Below are positions 1-32,000 of a DNA stretch of 32,000 bases, piece after piece. The notes under the pieces are model-generated. The model worked only from the letters and a program-made list of their open reading frames with translations. It made no database searches and had not been told where the DNA came from. Origin of the DNA: Candidatus Baldrarchaeota archaeon. Lineage in GTDB: Archaea; Asgardarchaeota; Baldrarchaeia; Baldrarchaeales; DXJG01. The stretch spans positions 207,454 to 239,453 of the forward strand of contig DXJG01000009.1 in assembly GCA_019056805.1 (NCBI GenBank), in the 5' to 3' direction. The position numbers were made by a program, and so were the translations under genes. How positions within the stretch are numbered: position 1 is the stretch's first letter; every line of letters begins with the position of its first letter.

Positions 1-389
1 TTCTCACCAATAGCTTCTTTATAACCCTTAAAATTAACAATAATAATTGGCAAATCTATTTTCATCATACCAAATCACCATACCGCCCATTATACATTAC
101 GCTATAACATGCTCAATCAATATAAGTTTACTCGAAAATACAAGCATTGGTACATTGCAACTTAACAATATCAAATTTTGCAATTCTTTTGCAATTCGTA
201 ATTCGAATATTTTTTGTTTCAACTGTAAAAAACAGAATATACCAAAATTATATTCAGAAATATCAAATTAGCATTATTTTACTAATACAAGATTATCTAA
301 AAGGTAACGCGTATAAAATTCGTGAAGATAACTTTTTAAAATTCTAAAACATTTGAATCACACAAAAAATATAGATAGGAGAGGAGAAA

Positions 390-1578
390 ATGACACAAAA
401 AACAACAGTTTCAATAATAAAGGCAGACATAGGTTCACTAGCAGGACACCATGTAGTACATCCAGAACTAATTGAACTTGCCAAAAAGGAACTCGAACAC
501 GCCAAAAAAGAAGGAATCATAAAAGACTACTACGTATTTAACTGTGGAGACGACCTACAACTACTAATGACGCACGACAAAGGAGAAGGAAATTCACAAG
601 TCCACGAACTTGCATGGAACACATTCAAAAAAGCAGCAGAAAAAGCAAGAGAAATGAAACTCTACGGCGCAGGGCAAGACTTACTAAAAGAAGCATTCTC
701 AGGAAACATACGAGGCATGGGACCAGGAGTAGCAGAACTAGAATTCGAAGAAAGAAAATCAGACCCAATCCTAGTATTCGCAGCAGATAAAACAGAACCA
801 GGAGCATTCAACCTACCACTATTCAAAGTATTCGCAGACCCCTTCAACACCCCAGGACTCGTAATAGACCCAAACATGCACGGACCAGACCTAGAACACA
901 CAGGATTCAAATTCAAAATACTTGACGTAATAGAAGGAAGAAGCGTAGTCTTAAAAGCACCAGAAGAAATCTACGACATTCTCGCATTAATAGGTACAAC
1001 AGGGCACTATGTAATCGAAAAAATATGGAGATACGACGATCTACCAGCAGCATCAGTATCCATAACAAGACTAAGCTTGATAGCAGGAAAATATGTGGGC
1101 AAACTAGCAGCTATAATGGCTGCTAGGCCTAAAGATGACCCAGTTGCTATCGTACGTGCGCAACACGGTCTTCCAGCCGTAGGCGAAGTACTCGAAGCTT
1201 TTTCATTTCCACACGCCGTCGCAGGTTGGATGCGTGGTAGCCACTACGGGCCCCTAATGCCTGTAGGATTAAAAGATGCTCGATGCACCAGATTCGACGG
1301 CCCCCCAAGAATCGTATGTCTAGGATTCCAAGTATGCAATGGCCATCTAATTGGTCCTTCAGATATGTTTGACGATCCAGCATTTGACAGAACCAGAATG
1401 CTTGCCAACGAAATTGCCGAATATTTCAGAAGACATGGACTCTTCATGCCCCACAGACTCGGTCCAGATGGGAGAAGAACAATAACAGAATTAAACATGT
1501 TCTTCTCCCAGGACTCACGAAATGGAATATACAACGCTACCTCAGGTGCTAGAGAAACTCAGAGAACGATTCAAGTAA
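390..1578 (+). CDS. fbp: Bifunctional fructose-1,6-bisphosphate aldolase/phosphatase (class V FBPase), interrupted by two introns: join(390..1102,1133..1467,1517..1578), 369 aa spliced
   Basis: Family motifs KADIGS, GDD, YGAGQDLL, DKTEPGAFN, GWMRGSH and RFDGPP are present. The raw 404-aa ORF has a 10-aa insert in YVGK/DDP and an aberrant C-terminus. The conserved tail EMEYTTLPQVLEKLRERFK* lies in another frame (1519-1578). Removing both introns gives 1110 nt = 370 codons. SD GGAGAGGAG lies upstream. Confidence 0.95.
1103..1132 (+). other. Putative BHB-type mRNA intron 1 (30 nt, in frame)
   Basis: Central helix GGGC(1097-1100)/GCCT(1127-1130), bulges AAA(1101-1103) and AAA(1131-1133), intron stem CTAGCAGC(1104-1111)/GCTGCTAG(1119-1126). 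Excision restores GGC AAA GAT GAC (G-K-D-D). The exon-side helix is weak, so this is a relaxed BHB. Confidence 0.88.
1468..1516 (+). other. Putative BHB-type mRNA intron 2 (49 nt, frameshifting)
   Basis: Exon helix TCG(1459-1461)/CGA(1518-1520), central helix GTCC(1462-1465)/GGAC(1511-1514), bulges AGA(1466-1468) and TCA(1515-1517), perfect 13-bp stem TGGGAGAAGAACA(1469-1481)/TGTTCTTCTCCCA(1498-1510). Cutting after the 2nd nt of each bulge yields CCA GAC GAA ATG GAA TAT (P-D-E-M-E-Y). Confidence 0.93.
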
Positions 1579-1582
1579 ACCA

Positions 1583-1598
1583 TTTTCCTTTTATTTTT
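1583..1598 (+). terminator. Probable oligo-T archaeal terminator after the spliced fbp stop
   Basis: TTTTCCTTTTATTTTT begins 5 nt after TAA 1576-1578. The unspliced ORF would read through it. Confidence 0.5.
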
Positions 1599-1668
1599 CA
1601 ATAACTTTACAATACTCTAATTTAATTTTTTATTTTCCCAAGATACTCAATTCCAGAAAAATATAAAT

Positions 1669-2730
1669 CTAAAAAATAGCATCGATGAGATTTAAAATAA
1701 ATGTAGGAGGAACAGTGAGATAAAAATAATTTTCGTTAAATACCGATTTAAATAAAATCTCTGATTCTAATAGTTCTTCTACACATTCATTAAGCATATA
1801 TTTTGCTATTTCGTCCCTTATTTCATCGCATAATAAATAATACAAATCTCTTAATTCTTTAAAAGATAAGTATGCCTTTTTAGGTCTTCTTGAGAGATGC
1901 AACGCCATTTTTTCCAGTAAAAGAACGCTTTGCATGTTCATATTTCTTAAAGCTTCCAATATCACAAGATCATCATTTAATATCCAAAGTAAGTCATGAG
2001 AACATTTTCTAACGTCTTCAACGGTTATTTCCATTCCAGAAGCCGCAAACGGATAAAGCCTTCTTAATATTTCAATAGATACACTCGGTCTATTAATGTC
2101 AAACTCGCAAACTAAATCCGTAATGTACCTAATCACATCTATATCAATTTCTATAGGAAACGCTAACTTTACACGTTGCAAAGTTATATCAAAAAGCTGA
2201 CGAGGCGTATAGATTCCAAGTTTCAAAATGAAATCTAAACGATTTTCTAAATTAGAGAAACTTTTTCTTGAAAGAGTTCCGGCATCAGCTGATGCTAAAA
2301 CAATTATATTCCTTTTTTTACTCTCTCTTAAAACTTTACGAAATAAACTGGAATACAGATCAACATCATCTAGCACTAATACTAGGAAAAGATCCTTATA
2401 CTTCTCATTACTTATACATTCAACTTCGTTTCCAATGAAAGAAAACTTTCTTCCACCTATAATATTATTTAAAAATTTCTTATTTTCAGAATCATGCATA
2501 TTGACAAAAACTTTAGGGAATCCATAAGCATCCTTTATTTTCTCCCCTAAATAGTTCACGAAAGCGGTTTTACCTATACCATTAATACCAGTAACCACAA
2601 TGTGCAAGGGGTATTGATGGCTTATTCCATCTTCTACGAATGTTTCTGCTACTTTGAGTTCCTTTTCCCTATGTAATAATTCTGGTGGGATAAAGAAAGG
2701 GTCAAAAATTGCAGCTGGGCCGATATTCAA
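1669..2730 (-). CDS. Divergent Cdc6/Orc1-family AAA+ ATPase
   Basis: N-terminal FDPFFIPPELLHREKEL, Walker A GINGIGKT, Walker B LVLDDVD, C-terminal winged-helix-like region. TTG start with GGTGA SD. Confidence 0.75.
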   Translation of the reverse strand: MNIGPAAIFDPFFIPPELLHREKELKVAETFVEDGISHQYPLHIVVTGINGIGKTAFVNYLGEKIKDAYGFPKVFVNMHDSENKKFLNNIIGGRKFSFIGNEVECISNEKYKDLFLVLVLDDVDLYSSLFRKVLRESKKRNIIVLASADAGTLSRKSFSNLENRLDFILKLGIYTPRQLFDITLQRVKLAFPIEIDIDVIRYITDLVCEFDINRPSVSIEILRRLYPFAASGMEITVEDVRKCSHDLLWILNDDLVILEALRNMNMQSVLLLEKMALHLSRRPKKAYLSFKELRDLYYLLCDEIRDEIAKYMLNECVEELLESEILFKSVFNENYFYLTVPPTFILNLIDAIF

Positions 2731-2873
2731 TTGACATCACCAATTTTATGTTTAAAGTGATGTATTTAAACTCCAATAAAATATTCATTTAAAAGTATAA
2801 ATAACAATTAGAGGGAGAGGTCATTGAAACTATCAACCTTTTTAAGAAGGAGTGAGTAAAAAATAATGGGGAG

Positions 2874-3458
2874 ATGCAAAACTTGATGAATGAGCCCACA
2901 GATGAAAAATTAAAACAAATATCGAAAATGTTAGATGAATTAGAAAGAAAAACAACCTTGGAGGCAATAGCTCTCGTTTCCAAAAGCGGTTTACGTGTAG
3001 CTTGTGCAACAAGTACAGTGGTAGATGCCGACTTATTTTCAGCTTCGGCAGCAGCCTTGATAAATATCGGAGAGAAAACAACACGAGAATTAGGACATGG
3101 AAACCTAAATGATGTAATATTAAGAGGTGAAAATGGTTTTACGATAGTTACAGAGGTAAATCCACAAATGATGCTCGTTGCTAGCTGTAAAGAAACACAT
3201 AAACTAGGGTACTATATGGCGTTACTCAAAAACTATACAAGACGTATAGCTCAAGCTCTTGAACTTCCCTCTATTGAAGAAAAGATCCCACAAGTCCTGG
3301 AAAAACCTTATGTTGAAGAACATCCTACTCCGCCAGCACCACCAAAACCATTAGAAACAAAGACTCCAGAACCAGAGGTTTTAGAAACAGAACCTGAAGA
3401 GAGAGATGAAGAAGAGGAAGCACTACTAGAGGCTCTAAGAGCACTAGAAGAGGAATAA
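2874..3458 (+). CDS. Roadblock/LC7 (MglB-like) domain protein with Pro/Glu-rich C-terminal tail
   Basis: ALVSKSGL...DADLFSASAAALINIGEKTTRELGHG..NDVILRGENGFTIV matches the roadblock pattern, followed by a low-complexity tail ending EEEEALLEALRALEEE. Confidence 0.8.
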   Translation: MQNLMNEPTDEKLKQISKMLDELERKTTLEAIALVSKSGLRVACATSTVVDADLFSASAAALINIGEKTTRELGHGNLNDVILRGENGFTIVTEVNPQMMLVASCKETHKLGYYMALLKNYTRRIAQALELPSIEEKIPQVLEKPYVEEHPTPPAPPKPLETKTPEPEVLETEPEERDEEEEALLEALRALEEE

Positions 3459-3459
3459 T

Positions 3460-4044
3460 ATGAGTAAAGTAATAGTCATCTCAGGTACGCCGGGAACGGG
3501 AAAGACTCTAGTATCCTCAATATTAGCTAAAAAAATTAATGGTCTACACGTTAATCTAAGTGAACTTGTGTTAAAAGAGAAATTGTATAAAGAAATTGAT
3601 AAAGAAAGAGAAACTGTTGTAGCAGATTTAAGAAAACTCGTCCCTCGCTTAATAGAGATAATTAAGTCCACTAATTCTCCAATAATAATTGAAGGACACT
3701 ACGCTGAAATTGTCCCAGAATCTTTTATCGATATAGTTATAATTTTAAGAACGCATCCCAAAGAACTCGAAAAAAGATTGAAAGAGAAAAAGTTCAAAGA
3801 AAGCAAAATCCGTGAAAATATACAAGCTGAAATTCTAGGAGTTTGTTCCTATAATGCGTTAAACACCTATAATAAAGAAAAAATCTATGAAATAGATACA
3901 ACTTCGAAAACACCAGACGAAACAGTAGAATTAATATTGAAAATCATAGAAGGAAAAGGGAATGAGTACAAAATAGGAAAGATAGACTGGTTGACAGTAC
4001 TAGAGAAAGAAGGAACTTTAAGCGAATTTTTCAGAGAAAGGTGA
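3460..4044 (+). CDS. AK6/Fap7-type adenylate kinase
   Basis: P-loop GTPGTGKT, IIEGHY, LRTHPKEL..RL, ENIQAEILG and EIDTT motifs. Confidence 0.9.
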   Translation: MSKVIVISGTPGTGKTLVSSILAKKINGLHVNLSELVLKEKLYKEIDKERETVVADLRKLVPRLIEIIKSTNSPIIIEGHYAEIVPESFIDIVIILRTHPKELEKRLKEKKFKESKIRENIQAEILGVCSYNALNTYNKEKIYEIDTTSKTPDETVELILKIIEGKGNEYKIGKIDWLTVLEKEGTLSEFFRER

Positions 4045-4667
4045 TGCCCATGAAAATAAATGTTAGTAAAAAGGGTATCAGAGTTCTAGGAATATCTGAA
4101 AGCTTCAAAAAAGGTATAAGCAAAAAATCTATCCTTGCAGGCATAGTTATGAGAGGAGACCTAATTATCGATGGATTCGCTATTACAACAATAACCGTTG
4201 GGGGTTTAGATGCCACACAAGGAGTCCTTAAACTTTACAACATGCTTGGAAGAAAAGACATAAATGTAATTATGCTAAACGGCGTGATAATTGCTTGGTA
4301 CAACGTTATAGACCTCGAAGAGCTTCATAAAAAAACAGGGGTACCTATAATTGCTGTTACCTACGAAGAATCGGAAGAAAAACTTGACAAATATTTTAAA
4401 GAAAATTTCCCCGAAGACTGGGAGAAAAGAGTGGAAATTTATAGGAGAAACGGTGAAAGGGAAAAAATATTATTAAAAACAGGATACACAGTCCTAGTAA
4501 GATACTTGGGTATGCGAAGAGACCAAGCAAAAGGACTACTTAATAAGTTCACAAGACAAGGGGCAATACCAGAACCACTCAGAGTCTCCAGACTACTAGC
4601 AAGGTCATTACTACAACATCCAATAAAACTTGACTTAATTCAAAACTTTAATAAAAATCAGTTATAA
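4041..4667 (+). CDS. DUF99 (endonuclease V-like fold) protein
   Basis: RVLGISESF, VGGLDAT, MLNGVIIAWYNVID and PEPLRVSRLLA motifs. Start overlaps the AK6 stop. Confidence 0.85.
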   Translation: MMPMKINVSKKGIRVLGISESFKKGISKKSILAGIVMRGDLIIDGFAITTITVGGLDATQGVLKLYNMLGRKDINVIMLNGVIIAWYNVIDLEELHKKTGVPIIAVTYEESEEKLDKYFKENFPEDWEKRVEIYRRNGEREKILLKTGYTVLVRYLGMRRDQAKGLLNKFTRQGAIPEPLRVSRLLARSLLQHPIKLDLIQNFNKNQL

Positions 4668-4805
4668 TGAGATAATTTTTTACTAATAATTTAACAAAAA
4701 ATCCTCTGCAAAATTATCAAAACTTTACCCCTTTTTTACCGAAAGATTTTTCTTATTATCATCGAAACCGATTTTTGGATATTAAGAATTTTACGGTGAC
4801 AAACA

Positions 4806-6551
4806 ATGCCACATCTAAAGAGGTTTAACGACGCTATAAGTAAGAAAATCCTTGCATTAAGCGTTACTGTAGGCATCGTAGCTGGATTAGGTTCAATAAT
4901 ATTCTATACACTATTACAGTTAATGTCTTCAATATTTTTAGAATATATTTGTGGTTTAACCATGCCTAAACCCTTTGGTGAACCCCCCCTCATAGAACTA
5001 CCCTTTGACGTTACTGGTTCACCAAGAAAATGGCTTCTAATTTTAATCCCCACTTTAGGAGGATTAATATCCGGATTAATTGTTTACACCTTAGCGCCTG
5101 AAGCTGAAGGCGATGGAACAGACGCAGTAATAGGAGTCATCCATAACCAAGGAGGAAAAATAAGAGGTAGAGTACCAATAATCAAAACCATCGCATCCGC
5201 CATAACTATAGGAACTGGAGGAAGCGCGGGAAGAGAGGGACCTATTTCCCAAATAGGAGCCGGATTTGGATCAGTAATAGCTCAACGTCTAAAACTTTCC
5301 CCAAAAGAAAGAGAATTACTAGTGATATGCGGCGCTGCTGGAGGCATAGCTAGTATTTTCAAATCTCCATTTGGAGGAGCCTTTTTTGGTATAGAAATGC
5401 TCTATAAGAGGGACTATGAAGTAGAAGCCTTTATACCAACCATAATATCTAGTTTTGTTGCATATAGCATTTTTGCATCAGTAACAGGCTGGCAACCAAT
5501 CTTCTTCGCTCCACCCTACACTTTTAATCCATTGGAACTACCATTCTTCGCCATACTAGGAATTATAGCTGGCCTACTAAGTATACTATATGTTAGAGTG
5601 TTCTACGACTTGAGAGATAAGCTCTTCAAAAAAATAAATGTTTCAAATCACATTAAACCAGCAATAGGGGGCTTTCTACTAGGATTAATGGCATTCTTCT
5701 TCCCCTACGTCTTAGGACCTGGATACGGATTAGCCCAACTAGCATTAGAAGGTAAATTAGCCATATCAATACTGTTAATTTTAATATTTGCTAAAATCGT
5801 AGCTACATCTTTAACTATAAATTCAGGAGGAAGTGGAGGAGTCTTCGGCCCTTCCGTAGTTATTGGAGCAGCACTCGGAGGCGTATTAGGTGGACTTTTC
5901 CATCTAATCTTTCCAACAATAATAGTTAAACCTGAAATATTTGCACTGATAGGAATGGGAGCATTTTTTGCTGGCTCAGCTAAAGTACCAATATCAGCAA
6001 TAATCATGGTATCAGAAATGACCGGAGACTACAACATCTTGATCCCAGCTATATTAGCATCGACAATGGCATACCTAGTTTCAGGAGACTACACAATATA
6101 TGAAAAACAAGTATTAACTCGAGCAGATTCACCAGCGCACATACCGGAACTCTTATCCGATATATTATCATCTCTAAAAGTTAAAGATGCTATGACGAAG
6201 AATGTAATTACCATAAAACCAAGTGCAACGATAGATGAACTTGAAAAACTAATAAATGAAACAGAACACTTAGGATTTCCAGTAGTAAATGAAAAGGGAG
6301 AGCTCGTAGGAATTGTAACATACGAGGACGTTATCAAAGTTAGACCCGAAGAAAGACCTAAAATGAGGGTAGAAGACATAGAAACCAAAAAATTAATAGT
6401 AGCATATCCAAATGAAAATCTAGATACAGTTCTCCGCAAAATAGTATTACATGATATATCAAGACTGCCTGTCGTCGATCCAAAGAACCCCAAGAAACTT
6501 CTCGGAATAATAACCAGATACGACATTGCAAAGGCAATACATGTTAAATAG
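4806..6551 (+). CDS. CLC-family chloride channel/transporter with C-terminal CBS pair
   Basis: GGSAGREGP, GAAGGIASIFKSPFGG, GGSGGVFGP and SEMTG motifs, many TM helices, and CBS domains (GFPVV, SRLPVVD). Confidence 0.93.
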   Translation: MPHLKRFNDAISKKILALSVTVGIVAGLGSIIFYTLLQLMSSIFLEYICGLTMPKPFGEPPLIELPFDVTGSPRKWLLILIPTLGGLISGLIVYTLAPEAEGDGTDAVIGVIHNQGGKIRGRVPIIKTIASAITIGTGGSAGREGPISQIGAGFGSVIAQRLKLSPKERELLVICGAAGGIASIFKSPFGGAFFGIEMLYKRDYEVEAFIPTIISSFVAYSIFASVTGWQPIFFAPPYTFNPLELPFFAILGIIAGLLSILYVRVFYDLRDKLFKKINVSNHIKPAIGGFLLGLMAFFFPYVLGPGYGLAQLALEGKLAISILLILIFAKIVATSLTINSGGSGGVFGPSVVIGAALGGVLGGLFHLIFPTIIVKPEIFALIGMGAFFAGSAKVPISAIIMVSEMTGDYNILIPAILASTMAYLVSGDYTIYEKQVLTRADSPAHIPELLSDILSSLKVKDAMTKNVITIKPSATIDELEKLINETEHLGFPVVNEKGELVGIVTYEDVIKVRPEERPKMRVEDIETKKLIVAYPNENLDTVLRKIVLHDISRLPVVDPKNPKKLLGIITRYDIAKAIHVK

Positions 6552-6574
6552 TTAAATTCTTTTCCCAAAAATCG

Positions 6575-7309
6575 CTATACAAGGCTTAAAAATATTAATA
6601 TAACAAAAACAAAGAACAACAAAGATAGTAAAGTCGAATACATCATAAATGTTTCAACACTAGTTTGAAACTGCATAAAATCTCTTTTAATTACCAAAAA
6701 GTCCTCAATGGTCTTCCTCAATCGCATTAATTCTTCTTTGAACTCCAATACGCCCGACATTCTTTCCATCAAATCATTAACTTTTACTTTTTCTTGTCTA
6801 ATTTCTGAAATTAATTTCATACCATCTTCCACAACTCTCCACATATCATCTACAGCAATATACCAATCCATTTCCTTATATTTCTCTCCAGTAACTCTAT
6901 ATATCTTCAAATCAATCTTTCTAAGGTTTTTTTCGCTAACATAAGATTTAGGATCAATAATTAAAGCAACAGCCTTATTAAATAAAGACTGATAAACTTT
7001 TTGAGTGTTTATATCCAAATTACTCATAAAATCTGCACCAAAACCTGGATGAGAATGCCACCAACCAACTATACTTTCTCCTTTTCCCTCTTTATCTAAT
7101 TTTTCAGCTATAATTGCCATATCAAGTGGATCTATTTCAACAAAGGTTTTAGAACCCCTGCTACGTGGAATTTCGACATCAACGATGTTTAGATGACCAT
7201 CTTCGATTTTTCCAATCAAAAAACCTCCAATTTCTCTATCTAACTTTCGAGAAGCTGTATCAATGATCTTAATTAATGCAATAGGTGAAATCTTAACTTT
7301 CGTCATCAA
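6575..7309 (-). CDS. Rpn11-like JAMM/MPN+ metalloprotease with coiled-coil and C-terminal transmembrane anchor
   Basis: REIGGFLIG and GWWHSHPGFG..FMSNLD (JAMM motif), then an amphipathic helical region and a hydrophobic terminal stretch (YSTLLSLLFFVFVILIFLSLV). Confidence 0.85.
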   Translation of the reverse strand: MMTKVKISPIALIKIIDTASRKLDREIGGFLIGKIEDGHLNIVDVEIPRSRGSKTFVEIDPLDMAIIAEKLDKEGKGESIVGWWHSHPGFGADFMSNLDINTQKVYQSLFNKAVALIIDPKSYVSEKNLRKIDLKIYRVTGEKYKEMDWYIAVDDMWRVVEDGMKLISEIRQEKVKVNDLMERMSGVLEFKEELMRLRKTIEDFLVIKRDFMQFQTSVETFMMYSTLLSLLFFVFVILIFLSLV

Positions 7310-7503
7310 CTTTCACCTACACCGCTTAAAGTATAATAACAACCTTTCCATGTAATTATCTAGTACTTTGTATTAATTTGTCTTTCCAAAATAAAGGAAA
7401 AAATTGACATTTCAGCATTAAATGTCCCCAAAAGATATAAGAATTAAATAATTTAAGTAAGTACCTAATCGTAAGGTAAGTTCTTTATAAGCGGGTGTGC
7501 GCA

Positions 7504-8694
7504 GTGATAGATTTAACAAATCGTGTCAAATCAATAGAATATGCCATTAGAGATGTAGTTGTTTATGCCAAAAAATTAGAAAAAACCGGTAAAAAAATCT
7601 TATACCTGAATATCGGGGATCCTTGCAAATACGATTTCGATACTCCTCAACATATAAAAGAGGCATATTGTGAAGCAATAAAGAAGGGATATAACTGGTA
7701 CAGCGATTCCAAAGGACTTCCAGAACTAAGAGAAGCAATAGCTGAAAAAGAAAAACGAGTAAACAATATAGACATCGACCCAGAAAACGTAATCGTCACT
7801 TCTGGAATCTCAGAAGCAATAAAAATGGTTATAGCAGCATTAATTGACAACGGAGATGAAATACTAGTTCCAGGACCGACATATCCACCCTACATAGCAT
7901 ATACTAAGTTTTTTGGAGGTAAACCCGTAGCTTACAGATGTATCGAGGAAGAAGGTTGGCAACCAGATATTGAAGATATTAGAAACAAAATAAGCGAAAA
8001 AACAAAAATACTTGTAATAATAAACCCAAATAACCCTACAGGAGCATTATACAACGAGAAAACAATTAAAGAAATATTAAATATTGCCGCTGAACATGAA
8101 CTCGTCGTAGTTTCTGACGAAATCTACGATCAAATAGTTTACGAAAAAAGACATACCAATACAGCTAAAATTGCTAATGAAATTCCCGTAGTAGTTTTTA
8201 ATGGATTTTCGAAAGTATATCTTGCACCAGGATGGCGTTTAGGCTACATGTACTTTTATGATCCAGAAGGAAAATTAGAAAATCTTCGTGAAGGTATTGA
8301 AAAAGAAGCTAGAATAAGATTAAGCGTAAACACTCCGGCCCAAGTAGCCGCTATAACCGCCCTTAGGGGGCCACAAGATCACATAAAAGAAATGGTGGAA
8401 AAACTAAGAAAAAGGCGAGATTATACCTGGAAAAGGCTTAACGAGATCGATGGTATAACTTGTGCAAAACCCGAGGGCGCATTTTATGCTTTTCCTAAAA
8501 TTAATCTAGGAAATAAATGGAAAAACGATAAAGAATTCGTTTTAGGGCTTCTCGAAAATACTGGAGTCCTCGTAGTCTTTGGCTCAGGATTCGATCCTAC
8601 GTATGGTAAAAATCACTTCCGAACAGTCTTTCTACCTCCATTAGAAACCCTTGAAGAAGCATTTGACAAACTAGAGAAATACGTGACTTCATAA
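7504..8694 (+). CDS. PLP-dependent class I/II aminotransferase (AlaAT-like)
   Basis: LNIGDP, INPNNPTG, SDEIY and GFSKVYLAPGWRLG (PLP lysine) motifs. Start chosen at GTG 7504; the ORF opens at 7495. Confidence 0.92.
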   Translation: MIDLTNRVKSIEYAIRDVVVYAKKLEKTGKKILYLNIGDPCKYDFDTPQHIKEAYCEAIKKGYNWYSDSKGLPELREAIAEKEKRVNNIDIDPENVIVTSGISEAIKMVIAALIDNGDEILVPGPTYPPYIAYTKFFGGKPVAYRCIEEEGWQPDIEDIRNKISEKTKILVIINPNNPTGALYNEKTIKEILNIAAEHELVVVSDEIYDQIVYEKRHTNTAKIANEIPVVVFNGFSKVYLAPGWRLGYMYFYDPEGKLENLREGIEKEARIRLSVNTPAQVAAITALRGPQDHIKEMVEKLRKRRDYTWKRLNEIDGITCAKPEGAFYAFPKINLGNKWKNDKEFVLGLLENTGVLVVFGSGFDPTYGKNHFRTVFLPPLETLEEAFDKLEKYVTS

Positions 8695-8770
8695 AATAAC
8701 TAGACACATTCTACTTTTTTATATGTACAGAAATTGAAAAATAAGATTTTCAAGATAAAAATTAAAGTAA

Positions 8771-9571
8771 TTAATCTTTGAAAATATAAGCATCTTTGAA
8801 TTTTTTTATAAATTCAACAACTGACATATACTCTTCAACAAACTGCTTGTATCCATTTTCAGTTTGTTGTCCCTCTAATGGTTGAGCTTGGACTTTTTCC
8901 ACAATAGACCAACGAGAAACGTTGTCTTGATTAAACGATGTAAATTCTCTTTCATCGACGTAAAGAACCCTAAGTTTTTCGGGTCTTTCGTATATCTTCT
9001 TCTCATATCTTTTCAAAAATGCCTCATAAATCGGCCTCTTAGCTCCACCAAGTAAAAACTTAGCTTTCATAACACCAGAAGTTAAATGTACTTCAATTTT
9101 TTCGAAAAATTTTTCACGATACTCAACAGTTGGTATAGTCCCTCTTCTTCTCACCTCGGTTAACTTTTTGGGGGCCAAAATCATTCCCCTATCAACTAAA
9201 ACCCTTTCAATCACAGTAGCTATCTCAGAAGCTGATGATTTGGCAAGAGGATCTATAACTTCAGGTGTAACAATGTTTACAAGAGGTATAGGTTCAGAAG
9301 GTCTGAGTTCTGCGGGATTGAAAACTAAAACACCTATTGCTTCTTCAACTTTGACCGGATGTCCCTTATAAAGAGCAGTCCCCTTAATAACTCCAGGACC
9401 GATGAGACAAGACCTAACAACGTCTTCATGTATCAATGTCCAGAGTTGTTTAGACATTATAAGTACTTCTCCATTAAATTCAACGCCTTTAACATGGGGG
9501 AGAGATAAATCTGGGATATGTGTGTCTAAAAGCCAGTAGAGAACAGTATCAGCAGCTTCGTATTGTGTCAA
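8771..9571 (-). CDS. Hypothetical protein (266 aa)
   Basis: Long ORF with normal codon usage, TTG start preceded by GAGGGT, 2 nt downstream of the preceding gene. No family recognised. Confidence 0.75.
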   Translation of the reverse strand: MTQYEAADTVLYWLLDTHIPDLSLPHVKGVEFNGEVLIMSKQLWTLIHEDVVRSCLIGPGVIKGTALYKGHPVKVEEAIGVLVFNPAELRPSEPIPLVNIVTPEVIDPLAKSSASEIATVIERVLVDRGMILAPKKLTEVRRRGTIPTVEYREKFFEKIEVHLTSGVMKAKFLLGGAKRPIYEAFLKRYEKKIYERPEKLRVLYVDEREFTSFNQDNVSRWSIVEKVQAQPLEGQQTENGYKQFVEEYMSVVEFIKKFKDAYIFKD

Positions 9572-9573
9572 AT

Positions 9574-10749
9574 TTATACCCTCAAATTTGTTCTTACAAA
9601 TTTGTTCATTAAATGATTAAAGAGATATTTAGATAAAATCTTTACTTTTTCTTCTCCACGTTGTCTGACAAGTTCCTTTACTTTTTCTTTTATTTCCGAA
9701 ATTGGAGGCTCTCCAGCGCCAAACCTTGAATACATCTCTGTAATAACATGTACAACTGCATCTTCGACTTCCATGCCCTGTTCTATAAGGGTTTTGAGTA
9801 CTTTTTCAACAGAGTTTAGCAGAAAGTCCGCTTGTTCCTCTCCGTGTCTTCTTCTTGCAAGTCTGATATCTCTTTCTAGAAAATCGGTTGGTTTAACTAA
9901 ATCTGGTTCAACTTTTCCTCCTCGTGGAACTGGACCACCAATAAAAACGTACTGTGAAATCTGAACTTCCCTAGGAACGGGTCGATGTATCGAATTCAAA
10001 ATTAACTCTAAATAGCTGTCTTTCATTAGATCTGAAACAGGTTTTGATAAATCTTCGATAGTGGTAGCAATTCTATCCTTAATATTTTCAAAGAGTTTTA
10101 TTCCTTTAATATCCTTTATTAGGTTATAGATTTTTGTCAGAAATTCCTGGAGCTGTCTTTTTCTTTCCTCTAACATTTCCATTGCTTTTTCTTTATCTAT
10201 TCTCTCGAGAGCACATATTAATGCTAGGGCGGCATCCAAATAACTTGAATTTCTATGACTTTTCAACCACTCATCCATTACGGGTTCAATAACTTCTTCG
10301 ATAACCTTTTTCCTTTCATTTAGAAAATTAATTATCGAACCTTCAGAAATTGCTTTTTCATCCGATATTATACGTTCCCAGTTGGCAAGATTTCTTACAG
10401 ACTCCTCAGCTTTTTTCCTAAAAGTTTTATATAAATATTCTATCCATTTTCCTTCTTTTACTGCAAAATTGAAAAGATAAGATGAAACATCTGGAACTTC
10501 AAAATCCAATTTTTTAAGTCGTTCCATTTCATTTACCAATATTTTACATACACTTTCGGCATCAATAACGCCATCAAGTTCTAACCTAATAGCGACCTTG
10601 GCGATTTCTAGCGGGACGTCAAGTTTTTTAGCCAGTTCTTCTGCCTTTTTATTAGGTATTTTCCTAGCTTTTTCCGCCAAATCACCATAAGTCTCTTCAA
10701 ATTCCTTAGTAACCATTTTAGTATATTTTCGAGCATCATTTTTTTCCAT
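9574..10749 (-). CDS. Hypothetical, largely alpha-helical protein (391 aa)
   Basis: Long charged helical ORF with a Gly/Pro motif (FIGGPVPRGGKVEP). No family recognised. Confidence 0.8.
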   Translation of the reverse strand: MEKNDARKYTKMVTKEFEETYGDLAEKARKIPNKKAEELAKKLDVPLEIAKVAIRLELDGVIDAESVCKILVNEMERLKKLDFEVPDVSSYLFNFAVKEGKWIEYLYKTFRKKAEESVRNLANWERIISDEKAISEGSIINFLNERKKVIEEVIEPVMDEWLKSHRNSSYLDAALALICALERIDKEKAMEMLEERKRQLQEFLTKIYNLIKDIKGIKLFENIKDRIATTIEDLSKPVSDLMKDSYLELILNSIHRPVPREVQISQYVFIGGPVPRGGKVEPDLVKPTDFLERDIRLARRRHGEEQADFLLNSVEKVLKTLIEQGMEVEDAVVHVITEMYSRFGAGEPPISEIKEKVKELVRQRGEEKVKILSKYLFNHLMNKFVRTNLRV

Positions 10750-10940
10750 GACGAGTCTTCTCCAACACAGATATAAGTGGATGATAAAAGTTAAAGAAAC
10801 ATTATGACCTTAATATTTATTAGTCTTTCATAATTACTGTCACTCATATTTTTTCACTATTTAATGAGTCCTAGTAAAAAAATTTTTATAAGAAAATTAT
10901 GTATGTGTGTGGGATAAAATTGACGCGGGGAGAAGATGCG

Positions 10941-12158
10941 ATGAAAAAAATAGTGGTAAATAAAATAGGTATAATACCGATAGAAGAACAACCAGTGGAA
11001 ATGGTTGAAAGAAAAGGATTAGGGCATCCAGATTCGATATGTGACGGAATGGTAGAGCAGCTTAGCATTAATCTTTCAAAATATTATATTGAACATTACG
11101 GACAAATACTTCATCATAATGTCGATAAAGGAAGTCTTGCTGGGGGGCGAGCAGAACCAAAATTTGGTGGAGGGGAGGTTCTAGAACCCATCTATTTATT
11201 GGTAATTGGAAGAGCCACAACAGAAGTCTTTAGAGAAAATAAACTTGAAAGAATACCAATAGGAACCATCACAATAACTTCAGTTCAAGAATATCTTCAA
11301 AAACATTTTAGATACCTAGATACTACAAAACATGTTCAAATAGATTATAAAATAAGACCTGGTAGTCAAGATTTAACAGAATTATTCCAAGATCCTTCTA
11401 AAATTCCACTATCAAACGATACAAGTTTTGGCGTAAGTTTCGCTCCACTTTCTGAAACGGAAAGACTTGTACTAGAAACTGAACAATACCTAAATTCACC
11501 AAAACTGAAAAAGGAACTACCAGAGGTAGGAGAAGACATTAAAGTAATGGGTCTAAGACACGAAAACAAAATACGATTAACAATCGCAGCAGCAATAATA
11601 TCTTCTTTAACCTATGACCTAGATCACTACATAAATGTGAAACAAGAAATAAAAAATAGAGTTCTAGACTTAGCGGCAAAAATAACCGATAAAGAAGTAG
11701 AAGTATTTGTTAACACAGCCGATAAGATAGATAGAAACAACCCAAGAGTCTATATAACTGTCACTGGTACCTCCGCAGAGTCGGGAGACGATGGTCAAGT
11801 TGGTCGTGGAAATCGTGTCAACGGATTAATAACTCCAATGCGACCAATGTCCCTAGAAGCTGCAGCAGGAAAAAACCCAAGAAGCCATGTCGGAAAAATA
11901 TACAATGTCCTGGCAAAACATATAGCAAACAGAATTGTGGAAGAAGTTAAAGGAATAAAAGAAGTCTACGTGCGAATTTTAAGTCAAATAGGTAAACCAA
12001 TAACCGAACCTCAACTCGCCAATGCACAAGTTTTACTTGACGAAGACACTAATTGGAATGTAGTTAAAAACGACATTGAAGCAATACTAGAAACAGAAGT
12101 AAACAACGTCACAAAATTAACACAAAAAATAATCAACGGGGAGTTTCAAATCTTCTAA
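10941..12158 (+). CDS. mat: Archaeal-type S-adenosylmethionine synthetase
   Basis: VERKGLGHPD, HHNVDK, NDTSFG, GEDIKVMG, GTSAESGDDGQVGRGNR and AAAGKNP..HVGKIYN motifs. Start placed at ATG 10941. Confidence 0.95.
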   Translation: MKKIVVNKIGIIPIEEQPVEMVERKGLGHPDSICDGMVEQLSINLSKYYIEHYGQILHHNVDKGSLAGGRAEPKFGGGEVLEPIYLLVIGRATTEVFRENKLERIPIGTITITSVQEYLQKHFRYLDTTKHVQIDYKIRPGSQDLTELFQDPSKIPLSNDTSFGVSFAPLSETERLVLETEQYLNSPKLKKELPEVGEDIKVMGLRHENKIRLTIAAAIISSLTYDLDHYINVKQEIKNRVLDLAAKITDKEVEVFVNTADKIDRNNPRVYITVTGTSAESGDDGQVGRGNRVNGLITPMRPMSLEAAAGKNPRSHVGKIYNVLAKHIANRIVEEVKGIKEVYVRILSQIGKPITEPQLANAQVLLDEDTNWNVVKNDIEAILETEVNNVTKLTQKIINGEFQIF

Positions 12159-12185
12159 AATTTAGAAAGATATTTTATATATTGC

Positions 12186-12416
12186 CTATACTCCAAGAAG
12201 AATCAGAAGAAAATGTAACCCAAAACCTAAAGATAACGAAAATATCAGTATAGAAACAATTATTTTAATCCATGAAAGCCTCGTGCTATATTCCACGTGA
12301 ATTATTAAACCTGTTAAAGCTAAAATTCCAACGATTATAAGTAGTGCTGTTACATAAGGCAATAGTTGATAAATGTATATTTCGATTTTAGGCCACTCAA
12401 ACATTCCTTTCACCAT
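12186..12416 (-). CDS. Small membrane protein with 2 predicted TM helices
   Basis: 76-aa ORF with two hydrophobic segments filling an otherwise intergenic gap. Confidence 0.55.
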   Translation of the reverse strand: MVKGMFEWPKIEIYIYQLLPYVTALLIIVGILALTGLIIHVEYSTRLSWIKIIVSILIFSLSLGFGLHFLLILLGV

Positions 12417-12744
12417 TCTATCCTTATTATTTTAATGAAGTTTATGTAACATTTTTCTTGATTTAAGTCTCAAGATTTAATAAATCTTGACTTTGTGTCT
12501 AACATTAATAATCGAGGTAACTTTCAAATCGAAACCACTAGGAAAGGTAAATATTTAAATTTTTCGTCATTTTCTCCGATTTAAAATAAAATTTTTCAAC
12601 AAATATCTAGGAAATAACATTTATACGTTTTTTCCGAAGATAACAAAACAAGGTAACAATTTTATCTTAGTAAACGTTTAGATGTTAAAAGAACGGACAC
12701 GCTCATCAACAGGAAGGATGTATGGTTAGAGAGGTGACAGTATA

Positions 12745-13353
12745 GTGATGCGTACTCAAGAAAAGAGTAGAACAAAAAAAGAGGTTATTGAAGTTGTTAT
12801 ACTTATATTCATACTTATTGGAGGAGTTTACGGAATAGACGCGGCATTAAAATTTACTCTAAACACGTCAAAACCCGTTGTAGTAGTTGAAGGGCACAGC
12901 ATGGAACCCACACTTTACGAGGGAGATATCCTAATAGTTAAGAAAGTGGACCCAGAAAAAATCCAAATAGGAGACATAATTGTTTTTAACCCATCAACAT
13001 GGCCACCTCATATTCGACCAAACAAGCCAGTCGTTCATCGAGTAGTAGATATCAAATACAATGAAGAGAATGATCAATACCTATACTTAACCAAGGGAGA
13101 TAACAATGTAACAAACCCTGTTCCAGATCCAGCATGGGTACCCTACGAAGACGTTTATGGCGTTGTTATATTTATTATACCACGAGTAGGGATAATTTCC
13201 CTCTGGCTAAGAAGAACACACCTAGCCCCCGTAATTATTGGAGTACTCATAGTAATCATGATAGTGCTAACACTGATGGAAAAACCGGAAGAAGAAACAG
13301 AGGAGCAAAAGGAGGAGGAAATAAAATCATCTAAGTTTCCTTCTCTTCATTAA
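12745..13353 (+). CDS. sec11: Signal peptidase I (Sec11-type)
   Basis: N-terminal TM, VVVEGHSMEPTL (Ser), PVVHRVV (His), TKGDNN and a C-terminal TM. GAGGTGA SD. Confidence 0.92.
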   Translation: MMRTQEKSRTKKEVIEVVILIFILIGGVYGIDAALKFTLNTSKPVVVVEGHSMEPTLYEGDILIVKKVDPEKIQIGDIIVFNPSTWPPHIRPNKPVVHRVVDIKYNEENDQYLYLTKGDNNVTNPVPDPAWVPYEDVYGVVIFIIPRVGIISLWLRRTHLAPVIIGVLIVIMIVLTLMEKPEEETEEQKEEEIKSSKFPSLH

Positions 13354-13963
13354 TATATCTGATACACTCCGAATAGGTTTCTTTGTCCAAAATATTTCGC
13401 TTATATAAGTATTCTATCAATTCTGTTATTTGCAAAATGTTATGTAGTCTAACACCTATTTTACTCAAATTTTTTGATCCGCCCTGTTCTCTATCAAGGA
13501 AAACAACTACATCTTCCACAATTCCGCCCTGTTCTCTAATATTCTTAACGGACTTAACTATGCTTCCTCCAGTTGTTATTAAATCATCGATAATAACCAC
13601 TTTATTACCCTGTTCTAAAATTCCCTCGACCATCTTCTCTCTACCATGAGCTTTTTGTTCTTTTCTAACATAGATTAATGGTAAACCGAGTTTATGGCTT
13701 ACAAGAGTGGCAAATGGAAGACCTGCGGTTGGAACGCCTGCAATACGATGAACTTCGGTTATTTCATTCTTAATCAACTTAACGTACATATCGCACACTT
13801 CATTAAACAAGTTGGGAAAACTTGGTATAAGCCTCATATCTATATAAAATGGGCTTTTCTTCCCAGAAGTCAATGTAAAACTCCCAAAACTAATTGCATT
13901 AGTTTCTACCAGTATCTCACAAGCTCTAAGCTTAAGCCTATTCTTAATATCATTCCAGTTCAT
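13331..13963 (-). CDS. pyrE: Orotate phosphoribosyltransferase
   Basis: FTLTSGKKSPFYIDMR, YVRKEQKAHG and the PRPP motif VIIDDLITTGGS. Confidence 0.93.
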   Translation of the reverse strand: MNWNDIKNRLKLRACEILVETNAISFGSFTLTSGKKSPFYIDMRLIPSFPNLFNEVCDMYVKLIKNEITEVHRIAGVPTAGLPFATLVSHKLGLPLIYVRKEQKAHGREKMVEGILEQGNKVVIIDDLITTGGSIVKSVKNIREQGGIVEDVVVFLDREQGGSKNLSKIGVRLHNILQITELIEYLYKRNILDKETYSECIRYINEEKET

Positions 13964-14666
13964 CAATAACTCCCCTCTTATATTCAAATACCTCAAAGAT
14001 TTCTAAAGATTGCCCCCTTAAATTTCTTCCAAACAACTTTTCCACAAAAATCTCAAGACTCGTACGAGAATCCGTATGATAAGGAATAGCGACCCTAGGC
14101 ATACTCAACTCTGCAATTTTAACACCACTTTCATAAGAAGCCTGAGGAGCTAAACCAACAGTACAAAAAACAATATCCAAATCAAAATTTTTACCAATAT
14201 TCTTCATTTCAGGAAATGGCAAACTATCACTAGTATGAAAAACTGTAATTCCATTATTAAAACAAATTATATACGAAACAGGTTCAATAGACACATGATT
14301 AGACTTTTCCACAAAAATCTCAACACCATCAATTTCTACTTCTGAACGCGGAGAAACCGCTATTAAATAATCTTTAGGAACACAATCACTTAACTTTTTA
14401 ACAACATGATGTGGCGCTACAATCTTAGATTTAAAAATAGCTCTAATTCTGCTAATAAGCAAGGGATTAAAATGCCCAGGATGCTCATGAGTAATTAATA
14501 CAGCATCAGCTTGCTTAAAATCAGTTGCATCAACACCAACAGGATCAACAACAACAGTTGACTTTTTAGACCGCAAAATTACTCCACTACGCTTATTAAT
14601 CCACGAAACTAAAACAGCATCGTCATCAGGCATAATTTCAAATATCGGCGAGACCATACTAACCAT
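13950..14666 (-). CDS. Metallo-beta-lactamase-fold hydrolase
   Basis: VVVDP, LITHEHPGH, FHTSDS and IPYH motifs. ATG 14666 follows a GGTGG SD. Confidence 0.8.
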   Translation of the reverse strand: MVSMVSPIFEIMPDDDAVLVSWINKRSGVILRSKKSTVVVDPVGVDATDFKQADAVLITHEHPGHFNPLLISRIRAIFKSKIVAPHHVVKKLSDCVPKDYLIAVSPRSEVEIDGVEIFVEKSNHVSIEPVSYIICFNNGITVFHTSDSLPFPEMKNIGKNFDLDIVFCTVGLAPQASYESGVKIAELSMPRVAIPYHTDSRTSLEIFVEKLFGRNLRGQSLEIFEVFEYKRGVIDELE

Positions 14667-14688
14667 AACTCGCCACCATATCAGTACC

Positions 14689-15825
14689 TTAACCACTCAT
14701 CCATGATCTAAGTAACCTTACCCATAATTCAAGTTTCACGAGTAGTCCAGGTAGACATAAAACAATTATACCGAGAAGAGCAAGAGCGCCTAAAATCCTT
14801 CTTTTCTTATCCAGCTTACTCACATCATTTAGAGGTCCAGGGTGTCTTGCCATAGCTATAAATAAAGCAATAATAGCGAATAAAGAATATCCCAAAACAA
14901 GTAAGATCAAAACAGCAATATACGAAATATATTGATGCTTCTTTTCGTCGAATAAGGCTCTAGCCACATGTCCACCGTCCAATTGACCAACAGGGAACAG
15001 GTTAATCGCCGTGATTAACATTCCAAGCCAACCAGCAAAAGCAATAGGATGCAACATGATTACAACTTCAGTATTAGGAGGAACTTCCGGGATCTTAACT
15101 AAGAAATACGCCAAAATTTCAAATAAAAAGGGAGGTGGTAGAGGAACACCTTCAACCTCCCCAATATAAACTTTAGAAAGCATTAAACCAATAATCGAAG
15201 CAACTATGGAAACTAAGAAGCTAACTAATGGACCTGCTATACCTAAATCAAAGAGAGATTTCCGATCAACTGGAGGAGATCTTTGCCTAATAATTGCTCC
15301 AAGGGTACCGTAGGGTGGAAACATGGGAATAAAAATCGGTAAATCAGCTTTAATACCATGAAGCTTACTTGCAGTAAGGTGTCCCAATTCATGAAGCCCG
15401 ATAATCCCCAGAAGGGAAATAGCGAAACCAAGCGCAACAATCCATGGATTAATTGCACCGAATGCTGCTGCTATCAAATAACCTGATAGGAAAACAGTTG
15501 ACGATGTTACTATAAGCGATGCGAAACTCCAAAATTTTGCTCTTTCACTTGGTGGTGAAAACGGAGCTACTATAAGAAGATAATTTGGATCATATTCTCC
15601 AGGTTTACGTAAAAATGCTATATATCCTTTTTCTACAAGAGCTTCTTCAACTTCGCGAAAATATTCTTCAAGTTTTTCCTCCTCAAATGGAAGAACGGTA
15701 AGAGAAACTGCAGCTCCTCCATATTCTGTTGGAAAATTTACATCCAAAATATAGAACTTTCTCTTAACTATTTGGGTAATTTCATTAACATCCTCACTGA
15801 AATACAGATCGTCATTACTGCTCAA
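14689..15825 (-). CDS. Site-2 protease (peptidase M50)
   Basis: LHELGH (HExxH), AGPL and NLFPVGQLDGGH motifs, multiple TM helices. Confidence 0.92.
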   Translation of the reverse strand: MSSNDDLYFSEDVNEITQIVKRKFYILDVNFPTEYGGAAVSLTVLPFEEEKLEEYFREVEEALVEKGYIAFLRKPGEYDPNYLLIVAPFSPPSERAKFWSFASLIVTSSTVFLSGYLIAAAFGAINPWIVALGFAISLLGIIGLHELGHLTASKLHGIKADLPIFIPMFPPYGTLGAIIRQRSPPVDRKSLFDLGIAGPLVSFLVSIVASIIGLMLSKVYIGEVEGVPLPPPFLFEILAYFLVKIPEVPPNTEVVIMLHPIAFAGWLGMLITAINLFPVGQLDGGHVARALFDEKKHQYISYIAVLILLVLGYSLFAIIALFIAMARHPGPLNDVSKLDKKRRILGALALLGIIVLCLPGLLVKLELWVRLLRSWMSG

Positions 15826-15939
15826 AAACTACACCTCTTATTTTTGAAATTTTACATCAAATATAAGTATATCCAAAACGATACCAATTTAAATATAACA
15901 TCCCTAATCAAATAATTACTAACAACAGGGCTGAAAGAC

Positions 15940-16434
15940 ATGAAAATAGAACATGTCGAAGAGAAAGGATACATAATAAGGGAAGCAACACAGAGTGATA
16001 TATCAGAAGTTATGCATATAAACAGATTTTTTTTCCCCAAAAACTCCCCGCCATACTTTTTCCTCCAACTTCAATCAAACTACTCTAAAGCATTTTTAGT
16101 AGCTGAAAAAGATGGAAAAGTAGTTGGCTACATAATGTGTAGAGTAGAATACGGAAGAACAAGTTTCGGATTTAGATTGATAAAAAAGGGACATGTAGTT
16201 TCAATAGCAGTTTTACCTGAATATAGAAGACAAGGAATAGGAAAAAACCTGTTATTAAACGCTGAAAATGCCCTAAAAGAATATGGTGCAAAAGAGGTGA
16301 TACTCGAAGTTAGAGTATCAAACATACCAGCAATAAAATTGTATGAAAAACTAGGTTATGAAAAAATAAAAGTACTAAAAAGCTACTATAGTGATGGAGA
16401 AGACGCCTATCTAATGGCTAAAAAACTAGTATAA
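15940..16434 (+). CDS. Ard1/RimI-like N-terminal acetyltransferase (GNAT)
   Basis: GYIMCRVE, GHVVSIAV, RRQGIG, LEVRVSN..AIKLYEK and YYSDGEDAYLM motifs. The PENY motif appears as PKNS. Confidence 0.9.
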   Translation: MKIEHVEEKGYIIREATQSDISEVMHINRFFFPKNSPPYFFLQLQSNYSKAFLVAEKDGKVVGYIMCRVEYGRTSFGFRLIKKGHVVSIAVLPEYRRQGIGKNLLLNAENALKEYGAKEVILEVRVSNIPAIKLYEKLGYEKIKVLKSYYSDGEDAYLMAKKLV

Positions 16435-16492
16435 GGGGTATTCGCCCCGGAGGACTTTGGTTTTGATCTTTAAATTTTTACATTATCCAAAA

Positions 16493-17620
16493 ATGAAAGA
16501 AGTAGTATGTAAAATATGTGGGAAAAAGAGTGTTTTAATTTCTGAGAGTATCGGCGTATGCGGCAATTGTATTAGGGAAAAACCTGAGGACGCCTTACCT
16601 TATGCATTGAAAACTCACGAGGAAAGTAGAAAAAGATTTAATTTACCTCCACAACCACCAAAAGATAAAAACGGAAAGAAATGCGGTCTATGTGTAAACG
16701 ATTGCAGAATACCCGAAGGTGGAAAAGGATACTGCGGCTTAGTGATAAATAAAGATGGAAAACTAATAAGATTAGCAGGAACACCCCAAAAAGGATTATT
16801 AGACTGGTATTATGACCCATTGCCCACAAATTGTGTAGCTTATTTCGTCTGTCCAGGATGTGTAGGCACAGGATATCCAAAATACGCTTACAAAGCAGGT
16901 CCAGAACACGGATACTCAAATTTAGCCGTTTTTTACGGGTCGTGTAGTTTTGATTGCTTGTTTTGCCAGAATTGGACGTATAGAGAACTTTCATCACGTT
17001 TAAAACCGCTTATCACTGCCGAAGAATTAGCAAGTAAGGTACACCGTAGAGTTTCATGCATATGTTATTTTGGAGGGGATCCTTCACCTCAGATGCCTCA
17101 CGCATTAATGACCTCAAAGTTAGCTATAGAAAAGGCTAAAGAATGGAATGGAATTATGAGAATCTGTTGGGAAAGCAACGGTTCAATGAATTGGAACTTA
17201 TTAAAACAAGCAGCAAAATTGTCATTGGAATCAGGAGGATGTATAAAATTCGACCTTAAAGCGTGGTCAGAACCGCTAAACATTGCTTTAACGGGAGTAA
17301 CAAATCGACAAACCCTAGAAAACTTCAAAAAACTAGGTAAATACATAGAGAAAAGACCAGATCCCCCCTTCCTAGTAGCAAGCACATTATTAATACCAGG
17401 CTATATTGATGAAGAGGAAGTAAGACAAATTGCAAGCTTCATAGCAGATATAGACCTCAACATACCTTATGCACTCTTAGCATTTTACCCACAATATTAC
17501 ATGACAGATTTGCCAACAACGAGCAGAAAGCATGCTGAAAGATGTCTAGAGGCAGCAAAAAAAGAAGGATTAACAAGAGTAAGAATAGGGAATGTTCACT
17601 TACTTTCAAATGCGTATTGA
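16493..17620 (+). CDS. Radical SAM protein (PFL-activating-enzyme-like) with N-terminal Cys-rich domain
   Basis: CSFDCLFCQN (CX3CX2C), FGGDP, ESNG and KFDLK motifs, plus extra CxxC pairs. Confidence 0.9.
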   Translation: MKEVVCKICGKKSVLISESIGVCGNCIREKPEDALPYALKTHEESRKRFNLPPQPPKDKNGKKCGLCVNDCRIPEGGKGYCGLVINKDGKLIRLAGTPQKGLLDWYYDPLPTNCVAYFVCPGCVGTGYPKYAYKAGPEHGYSNLAVFYGSCSFDCLFCQNWTYRELSSRLKPLITAEELASKVHRRVSCICYFGGDPSPQMPHALMTSKLAIEKAKEWNGIMRICWESNGSMNWNLLKQAAKLSLESGGCIKFDLKAWSEPLNIALTGVTNRQTLENFKKLGKYIEKRPDPPFLVASTLLIPGYIDEEEVRQIASFIADIDLNIPYALLAFYPQYYMTDLPTTSRKHAERCLEAAKKEGLTRVRIGNVHLLSNAY

Positions 17621-17705
17621 AAACAATTTATCCAACTAACATGTCAAAGGGAAGAAAACTACCTTTATTCCCTTATTTTAGGTATCTGTCGCCATTTTAA
17701 CATAG

Positions 17706-17731
17706 CGTTAAATTTATATAGAAGTGCTATT
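17706..17731 (+). promoter_or_regulatory. TATA-containing promoter/operator shared with the second thermosome gene
   Basis: CGTTAAATTTATATAGAAGTGCTATT is 25/26 identical to 30990-31015. Confidence 0.7.
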
Positions 17732-17773
17732 TGACTGCAATTGTAAGATAATCGGGAAGAAGGGTGGTGCAAA

Positions 17774-19417
17774 ATGGCGTACCTATCCGGTCAACCGGTT
17801 CTAATACTGAAAGAAGGCACTCAAAGAACTGTTGGTAGAGATGCTATGAGAACAAACATAATGGCAGCAAGAGTAATCGCAGAAGCAATAAGAACAGCCC
17901 TAGGACCGAAAGGAATGGATAAAATGCTAGTAGACAGCTTTGGAGACGTTACAATAACAAACGACGGAGCAACAATACTAAAAGAAATTGATGTACAACA
18001 TCCAGCTGCAAAAATGATGGTCGAAGTAGCAAAAGCACAAGATGATGAGGTTGGTGATGGAACCACAACAGCAGTAGTGATCGCAGGAGAACTACTCAAA
18101 AAAGCAGAAGAACTACTAGACCAAAACATACACCCAACAATAATAGTAGAAGGATACCGCAAAGCCGCCGAACAAGCCCTAAAGATAATTGACGAAATAT
18201 CCCAAGAAACAAGCATAGACGATGAGGACATGCTAAAAAAGGCAGCAATGACCGCTATGCACAGCAAAGTTGTCGCAGGATCAAGAGACTACCTTTCAGA
18301 TCTAGTAGTGAAAGCAGTTAAAAGTGTTGCAGAACAAATCGATGGCAAGTGGAAAGCAGACATCGACGATATTAAAGTAGAAAAGAAACAGGGAGGAAGC
18401 CTAGAAGACACCAAACTAATCAACGGAATAGTTCTCGACAAAGAAGTTGTTCACCCAGGTATGCCAAAACGTGTAACAAATGCAAAAATCGCACTAATAG
18501 ACGCTCCACTAGAAATCGAAAAAACAGAATTCGACGCTAAGATCCACATCAACAGTCCAGAGCAAATGAAAGCATTCCTCGATGAAGAACAGCGCATGCT
18601 TAAAGAAATGGTTGAAAAAATCAAAGAAACCGGCGCCAACGTAGTCCTATGCCAAAAAGGCATTGATGATGTTGCCCAGCACTTCTTAGCTAAAACGGGA
18701 ATACTAGCAGTTAGAAGAGTGAAAAAGAGCGACATGGAAAAACTAGCAAAAGCAACAGGAGGAAAAATAGTCACAAGCATCGACGACCTAACACCAGAAC
18801 ACCTAGGAGAAGCAGAAATCGTAGAGGAAAGAAAAGTAGCCGATGACAAAATGGTATTCGTCGAAGGATGCAAGAACCCCAAAGCAGTTAGCATACTAAT
18901 ACGCGGCGGAACAGAACACATTGTAGATGAAGCAGAAAGAGCATTACACGACGCACTCTGCGTAGTCAGAAACATCATAGAAGAACCAAAAGTCGTACCT
19001 GGCGGAGGAGCACCAGAAATAGAAATAGCACGAAGACTAAAAGAATACGCAGAAACACTAGGTGGAAGAGAACAACTTGCAGTAAAAGCTTTCGCAGAAG
19101 CACTTGAAGTTATTCCAAGAACACTAGCAGAAAATGGAGGTCTTGACCCAATCGACATCCTAGTGGAACTAAGAGCTAGACACGAAAAAGGCGAATGGTG
19201 GGCAGGTATAAATCTTGTGAGCGGCAAAGTAGACGATATGCGTAACCTTGACATATGGGAACCAGCAAGTGTAAAGAAGCAAGCCATTAAATCAGCAAGT
19301 GAAGCAGCTCAAATGATCCTAAGAATCGATGATGTCATCGCCGCATCAGAGCTAGAAAAAGAGAAAGGAAAAGGCAAAGAGGAAGAAAAAGAAGAAGAAA
19401 GCAGCACCGAATTCTAA
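17774..19417 (+). CDS. ths: Thermosome (group II chaperonin) subunit, beta-like with charged C-terminus
   Basis: [30 protein letters not shown] and PGGGAPE motifs. Confidence 0.97.
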
Positions 19418-19577
19418 ACAGCCCATTTTATCCACACATAACATAACTTGAAACCTTACCTACATTAAATTCAATTTTATTTTACACTTTGATCAAACCA
19501 CTCCTCCTAACCGATTAGTTTTTATAACCTATCAATCGAAATGTAGCCCTACTAATAACCTAGTTTCTCCCCGCCAA

Positions 19578-19910
19578 GTGGGGGTGGCGAAGTTAAGTAA
19601 TTCTATAAGTAGTTTTAGTAAGATTGCAAGATCACCGTCTGAAATCCGTATCGGACCTAAAAGACTTACAAGATTTGAAAAAGCTAGAATAATAGGTGCA
19701 CGAGCACTTCAAATATCCATGGGGGCACCAGTTCTAATAGAAATCCCCGGAAATATTTCAGATCCAATTAAAATAGCAGAAATAGAACTCAAATCCGGTA
19801 TATTGCCCATAATTATAAGGAGAAAAACAGTTTCCGGGGAATACCAAGACATTCTTTTAAAAACATTACTAGAAGCCGAAAAAGAGGAATTTGGTCAAAA
19901 TTTAACTTAA
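19578..19910 (+). CDS. rpo6: DNA-directed RNA polymerase subunit Rpo6 (K)
   Basis: [22 protein letters not shown] and [13 protein letters not shown] motifs. Exact start uncertain. Confidence 0.93.
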
Positions 19911-20165
19911 CTATTTTTCTTATCAGGTATTAATAAATAACATAAAACACACATTTTCGTTCGCATAATCATTTAACATCTTAATTTTTCTAAATAACAA
20001 AAAATTCACCTCAAAACAAAAATAACACGGAAAATATATTGTTGAAGCAATTAAACTACAAACAGAAAAAAAATAACACTTATTTCAAATCCTTTAAATA
20101 CATAATTTTACTAATTCTAAAATAATCAATCACACTCAAATTCACTAACAGGTGAGATTATCAAA

Positions 20166-21017
20166 ATGCAAGTCTATAAAATAAGCGAAGATGGAGAACT
20201 CATAAGTATACCTCTCAAAAGTGTTGAATTACGAAGTGACGAAGTATTTGTTTTCGTTGAGGATAAAAAAAAGAACATCTTCATTTGGAAAGGAACAGAA
20301 GCATCCGTAAGAAAAAAATTCATCAGCGCAAGGTCAGCATGGAAACTTAGAGGCGAACTAGGCCCACTATACAAAGTAATAAGTGTAGATGAAGGAGAAG
20401 AACCTAAAGACTTTCGCGAAATAATAGAAAGTCTAAAAATCCCATTAAAAGCCGCTCCGCCTGCACCCAAAGAAAAAATAGAAAAGCCAAAAGTACCCGA
20501 ACTCCCACCACCTAAACCTACCCCTCCACCAAAACCCACTAGAAAACCCGTAATATCAAAACCTCCAAAAATAGAAAAGCCAGAAATCTCTGCTCCACCA
20601 CCTCCACCGAAACCAGTAAAAGTCGAAAAAGTACCTGAAGTTAAACCTACCGTTCCAGTTGTAGAGAAAGTTGAATTTAAAGACATTTTACATGTGCTTG
20701 AAAAACTTGACACACCACCAGAGTATGCAAGAGAACTTTTAATCATAGGAACAAGAGTATATGCTATAGCAGAGGTAAGAACAAAACTTTTTGGTAAAGA
20801 AAAAGTCAAGTTAAGCATTGAACTACTTGATTCACTTCCGGAAGGACCATATTTGGCTGAAGGATATATTCCACGAGTAATAATTAAAGATGATCAAGTT
20901 TTAGCTATTGAACTTCTGAAAAAAACTAGAGCAACCATTGAAGAAATTAAAAAGGAAATTAAAAAAGGATTAGAAAGTTACTCTTCTCTGATTAAAAAAC
21001 TTGAAAAGGAGGAATAA
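20166..21017 (+). CDS. Single gelsolin-like domain + proline-rich linker + uncharacterised C-terminal domain
   Basis: IFIWKGTEASVRKKFISARSA...VDEGEEPKDF matches the gelsolin-repeat pattern (YxWxG..S...E.E...F). Linker includes LPPPKP, PPPKP and APPPPPKP. Confidence 0.75.
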   Translation: MQVYKISEDGELISIPLKSVELRSDEVFVFVEDKKKNIFIWKGTEASVRKKFISARSAWKLRGELGPLYKVISVDEGEEPKDFREIIESLKIPLKAAPPAPKEKIEKPKVPELPPPKPTPPPKPTRKPVISKPPKIEKPEISAPPPPPKPVKVEKVPEVKPTVPVVEKVEFKDILHVLEKLDTPPEYARELLIIGTRVYAIAEVRTKLFGKEKVKLSIELLDSLPEGPYLAEGYIPRVIIKDDQVLAIELLKKTRATIEEIKKEIKKGLESYSSLIKKLEKEE

Positions 21018-21019
21018 TT

Positions 21020-21385
21020 TTGACTAATGAGGAAGAACTTAAACAAATAATTAGTAAAATTCCAGAATATGCTGAATTTGAAGCACTCGCGGTAGTAACG
21101 AAGGAGGGGGCAAGACAAGCATTTTGGTCAAAAAGTGATGTAGACCCAGATCTCTTATCAGCAATGGCTGCAACCATATTACAAACAAGCAACAAAGCAG
21201 CAAAGAAAATGGGATTTGGCTCTCTATTTGAAGTTATTGTGAGAGGAGAAAATGGCTACATGGTTCTTTCAGATGCAGGGCCTTTCGTACTAATTGGAGC
21301 TGGAAGAGAAGTGACAAGCTTAGGTCTTTCCATAAGGGTTCTAAGAGAATTTGCAAGGAAAATATCAGAAAAATTTTCTGAATAA
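21020..21385 (+). CDS. Roadblock/LC7 domain protein
   Basis: AVVTKEG...DPDLLSAMAATILQTSNKAAKKMGFG..EVIVRGENGYMV. TTG start 2 nt after the gelsolin-gene stop, with GGAGG SD. Confidence 0.85.
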   Translation: MTNEEELKQIISKIPEYAEFEALAVVTKEGARQAFWSKSDVDPDLLSAMAATILQTSNKAAKKMGFGSLFEVIVRGENGYMVLSDAGPFVLIGAGREVTSLGLSIRVLREFARKISEKFSE

Positions 21386-21402
21386 ACTAACACCTTTAAA
21401 TT

Positions 21403-22695
21403 TTAAAACGTATCTAATCTTGTAAAAACTACAGGAACCACAAGTTCATTTAAGAGAAGCGAGCCATGACTCCCTCTAAATTCTATTTCTAAAACTTTTT
21501 CTTCCTTTTCTCTCTCAACAAAGGATTCTGCTCCTTTACCATAAACTACCAGTAGGTCGCCAATTCTTTCTTTTACCTTACCAAAATCACTAATTTCAGG
21601 GAATAATTCTTTGGCAACATCTTTAAACTCTAAAACAACCCCTTTATCGCCTATTTTTTCTTCCAACCACACTTTTAAGTCATCCATATGTTCCTTAATT
21701 GGGTAAAAGTGAAGTACTCTACCACTTTTTCCTGGTTTTATTCTTAACCATTGCTTAACCGAAGCTATATCTTCTTCACTAAACTTAACTATATTTTCTT
21801 CTTTTAATTCAACCTGGCCATGATCAGAACATATTAAAATTACTGTCTCTTCTTTCATTCTCTTATCTAACTTGTTTACAAAGTGTTCTAAGGATTTTTC
21901 TAAAAAATGAAGCCCTAAAATGTATTCCTCACTATTAGGCCCGTATTTATGTGAAAGATCGTCCAGTAAGCCAATGTATACATCCATAAAGACCTTCTTT
22001 TCTTCCTTTTCTTTTAAACCTCTTCTAGCTAACGAAAAAAGATCTATAAGATTACCGTATCCAACAGCAACCCTTCTATCTTCAGTAATCATCCGGGAAA
22101 GACCACTATAAGCTATATGTTTATCTCTAAGAGAAATATGAACAAAATCTCCTTCCACTAAATCAAATATACCTTCAGACCACAAAAATCCCTTAACATC
22201 CACACCAACTTTACAGAGAGCATCTTGTTCGCGGAAATCTATTGTAGACATTCCTAACATATCGACAATGTTCCCTATTTCACGAACATGTATCTTATGA
22301 CCCAAAATACCATGTTTCTCCGGTGGCAAACCCGTATATAGAGATGTCAAAACGGTTGAAGTAATAGTAGGAAAAACAGATGACAAAAGAAAACCTTTCC
22401 CTTCGTTCAAAAATCTTGAAATTAAAGTAGAATGTTTAATTTGTTCAAAACCGAGAGAATCCACTATGAACAAAATCACCTTACTCACATCAAAGCAACC
22501 ACTTTCCTCAAAAAGTTTCTTAAACTTAGAACTCTCAGCTAAAGAAGAATTATTCTTATATCTTAAACCCAAGAATTCTAAAAGAGTAGGAACTATCTTA
22601 AATACATTCCGCTCATAGTTTGGCCTGAAGAAATACTCGCTAAACGAAGTTTTTCGTACAAAAGATTTAACATCTTCCACATTACAATCCTCCAT
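21403..22695 (-). CDS. Alkaline-phosphatase-superfamily nucleotide pyrophosphatase/phosphodiesterase
   Basis: IVDSLG, SVFPTIT (Thr nucleophile), KHGILG, DDLSH, SDHG and GSHG motifs. Confidence 0.88.
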   Translation of the reverse strand: MEDCNVEDVKSFVRKTSFSEYFFRPNYERNVFKIVPTLLEFLGLRYKNNSSLAESSKFKKLFEESGCFDVSKVILFIVDSLGFEQIKHSTLISRFLNEGKGFLLSSVFPTITSTVLTSLYTGLPPEKHGILGHKIHVREIGNIVDMLGMSTIDFREQDALCKVGVDVKGFLWSEGIFDLVEGDFVHISLRDKHIAYSGLSRMITEDRRVAVGYGNLIDLFSLARRGLKEKEEKKVFMDVYIGLLDDLSHKYGPNSEEYILGLHFLEKSLEHFVNKLDKRMKEETVILICSDHGQVELKEENIVKFSEEDIASVKQWLRIKPGKSGRVLHFYPIKEHMDDLKVWLEEKIGDKGVVLEFKDVAKELFPEISDFGKVKERIGDLLVVYGKGAESFVEREKEEKVLEIEFRGSHGSLLLNELVVPVVFTRLDTF

Positions 22696-22766
22696 CTCAG
22701 TTCAAATACAAACTCTCAACTTATAAGTTATTCAGAATATACTGCAATACATGAAGTTTACCCAGT

Positions 22767-23564
22767 GTGGAGGTAAAATGCTTGTGGCCTAAAGGAAAAA
22801 TAGCAACTCTAATACTAACATTTGACTTTGACGCAGAAAGTGCAGAATACAGAAAATACCCGGACAAACCTGTAAAACTAAGTAAAGGGATATACGGGGC
22901 AAAAAGAGGAATTCCAAGAATACTAAACCTTTTAGATAAACATCAAATAAAAGCAACATTTTTCGTATGCGGCTGGGTAGCTGAAAAATACCCCGAATTA
23001 ATAAAAGAAATCATAAAAAGAGGACATGAAATAGCAGCACACGGATATCTACACGAAAACCTAAGCGAATTGAGTTATCAAGAAGAAGAAAAAGTTTTCC
23101 AAAAAATGATCGAAGTGATAGAAAAAGTCTGCAAAACAAAACCAAAAGGGTTTAGAGCACCATATTGGGAATTCAGTAAGAACACTCTAAACTTTCTAGG
23201 AAAATACGAGTTCATGTATGACAGCAGCTTCATGGACGACGATATGCCCTATGTAATTGAATTAGAAGGAAATAAGAAAATTGTTGAACTACCGGTAGAA
23301 TGGGTTTTAGACGACTGGCCTCTTTTCGAAATTCACCGCAAAACACCAGCACAAGTATATGAAACTTGGATAAGCGAAATAGATGCAGCCTACGAAGAGG
23401 GAGTATTAACAGTATTAACCATGCATCCTCAATGCATAGGAAGACCCAGCAGAATAAGACTTTTAGACGATCTAATAGTTTACGCAAAAAGATACAAAAA
23501 ACTCTGGATAACAAGGGCATTAGACGTTGCAAAATGGGCACTTTCAAACTTTTCCAAATTATAA
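22767..23564 (+). CDS. Polysaccharide deacetylase (CE4/PuuE-like)
   Basis: LTFDFD, ATFF, HEIAAHGYLH, GFRAP, YDSS and MHP motifs. The true start may be TTG 22782, after the GGAGGT SD. Confidence 0.88.
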   Translation: MEVKCLWPKGKIATLILTFDFDAESAEYRKYPDKPVKLSKGIYGAKRGIPRILNLLDKHQIKATFFVCGWVAEKYPELIKEIIKRGHEIAAHGYLHENLSELSYQEEEKVFQKMIEVIEKVCKTKPKGFRAPYWEFSKNTLNFLGKYEFMYDSSFMDDDMPYVIELEGNKKIVELPVEWVLDDWPLFEIHRKTPAQVYETWISEIDAAYEEGVLTVLTMHPQCIGRPSRIRLLDDLIVYAKRYKKLWITRALDVAKWALSNFSKL

Positions 23565-23621
23565 CAAAGTTTATTCAAGGTAAGAAGTCTCAAAATATGG
23601 TGCACATATGGGGGAACAACA

Positions 23622-24479
23622 TTGCCATATTGTCAATATTGCGGAAAAGAAATTTATCTTCCCTTTAGATGCAAATATTGTGGAGGAATTTTCTGTTCAG
23701 AACATAGACTCCCCGAAAACCATGAATGTCCCGAGTTCAAAAAAGGTGAATTGTCAAAACATTTTACATTTGAGGAACAACCTTCAGAAGACATAGAAAC
23801 TGAGGAAGTTTATGAAATACCCGTCAAGCCACGAAGAACACTTGAACCATGGCATCCCAAGTTTGAAATACCAAGGAAACCAAGACACGTATTTACAAAA
23901 ACAGAAATAATACATCTCACCATAGGGACACTACTTGTAGTTCTGGTAGGTCTCTCATACTTTTTCAGAACACCAAACATTCTTGCAAAATATCCCCTTT
24001 TAACACTCGCTTTCACACTAATATTTATTCTAATATTTTTACCACACGAATTAGCACACAAATTTACTGCTCAACGTTATGGACTCTTGGCGGAATTTCG
24101 TCTACTAGAATGGGGGGCAATAATAACCCTAATTTCCATATTTTCGCCATTTAAGCTTATAGCTCCGGGAGCAGTAATAATAAGTGGAAGCCACGATTAC
24201 GAAACATTGGGAAAAGTAGCCCTAGCTGGCCCTCTAACAAACCTAGCCATCGCAATAGCTTTATTAGCTACATACCTTCTACTCCCCATCACAGGAGTTT
24301 TCAAAGTCTTTTTAGTTATCGGTTTTGAACTAAACGTTATCTTAGGCCTATTCAATATGTTACCTATGCCTCCCCTAGATGGAAGTAAAATTATAAGATG
24401 GAAAACTCGCCTTTGGGTACTAGTATTTTCACTTTTCATTGGATTTCTAATAATGGACATACTTTTCCTAACATTTTAA
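23622..24479 (+). CDS. AN1-type zinc finger fused to an M50 (site-2-like) intramembrane protease
   Basis: CQYC...FRCKYCGGIFCSEHRLPENHEC (AN1), PHELAHK, AGP and FNMLPMPPLDG (M50). Confidence 0.88.
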   Translation: MPYCQYCGKEIYLPFRCKYCGGIFCSEHRLPENHECPEFKKGELSKHFTFEEQPSEDIETEEVYEIPVKPRRTLEPWHPKFEIPRKPRHVFTKTEIIHLTIGTLLVVLVGLSYFFRTPNILAKYPLLTLAFTLIFILIFLPHELAHKFTAQRYGLLAEFRLLEWGAIITLISIFSPFKLIAPGAVIISGSHDYETLGKVALAGPLTNLAIAIALLATYLLLPITGVFKVFLVIGFELNVILGLFNMLPMPPLDGSKIIRWKTRLWVLVFSLFIGFLIMDILFLTF

Positions 24480-24515
24480 ACCTACTTTCCATTTTATAAA
24501 AAAGGAGGTATTAGG

Positions 24516-26705
<2,190 letters not shown>

Positions 26706-26719
26706 AAGGTTCTCCCTCC

Positions 26720-26986
26720 CTACTGTTCTAGTAGTTTTTTAACTAGTTCATTTTCAAAGTGTTCTTGGTTTAAGCTAATCGGATGATTTAACTTTAAGGA
26801 TTTTCCTTCTAAAATTATTTTTGCTATATCTCTAATAACAGATAATAACTCTTCTTTATCCTTTAAAACAATGTTATTTATCTCTCCAACATAAATAACA
26901 TCATTTCCACTGCTTATCGACAAATTAGTCCAATTATCAATTTTAGAAATCTGAACTTTTAAACCATTAATCTCTATTTCAGACAT
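26720..26986 (-). CDS. Small hypothetical protein upstream of cdc48
   Basis: 88-aa ORF with GGTGA SD, ending 14 nt before the cdc48 start. Confidence 0.65.
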
Positions 26987-27271
26987 ATCATCACCATACT
27001 CTATTAAATATCAAACTTCAAATCAACTTTTCCATTAAACAAAAACTAAAATACATCACACTTTCACATATAATTCAAATCAAGATTTTTTAAATCTTAA
27101 AACCCGCTGCAGCTTCATATTTTTAATGTTTCCCGTGAATGACATAAATAGAAGACTTTATTTATACAAATGATCCTAACATCAATACTTTCTAAAAAAT
27201 ATAAATCCTAAATTTCTTATAGAGTTCGTCGTTCTAACCTCAAATATTAAGACTACAAAAGGTGAGATGTA

Positions 27272-28492
27272 ATGACTAACGAGGGGGAGCACGGAACAAC
27301 AATGTTTGGCAGTGTTCTTTCACAAACACTCCTTGCGCTTTCATTCGATACACTAGATTTAGCAGCAGGATTCATTGCCGCACTAGTATCCTCATATGTT
27401 GTCAAAATGCCTTGGATTCTAATAATATACCCCCCTCTTCTTACAGTACGCGGAAACATAAGTGGAATGTTTTCAGGAAGATTAACTACAGGACTTCACT
27501 CAGGTCTTATAATGCCTAACATTAGAAAAAATACAGAATACTTTTACAGTCTTCGTGCAAGCATTTTCCTCATGAGCTTCATAAATTCAATAATTGTAGG
27601 ATTTCTCACATATGGTATTTCCCTGATATTTGAACCCATTGGCAGTATATCACTTCCACTTTTAATTTCCATAGCAATACTATCCATGATGCTTCCAACA
27701 GTCATTTCAATATTTTTCCTAGCTCCTTCAATTGCTATACTCTCATATAAAAAGGGAATAGACCCAGATATTATCGTATACCCAATATTATCAACCTTAA
27801 ACGACATAATTGTATCCGCAATCTACGTATCAATTATAGCAATGATCATCTTCTGGAAGAACATCTTCATAATGCTCTCCTATATTTTAATTCCTCTCTT
27901 CGCCGTTCTTGCCACATATTTTCTAAAATATCGAACCGATAAAAATTTTAGAAAAACTATTTCCGAAGGAATGATTATCATAATAATTTTACTAATTGTT
28001 AGCAATTTTACCGGAGGAATACTTTCCAAACTAAGATATCAAATAGAACGGTATCCACATATTCTTGCAATTTATCCCTGCCTTCTCAGTATGATAGGAG
28101 ATGAAGGATCAATTATTGCCTCCACAACAACCACAAGGCTAAGCCTTGGAAACATAAAACCATCCCTAAGAGATATAGGAAATTACGAGAGCAGAATGCA
28201 CATTTTTGGAGTATTGCTGGCTGGATTTATCGTAGCTACAAGTTTTGCAACAGTAGGAACACTAATCTACATCGTCTCATTAATAGGAATTTTTCAAACA
28301 ATTCTAATCGCATTACTAACAAATCTAATCCTTGTACTCCCGATAATCTTCATATCCTTTGGATCAGCAATTATCACCTTCAAACGTGGATTAAATCCTG
28401 ACAACTTTACCATACCAATAATTACATCCTCATCAGACTTCTTAACCACAACAAGTCTTTTCATAGTCATTAGCGTACTCATGAGCCTTTAA
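27272..28492 (+). CDS. MgtE/SLC41-like divalent cation transporter (duplicated membrane domain)
   Basis: Two repeats (RGNISG...GIDPDII...D and GDEGS...GLNPDNF...D), many TM helices. Confidence 0.85.
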   Translation: MTNEGEHGTTMFGSVLSQTLLALSFDTLDLAAGFIAALVSSYVVKMPWILIIYPPLLTVRGNISGMFSGRLTTGLHSGLIMPNIRKNTEYFYSLRASIFLMSFINSIIVGFLTYGISLIFEPIGSISLPLLISIAILSMMLPTVISIFFLAPSIAILSYKKGIDPDIIVYPILSTLNDIIVSAIYVSIIAMIIFWKNIFIMLSYILIPLFAVLATYFLKYRTDKNFRKTISEGMIIIIILLIVSNFTGGILSKLRYQIERYPHILAIYPCLLSMIGDEGSIIASTTTTRLSLGNIKPSLRDIGNYESRMHIFGVLLAGFIVATSFATVGTLIYIVSLIGIFQTILIALLTNLILVLPIIFISFGSAIITFKRGLNPDNFTIPIITSSSDFLTTTSLFIVISVLMSL

Positions 28493-28622
28493 CTTTACCA
28501 ACAAATCCCACGAAAAACAAAGATAATTTAACATTCCAAAAAAGAAAAATATTAGCAACATAGTATATGAGAGTAGTTGCCTCTAAACTAAATTACCATT
28601 TAATTAAAAATTTAGATTTGAG

Positions 28623-29540
28623 TTGATCTCAGTGACGAGGTTTGTTGATGAAAAAGATATAGCAATCTTAAGAGTAATAGATGGATTAAGAACAGCTTTT
28701 GAATGGGTACCAATAGAAAAAATCATAGAAAAACTTCCATACAAAGAATTCGAAGTTAAAAGAAGAATAAAAGAACTAGAAAAAATGAATCTTACAAGAT
28801 ATCGCTATGTTAGCCATTACAATTCCTTTGCAGCCATGCTTACCGAAAAGGGCTTTGACACACTTGCTCTATGGGACTTCAAAAAACACAATGTAATAGA
28901 AAAAGTAGGTGCAGAAGTTGGTGTAGGAAAAGAATCCATCATAGTTGGGTGCATAAGTCCTAAAGGAGAATGGGTAGTAGTAAAATTTCACAGGTATTGG
29001 GCAAAAGAATTCCGCAACATAAGAAAATCACTAGCTTACGCGTCCATAGTAGTTAGAGGCAAAGAACTTAATCTAGAAGATAGCCGCATCGATATACCGA
29101 GAGCAAAAGCACAAGTAGAAATGAACGCATTAGAAAAACTGCATAAGATAGGAATAAATGTCCCAGAACCACTAGGAATTAATAGACACGCAATAGCAAT
29201 GAAAATGCTAACTAGAAACGGAGGAATACCCGCACCACAACTAGTAAGGGTAAAACTAACAGATCCAATAACGATGTATGAAACAGTTATCGAAGACTAC
29301 ATAAAAATGGCAAAAGAGGGAGATGTTATCCACGGTGACTTCAACGAGTATAATATTATCATAACCGAAGACGAAACTCCATATTACATAGATTTCCCAC
29401 AATCAGTTCCCAAAAGCTATCCAGAAGCAAAATTCCTAATTCGACGAGATTTAAACAAAGTATCACACTACTTTCAAATAAAATATAGACTAAAAACAAA
29501 GGATACAGAAAAAATGTTAGAAAATATAATGAAAGAATAA
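28623..29540 (+). CDS. rio2: RIO2-type atypical kinase/ATPase
   Basis: N-terminal wHTH, GVGKES, VVKFHR, IHGDFNEYNII and YIDFPQ motifs. Confidence 0.9.
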   Translation: MISVTRFVDEKDIAILRVIDGLRTAFEWVPIEKIIEKLPYKEFEVKRRIKELEKMNLTRYRYVSHYNSFAAMLTEKGFDTLALWDFKKHNVIEKVGAEVGVGKESIIVGCISPKGEWVVVKFHRYWAKEFRNIRKSLAYASIVVRGKELNLEDSRIDIPRAKAQVEMNALEKLHKIGINVPEPLGINRHAIAMKMLTRNGGIPAPQLVRVKLTDPITMYETVIEDYIKMAKEGDVIHGDFNEYNIIITEDETPYYIDFPQSVPKSYPEAKFLIRRDLNKVSHYFQIKYRLKTKDTEKMLENIMKE

Positions 29541-29840
29541 ATCCTTAAATCTTCTTAAAAGTTAAAACGGTCTTCAAACATTGAAAACAATAAATTACTC
29601 AAAATAATCATTTCTCACGATCACCAATGCACGGAGAGAGTCAGTACTTTAATATTTATTTCGAAGTCATGTCAAGAATAGAAGCGGAGAAGCCACAAAG
29701 TTATCTTAAAACTTGAACTTTATGATTGATTAGCATAATGCTTAAAAATAGTAAGGTTAATGTAGAAACGCTTAATTTCCTTAACATCAGAGATACCGTG
29801 TTTTATATTCAGTATTCCTGTAATTAAAGGAGGAAACAAA

Positions 29841-30065
29841 ATGGGCAAAGTTAGACCCGCGATCATAAAGAGAACAGCAAGAGAACTACTTGAAAAATTC
29901 CCAAATGAAGTTGCCACAGATTTTGAAGCAAATAAGAAATTAGTTGAAAAATACACAAATATAACCTCAAAAAAAGTTAGAAACAGAGTAGCTGGATATC
30001 TTGTAAGATTAGCAAAACTAAAACAAATGGAAGGAGTTAGAGTAGAAAAAGAAGAAGTAACATAA
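29841..30065 (+). CDS. rps17e: 30S ribosomal protein eS17
   Basis: MGKVRP..IKRTARELLEKF..DFEANK..SKKVRNRVAGY. GGAGG SD. Confidence 0.96.
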   Translation: MGKVRPAIIKRTARELLEKFPNEVATDFEANKKLVEKYTNITSKKVRNRVAGYLVRLAKLKQMEGVRVEKEEVT

Positions 30066-30179
30066 AATTTATAGTGATCACTGTTTTTATTTAACACTAG
30101 AAAATAATATATTTAGTCATATTCAAATTTCAATTTTAGAAGCCATTATTTGCAATCAGTCAAGTTAGAATAGATGGAA

Positions 30180-30237
30180 ATGATGAGGTTACCCCCATTG
30201 ATCCCTTAGGAAATGATGTAAAGCTCTTGCCGACTGA
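30180..30237 (+). ncRNA. Candidate C/D-box guide sRNA
   Basis: C box ATGATGA (30180-30186), 11-nt guide, D' TTGA (30198-30201), C' ATGATGT (30213-30219), 14-nt guide, D box CTGA (30234-30237). Typical archaeal size, and intergenic. Confidence 0.75.
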
Positions 30238-30335
30238 AAATGCTCACTAAATAGTTCCAAAACACCTCATAATGTTTGGTAACATGTTTGTTGAAATTTT
30301 AGTTAACATTCAATAACGTTCCGGAGGTGGGAAAC

Positions 30336-30887
30336 ATGAGTGAGTGGAGGAAAAAAAGGAGAAGAACATGGTTTGACGATATATTTGAAGAAATCAGAGA
30401 AATGTTCGAAGACATAGAAGAAAGGATGTTCAAAGAATTTGAAGAGTTTGAAAAAATAGCACCAAAAATGAAAACACCCTCAGGCATCGAAGTAAGGGGA
30501 CCAATAGTTTGGGGTTGGTCAATGACTATCGGCCCCGATGGAAAACCAATCATTAGAGAATTCGGAAACATTCCAGAGAGAAGAGCGAGGGGAGGACCGC
30601 TAATAAGGGAAACTAGAGAGCCTCTAGTAGATGTCATTGAAGGAGATAAGGAAATAATAATAGTAGCTGAGGTTCCAGGAGTAGAAAAAGAAGAAATAGA
30701 TCTCAATGCCACAGAAACCGAATTAGAAATAAAAGCAGGAGACAAGTACTACAAACGCCTAGAGTTACCTACTGAAGTCATACCAGATAAAGCAAAGGCA
30801 ACATACAAAAACGGAGTGTTAGAGATCCGATTACCTCGTAAAAAAGAGAAAGAAAAACCAAAAGGAAAGAAAATAGAAGTAGAATAA
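30336..30887 (+). CDS. hsp20: Small heat shock protein (Hsp20)
   Basis: GPIVWGWSMTIGPDGKP, EPLVDV, AEVPGV, YKNGVLEI and terminal IEVE (IXI-type) motifs. GGAGGTG SD. Confidence 0.95.
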   Translation: MSEWRKKRRRTWFDDIFEEIREMFEDIEERMFKEFEEFEKIAPKMKTPSGIEVRGPIVWGWSMTIGPDGKPIIREFGNIPERRARGGPLIRETREPLVDVIEGDKEIIIVAEVPGVEKEEIDLNATETELEIKAGDKYYKRLELPTEVIPDKAKATYKNGVLEIRLPRKKEKEKPKGKKIEVE

Positions 30888-30989
30888 TATAACACACCGA
30901 AATCATAATCTTACTTCTATTTTCGCTTTAATCCAATATTTTTGACCAAAAATATTTTCATTTCGCGAATAATGTGAAATTTCTTCAAA

Positions 30990-31015
30990 CGTTATATTTA
31001 TATAGAAGTGCTATT
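30990..31015 (+). promoter_or_regulatory. TATA-containing promoter/operator shared with the first thermosome gene
   Basis: CGTTATATTTATATAGAAGTGCTATT is 25/26 identical to 17706-17731. Confidence 0.7.
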
Positions 31016-31087
31016 AGGCTTTTTTGCAGAATTAATAACCACCATTTAGCGGTGTTATTTGAAAATAAAAATAAGGGAGGAAATGAT

Positions 31088-32000
31088 ATGGCTAGACAAC
31101 CAGCTGGAATTCCAGTTATAATTTTGAGAGAAGGTACTCAGAGGACCGTTGGTAGAGATGCTATGAGAGCAAACATAATGGCAGCAAGAGTAATCGCAGA
31201 AGCAATAAGAACAGCCCTAGGACCAAGAGGAATGGACAAAATGCTAGTAGACAGTCTAGGCGATGTAGTCATCACAAACGACGGAGCAACAATACTAAAA
31301 GAAATTGAGGTGCAGCACCCAGCTGCAAAAATGATGGTCGAAGTAGCAAAAGCACAAGATGATGAGGTTGGTGATGGAACCACAACAGCAGTAGTAGTCG
31401 CAGGAGAACTACTCAAAAAAGCAGAAGAACTACTAGACCAAAACATACACCCAACAATAATAGTAGAAGGATATAAAAAAGCAGCAGACAAGGCATGTGA
31501 AGTTCTTGATGAAATTGCATTAACTACAACACCTGAAAACGAAGATGTACTCATAAAGATTGGAAAAACAGCCTTAAACAGTAAGGCTGTCTCTGGCGCA
31601 AGAGAACTATTTGCTAGGATAGCGGTAGATGCGGTAAAACAAGTTGCAGAAGAAAGAAATGGAAAAATCATCGCTGACATAGACCTCATAGGTATATTAA
31701 AGAAACAAGGAAAAAGCCTATACGAAACAGAACTAATCTCAGGAATCGTTATCGACAAAGAAGTGGTTCACCCAGGTATGCCAAAACGTGTAACAAATGC
31801 AAAAATCGCTCTAATAAATGCCCCACTAGAAATCGAAAAAACAGAATTCGATGCAGAAATAAGAATCACTGATCCAACCCAAATGAAAGCATTCCTCGAA
31901 GAAGAACAGCGCATGCTTAAAGAAATGGTTGAAAAAATCAAAGAAACCGGCGCCAACGTTCTGTTCTGTCAGAAGGGCATTGATGATGTTGCCCAGCACT
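31088..32000 (+). CDS. ths: Second thermosome subunit (alpha-like), truncated by the window end
   Basis: Translated by hand, as it is absent from the ORF track: [19 protein letters not shown]...LGPRGMDKM...GDGTTT...[11 protein letters not shown]...[10 protein letters not shown]. Open to the end of the window. Confidence 0.95.

What the first reader, a model, noticed from the sequence alone, without database searches (positions are those of the whole stretch)
390..1578. A central-metabolism mRNA with two BHB introns: candidate endonuclease-dependent mRNA splicing in a probable Asgard archaeon
Seen: two independent insertions in fbp, each folding into a bulge-helix-bulge junction with 3-nt bulges (all four ending in A) and a 4-bp central helix. 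Standard BHB cutting restores the family sequence exactly in both cases. Established: archaeal BHB introns are removed by the tRNA-splicing endonuclease (EndA) and a ligase, mostly in tRNA and rRNA. The classic protein-coding example is cbf5 in Crenarchaeota. Inference: gluconeogenesis here would depend on double mRNA splicing, which offers a post-transcriptional switch. The lineage may hold many more such micro-introns that gene callers read as insertions or frameshifts. Neither intron is long enough to encode a homing endonuclease.
Basis: partly seen in the sequence, partly recalled or inferred. Interest (0 to 1): 0.95.

Follow-up and report, generated by a model that had tools for sequence, protein, structure and literature searches.

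The report
Two tRNA-type introns split fbp
The only fructose-1,6-bisphosphatase gene found in this Asgard (Baldrarchaeia-like) archaeon is interrupted by two tiny hairpin introns of the kind normally cut out of tRNAs, so its mRNA very probably has to be cut and rejoined twice before a working enzyme can be made. This is rare in archaea, where it was known only for one gene (cbf5).

Summary
The fbp gene (Pfam FBPase_3, window 390-1578) carries a 30-nt in-frame insertion (1103-1132) and a 49-nt frame-breaking insertion (1468-1516). Each is bounded by a 4-bp helix between two 3-nt bulges and closed by a 10- or 13-bp stem. Canonical cutting gives a 369-aa protein that aligns end to end with 115 intron-less homologues.

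Intron 2 sits at the same site in six loci. Its lengths are 49, 49, 37, 43, 34 and 37 nt, all 1 mod 3. The loops differ, every helix substitution keeps pairing, and exon 3 evolves synonymously only in the spliced frame. Intron 1 occurs in two of the six loci and splits the codon aligned to Lys232 of ST0318. Exon 3 carries Tyr348.

DNA contigs from other studies carry the insertions. The genome encodes two EndA paralogues, RtcB and Archease.

I verified at least nine more such mRNA introns in seven other genes of this genome. Other windows of this scan had already flagged several of them, including pyrG, which was followed up.

No RNA data exist, so splicing is inferred, not shown. The "regulatory switch" idea has no support. 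I class this as a new member of a known kind (cbf5-type pre-mRNA BHB intron), in a striking genome-wide setting.

The parts
378..386 (+). Shine-Dalgarno-like GGAGAGGAG, 4 nt upstream of the ATG at 390-392
   Evidence: Read directly from the sequence.
390..1102 (+). fbp exon 1, ending with the first two bases (AA) of the Lys codon aligned to Lys232 of ST0318
1097..1100 (+). Intron 1 BHB: exonic strand of the 4-bp central helix (GGGC). The first bulge is 1101-1103 (AA|A).
1103..1132 (+). Intron 1, 30 nt, phase 2, in frame and without a stop. Parts: h' arms 1104-1113 and 1117-1126, loop 1114-1116, intronic H strand 1127-1130 (GCCU), second bulge 1131-1133 (AA|A).
   Evidence: Present in L001. Precisely absent in L002, L003, L007 and L023.
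1133..1467 (+). fbp exon 2
1459..1467 (+). Intron 2 BHB, exon-1 side: outer helix h 1459-1461 (UCG), central helix strand 1462-1465 (GUCC), and the first two bulge bases 1466-1467 (AG)
1468..1516 (+). Intron 2, 49 nt, phase 1, frame-breaking. Parts: h' arms 1469-1481 and 1498-1510, loop 1482-1497, intronic H strand 1511-1514 (GGAC), second bulge 1515-1517 (UC|A).
   Evidence: Homologous introns of 49, 37, 43, 34 and 37 nt in L001, L002, L003, L007 and L023.
1517..1578 (+). fbp exon 3: 20 codons plus the TAA stop at 1576-1578. It encodes the family C-terminus with the Tyr aligned to Tyr348 of ST0318. Bases 1518-1520 (CGA) pair with 1459-1461.
1583..1598 (+). T-rich tract directly after the spliced-frame stop, a likely archaeal terminator. 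The unspliced frame would read through it to 1604.
   Evidence: Read from the sequence. Its function as a terminator is inferred.

Best explanation
fbp is transcribed as a pre-mRNA with two bulge-helix-bulge (tRNA-type) introns.

The proposed mechanism has four steps:
1. Each intron folds locally into a stem-loop (h') stacked on a 4-bp helix. That helix forms between the last exon bases and the 3' end of the intron, and it is flanked by two 3-nt bulges.
2. The splicing endonuclease cuts after the second base of each bulge. This genome has two EndA paralogues. One is closest to crenarchaeal catalytic alpha subunits, so the enzyme is probably a two-subunit form.
3. RtcB, with Archease, joins the exons and probably circularises the 30- and 49-nt introns.
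4. Only the doubly spliced mRNA encodes the 369-aa FBP aldolase/phosphatase. That protein has an intact Lys232 loop and the C-terminal Tyr348 segment.

Shown here: the motif, its exact fit to the homology boundaries, its evolutionary conservation, selection in the spliced frame, and the presence of the enzymes. Inferred: the cleavage, the ligation and the circular products.

The introns are most simply tolerated selfish or neutral insertions. They do not need a regulatory role.
For: - Geometry and energetics fit the canonical BHB motif.
- A profile built from 115 intron-less homologues scores 646 bits unspliced (profile positions 2-345). It scores 662 or 685 bits with one intron removed, and 700 bits with both removed (positions 2-363, end to end).
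- Intron 2 lies at the identical site in six loci with lengths 49, 49, 37, 43, 34 and 37, all 1 mod 3.
- In those six loci, 99% of structure cells are paired, against 35-56% when the partners are slid. All seven helix substitutions keep pairing: six go to G.U and one is a C-G to U-A compensatory change.
- Exon 3 has 20 variable sites, 14 of them at the third position of the spliced frame. Thirteen of 15 variable sense codons are synonymous, and the stop is at the same place in all six loci. The unspliced tails differ in length and sequence.
- Both junctions split codons, which excludes ribosomal hopping.
- Intron 1 interrupts the codon aligned to Lys232 of ST0318, and exon 3 carries Tyr348.
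- Contigs from four other runs in four studies bridge intron 1 with no differences. One bridges intron 2, and an independent ENA assembly (L001) has both.
- EndA x2, RtcB and Archease are encoded.
- The same architecture breaks other genes of this genome, with exactly contiguous Pfam coordinates or restored motifs: pcm, pyrG, porG, aIF5B, glyA (three introns), rpoN and atpD. Some are in-frame introns that carry stop codons.
- The pcm intron in another family (G004) keeps its structure through compensatory changes.
Against: - There is no RNA-level evidence. No RNA run holding this stretch was listed.
- Intron 1 is in frame and has no stop. It is seen in only two closely related sequences that differ by one base. 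Its excision therefore rests on geometry, its position in the Lys232 loop and analogy with the other introns.
- Its outer helix h is only about 1 bp, so it is a relaxed HBh' motif.
- Covariation in intron 2 rests on six related sequences with one double change. It is not statistically decisive on its own (89 of 500 shuffles reach the observed score).
- How splicing competes with coupled translation is unknown.
Confidence: 0.85

Rival explanations
1. Only intron 2 is spliced. The 30-nt element is translated as a tolerated 10-residue loop insertion, and its BHB-like fold is incidental or a relic.
For: It is in frame and has no stop. It is present in only two near-identical lineages, so there is no comparative test. 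The outer helix is nearly absent.
Against: The canonical 4-bp helix and 3-nt bulges sit at one of the four cut registers that homology allows. The chance rate is about 2e-5 per register even for a looser motif. The insertion lands in the codon aligned to Lys232, inside a segment invariant across the family. Removing it gains 15 bits. In-frame BHB insertions in aIF5B and atpD of the same genome carry stop codons and so must be removed.
Confidence: 0.08
2. Neither element is removed. The gene makes a 404-aa protein with an inserted loop and a different C-terminus, or it is a decaying pseudogene.
For: The unspliced ORF is open to 1604, and gene callers in public data annotate such products (P0001-P0003).
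Against: The exon 3 substitutions are synonymous in the spliced frame only, with a shared stop. The unspliced tails vary from 34 to 48 residues and have no conserved sequence. The unspliced product lacks the family C-terminus with Tyr348. The intron lengths differ but are all 1 mod 3. No other FBPase family was found in the genome.
Confidence: 0.03
3. The ribosome bypasses the elements during translation (T4 gene 60-type hopping or programmed frameshifting) rather than the RNA being spliced.
For: The gap is about 50 nt with a stable hairpin, a superficial likeness to the gene 60 coding gap.
Against: Both junctions fall inside codons (phase 2 and phase 1). No matched take-off and landing codons can give the conserved Asp-Glu-Met-Glu-Tyr reading. 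The same BHB geometry recurs with lengths of 26-49 nt in many genes, and the tRNA genes are heavily interrupted too.
Confidence: 0.02
4. The insertions are assembly or sequencing artefacts.
For: The genome is a metagenome-assembled draft of 18 contigs.
Against: Identical DNA across intron 1 is found in contigs of four other runs from four studies, and across intron 2 in one. Independent assemblies L001, L002, L003, L007 and L023 carry homologous introns.
Confidence: 0.01

Closest known systems
cbf5 pre-mRNA BHB intron of Crenarchaeota (Aeropyrum, Sulfolobus; Watanabe 2002; Yokobori 2009, PMC2738675)
   Same: It is a short BHB-bounded intron inside a protein-coding ORF, presumed to be cut by the tRNA splicing endonuclease. 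It shows lineage-specific gain and loss. It occurs in an organism whose EndA catalytic subunit is of the crenarchaeal kind.
   Different: The gene here is a central-metabolism enzyme and the phylum is Asgard. One mRNA carries two introns. One of them splits the codon aligned to the catalytic Lys232. This fbp is one of at least eight interrupted genes in the genome, whereas cbf5 was described as the single case (PMC7714728). Splicing of cbf5 was shown experimentally; here it is inferred.
HVO_1309 5'-UTR BHB intron of Haloferax volcanii (PMC7714728)
   Same: It is an mRNA substrate of the archaeal splicing endonuclease.
   Different: That intron lies in the untranslated leader and does not interrupt the reading frame. 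It was shown by CRISPRi knock-down and in vitro cleavage.
Multi-intron tRNA genes of Asgard archaea (bioRxiv 10.64898/2026.10.13.758758)
   Same: They share the BHB motif and presumably the same enzymes. This genome also looks heavily interrupted: ARAGORN finds only 18 tRNAs, most of them with introns. One tRNA intron shares its stem sequence with fbp intron 1.
   Different: That work treats tRNA genes only. It names Jordiarchaeia and Atabeyarchaeia as the intron-rich classes, and it mentions neither mRNA introns nor Baldrarchaeia.
Unconventional HAC1/XBP1 mRNA splicing in eukaryotes (from my own knowledge)
   Same: It is protein-only cleavage of an mRNA at small stem-loops, followed by ligation by a tRNA ligase (RtcB in animals). 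Removal of the intron changes the reading frame.
   Different: The nuclease there is Ire1, not EndA. The motif differs, and the splicing is a regulated stress switch. No regulation is shown here.

Membership tests
Archaeal BHB (tRNA-type) intron | Two 3-nt bulges on opposite strands, separated by a 4-bp helix | tested here: met
   Intron 1 has GGGC/GCCU with bulges AAA and AAA. Intron 2 has GUCC/GGAC with bulges AGA and UCA.
Archaeal BHB (tRNA-type) intron | Flanking helices: strict hBHBh', or relaxed HBh' | tested here: met
   Intron 2 has a 3-bp h and a 13-bp h', so it is strict. Intron 1 has a 10-bp h' but about 1 bp of h, so it is the relaxed HBh' form.
Archaeal BHB (tRNA-type) intron | Cutting after the second bulge base on both sides yields the functional product | tested here: met
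   The spliced product is 369 aa and aligns end to end with a profile of 115 homologues, scoring 700 against 646 bits.
Archaeal BHB (tRNA-type) intron | The structure is conserved in homologous introns while the sequence varies | tested here: met
   In six loci, 99% of cells are paired and all seven helix changes keep pairing. Loops and lengths vary. The sample is small, with only one double change.
Archaeal BHB (tRNA-type) intron | The host encodes the splicing endonuclease and an RNA ligase | tested here: met
   Two EndA paralogues, RtcB and Archease.
Archaeal BHB (tRNA-type) intron | Excision seen in RNA: spliced junction or circular intron | not testable with these tools
   No RNA run was listed.
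FBP aldolase/phosphatase (Pfam PF01950, class V FBPase) | Full-length match to the family, with the residues aligned to Tyr229, Lys232 and Tyr348 of ST0318 | tested here: met
   E=8e-164. The YVGK motif aligns to residues 229-232, and EMEY aligns up to residue 348 of 3r1m. The match is full length only after splicing. The catalytic roles of these residues are recalled from Fushinobu 2011 and Du 2011, and were not checked here.
Translational bypass (T4 gene 60 type) | Matched take-off and landing codons, with the gap bounded by whole codons | tested here: not met
   Both junctions lie inside codons.
Self-splicing group I / group II introns | A ribozyme core of hundreds of nucleotides | tested here: not met
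   The elements are 30 and 49 nt. There is no Rfam match at E up to 1 in 300-1800.

The most novel reading that the evidence does not exclude
In this Asgard lineage the tRNA-splicing machinery would serve as a general mRNA-splicing system. Dozens of BHB micro-introns would sit in the most conserved motifs of housekeeping genes: fbp x2, glyA x3, pcm, pyrG, porG, aIF5B, rpoN and atpD so far. They would be gained and lost on short time scales. They would also move between tRNA and mRNA genes, since fbp intron 1 shares its first 8 and a 9-nt 3' stretch with a tRNA intron at G000:C9:4557. That would be a protein-only, spliceosome-independent route by which intron-rich protein genes arose in the closest archaeal relatives of eukaryotes.
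Probability: 0.35. Interest if true: 0.92.

Novelty: new member of a known kind. Interest (0 to 1): 0.8.

Why it matters
Protein-coding BHB introns were regarded as a curiosity of one crenarchaeal gene. A 2020 review of endonuclease substrates still lists cbf5 as the only coding example (PMC7714728).

Here a central gluconeogenic enzyme needs two splicing events, and it is one of many such genes in the genome. Three things would follow:
- Gene callers mis-annotate these lineages. Public databases hold the frame-shifted products P0001-P0003.
- Metabolic reconstructions of Asgard MAGs may wrongly score such genes as broken or aberrant.
- An Asgard archaeon with routine, obligatory mRNA splicing by EndA and RtcB bears on how intron-containing protein genes and cytoplasmic tRNA-ligase-type mRNA splicing (HAC1/XBP1) arose.

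It also gives a concrete test system for how splicing coexists with coupled transcription and translation.

Tried and rejected
1. Loose genome-wide BHB scan (H 4 bp, h' 6 bp or more, L 14-400). It gave 30,116 hits against 30,252 in a mirrored control, so there was no global signal.
2. Frame-restoring candidates with long open frames on both sides. There were 32 real against 12 control, but all 15 that I tested by split Pfam hits were adjacent genes or spurious frames. One example was an MCM gene whose 'intron' is coding.
3. Structure-score census. It is only weakly above control (12 against 4 at the top), so a full count of introns cannot be made from structure alone.
4. RNA evidence. No RNA holder was listed, under either kind 'any' or kind 'rna'.
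5. A 15-mer scan of metagenome contigs for more intron 2 homologues. It returned 120 unrelated stretches and none with the fbp context.
6. BLAST of both introns against the genome itself. It found no other copies.
7. Rfam scan of 300-1800. It found nothing.
8. Literature search for the Lys232/Tyr348 roles. It found no accessible paper, so those roles are cited from memory.
9. Translational bypass, pseudogene and assembly artefact were considered and rejected (see the rival explanations).
10. The 18-nt lineage-specific insertion at 882-899 (GPDLEH) was considered as a third intron and rejected. It has no BHB, it is shared with the intron-less Baldrarchaeia homologue P0004, and it is too short.

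Full report
**What is there.** The window holds one long ORF at 390-1604 (404 aa). It matches Pfam FBPase_3 (archaeal fructose-1,6-bisphosphate aldolase/phosphatase) at E=8e-164, but only over profile positions 1-342 of 361. Aligned with homologues, it carries a 10-residue insertion directly after the invariant YVGK motif. After LGPD it has an unrelated tail instead of the family C-terminus. Removing 1103-1132 (30 nt) and 1468-1516 (49 nt) gives a 369-aa product that ends at TAA 1576-1578, directly in front of a T-rich tract at 1583-1598. A profile that I built from 115 intron-less homologues gives these scores:

| Form | Score (bits) | Profile positions aligned |
|---|---|---|
| Unspliced | 646 | 2-345 |
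| Intron 1 removed only | 662 | 2-345 |
| Intron 2 removed only | 685 | 2-363 |
| Both removed | 700 | 2-363, end to end |

**The RNA motif.** Both insertions have the geometry of the archaeal bulge-helix-bulge splice motif. The motif reads 5' exon, H (4 nt), bulge (b1 b2 | b3), h' stem-loop, H' (4 nt), bulge (b1 b2 | b3), 3' exon.
- Intron 1 has GGGC, AA|A, a 10-bp stem with a 3-nt loop, GCCU, then AA|A.
- Intron 2 has an outer helix UCG/CGA, then GUCC, AG|A, a 13-bp stem with a 16-nt loop, GGAC, then UC|A.
- Minimum-free-energy folds of 50-96-nt windows contain H, the first bulge and h', with z-scores of -3.2 to -5.2.
- The complete canonical structure lies within about 3 kcal/mol of the MFE.
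- For intron 1, homology allows four equivalent cut registers, and the BHB selects one of them. For intron 2 the register is unique.
- In this genome a much looser version of the motif occurs at about 2e-5 per position and length. Two exact fits at boundaries fixed by homology are therefore not chance.
- Intron 1 lacks a real outer helix, so it is the relaxed HBh' form.

**The insertions are real DNA.** Logan contigs of four other runs from four studies bridge intron 1 with no differences, and one bridges intron 2. An independent ENA assembly (L001, 95% protein identity) has both introns.

**Comparative evidence.** Five related loci were recovered: L001, L002 and L003 from metagenomes, plus L007 (G003) and L023 (G001) from GTDB species genomes of the same genus. 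The last two are labelled Odinarchaeota AUK032 and Baldrarchaeota Yap30.
- All six loci have an intron at exactly the intron 2 site, with lengths 49, 49, 37, 43, 34 and 37 nt. All are 1 mod 3, so all break the frame.
- The loops differ completely, while the helices are kept. 99% of cells are paired, against 35-56% when the partners are slid.
- The seven substitutions within helices are six changes to G.U and one compensatory C-G to U-A change. With six related sequences this alone is not statistically decisive.
- Exon 3 adds the stronger argument. It has 20 variable sites in 21 codons, 14 of them at the third position of the spliced frame. Thirteen of 15 variable sense codons are synonymous, and the stop is at the same place in all six loci.
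- By contrast, the unspliced continuations differ in length (34-48 residues) and in sequence. Selection therefore sees the spliced reading frame.
- A same-order genome of another family (G004, 82% identity) and all more distant Asgard homologues examined lack intron 2.
- Intron 1 is present only in the window and L001. It is precisely absent (GGCAA[A/G]GATGA) in the other four loci. It is therefore a recent gain, or a recent loss in the others.

**Consequences for the protein.** By alignment to the solved ST0318 structure (3r1m), YVGK corresponds to Tyr229-Lys232, so the intron 1 junction codon is Lys232. The Tyr in the exon 3 motif EMEY is Tyr348. From my memory of Fushinobu et al. 2011 and Du et al. 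2011 (not retrievable here), Lys232 forms the Schiff base, and the Tyr348 loop takes part in the aldolase reaction. An unspliced product would carry ten extra residues in that loop and would lack Tyr348 altogether. No class I, II or IV FBPase family was found in this 91%-complete genome, and PF01950 is single-copy.

**Machinery.** The genome encodes two EndA paralogues. A 184-aa protein is closest to the crenarchaeal catalytic alpha subunits (3p1z_B, 1e-44). A 178-aa protein is closest to M. jannaschii EndA. It also encodes RtcB and Archease. A two-subunit enzyme would fit the broad-specificity class described in PMC5829648, but I did not test the subunit roles.

**Context in the genome.** My first ab initio scan, which required long open frames on both sides, produced only adjacent genes (0 of 15 confirmed). 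Earlier notes of this scan on other windows of the same genome named pcm, pyrG, atpD, aIF5B and rpoN. I then relaxed the exon-length filter and verified the following myself:

| Gene | Intron length (nt) | Evidence |
|---|---|---|
| pcm | 31 | PCMT profile 3-59, then 61-208 |
| pyrG | 32 | CTP_synth_N 1-40, then 42-265 |
| porG | 35 | POR 1-32, then 33-173 |
| aIF5B | 33 | In frame; restores GGITQHIGA |
| glyA | 26, 26 and about 45 | Three introns joining four frame-shifted pieces of SHMT |
| rpoN | 41 | Restores the conserved junction sequence |
| atpD | 36 | Restores the conserved junction sequence |

- All eleven introns, counting the two in fbp, begin with A, and most bulges are A-rich.
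- The pcm intron is also present in G004. There it has a wholly different stem and a compensatory change in the central helix (CGCC/GGCG to CACC/GGUG). The pyrG intron is confined to the genus.
- The set cannot be counted from structure alone, because the top-scoring motif hits are only about three-fold above a mirrored control.

**Rivals.**
- Translation of the insertions, or a pseudogene, is contradicted by selection in the spliced frame.
- Ribosomal hopping is excluded because both junctions split codons.
- Artefact is excluded by the independent DNA.
- The only rival with real weight is that intron 1 alone is translated. It is in frame and stop-free, and it has only two near-identical copies. 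Against this stand its exact BHB register, its position in the Lys232 codon, and the in-frame BHB introns elsewhere in the genome that carry stops.

**What is not shown.** No RNA run was listed, so cleavage, ligation and circular products are inferences. Nothing supports a regulatory switch. The simplest view is that these are tolerated insertions. They may persist at conserved sites because imprecise loss there would be lethal.

**Comparison with the literature.** The library holds only cbf5 as a coding-region BHB intron (PMC2738675), and HVO_1309 as a 5'-UTR case (PMC7714728). A 2026 preprint on Asgard tRNA introns does not treat mRNAs or Baldrarchaeia. I class the fbp case as a new member of the cbf5-type kind. 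It is unusual in having two introns in one metabolic gene, in an Asgard archaeon, within a pervasive set.

Noticed in passing
G000:C6:43419-44521 (minus strand; locus L110): glyA (serine hydroxymethyltransferase) is cut into four frame-shifted pieces by three BHB-bounded insertions of 26, 26 and about 45 nt. This is a second multi-intron mRNA in the genome.
   Followed up: partly
G000:C17:48026-48749 (L108); G004 locus L263 around 1515-1600: The 31-nt pcm intron, inside the TISAPHM motif, is also present in a different family of the same order. There it has a completely different h' stem and a compensatory change in the central helix (CGCC/GGCG to CACC/GGUG). This is good covariation support for mRNA BHB introns in the lineage.
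   Followed up: partly
G000:C9:4480-4640, compared with window 1103-1132: A multi-intron tRNA gene carries a 29-nt intron that shares its first 8 nt (ACTAGCAG) and a 9-nt 3' stretch (CTGCTAGGC) with fbp intron 1. More generally, 4 of 7 mRNA introns examined have CTAG in the h' stem, although CTAG is not unusual in the genome (observed/expected 0.89). This may be a shared intron family, or intron transfer between tRNA and mRNA genes. It is unexplained.
   Followed up: partly
whole genome G000: ARAGORN finds only 18 tRNA genes in a 91%-complete 1.92-Mb genome, and most of them have introns. This suggests that many tRNA genes are too interrupted to be recognised.
   Followed up: no
G000: C10:39156, C17:48218, C6:49466, C9 (minus) 457153, C10:32504, C6:168424 (strand-specific 0-based indices from my scan): The mRNA introns sit inside the most conserved motifs of their proteins: aIF5B switch region, pcm TISAPHM, porG GAERRGAP, pyrG KIDPYLNVDPG, the rpoN zinc-ligand Cys, and fbp Lys232. 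This is reminiscent of where inteins and homing introns lodge.
   Followed up: no
window 882-899: An 18-nt, 6-residue insertion (GPDLEH) relative to most of the family. It is shared with the intron-less Baldrarchaeia homologue P0004 and has no BHB. It is an ordinary lineage-specific protein insertion.
   Followed up: yes
G000:C9:57487-59353 (L090): The MCM helicase gene carries an intein with a LAGLIDADG endonuclease domain directly after the P-loop region.
   Followed up: no
window 1669-2730 (-) and 2874-3458 (+): The gene order TIM - fbp - AAA_16-type ATPase - Roadblock/LC7 protein is conserved in the relatives L001 and L003.
   Followed up: no
public protein clusters P0001, P0002, P0003: Public gene calls for the relatives record the unspliced, frame-shifted fbp products (382-392 aa). 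This shows that current annotation pipelines misread these genes.
   Followed up: yes

What the first reader, a model, noticed from the sequence alone, without database searches (positions are those of the whole stretch)
1459..1520. Frameshifting 49-nt canonical BHB intron in the fbp 3' end
Seen: a perfect 13-bp inverted repeat with a 16-nt loop, flanked by GTCC/GGAC, AGA/TCA bulges and a 3-bp exon helix. Unspliced, the frame shifts into an unrelated tail (GRRTITELNMFF...) that runs through the T-rich terminator. Spliced, it gives HRLGPDEMEYTTLPQVLEKLRERFK*, the family C-terminus. From memory of FBP aldolase/phosphatase structures, the EMEY tyrosine contacts substrate. Splicing is therefore likely obligatory.
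Basis: partly seen in the sequence, partly recalled or inferred. Interest (0 to 1): 0.92.

Follow-up and report, generated by a model that had tools for sequence, protein, structure and literature searches.

The report
Two tRNA-type introns in archaeal fbp
The only gene for a key sugar-building enzyme in this uncultured Asgard archaeon is interrupted by two tiny hairpin inserts with the shape cut by the tRNA-splicing enzyme, so its mRNA very probably has to be cut and rejoined first, which published work documents in archaea for essentially one other gene.

Summary
Window 1459-1520 folds as a canonical helix-bulge-helix-bulge-helix. Removing 1468-1516 (49 nt) restores the family C-terminus.

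Comparative evidence is strong. Seven copies from the same Baldrarchaeia-like genus carry six versions of the insert at the same site (34, 37 or 49 nt, all 1 mod 3). Every one splices to ...HRLGPDEMEYTTLPQVLEKL.... In the 57-nt 3' exon, 15 of 20 variable columns are third codon positions of the spliced frame. About 170 other fbp genes are uninterrupted there.

The genome encodes a heteromeric (alpha plus beta-like) splicing endonuclease and RtcB.

I also found a second, in-frame 30-nt BHB-like insert (1103-1132). It sits in the codon aligned to Lys232 of the S. tokodaii enzyme. It is present in three close variants and precisely absent from four.

My genome scan also recovered BHB inserts in infB and rpoN.

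No RNA data were available, so excision itself is inferred.

Published work reports such mRNA introns only for crenarchaeal cbf5. This scan's own unchecked notes record similar mini-introns in many Asgard genomes, and both fbp inserts on this same window.

Verdict: a real new member of a known kind. Confidence is about 0.87 for the 49-nt intron.

The parts
390..1102 (+). fbp exon 1 (FBP aldolase/phosphatase, PF01950); ends with GGC AA of the Gly-Lys codons
   Evidence: Pfam E 8e-164; alignment to 3r1m_A; BHB cut rule
1096..1136 (+). BHB-like motif A: central helix GGGC 1097-1100 / GCCU 1127-1130 (one G.U), 5' bulge AAA 1101-1103, stem 1104-1111 / 1119-1126 (8 bp, extendable to 10), 3' AAA 1131-1133; the outer helix is only a single U.G pair, so the 3' side is relaxed
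   Evidence: Fold -27.0 kcal/mol, z -3.3; consensus fold of 3 variants
1103..1132 (+). Intron A, 30 nt, in-frame, no stop; unspliced it would add KLAAIMAARP inside G-K|DDP, at the codon aligned to Lys232 of ST0318
   Evidence: Exact 10-aa gap against 3r1m_A; excision gives GKYVGKDDP; present in G000, L114 and L118, precisely absent in L115, L116, L129/L030 and L027; identical in contigs of 4 runs from 4 studies
1133..1467 (+). fbp exon 2; ends with G of the split Asp codon G|AC
1459..1520 (+). Canonical hBHBh' motif B (outer 3-bp helix, 3-nt bulges AGA and UCA, 4-bp central helix, 13-bp intron stem, 16-nt loop)
   Evidence: consensus structure over 7 sequences
1468..1516 (+). Intron B, 49 nt, frameshifting (1 mod 3)
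   Evidence: also recovered blind by the genome-wide scan as C17:208921-208969
1517..1578 (+). fbp exon 3: AC of the Asp codon plus EMEYTTLPQVLEKLRERFK and stop TAA 1576-1578; the spliced product is 369 aa
   Evidence: 15 of 20 variable columns at codon position 3 of this frame; 18 of 24 columns vary after the stop

Best explanation
The single fbp gene of this Baldrarchaeia-like Asgard archaeon is transcribed as a pre-mRNA carrying two endonuclease-type (bulge-helix-bulge) introns. The heteromeric tRNA-splicing endonuclease EndA recognises each BHB and cuts after the second nucleotide of each 3-nt bulge. RtcB joins the exons, and the introns are probably released as small circles. Removing the 49-nt intron B (1468-1516) corrects a frameshift and attaches the conserved 20-residue C-terminus, so it is needed for a family-typical enzyme. 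Removing the 30-nt intron A (1103-1132) restores the invariant G-K-D-D-P motif. Shown here: the structures, the exact restoration, site-specific conservation or absence in relatives, coding selection on the spliced frame, and the presence of the enzymes. Inferred: the cleavage and ligation themselves, and that intron A is spliced and not translated. Intron B predates the genus. Intron A looks like a recent gain inside it.
For: Geometry and fold statistics. The Pfam and PDB alignments break exactly at both inserts. Seven genus copies hold six intron-B versions of 34, 37 or 49 nt, all 1 mod 3, and all give HRLGPDEMEYTTLPQVLEKL after canonical cutting. In the 3' exon 15 of 20 variable columns are at codon position 3 of the spliced frame; the unspliced frame gives 7 different peptides, 2 with early stops. 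About 7 of 36 BHB-core columns vary (my reading of the alignment), against 61 of 100 third positions in the adjacent 300 nt of exon. In the census, 172 fbp loci pass the in-frame C-terminus test and only the genus copies fail it; two of the 172, L011 and L016, carry their own insert further downstream. Intron A shows presence or absence at exact BHB boundaries; in L118 the 3' bulge is AGA, which unspliced would put Arg before DDP. fbp is single-copy. One EndA paralogue resembles PDB chains 3p1z_B and 3ajv_B, which I recall as the crenarchaeal Aeropyrum pernix enzyme; a second paralogue, 31% identical, has Val where the first has the DHAPFLV histidine. RtcB is present. 12 of 18 detectable tRNAs have introns. 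The same motif splits infB and rpoN in this genome. The DNA is real in independent assemblies.
Against: There is no RNA-level evidence. There are no double compensatory changes in any helix: the sequences are close, and within the consensus helices the changes are four one-sided changes to G.U plus A.C mismatches in three variants at the two loop-proximal pairs. BHB-like shapes are not enriched genome-wide over shuffles, so shape alone proves little. Intron A has an almost absent outer helix and is in-frame without a stop, so read-through translation cannot be excluded. The clade of intron-A carriers has weak support (UFBoot 65).
Confidence: 0.87

Rival explanations
1. Intron A only: the 30-nt palindromic insert is not spliced but translated as a tolerated 10-residue loop insertion next to the lysine of the GKDDP motif.
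For: It is in-frame with no stop. The 3' bulge is closed by only a single U.G pair. All three variants keep exactly 30 nt.
Against: The insert lies inside the invariant G-K-D-D-P motif, which is uninterrupted in all other loci. Loop residues change radically (IM, AL, KK) while the stem is kept. In L118 the residue before DDP would become Arg. The boundaries coincide with BHB cut sites. The heteromeric EndA type is the one reported to accept relaxed motifs (PMC5829648 abstract). In-frame cbf5 introns of 33-39 bp in a catalytic codon are a precedent (PMC2738675).
Confidence: 0.2
2. The tail is reached by recoding: a programmed +1 frameshift, or translational bypass of the hairpin as in phage T4 gene 60 (that system is described from my own knowledge).
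For: A strong hairpin at the frame change; insert lengths held at 1 mod 3 would also be required by recoding.
Against: A frameshift would leave 11-16 extra, non-conserved residues where the other homologues checked have none. There is no stop after a take-off codon: the unspliced frame stays open for 45 codons. By my reading of the sequence, no matching take-off and landing codons reproduce G-P-D-E-M-E-Y; landing in frame at CAC would add a residue. Recoding does not explain the conserved 4-bp helix and the two 3-nt bulges. It also does not explain the same geometry at an in-frame stop in infB.
Confidence: 0.04
3. fbp is a decaying or truncated gene: the hairpin is a selfish palindromic insertion and the enzyme is made with an aberrant C-terminus or not at all.
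For: The unspliced ORF is open for 404 aa, so a gene caller working on the raw DNA would report it that way.
Against: The 3' exon shows purifying selection in the spliced frame. The unspliced tail is not conserved and is truncated in two variants. The gene is single-copy and otherwise intact at E 8e-164. The insert persists across up to about 13% exon divergence with its BHB core kept.
Confidence: 0.04
4. Assembly or sequencing artefact.
For: The source is a metagenome-assembled genome.
Against: Intron A is identical in contigs of 4 runs from 4 studies. Intron B is identical in a further run of the source study. Variants of both occur in independent metagenome and MAG assemblies.
Confidence: 0.01

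Closest known systems
cbf5 pre-mRNA intron of Crenarchaeota (Watanabe 2002; Yoshinari 2006; Yokobori 2009, PMC2738675)
   Same: A short BHB intron inside a protein-coding sequence. The cbf5 introns are 16-44 bp, some are in-frame (33, 36, 39 bp), they sit in the codon of a catalytic residue, they are gained and lost among relatives, and they are linked to a hetero-oligomeric splicing endonuclease. Here the introns are 30 and 34-49 nt, one is in-frame at the codon aligned to Lys232, one shows gain or loss within the genus, and there is an alpha/beta EndA pair.
   Different: A different gene (central carbon metabolism, not RNA modification). A different phylum (Asgard, not Crenarchaeota). Two introns in one mRNA. 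No experimental proof here, whereas cbf5 splicing is reported as demonstrated (PMC2738675 abstract). Not homologous insertions.
Non-canonical and multiple tRNA introns of Asgard archaea (PMC11291895; bioRxiv 10.64898/2026.10.13.758758)
   Same: The same motif, the same presumed enzymes, the same phylum, and the same pattern of repeated recent gains. The preprint reports two EndA paralogues consistent with an (alpha-beta)2 enzyme in 44 of 60 genomes.
   Different: In the passages I searched, those papers deal with tRNA genes and do not report introns in protein-coding genes. Here half of each motif is built from coding exon sequence.
BHB element in the 5' UTR of Haloferax volcanii HVO_1309 mRNA (PMC7714728)
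   Same: An mRNA processed by the splicing endonuclease at BHB sites, shown in vivo and in vitro.
   Different: It lies in the untranslated leader, not in the coding sequence, and no reading frame depends on it.
IRE1/RtcB splicing of HAC1 and XBP1 mRNA in eukaryotes (own knowledge; mentioned in PMC13149111 and PMC8718801)
   Same: Spliceosome-independent removal of a small frameshifting intron from a 3' coding region, which changes the C-terminus; RtcB-type ligation in metazoa.
   Different: A different endonuclease and recognition motif, and regulated by stress. There is no evidence of regulation here.

Membership tests
Archaeal BHB (endonuclease-spliced) intron | [quoted passage not shown] | tested here: met
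   Intron B: GUCC/GGAC with bulges AGA and UCA, kept in all 7 sequences. Intron A: GGGC/GCCU with AAA and AAA, but the 3' bulge is poorly closed.
Archaeal BHB (endonuclease-spliced) intron | Flanking helices h (exon-exon) and h' (intron) | tested here: met
   Intron B: outer 3 bp (4 bp in L114 and L118), inner 9-13 bp. Intron A: inner 8-10 bp, outer only a single U.G, so it is a relaxed type.
Archaeal BHB (endonuclease-spliced) intron | Cutting at the symmetric bulge positions yields the exact mature product | tested here: met
   Both excisions restore the family sequence without gain or loss of a residue.
Archaeal BHB (endonuclease-spliced) intron | The host encodes the splicing endonuclease and an RtcB-type ligase | tested here: met
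   Two PF01974 paralogues, one keeping the histidine and one with Val at that position, plus one PF01139 gene.
Archaeal BHB (endonuclease-spliced) intron | Insert present or absent at exact boundaries among orthologues | tested here: met
   Intron B only in the genus; intron A only in 3 of 7 genus copies; other loci uninterrupted at both sites.
Archaeal BHB (endonuclease-spliced) intron | Helices supported by compensatory substitutions | tested here: inconclusive
   No double changes. Four one-sided changes to G.U keep pairing, and three variants have A.C mismatches at the two loop-proximal pairs. Divergence is too low.
Archaeal BHB (endonuclease-spliced) intron | Excision observed in RNA (spliced junction, circular intron) | not testable with these tools
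   No RNA run was listed.
cbf5 intron lineage of Crenarchaeota | Located in the cbf5 gene of Desulfurococcales or Sulfolobales | tested here: not met
   The host gene is fbp and the organism is an Asgard archaeon. It works like that intron but is not a member of its lineage.
Translational bypass (T4 gene 60 type) | Matched take-off and landing codons, with a stop directly after the take-off codon | tested here: not met
   The unspliced frame is open for 45 codons beyond the junction. By direct reading of the sequence, no codon pair gives GPDEMEY.
Programmed +1 ribosomal frameshift | All insert codons are translated and the shift occurs at a defined slippery or hungry site | tested here: not met
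   The insert peptides differ in length and sequence among 6 versions. The homologues checked have no residues here.

The most novel reading that the evidence does not exclude
fbp is one visible case of an ongoing invasion of protein-coding genes by endonuclease-type introns in Asgard archaea. In this lineage, central-metabolism and information-processing genes (fbp twice, infB, rpoN, with leads for pyrG, atpD and pcm) depend obligatorily on the tRNA-splicing machinery. New coding-region introns are still being gained: intron A arose within the genus, and a separate 73-nt insert sits five codons away in Freyarchaeia-like genomes. That would be a prokaryotic, spliceosome-independent counterpart of intron-bearing genes in the closest relatives of eukaryotes.
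Probability: 0.55. Interest if true: 0.88.

Novelty: new member of a known kind. Interest (0 to 1): 0.72.

Why it matters
Published work through 2025-26 still cites only cbf5 in Crenarchaeota, plus one 5'-UTR case in Haloferax, for endonuclease-dependent mRNA processing in archaea.

This case differs in several ways:
- A single-copy central-metabolism gene carries two such introns.
- One intron is frameshifting and one sits in the codon aligned to Lys232, inside the invariant GKDDP motif.
- The organism belongs to the phylum closest to eukaryotes.
- There is natural presence/absence variation.

It shows that mRNA splicing by EndA and RtcB is not a crenarchaeal oddity. It gives a clean substrate for in vitro and metatranscriptomic tests. 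It also has a practical consequence: gene callers working on the raw DNA will report this fbp with a wrong 404-aa product, and will truncate genes such as infB and rpoN in the same genome.

Tried and rejected
1. RNA evidence: no RNA holder was listed in either look-up, so no reads could be laid for expression or junctions.
2. DNA contigs of X3-X5 cover only up to about 1357-1388 of the window, so they say nothing about intron B. Only X2 spans it.
3. A genome-wide BHB scan allowing G.U pairs everywhere was non-discriminating (2981 real, 2593 shuffled).
4. An 'excision joins two long ORFs' filter mostly returned junctions of adjacent genes and missed fbp because exon 3 is only 20 codons. I dropped it as a detector.
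5. A strict scan showed no overall enrichment (114 real, 117 shuffled). Only the tail with stems of 10 bp or more was enriched (10 against 2).
6. An apparent 54-nt hit in a thioredoxin-reductase-like gene (C17:193661-193714) was judged a chance hairpin in true coding sequence.
7. The PDLEHT 6-aa insertion (885-902) is a lineage-specific coding indel shared with the order-level relative, not an intron.
8. Neither intron has another copy in the genome, so they are not a recently amplified repeat.
9. Literature searches for the roles of Lys232 and Tyr348 found nothing relevant. Those roles remain recalled knowledge.
10. Rfam and ARAGORN on three other long-stem BHB hits gave nothing at those positions.
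11. The exon tree has low support everywhere.

Full report
WHAT IS THERE. The window lies in a 1.92-Mb, 18-contig genome. Its congeners are deposited as Candidatus Baldrarchaeota and Candidatus Odinarchaeota MAGs, and its phylum-level relatives include Atabeyarchaeia, Hodarchaeota and Thorarchaeota. It is therefore an Asgard archaeon of a Baldrarchaeia-like genus. The runs that hold the sequence are subsurface and marine metagenomes. The ORF at 390-1604 is an FBP aldolase/phosphatase (PF01950, E 8e-164), but the match stops at profile position 342 of 361. Against the solved S. tokodaii enzyme (3r1m_A) the alignment ends at GPD|GR. It also contains one gap of exactly 10 residues, at KLAAIMAARP.

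THE OBSERVATION.
- outer helix 1459-1461 / 1518-1520
- central helix GUCC 1462-1465 / GGAC 1511-1514
- bulges AGA 1466-1468 and UCA 1515-1517
- a perfect 13-bp stem and a 16-nt loop
The fold is -28.4 kcal/mol, z = -5.3, and 0 of 200 shuffles fold as well. Cutting after the second nucleotide of each bulge removes 1468-1516 (49 nt). The result reads ...HRLGPDEMEYTTLPQVLEKLRERFK*, with the stop at 1576-1578. Unspliced, the frame runs to 1604 through an unrelated tail.

SHAPE ALONE IS NOT ENOUGH. A strict genome-wide scan required a 4-bp central helix with at most one G.U, 3-nt bulges, a Watson-Crick inner stem of at least 7 bp, and an outer helix of at least 2 bp. It found 114 motifs in the genome and 117 in a dinucleotide shuffle. 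Only stems of 10 bp or more were in excess (10 against 2). The case therefore rests on position and comparison, not on the fold.

COMPARATIVE EVIDENCE FOR INTRON B. Among 29 Asgard fbp genes, only the same-genus copies stop at profile position 342. I collected seven genus copies: G000, two species-representative genomes and four metagenome contigs. All carry an insert at the identical site, with the same GUCC / AGA / GGAC core. The distal stems and loops differ. There are six distinct versions of 34, 37 or 49 nt, all 1 mod 3. Canonical cutting gives HRLGPDEMEYTTLPQVLEKL(R/K)(E/S/T)RFK* in every one.

The consensus fold is a textbook hBHBh'. There are no double compensatory changes. Four one-sided changes to G.U keep pairing. 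The only breaks are A.C mismatches in three variants at the two loop-proximal pairs. About 7 of 36 core columns vary (my reading of the alignment), against 61 of 100 third codon positions in the adjacent 300 nt of exon.

The frame test is decisive. In the 57 nt of exon 3, 15 of 20 variable columns are third positions of the spliced frame. That frame gives three near-identical peptides. The unspliced frame gives seven different peptides, two with early stops. After the spliced-frame stop, 18 of 24 columns vary.

In a census of about 182 fbp loci from Archaea and some Bacteria, only the genus copies fail the in-frame C-terminus test. fbp is single-copy in this genome.

A SECOND INTRON. I noticed this, before consulting earlier notes. 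The 10-residue insert coincides with a second hairpin (fold, z = -3.3):
- central helix GGGC 1097-1100 / GCCU 1127-1130
- 5' bulge AAA 1101-1103
- stem 1104-1111 / 1119-1126
- 3' AAA 1131-1133
The BHB cut rule removes 1103-1132 (30 nt, in-frame, no stop) and restores G-K-D-D-P. By the alignment the split codon is that of Lys232 of ST0318. From memory of the 2011 structure papers this is the Schiff-base lysine; I did not verify that here. GKDDP is present in every homologue printed.

The insert is present in G000, L114 and L118. It is precisely absent from L115, L116, L129/L030 and L027, whose flanks are otherwise the same. Among the carriers the stem is kept while the loop changes, so the unspliced peptide would read IM, AL or KK there. 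In L118 the 3' bulge is AGA, which unspliced would place Arg before DDP.

The carriers group together on an exon-only tree, nested among intron-less copies, and the outgroup also lacks the insert. That fits one recent gain, but support is weak (UFBoot 65, 7 informative sites). Contigs of four runs from four studies carry intron A letter for letter.

The 3' side of this motif is relaxed, because its outer helix is a single U.G pair. I therefore rate splicing of intron A lower, at about 0.75.

MACHINERY. The genome has two PF01974 endonuclease genes.
- One is closest to PDB chains 3p1z_B and 3ajv_B, which I recall as the crenarchaeal Aeropyrum pernix enzyme, and it keeps the DHAPFLV histidine.
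- The other is 31% identical and has Val at that position, so it looks like a non-catalytic beta-type subunit.
This is the layout of the heteromeric (alpha-beta)2 enzyme. That type is reported to cut non-canonical introns (PMC5829648 abstract) and has been linked to archaeal pre-mRNA splicing (Yoshinari 2006, cited in PMC12397907). One RtcB gene is present. ARAGORN finds only 18 tRNAs, 12 of them with introns. This fits the heavy interruption of tRNA genes reported for Asgard archaea (PMC11291895; bioRxiv 10.64898/2026.10.13.758758).

GENOME CONTEXT. The long-stem tail of my scan recovered fbp intron B blind. It also recovered two more coding-gene inserts.
- infB: a 33-nt insert at C10:39163-39195 puts an in-frame stop into the unspliced RNA. 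It splits one GTP_EFTU domain, with profile positions 4-27 before it and 68-185 after it.
- rpoN: a 41-nt insert at C10:32511-32551 follows MIIPVR. The downstream exon matches RNA_pol_N positions 7-58 of 58.
Neither fbp intron has another copy in the genome. In a different Asgard family (L011 and L016, probably Freyarchaeia-like), fbp carries a separate 73-nt insert after MEYT, five codons downstream of site B. It has a relaxed BHB, with central helix AUAC/GUAG (3 of 4 pairs) and bulges ACA and AAC/AAU. It also restores MEYTTLPGVLKKL.

MECHANISM. The best-supported reading is as follows. EndA cuts both BHBs of the pre-mRNA. RtcB ligates the three exons into a 369-codon mRNA. Intron B must be removed to obtain the conserved C-terminus, and intron A very probably as well.
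- Shown: the anatomy, exact restoration, conservation and absence patterns, selection on the spliced frame, and the enzymes.
- Inferred: the chemistry itself, and any circular intron products.
I see no evidence for a regulatory role. Tolerated insertions into a lineage with a permissive endonuclease are the simplest account.

RIVALS.
- Recoding (+1 frameshift or bypass) would leave non-conserved extra residues or an extra residue. It lacks take-off and landing features. It also does not explain the conserved bulges and 4-bp helix.
- A decaying gene is contradicted by the codon-position pattern.
- An artefact is excluded by independent assemblies.
- Read-through of intron A remains a live alternative, at about 0.2.

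COMPARISON AND NOVELTY. The closest known system is the cbf5 pre-mRNA intron of Crenarchaeota. Those introns are 16-44 bp, some are in-frame, they sit in a catalytic codon, and they are gained and lost among relatives (PMC2738675). As of 2020 this was called the only additional BHB intron reported in archaea, besides a 5'-UTR element in Haloferax (PMC7714728). Papers from 2025-26 still cite only the cbf5 work. In the passages I searched, the Asgard papers deal with tRNA genes only.

The fbp introns work like the cbf5 intron but are not members of its lineage: the gene and the phylum both differ. I class this as a new member of a known kind.

Within this scan the phenomenon is not new. Earlier unchecked notes record both fbp inserts on this same window. 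They also record inserts in pyrG, atpD, pcm, infB and rpoN of this genome, and similar mini-introns in many Asgard genomes. Of these I re-tested fbp, infB and rpoN myself.

Noticed in passing
L011:2527-2640 and L016:1041-1150 (fbp of a different Asgard family; G039 and G030): A separate 73-nt insert after the MEYT codons, five codons downstream of site B. It has a relaxed BHB (AUAC/GUAG central helix, bulges ACA and AAC/AAU), and excision restores MEYTTLPGVLKKL. This is an independent intron in the same short 3' region of fbp.
   Followed up: partly
G000 contig C10:39163-39195 (L194:264-296): A 33-nt canonical BHB insert with an in-frame stop inside the GTPase domain of infB (aIF5B). Pfam GTP_EFTU positions 4-27 lie before it and 68-185 after it.
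   Followed up: yes
G000 contig C10:32511-32551 (L195:112-152): A 41-nt BHB insert after MIIPVR of rpoN. The downstream exon matches RNA_pol_N positions 7-58 of 58.
   Followed up: yes
G000 C5:1042-1071; C8:26960-26990; C18:35013-35101 (minus strand): Three more long-stem (9-11 bp) BHB motifs with no Rfam or ARAGORN match at those positions and no obvious reading frame. They may be introns in heavily interrupted tRNA genes or in other RNAs.
   Followed up: partly
whole genome G000: ARAGORN finds only 18 tRNA genes in 1.92 Mb, 12 of them with introns. Most tRNA genes are probably hidden by multiple or non-canonical introns.
   Followed up: no
window 1669-2730 (-) and 2874-3458 (+): The neighbours of fbp are a divergent AAA ATPase (weak, below-cutoff AAA_16 and ATPase_2 matches) and a Roadblock/LC7 protein with a Pro/Glu-rich C-terminal tail.
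   Followed up: no
window 390-1580: G+C content rises from about 0.37-0.41 in the 5' part of fbp to 0.51-0.53 around 1090-1290, then falls again. Unexplained.
   Followed up: no

What the first reader, a model, noticed from the sequence alone, without database searches (positions are those of the whole stretch)
1097..1133. In-frame 30-nt BHB-like intron inserted between the catalytic Lys and Asp
Seen: the 10-codon insert (LAAIMAARPK) is an 8-bp perfect hairpin, extendable to 10 bp, closed by GGGC/GCCT and two AAA bulges. Excision gives YVGK-DDP. Established: in this enzyme the YVGK lysine forms the Schiff base and the following aspartates bind Mg2+. Inference: without splicing the cell would make a probably inactive full-length isoform. 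In-frame introns like this are invisible to ORF-based annotation. Caveat: the exon-side helix is weak, which would need an endonuclease tolerant of relaxed BHB motifs.
Basis: partly seen in the sequence, partly recalled or inferred. Interest (0 to 1): 0.85.

Follow-up and report, generated by a model that had tools for sequence, protein, structure and literature searches.

The report
In-frame splicing-endonuclease intron in fbp
A 30-base hairpin sits inside the catalytic motif of the sugar-building enzyme FBP aldolase/phosphatase in an Asgard-type archaeon; it has the shape of a tRNA-type intron and is very probably cut out of the messenger RNA, a kind of splicing published for only one archaeal protein gene (cbf5).

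Summary
[quoted passage not shown] It has a 4-bp helix GGGC/GCCU, two AAA bulges and a 10-bp inner hairpin. Cutting after the second base of each bulge removes 1103-1132 and restores YVGK|DDP.

The insert is real DNA: contigs from four other sequencing runs carry it unchanged. I found it in five related lineages. It is absent from four congeners, the outgroup genus and 119 of the 120 nearest homologue clusters.

Among the carriers:
- paired bases are conserved (2 of 20 variable, against 47% of fourfold-degenerate sites);
- the loop varies freely (IM, II, AL, KK if translated);
- one stem pair covaries (U.G, U-A, C-G).

The gene is under strong purifying selection (dN/dS 0.03).

The same gene has a second, frameshifting 49-nt BHB intron (1468-1516). 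I also verified BHB introns in pcm, porG and aIF5B of this genome. The genome encodes an alpha/beta EndA with the Crenarchaea-specific loop, plus RtcB.

No RNA data exist, so splicing is inferred, not shown. Best reading: an EndA/RtcB-spliced pre-mRNA intron (about 0.8). This scan had already noted the same class in other genes of this genome and in at least 11 other Asgard genomes. The searched literature describes only the crenarchaeal cbf5 intron.

The parts
390..1578 (+). fbp gene for FBP aldolase/phosphatase (PF01950). It has three exons, 390-1102, 1133-1467 and 1517-1578, and the spliced product is 369 aa ending ...GPDEMEYTTLPQVLEKLRERFK*.
   Evidence: Pfam E 8e-164. Spliced translation. 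Alignment to 3r1m. dN/dS 0.03 against L035.
1103..1132 (+). Intron 1, the finding: a 30-nt in-frame, stop-free BHB intron. Placements 1101-1130 to 1104-1133 are equivalent because AAA flanks both sides.
   Evidence: It is exactly the segment missing in G001, G003, L036, L037 and G004. It is present in G000, L035, L093, L088 and L091.
1097..1100 (+). 5' strand (exonic) of the central 4-bp helix H, GGGC.
   Evidence: Pairs with 1127-1130 in all five carriers (100% of cells). G.U becomes G-C in L093.
1101..1103 (+). 5' bulge AAA. The predicted cut lies between 1102 and 1103.
   Evidence: Invariant in the five carriers.
1104..1126 (+). Inner helix h' (10 bp) with the 3-nt loop 1114-1116.
   Evidence: 96% of cells paired. 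Pair 9 is U.G, U-A or C-G. All three loop positions vary.
1127..1130 (+). 3' strand (intronic) of helix H, GCCT.
1131..1133 (+). 3' bulge AAA (AGA in L091). The predicted cut lies between 1132 and 1133.
   Evidence: The third base is always A. The AGA variant still yields Lys only if the cut falls after the second or third bulge base.
1468..1516 (+). Intron 2: a 49-nt frameshifting canonical hBHBh' intron. H is GUCC/GGAC, the bulges are AGA and UCA, the outer helix is UCG/CGA, and the inner helix is 13 bp.
   Evidence: Fold z = -5.3. Present in all nine congeners with lengths 49, 37, 43 and 34 and G.U pairs on the sense strand. Absent in G004. Substitutions in the downstream exon fall mostly at third codon positions of the spliced frame.

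Best explanation
Bases 1103-1132 are a small archaeal BHB intron inside the fbp coding sequence.

In the pre-mRNA, exon bases GGGC pair with intron bases GCCU. A 10-bp intron hairpin stacks on this helix and leaves two 3-nt bulges. The alpha/beta splicing endonuclease EndA cuts after the second base of each bulge. RtcB joins the exons and regenerates the codons ...GGC AAA GAT... (YVGK-DDP). The 30-nt intron is released, probably as a circle.

The second intron (1468-1516) is removed in the same way. Only the doubly spliced mRNA encodes the normal 369-aa enzyme.

Because intron 1 is in frame and has no stop codon, gene callers read through it. The public protein records include the 10 extra residues.

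Shown here: structure, exact empty sites, conservation pattern, purifying selection, enzyme repertoire, and other introns of the same shape in the genome. Inferred: cleavage and ligation in vivo.
For: Geometry and the exact restoration of the family motif.

The insert is real in DNA of four other runs.

Five carrier lineages reach 33-38% divergence at fourfold sites.
- They keep the lower stem and the 3' strand of H: 2 of 20 positions vary, against 47% of fourfold sites (binomial P = 5e-4).
- All three loop bases vary.
- Pair 9 covaries (U.G, U-A, C-G) and one H pair goes from G.U to G-C.

Read as protein, the centre changes radically (IM, II, AL, KK) while the flanks do not.

The gene is under strong purifying selection in carriers: dN/dS 0.03 at dS 0.39.

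Intron 2 in the same gene must be removed to reach the conserved C-terminus, and it has sense-strand G.U pairs.

pcm, porG and aIF5B of this genome carry BHB inserts whose excision by the same rule gives contiguous Pfam coordinates or restores a conserved motif.

All verified introns, and a tRNA-Trp intron, have bulges of the form NNA/NNA, as intron 1 does.

The EndA alpha subunit has Tyr/His/Lys and a CSL-like loop with Lys. The beta subunit lacks the catalytic His. RtcB is present.

The CSL confers cleavage of relaxed motifs (PMC3241643).
Against: There is no RNA-level evidence. No RNA run was listed, and no spliced junction was found in JGI metagenome contigs.

The outer exon helix is one wobble pair. 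A distal exon helix seen in G000 is not conserved in L088 and L091.

Third codon positions inside the insert vary at about the neutral rate (my count on the alignment, against 47%). The pattern therefore cannot formally exclude a conserved peptide LAA..AARP.

With only five sequences, the covariation measures do not exceed column shuffles.
Confidence: 0.8

Rival explanations
1. The 30 nt are a translated in-frame insertion, a 10-residue loop between Lys and Asp-Asp that the enzyme tolerates. On this view the hairpin and BHB shape are by-products of how the DNA was inserted.
For: The insert is in frame and free of stops in all five variants. The flanking 'LAA' and 'AARP' are conserved as amino acids. 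Third codon positions vary at roughly the neutral rate (my count on the alignment). A short loop can in principle leave and re-enter at adjacent residues.
Against: It does not explain the 4-bp exon-intron helix in the exact BHB register (chance 1.5%, or 0.04% with at least 3 G-C pairs). It does not explain the NNA bulges or the G.U to G-C and U-A to C-G changes.

The site is contiguous in 119 of the 120 nearest homologue clusters. It separates the Schiff-base Lys from the Mg-binding Asp residues (and my knowledge of the 2011 structures).

Radical changes in the centre (IM to KK) and K to R next to Asp-Asp in L091 show no protein-level logic.

The same genome demonstrably needs BHB splicing of other mRNAs.
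Confidence: 0.12
2. The gene is decaying and the insert is neutral junk in a pseudogene.
For: Read literally, the gene has an altered catalytic motif and a frameshifted C-terminus.
Against: dN/dS is 0.03 between two carriers at dS 0.39. Values are 0.03-0.04 against the non-carrier congeners. Exon 3 changes are mostly synonymous in the spliced frame. The intron stems are conserved. The genome has a single fbp copy.
Confidence: 0.02
3. The insert is an assembly or chimera artefact.
For: None found.
Against: Contigs of four other runs from four studies cover it with 0 differences. Four further lineages from other samples carry variants of it.
Confidence: 0.01

Closest known systems
cbf5 pre-mRNA intron of Crenarchaeota (Aeropyrum, Sulfolobus, Desulfurococcales; Watanabe 2002; Yokobori 2009, PMC2738675)
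   Same: A short BHB-type intron inside a protein-coding sequence. The motif is often relaxed. It is linked to a hetero-oligomeric EndA, and its presence or absence varies among relatives.
   Different: The gene differs (fbp, central metabolism). The lineage differs (Asgard, Baldrarchaeia-like). There are two introns in one gene. This one is in frame and stop-free, so it leaves an intact-looking ORF. A 2020 paper states that cbf5 was the only coding-sequence case reported (PMC7714728).
Non-canonical tRNA BHB introns cut by (alpha-beta)2 EndA with the Crenarchaea-specific loop (PMC3241643); intron-rich Asgard tRNA genes (bioRxiv 10.64898/2026.10.13.758758)
   Same: Same motif (4-bp helix, 3-nt bulges), same size range and same predicted enzymes. 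A tRNA-Trp intron of this genome is also 30 nt with a 1-bp outer helix.
   Different: The host RNA is an mRNA, with no tRNA body to help recognition. The Asgard tRNA preprint does not mention mRNA introns.
5'-UTR BHB intron of Haloferax volcanii HVO_1309 (PMC7714728)
   Same: An mRNA that is an EndA substrate.
   Different: That intron lies in the untranslated leader, not in the coding sequence.
Unconventional HAC1/XBP1 mRNA splicing (Ire1 cleavage, tRNA-ligase/RtcB joining); from my own knowledge
   Same: A small intron is removed from a coding sequence by an endonuclease plus a tRNA-type ligase, without a spliceosome.
   Different: The nuclease and recognition motif differ. That event is a regulated frameshift; here no regulation is shown.
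Rickettsia palindromic elements (in-frame, translated palindromic insertions); from my own knowledge
   Same: A palindromic insert that keeps the reading frame of a conserved gene.
   Different: RPEs are multicopy and are translated. This element has no other copy in the genome and has BHB geometry with its exon.

Membership tests
Archaeal BHB intron (EndA/RtcB-spliced) | A 4-bp central helix flanked by two 3-nt bulges on opposite strands. | tested here: met
   GGGC/GCCU with AAA and AAA. H is paired in 100% of cells across five lineages.
Archaeal BHB intron (EndA/RtcB-spliced) | Symmetric cuts in the bulges yield the functional, uninterrupted sequence. | tested here: met
   Removing 1103-1132 gives the sequence of the intron-less congeners and the family motif YVGKDDP. 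The AGA variant of L091 still gives Lys with the canonical cut.
Archaeal BHB intron (EndA/RtcB-spliced) | Flanking helices h' (intron) and h (exon), as in strict hBHBh'. | tested here: inconclusive
   h' is 10 bp. h is one U.G pair, so the motif is relaxed (HBh'-like). pcm and porG introns of this genome also have a 1-bp h. The distal exon helix is not conserved.
Archaeal BHB intron (EndA/RtcB-spliced) | The host encodes a splicing endonuclease able to cut relaxed motifs, and an RNA ligase. | tested here: met
   There are two EndA paralogues. Alpha matches A. pernix 3p1z_B at E 1e-44, with the CSL-like loop and a Lys aligned to APE Lys44. Beta lacks the catalytic His. RtcB scores 608 bits.
Archaeal BHB intron (EndA/RtcB-spliced) | Evolutionary constraint on pairing rather than on sequence. 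| tested here: met
   In the lower stem plus H, 2 of 20 positions vary, against 47% of fourfold sites (P = 5e-4). The loop varies at 3 of 3 positions. There is one compensatory pair. The sample is small, five sequences.
Archaeal BHB intron (EndA/RtcB-spliced) | Excision observed in RNA (spliced junction, circular intron). | not testable with these tools
   No RNA run was listed. Junction patterns were not found in JGI contigs.
cbf5-type crenarchaeal pre-mRNA intron | Located in cbf5 of Desulfurococcales or Sulfolobales. | tested here: not met
   The host gene is PF01950 fbp. The nearest named relative is a Baldrarchaeia MAG.
FBP aldolase/phosphatase (PF01950) | Full-length match and the contiguous catalytic motif Y-x-G-K-D-D. 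| tested here: met
   Met only after removal of both introns. Unspliced, Pfam covers profile positions 1-342 of 361. The spliced translation has YVGKDDP and the EMEYTTLP tail.
Multicopy palindromic insertion element (RPE/MITE-like) | Several related copies in the genome. | tested here: not met
   No other copy of either intron in the 1.92-Mb genome. None in 185,579 species genomes apart from chance matches in unrelated bacteria.

The most novel reading that the evidence does not exclude
Because intron 1 is in frame and stop-free, unspliced or half-spliced fbp mRNA still encodes a full-length subunit altered at the Schiff-base loop. Unspliced intron 2 alters the C-terminal region just before the conserved EMEY motif.

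EndA activity could therefore set the ratio of active to altered subunits of this oligomeric enzyme, which would be a splicing-level control of gluconeogenesis.

More broadly, this Asgard lineage would have a genome-wide, evolving population of mRNA introns that are gained and precisely lost, and that depend on the tRNA-splicing machinery.
Probability: 0.15. Interest if true: 0.9.

Novelty: new variant of a known kind. Interest (0 to 1): 0.78.

Why it matters
The searched literature describes endonuclease-spliced introns inside archaeal coding sequences for one gene only, cbf5 in Crenarchaeota. Here a central-metabolism gene of an Asgard-type archaeon carries two.

One of them leaves an intact-looking ORF, so public gene calls silently contain 10 spurious residues in the active site and a wrong C-terminus. 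Such stealth introns would be missed by every ORF-based survey.

The carriers and non-carriers found here give exact filled and empty sites. That makes intron gain or precise loss in an archaeal protein gene directly testable.

It also gives a simple substrate pair in one transcript, one strict and one relaxed BHB, for testing Asgard EndA specificity.

Tried and rejected
- **RNA evidence.** No RNA holder was listed for the gene. Exact spliced-junction patterns for intron 1 and intron 2 found nothing in JGI metagenome contigs.
- **Donor or other copies.** blastn-short of both introns against the genome found nothing. A pattern scan of species genomes found nothing with the exact hairpin. With a free loop it found only chance matches in unrelated, mostly bacterial, genomes.
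- **ORF-joining scan.** A genome-wide scan for BHB inserts that join open frames was too noisy. Displaced controls gave as many hits, and many hits were ordinary gene boundaries. I replaced it with a G+C-rich BHB scan (155 real against 66 shuffled hits) followed by Pfam on the exon pieces.
- **glyA-like candidate.** The candidate at C6:44185-44219 gave no Pfam hit on its short exon pieces, so it stays unconfirmed by me.
- **Distal exon helix.** I proposed a distal 8-bp exon-exon helix (1080-1087 with 1140-1150) as the missing outer helix. It is broken by synonymous changes in L088 and L091, so I dropped it.
- **Timing of the gain.** My first reading, a recent gain limited to G000 and L035, was overturned when cluster members revealed carriers L088 and L091.
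- **Catalytic residues.** A literature search for the residues of the enzyme found nothing usable. The roles of Lys232, Asp233 and Asp234 rest on my knowledge of the 2011 Nature structures and on the alignment.
- **Structure prediction.** Not run.

Full report
**The gene.** The ORF at 390-1604 is a fructose-1,6-bisphosphate aldolase/phosphatase (PF01950, E 8e-164). The Pfam match stops at profile position 342 of 361. Aligned to S. tokodaii ST0318 (PDB 3r1m), the protein matches throughout, except for ten extra residues between Gly231/Lys232 and Asp233. From my own knowledge of the 2011 structures, Lys232 forms the Schiff base and Asp233/Asp234 bind Mg2+. The nearest named homologue is from a 'Candidatus Baldrarchaeia' MAG at 80% identity. 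The genome has 1.92 Mb, 35.5% G+C and many interrupted tRNA genes.

**The observation.** The sequence at 1097-1133 reads GGGC AAA CUAGCAGCUA UAA UGGCUGCUAG GCCU AAA. RNAfold gives the 10-bp hairpin stacked on the exon-intron helix, with the 5' AAA bulged. The energy is -27.0 kcal/mol and z is -3.3. The strand topology is that of an archaeal BHB. On the 5' strand the order is outer region, H, bulge, inner helix. On the 3' strand it is inner helix, H, bulge, outer region.

**The insert is real and is exactly what relatives lack.**
- In 27 of 29 fbp loci from related genomes the motif is a contiguous GKDDP, including two species of the same genus.
- DNA alignment shows a clean 30-nt gap in G001, G003 and G004.
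- Contigs of four other sequencing runs from four studies cover the site with no difference and no gap.
- Of the 120 nearest homologue clusters, 119 have a contiguous Y[VIL]GKDDP.

**More carriers, and the pattern of change.** Members of the 90% protein cluster revealed four further carriers: L035, L093, L088 and L091. Read as protein, the insert is LAAIMAARPK, LAAIIAARPK, LAAALAARPK or LAAKKAARPR. It is always 30 nt.

On the DNA:
- H is paired in every sequence, and its G.U pair becomes G-C in L093.
- The inner helix is 96% paired.
- Pair 9 is U.G in G000, U-A in L035 and L093, and C-G in L088 and L091.
- The three loop bases all vary.
- The second base of the 3' bulge varies (AAA or AGA), but the third is always A.

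Among these five lineages, 47% of fourfold-degenerate sites of the gene vary. Only 2 of 20 positions vary in the lower stem plus the 3' strand of H (binomial P = 5e-4).

Two cautions apply. With five sequences the covariation measures do not beat column shuffles. Third codon positions inside the insert vary at about the neutral rate, so a conserved peptide is not formally excluded. The exon-intron helix and the compensatory changes are explained only by an RNA structure.

**The gene is functional.** dN/dS between two carriers, G000 and L035, is 0.03 at dS 0.39. A working enzyme with ten residues wedged between the Schiff-base lysine and the metal-binding aspartates is less likely than removal of the insert from the mRNA.

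**A second intron in the same gene.** At 1468-1516 there is a strict hBHBh' motif. The outer helix is UCG/CGA, H is GUCC/GGAC, the bulges are AGA and UCA, and the inner helix is 13 bp (z = -5.3). It shifts the frame. Its removal gives GPDEMEYTTLPQVLEKLRERFK*, the family C-terminus.

It is present in all nine congeners, with different loops and lengths (49, 37, 43, 34). G.U pairs occur at several stem positions on the sense strand. It is absent from the neighbouring genus. Substitutions in the downstream exon fall mostly at third codon positions of the spliced frame. This mRNA therefore has to be spliced at a BHB site in any case.

**The genome splices other mRNAs.** My own scan for G+C-rich BHB motifs gave 155 hits against 66 in shuffled sequence. 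Among the hits inside open frames:
- a 31-nt insert in pcm;
- a 35-nt insert in porG;
- a 33-nt in-frame insert with a TAG stop in aIF5B, which splits REAGGI|TQHIGA.

Pfam on the separate exon pieces gives contiguous profile coordinates: PCMT 3-59 and 61-208, POR 1-32 and 33-173. All of these introns, and a 30-nt intron in tRNA-Trp, have bulges ending in A, as intron 1 does. pcm, porG and tRNA-Trp have only a 1-bp outer helix. The weak exon helix of intron 1 is therefore normal for this organism.

**The enzymes.** Two EndA paralogues are present.
- One (184 aa) matches the catalytic alpha subunit of A. pernix EndA at E 1e-44. It keeps the Tyr/His/Lys residues and the loop that aligns to the Crenarchaea-specific loop, with a Lys at the position of APE Lys44.
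- The other (178 aa) lacks the catalytic His.

That loop confers cleavage of relaxed motifs (PMC3241643). RtcB is present.

**History.** On an exon tree the four non-carriers form one group (support 83/97). The carriers are not resolved as a clade, but their monophyly is not rejected (AU p = 0.295). The outgroup branch is long. Either the intron was gained once in the ancestor of the carriers, or it was gained earlier and then lost precisely once. No donor sequence was found.

**What is missing.** No RNA run was listed and no spliced junction turned up in JGI contigs. Splicing in vivo, and the inactivity of the unspliced isoform, are inferences.

**Comparison with what is known.** The searched literature describes BHB introns inside coding sequences only for crenarchaeal cbf5 (PMC2738675; stated explicitly in PMC7714728), plus a 5'-UTR case in Haloferax. 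A 2026 preprint on Asgard tRNA introns does not mention mRNA introns.

Notes from this scan report the same class in other genes of this genome and in at least 11 other Asgard genomes. I verified pcm and porG myself and found aIF5B independently.

What is particular here:
- the intron is in frame and stop-free, so the ORF looks intact;
- it lies inside a catalytic motif;
- a strict intron and a relaxed intron sit in the same mRNA;
- filled and empty sites are available among close relatives.

**Verdict.** I put about 0.8 on an EndA/RtcB-spliced intron, about 0.12 on a translated insertion, and very little on a pseudogene or an artefact.

Noticed in passing
window 1468-1516 and its homologues (L035, L093, L088, L091, L036, L037, L026, L029): All intron 2 variants have lengths equal to 1 mod 3 (49, 49, 49, 37, 37, 37, 43, 34, 37), so every indel in the loop is a multiple of 3. 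A spliced intron needs no such constraint. With 3-4 independent lengths the chance is about 1-4%. I have no explanation. It might hint that unspliced mRNA is translated and one frame is disfavoured.
   Followed up: partly
G000:C10:39157-39196 (+), locus L039 257-296: A 33-nt in-frame BHB insert with an in-frame TAG splits the G2 motif REAGGI|TQHIGA of aIF5B. H is GGCA/UGCC, the bulges are UAA and AAA, the inner helix is 10 bp and the outer helix is 3 bp. The exon pieces hit GTP_EFTU on both sides.
   Followed up: partly
G000:C17:48219-48256 (+) and G000:C6:49467-49508 (+): Frameshifting BHB introns in pcm (31 nt) and porG (35 nt). Pfam profile coordinates are contiguous across each junction: PCMT 3-59 then 61-208, POR 1-32 then 33-173.
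   Followed up: yes
G000:C17:241573-241608 (+), C9:38683-38717 (-), C13:27885-27916 (-), C2:16754-16797 (-), C17:283072-283105 (-): Further short G+C-rich hairpins with a 4-bp helix and NNA/NNA bulges from the genome scan. Their host genes and frames were not examined. The last one is a 27-nt in-frame candidate inside a long ORF.
   Followed up: no
window 1080-1087 / 1143-1150 against 1104-1113 / 1117-1126: The arms of intron 1 resemble a nearby exon-exon helix (shared words TAGCAG and TGCTA; joint chance about 1.3% by shuffling). That exon helix is not conserved in L088 and L091, so this may be coincidence or a trace of local origin.
   Followed up: partly
protein records P0123 (this window's own), P0001, P0124, P0125, P0002, P0003: Public gene calls (NCBI, JGI, ENA, Logan) translate straight through both introns. 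They give products of 379-420 aa with a spurious tail and, in carriers, ten spurious active-site residues.
   Followed up: yes
window 1-66 (-): The 5' end of a triosephosphate isomerase gene (MMKIDLPIIIVNFKGYKEAIGE...) lies divergent from fbp across an A+T-rich spacer of about 320 bp. The same arrangement is seen in L035, L037 and L088.
   Followed up: partly
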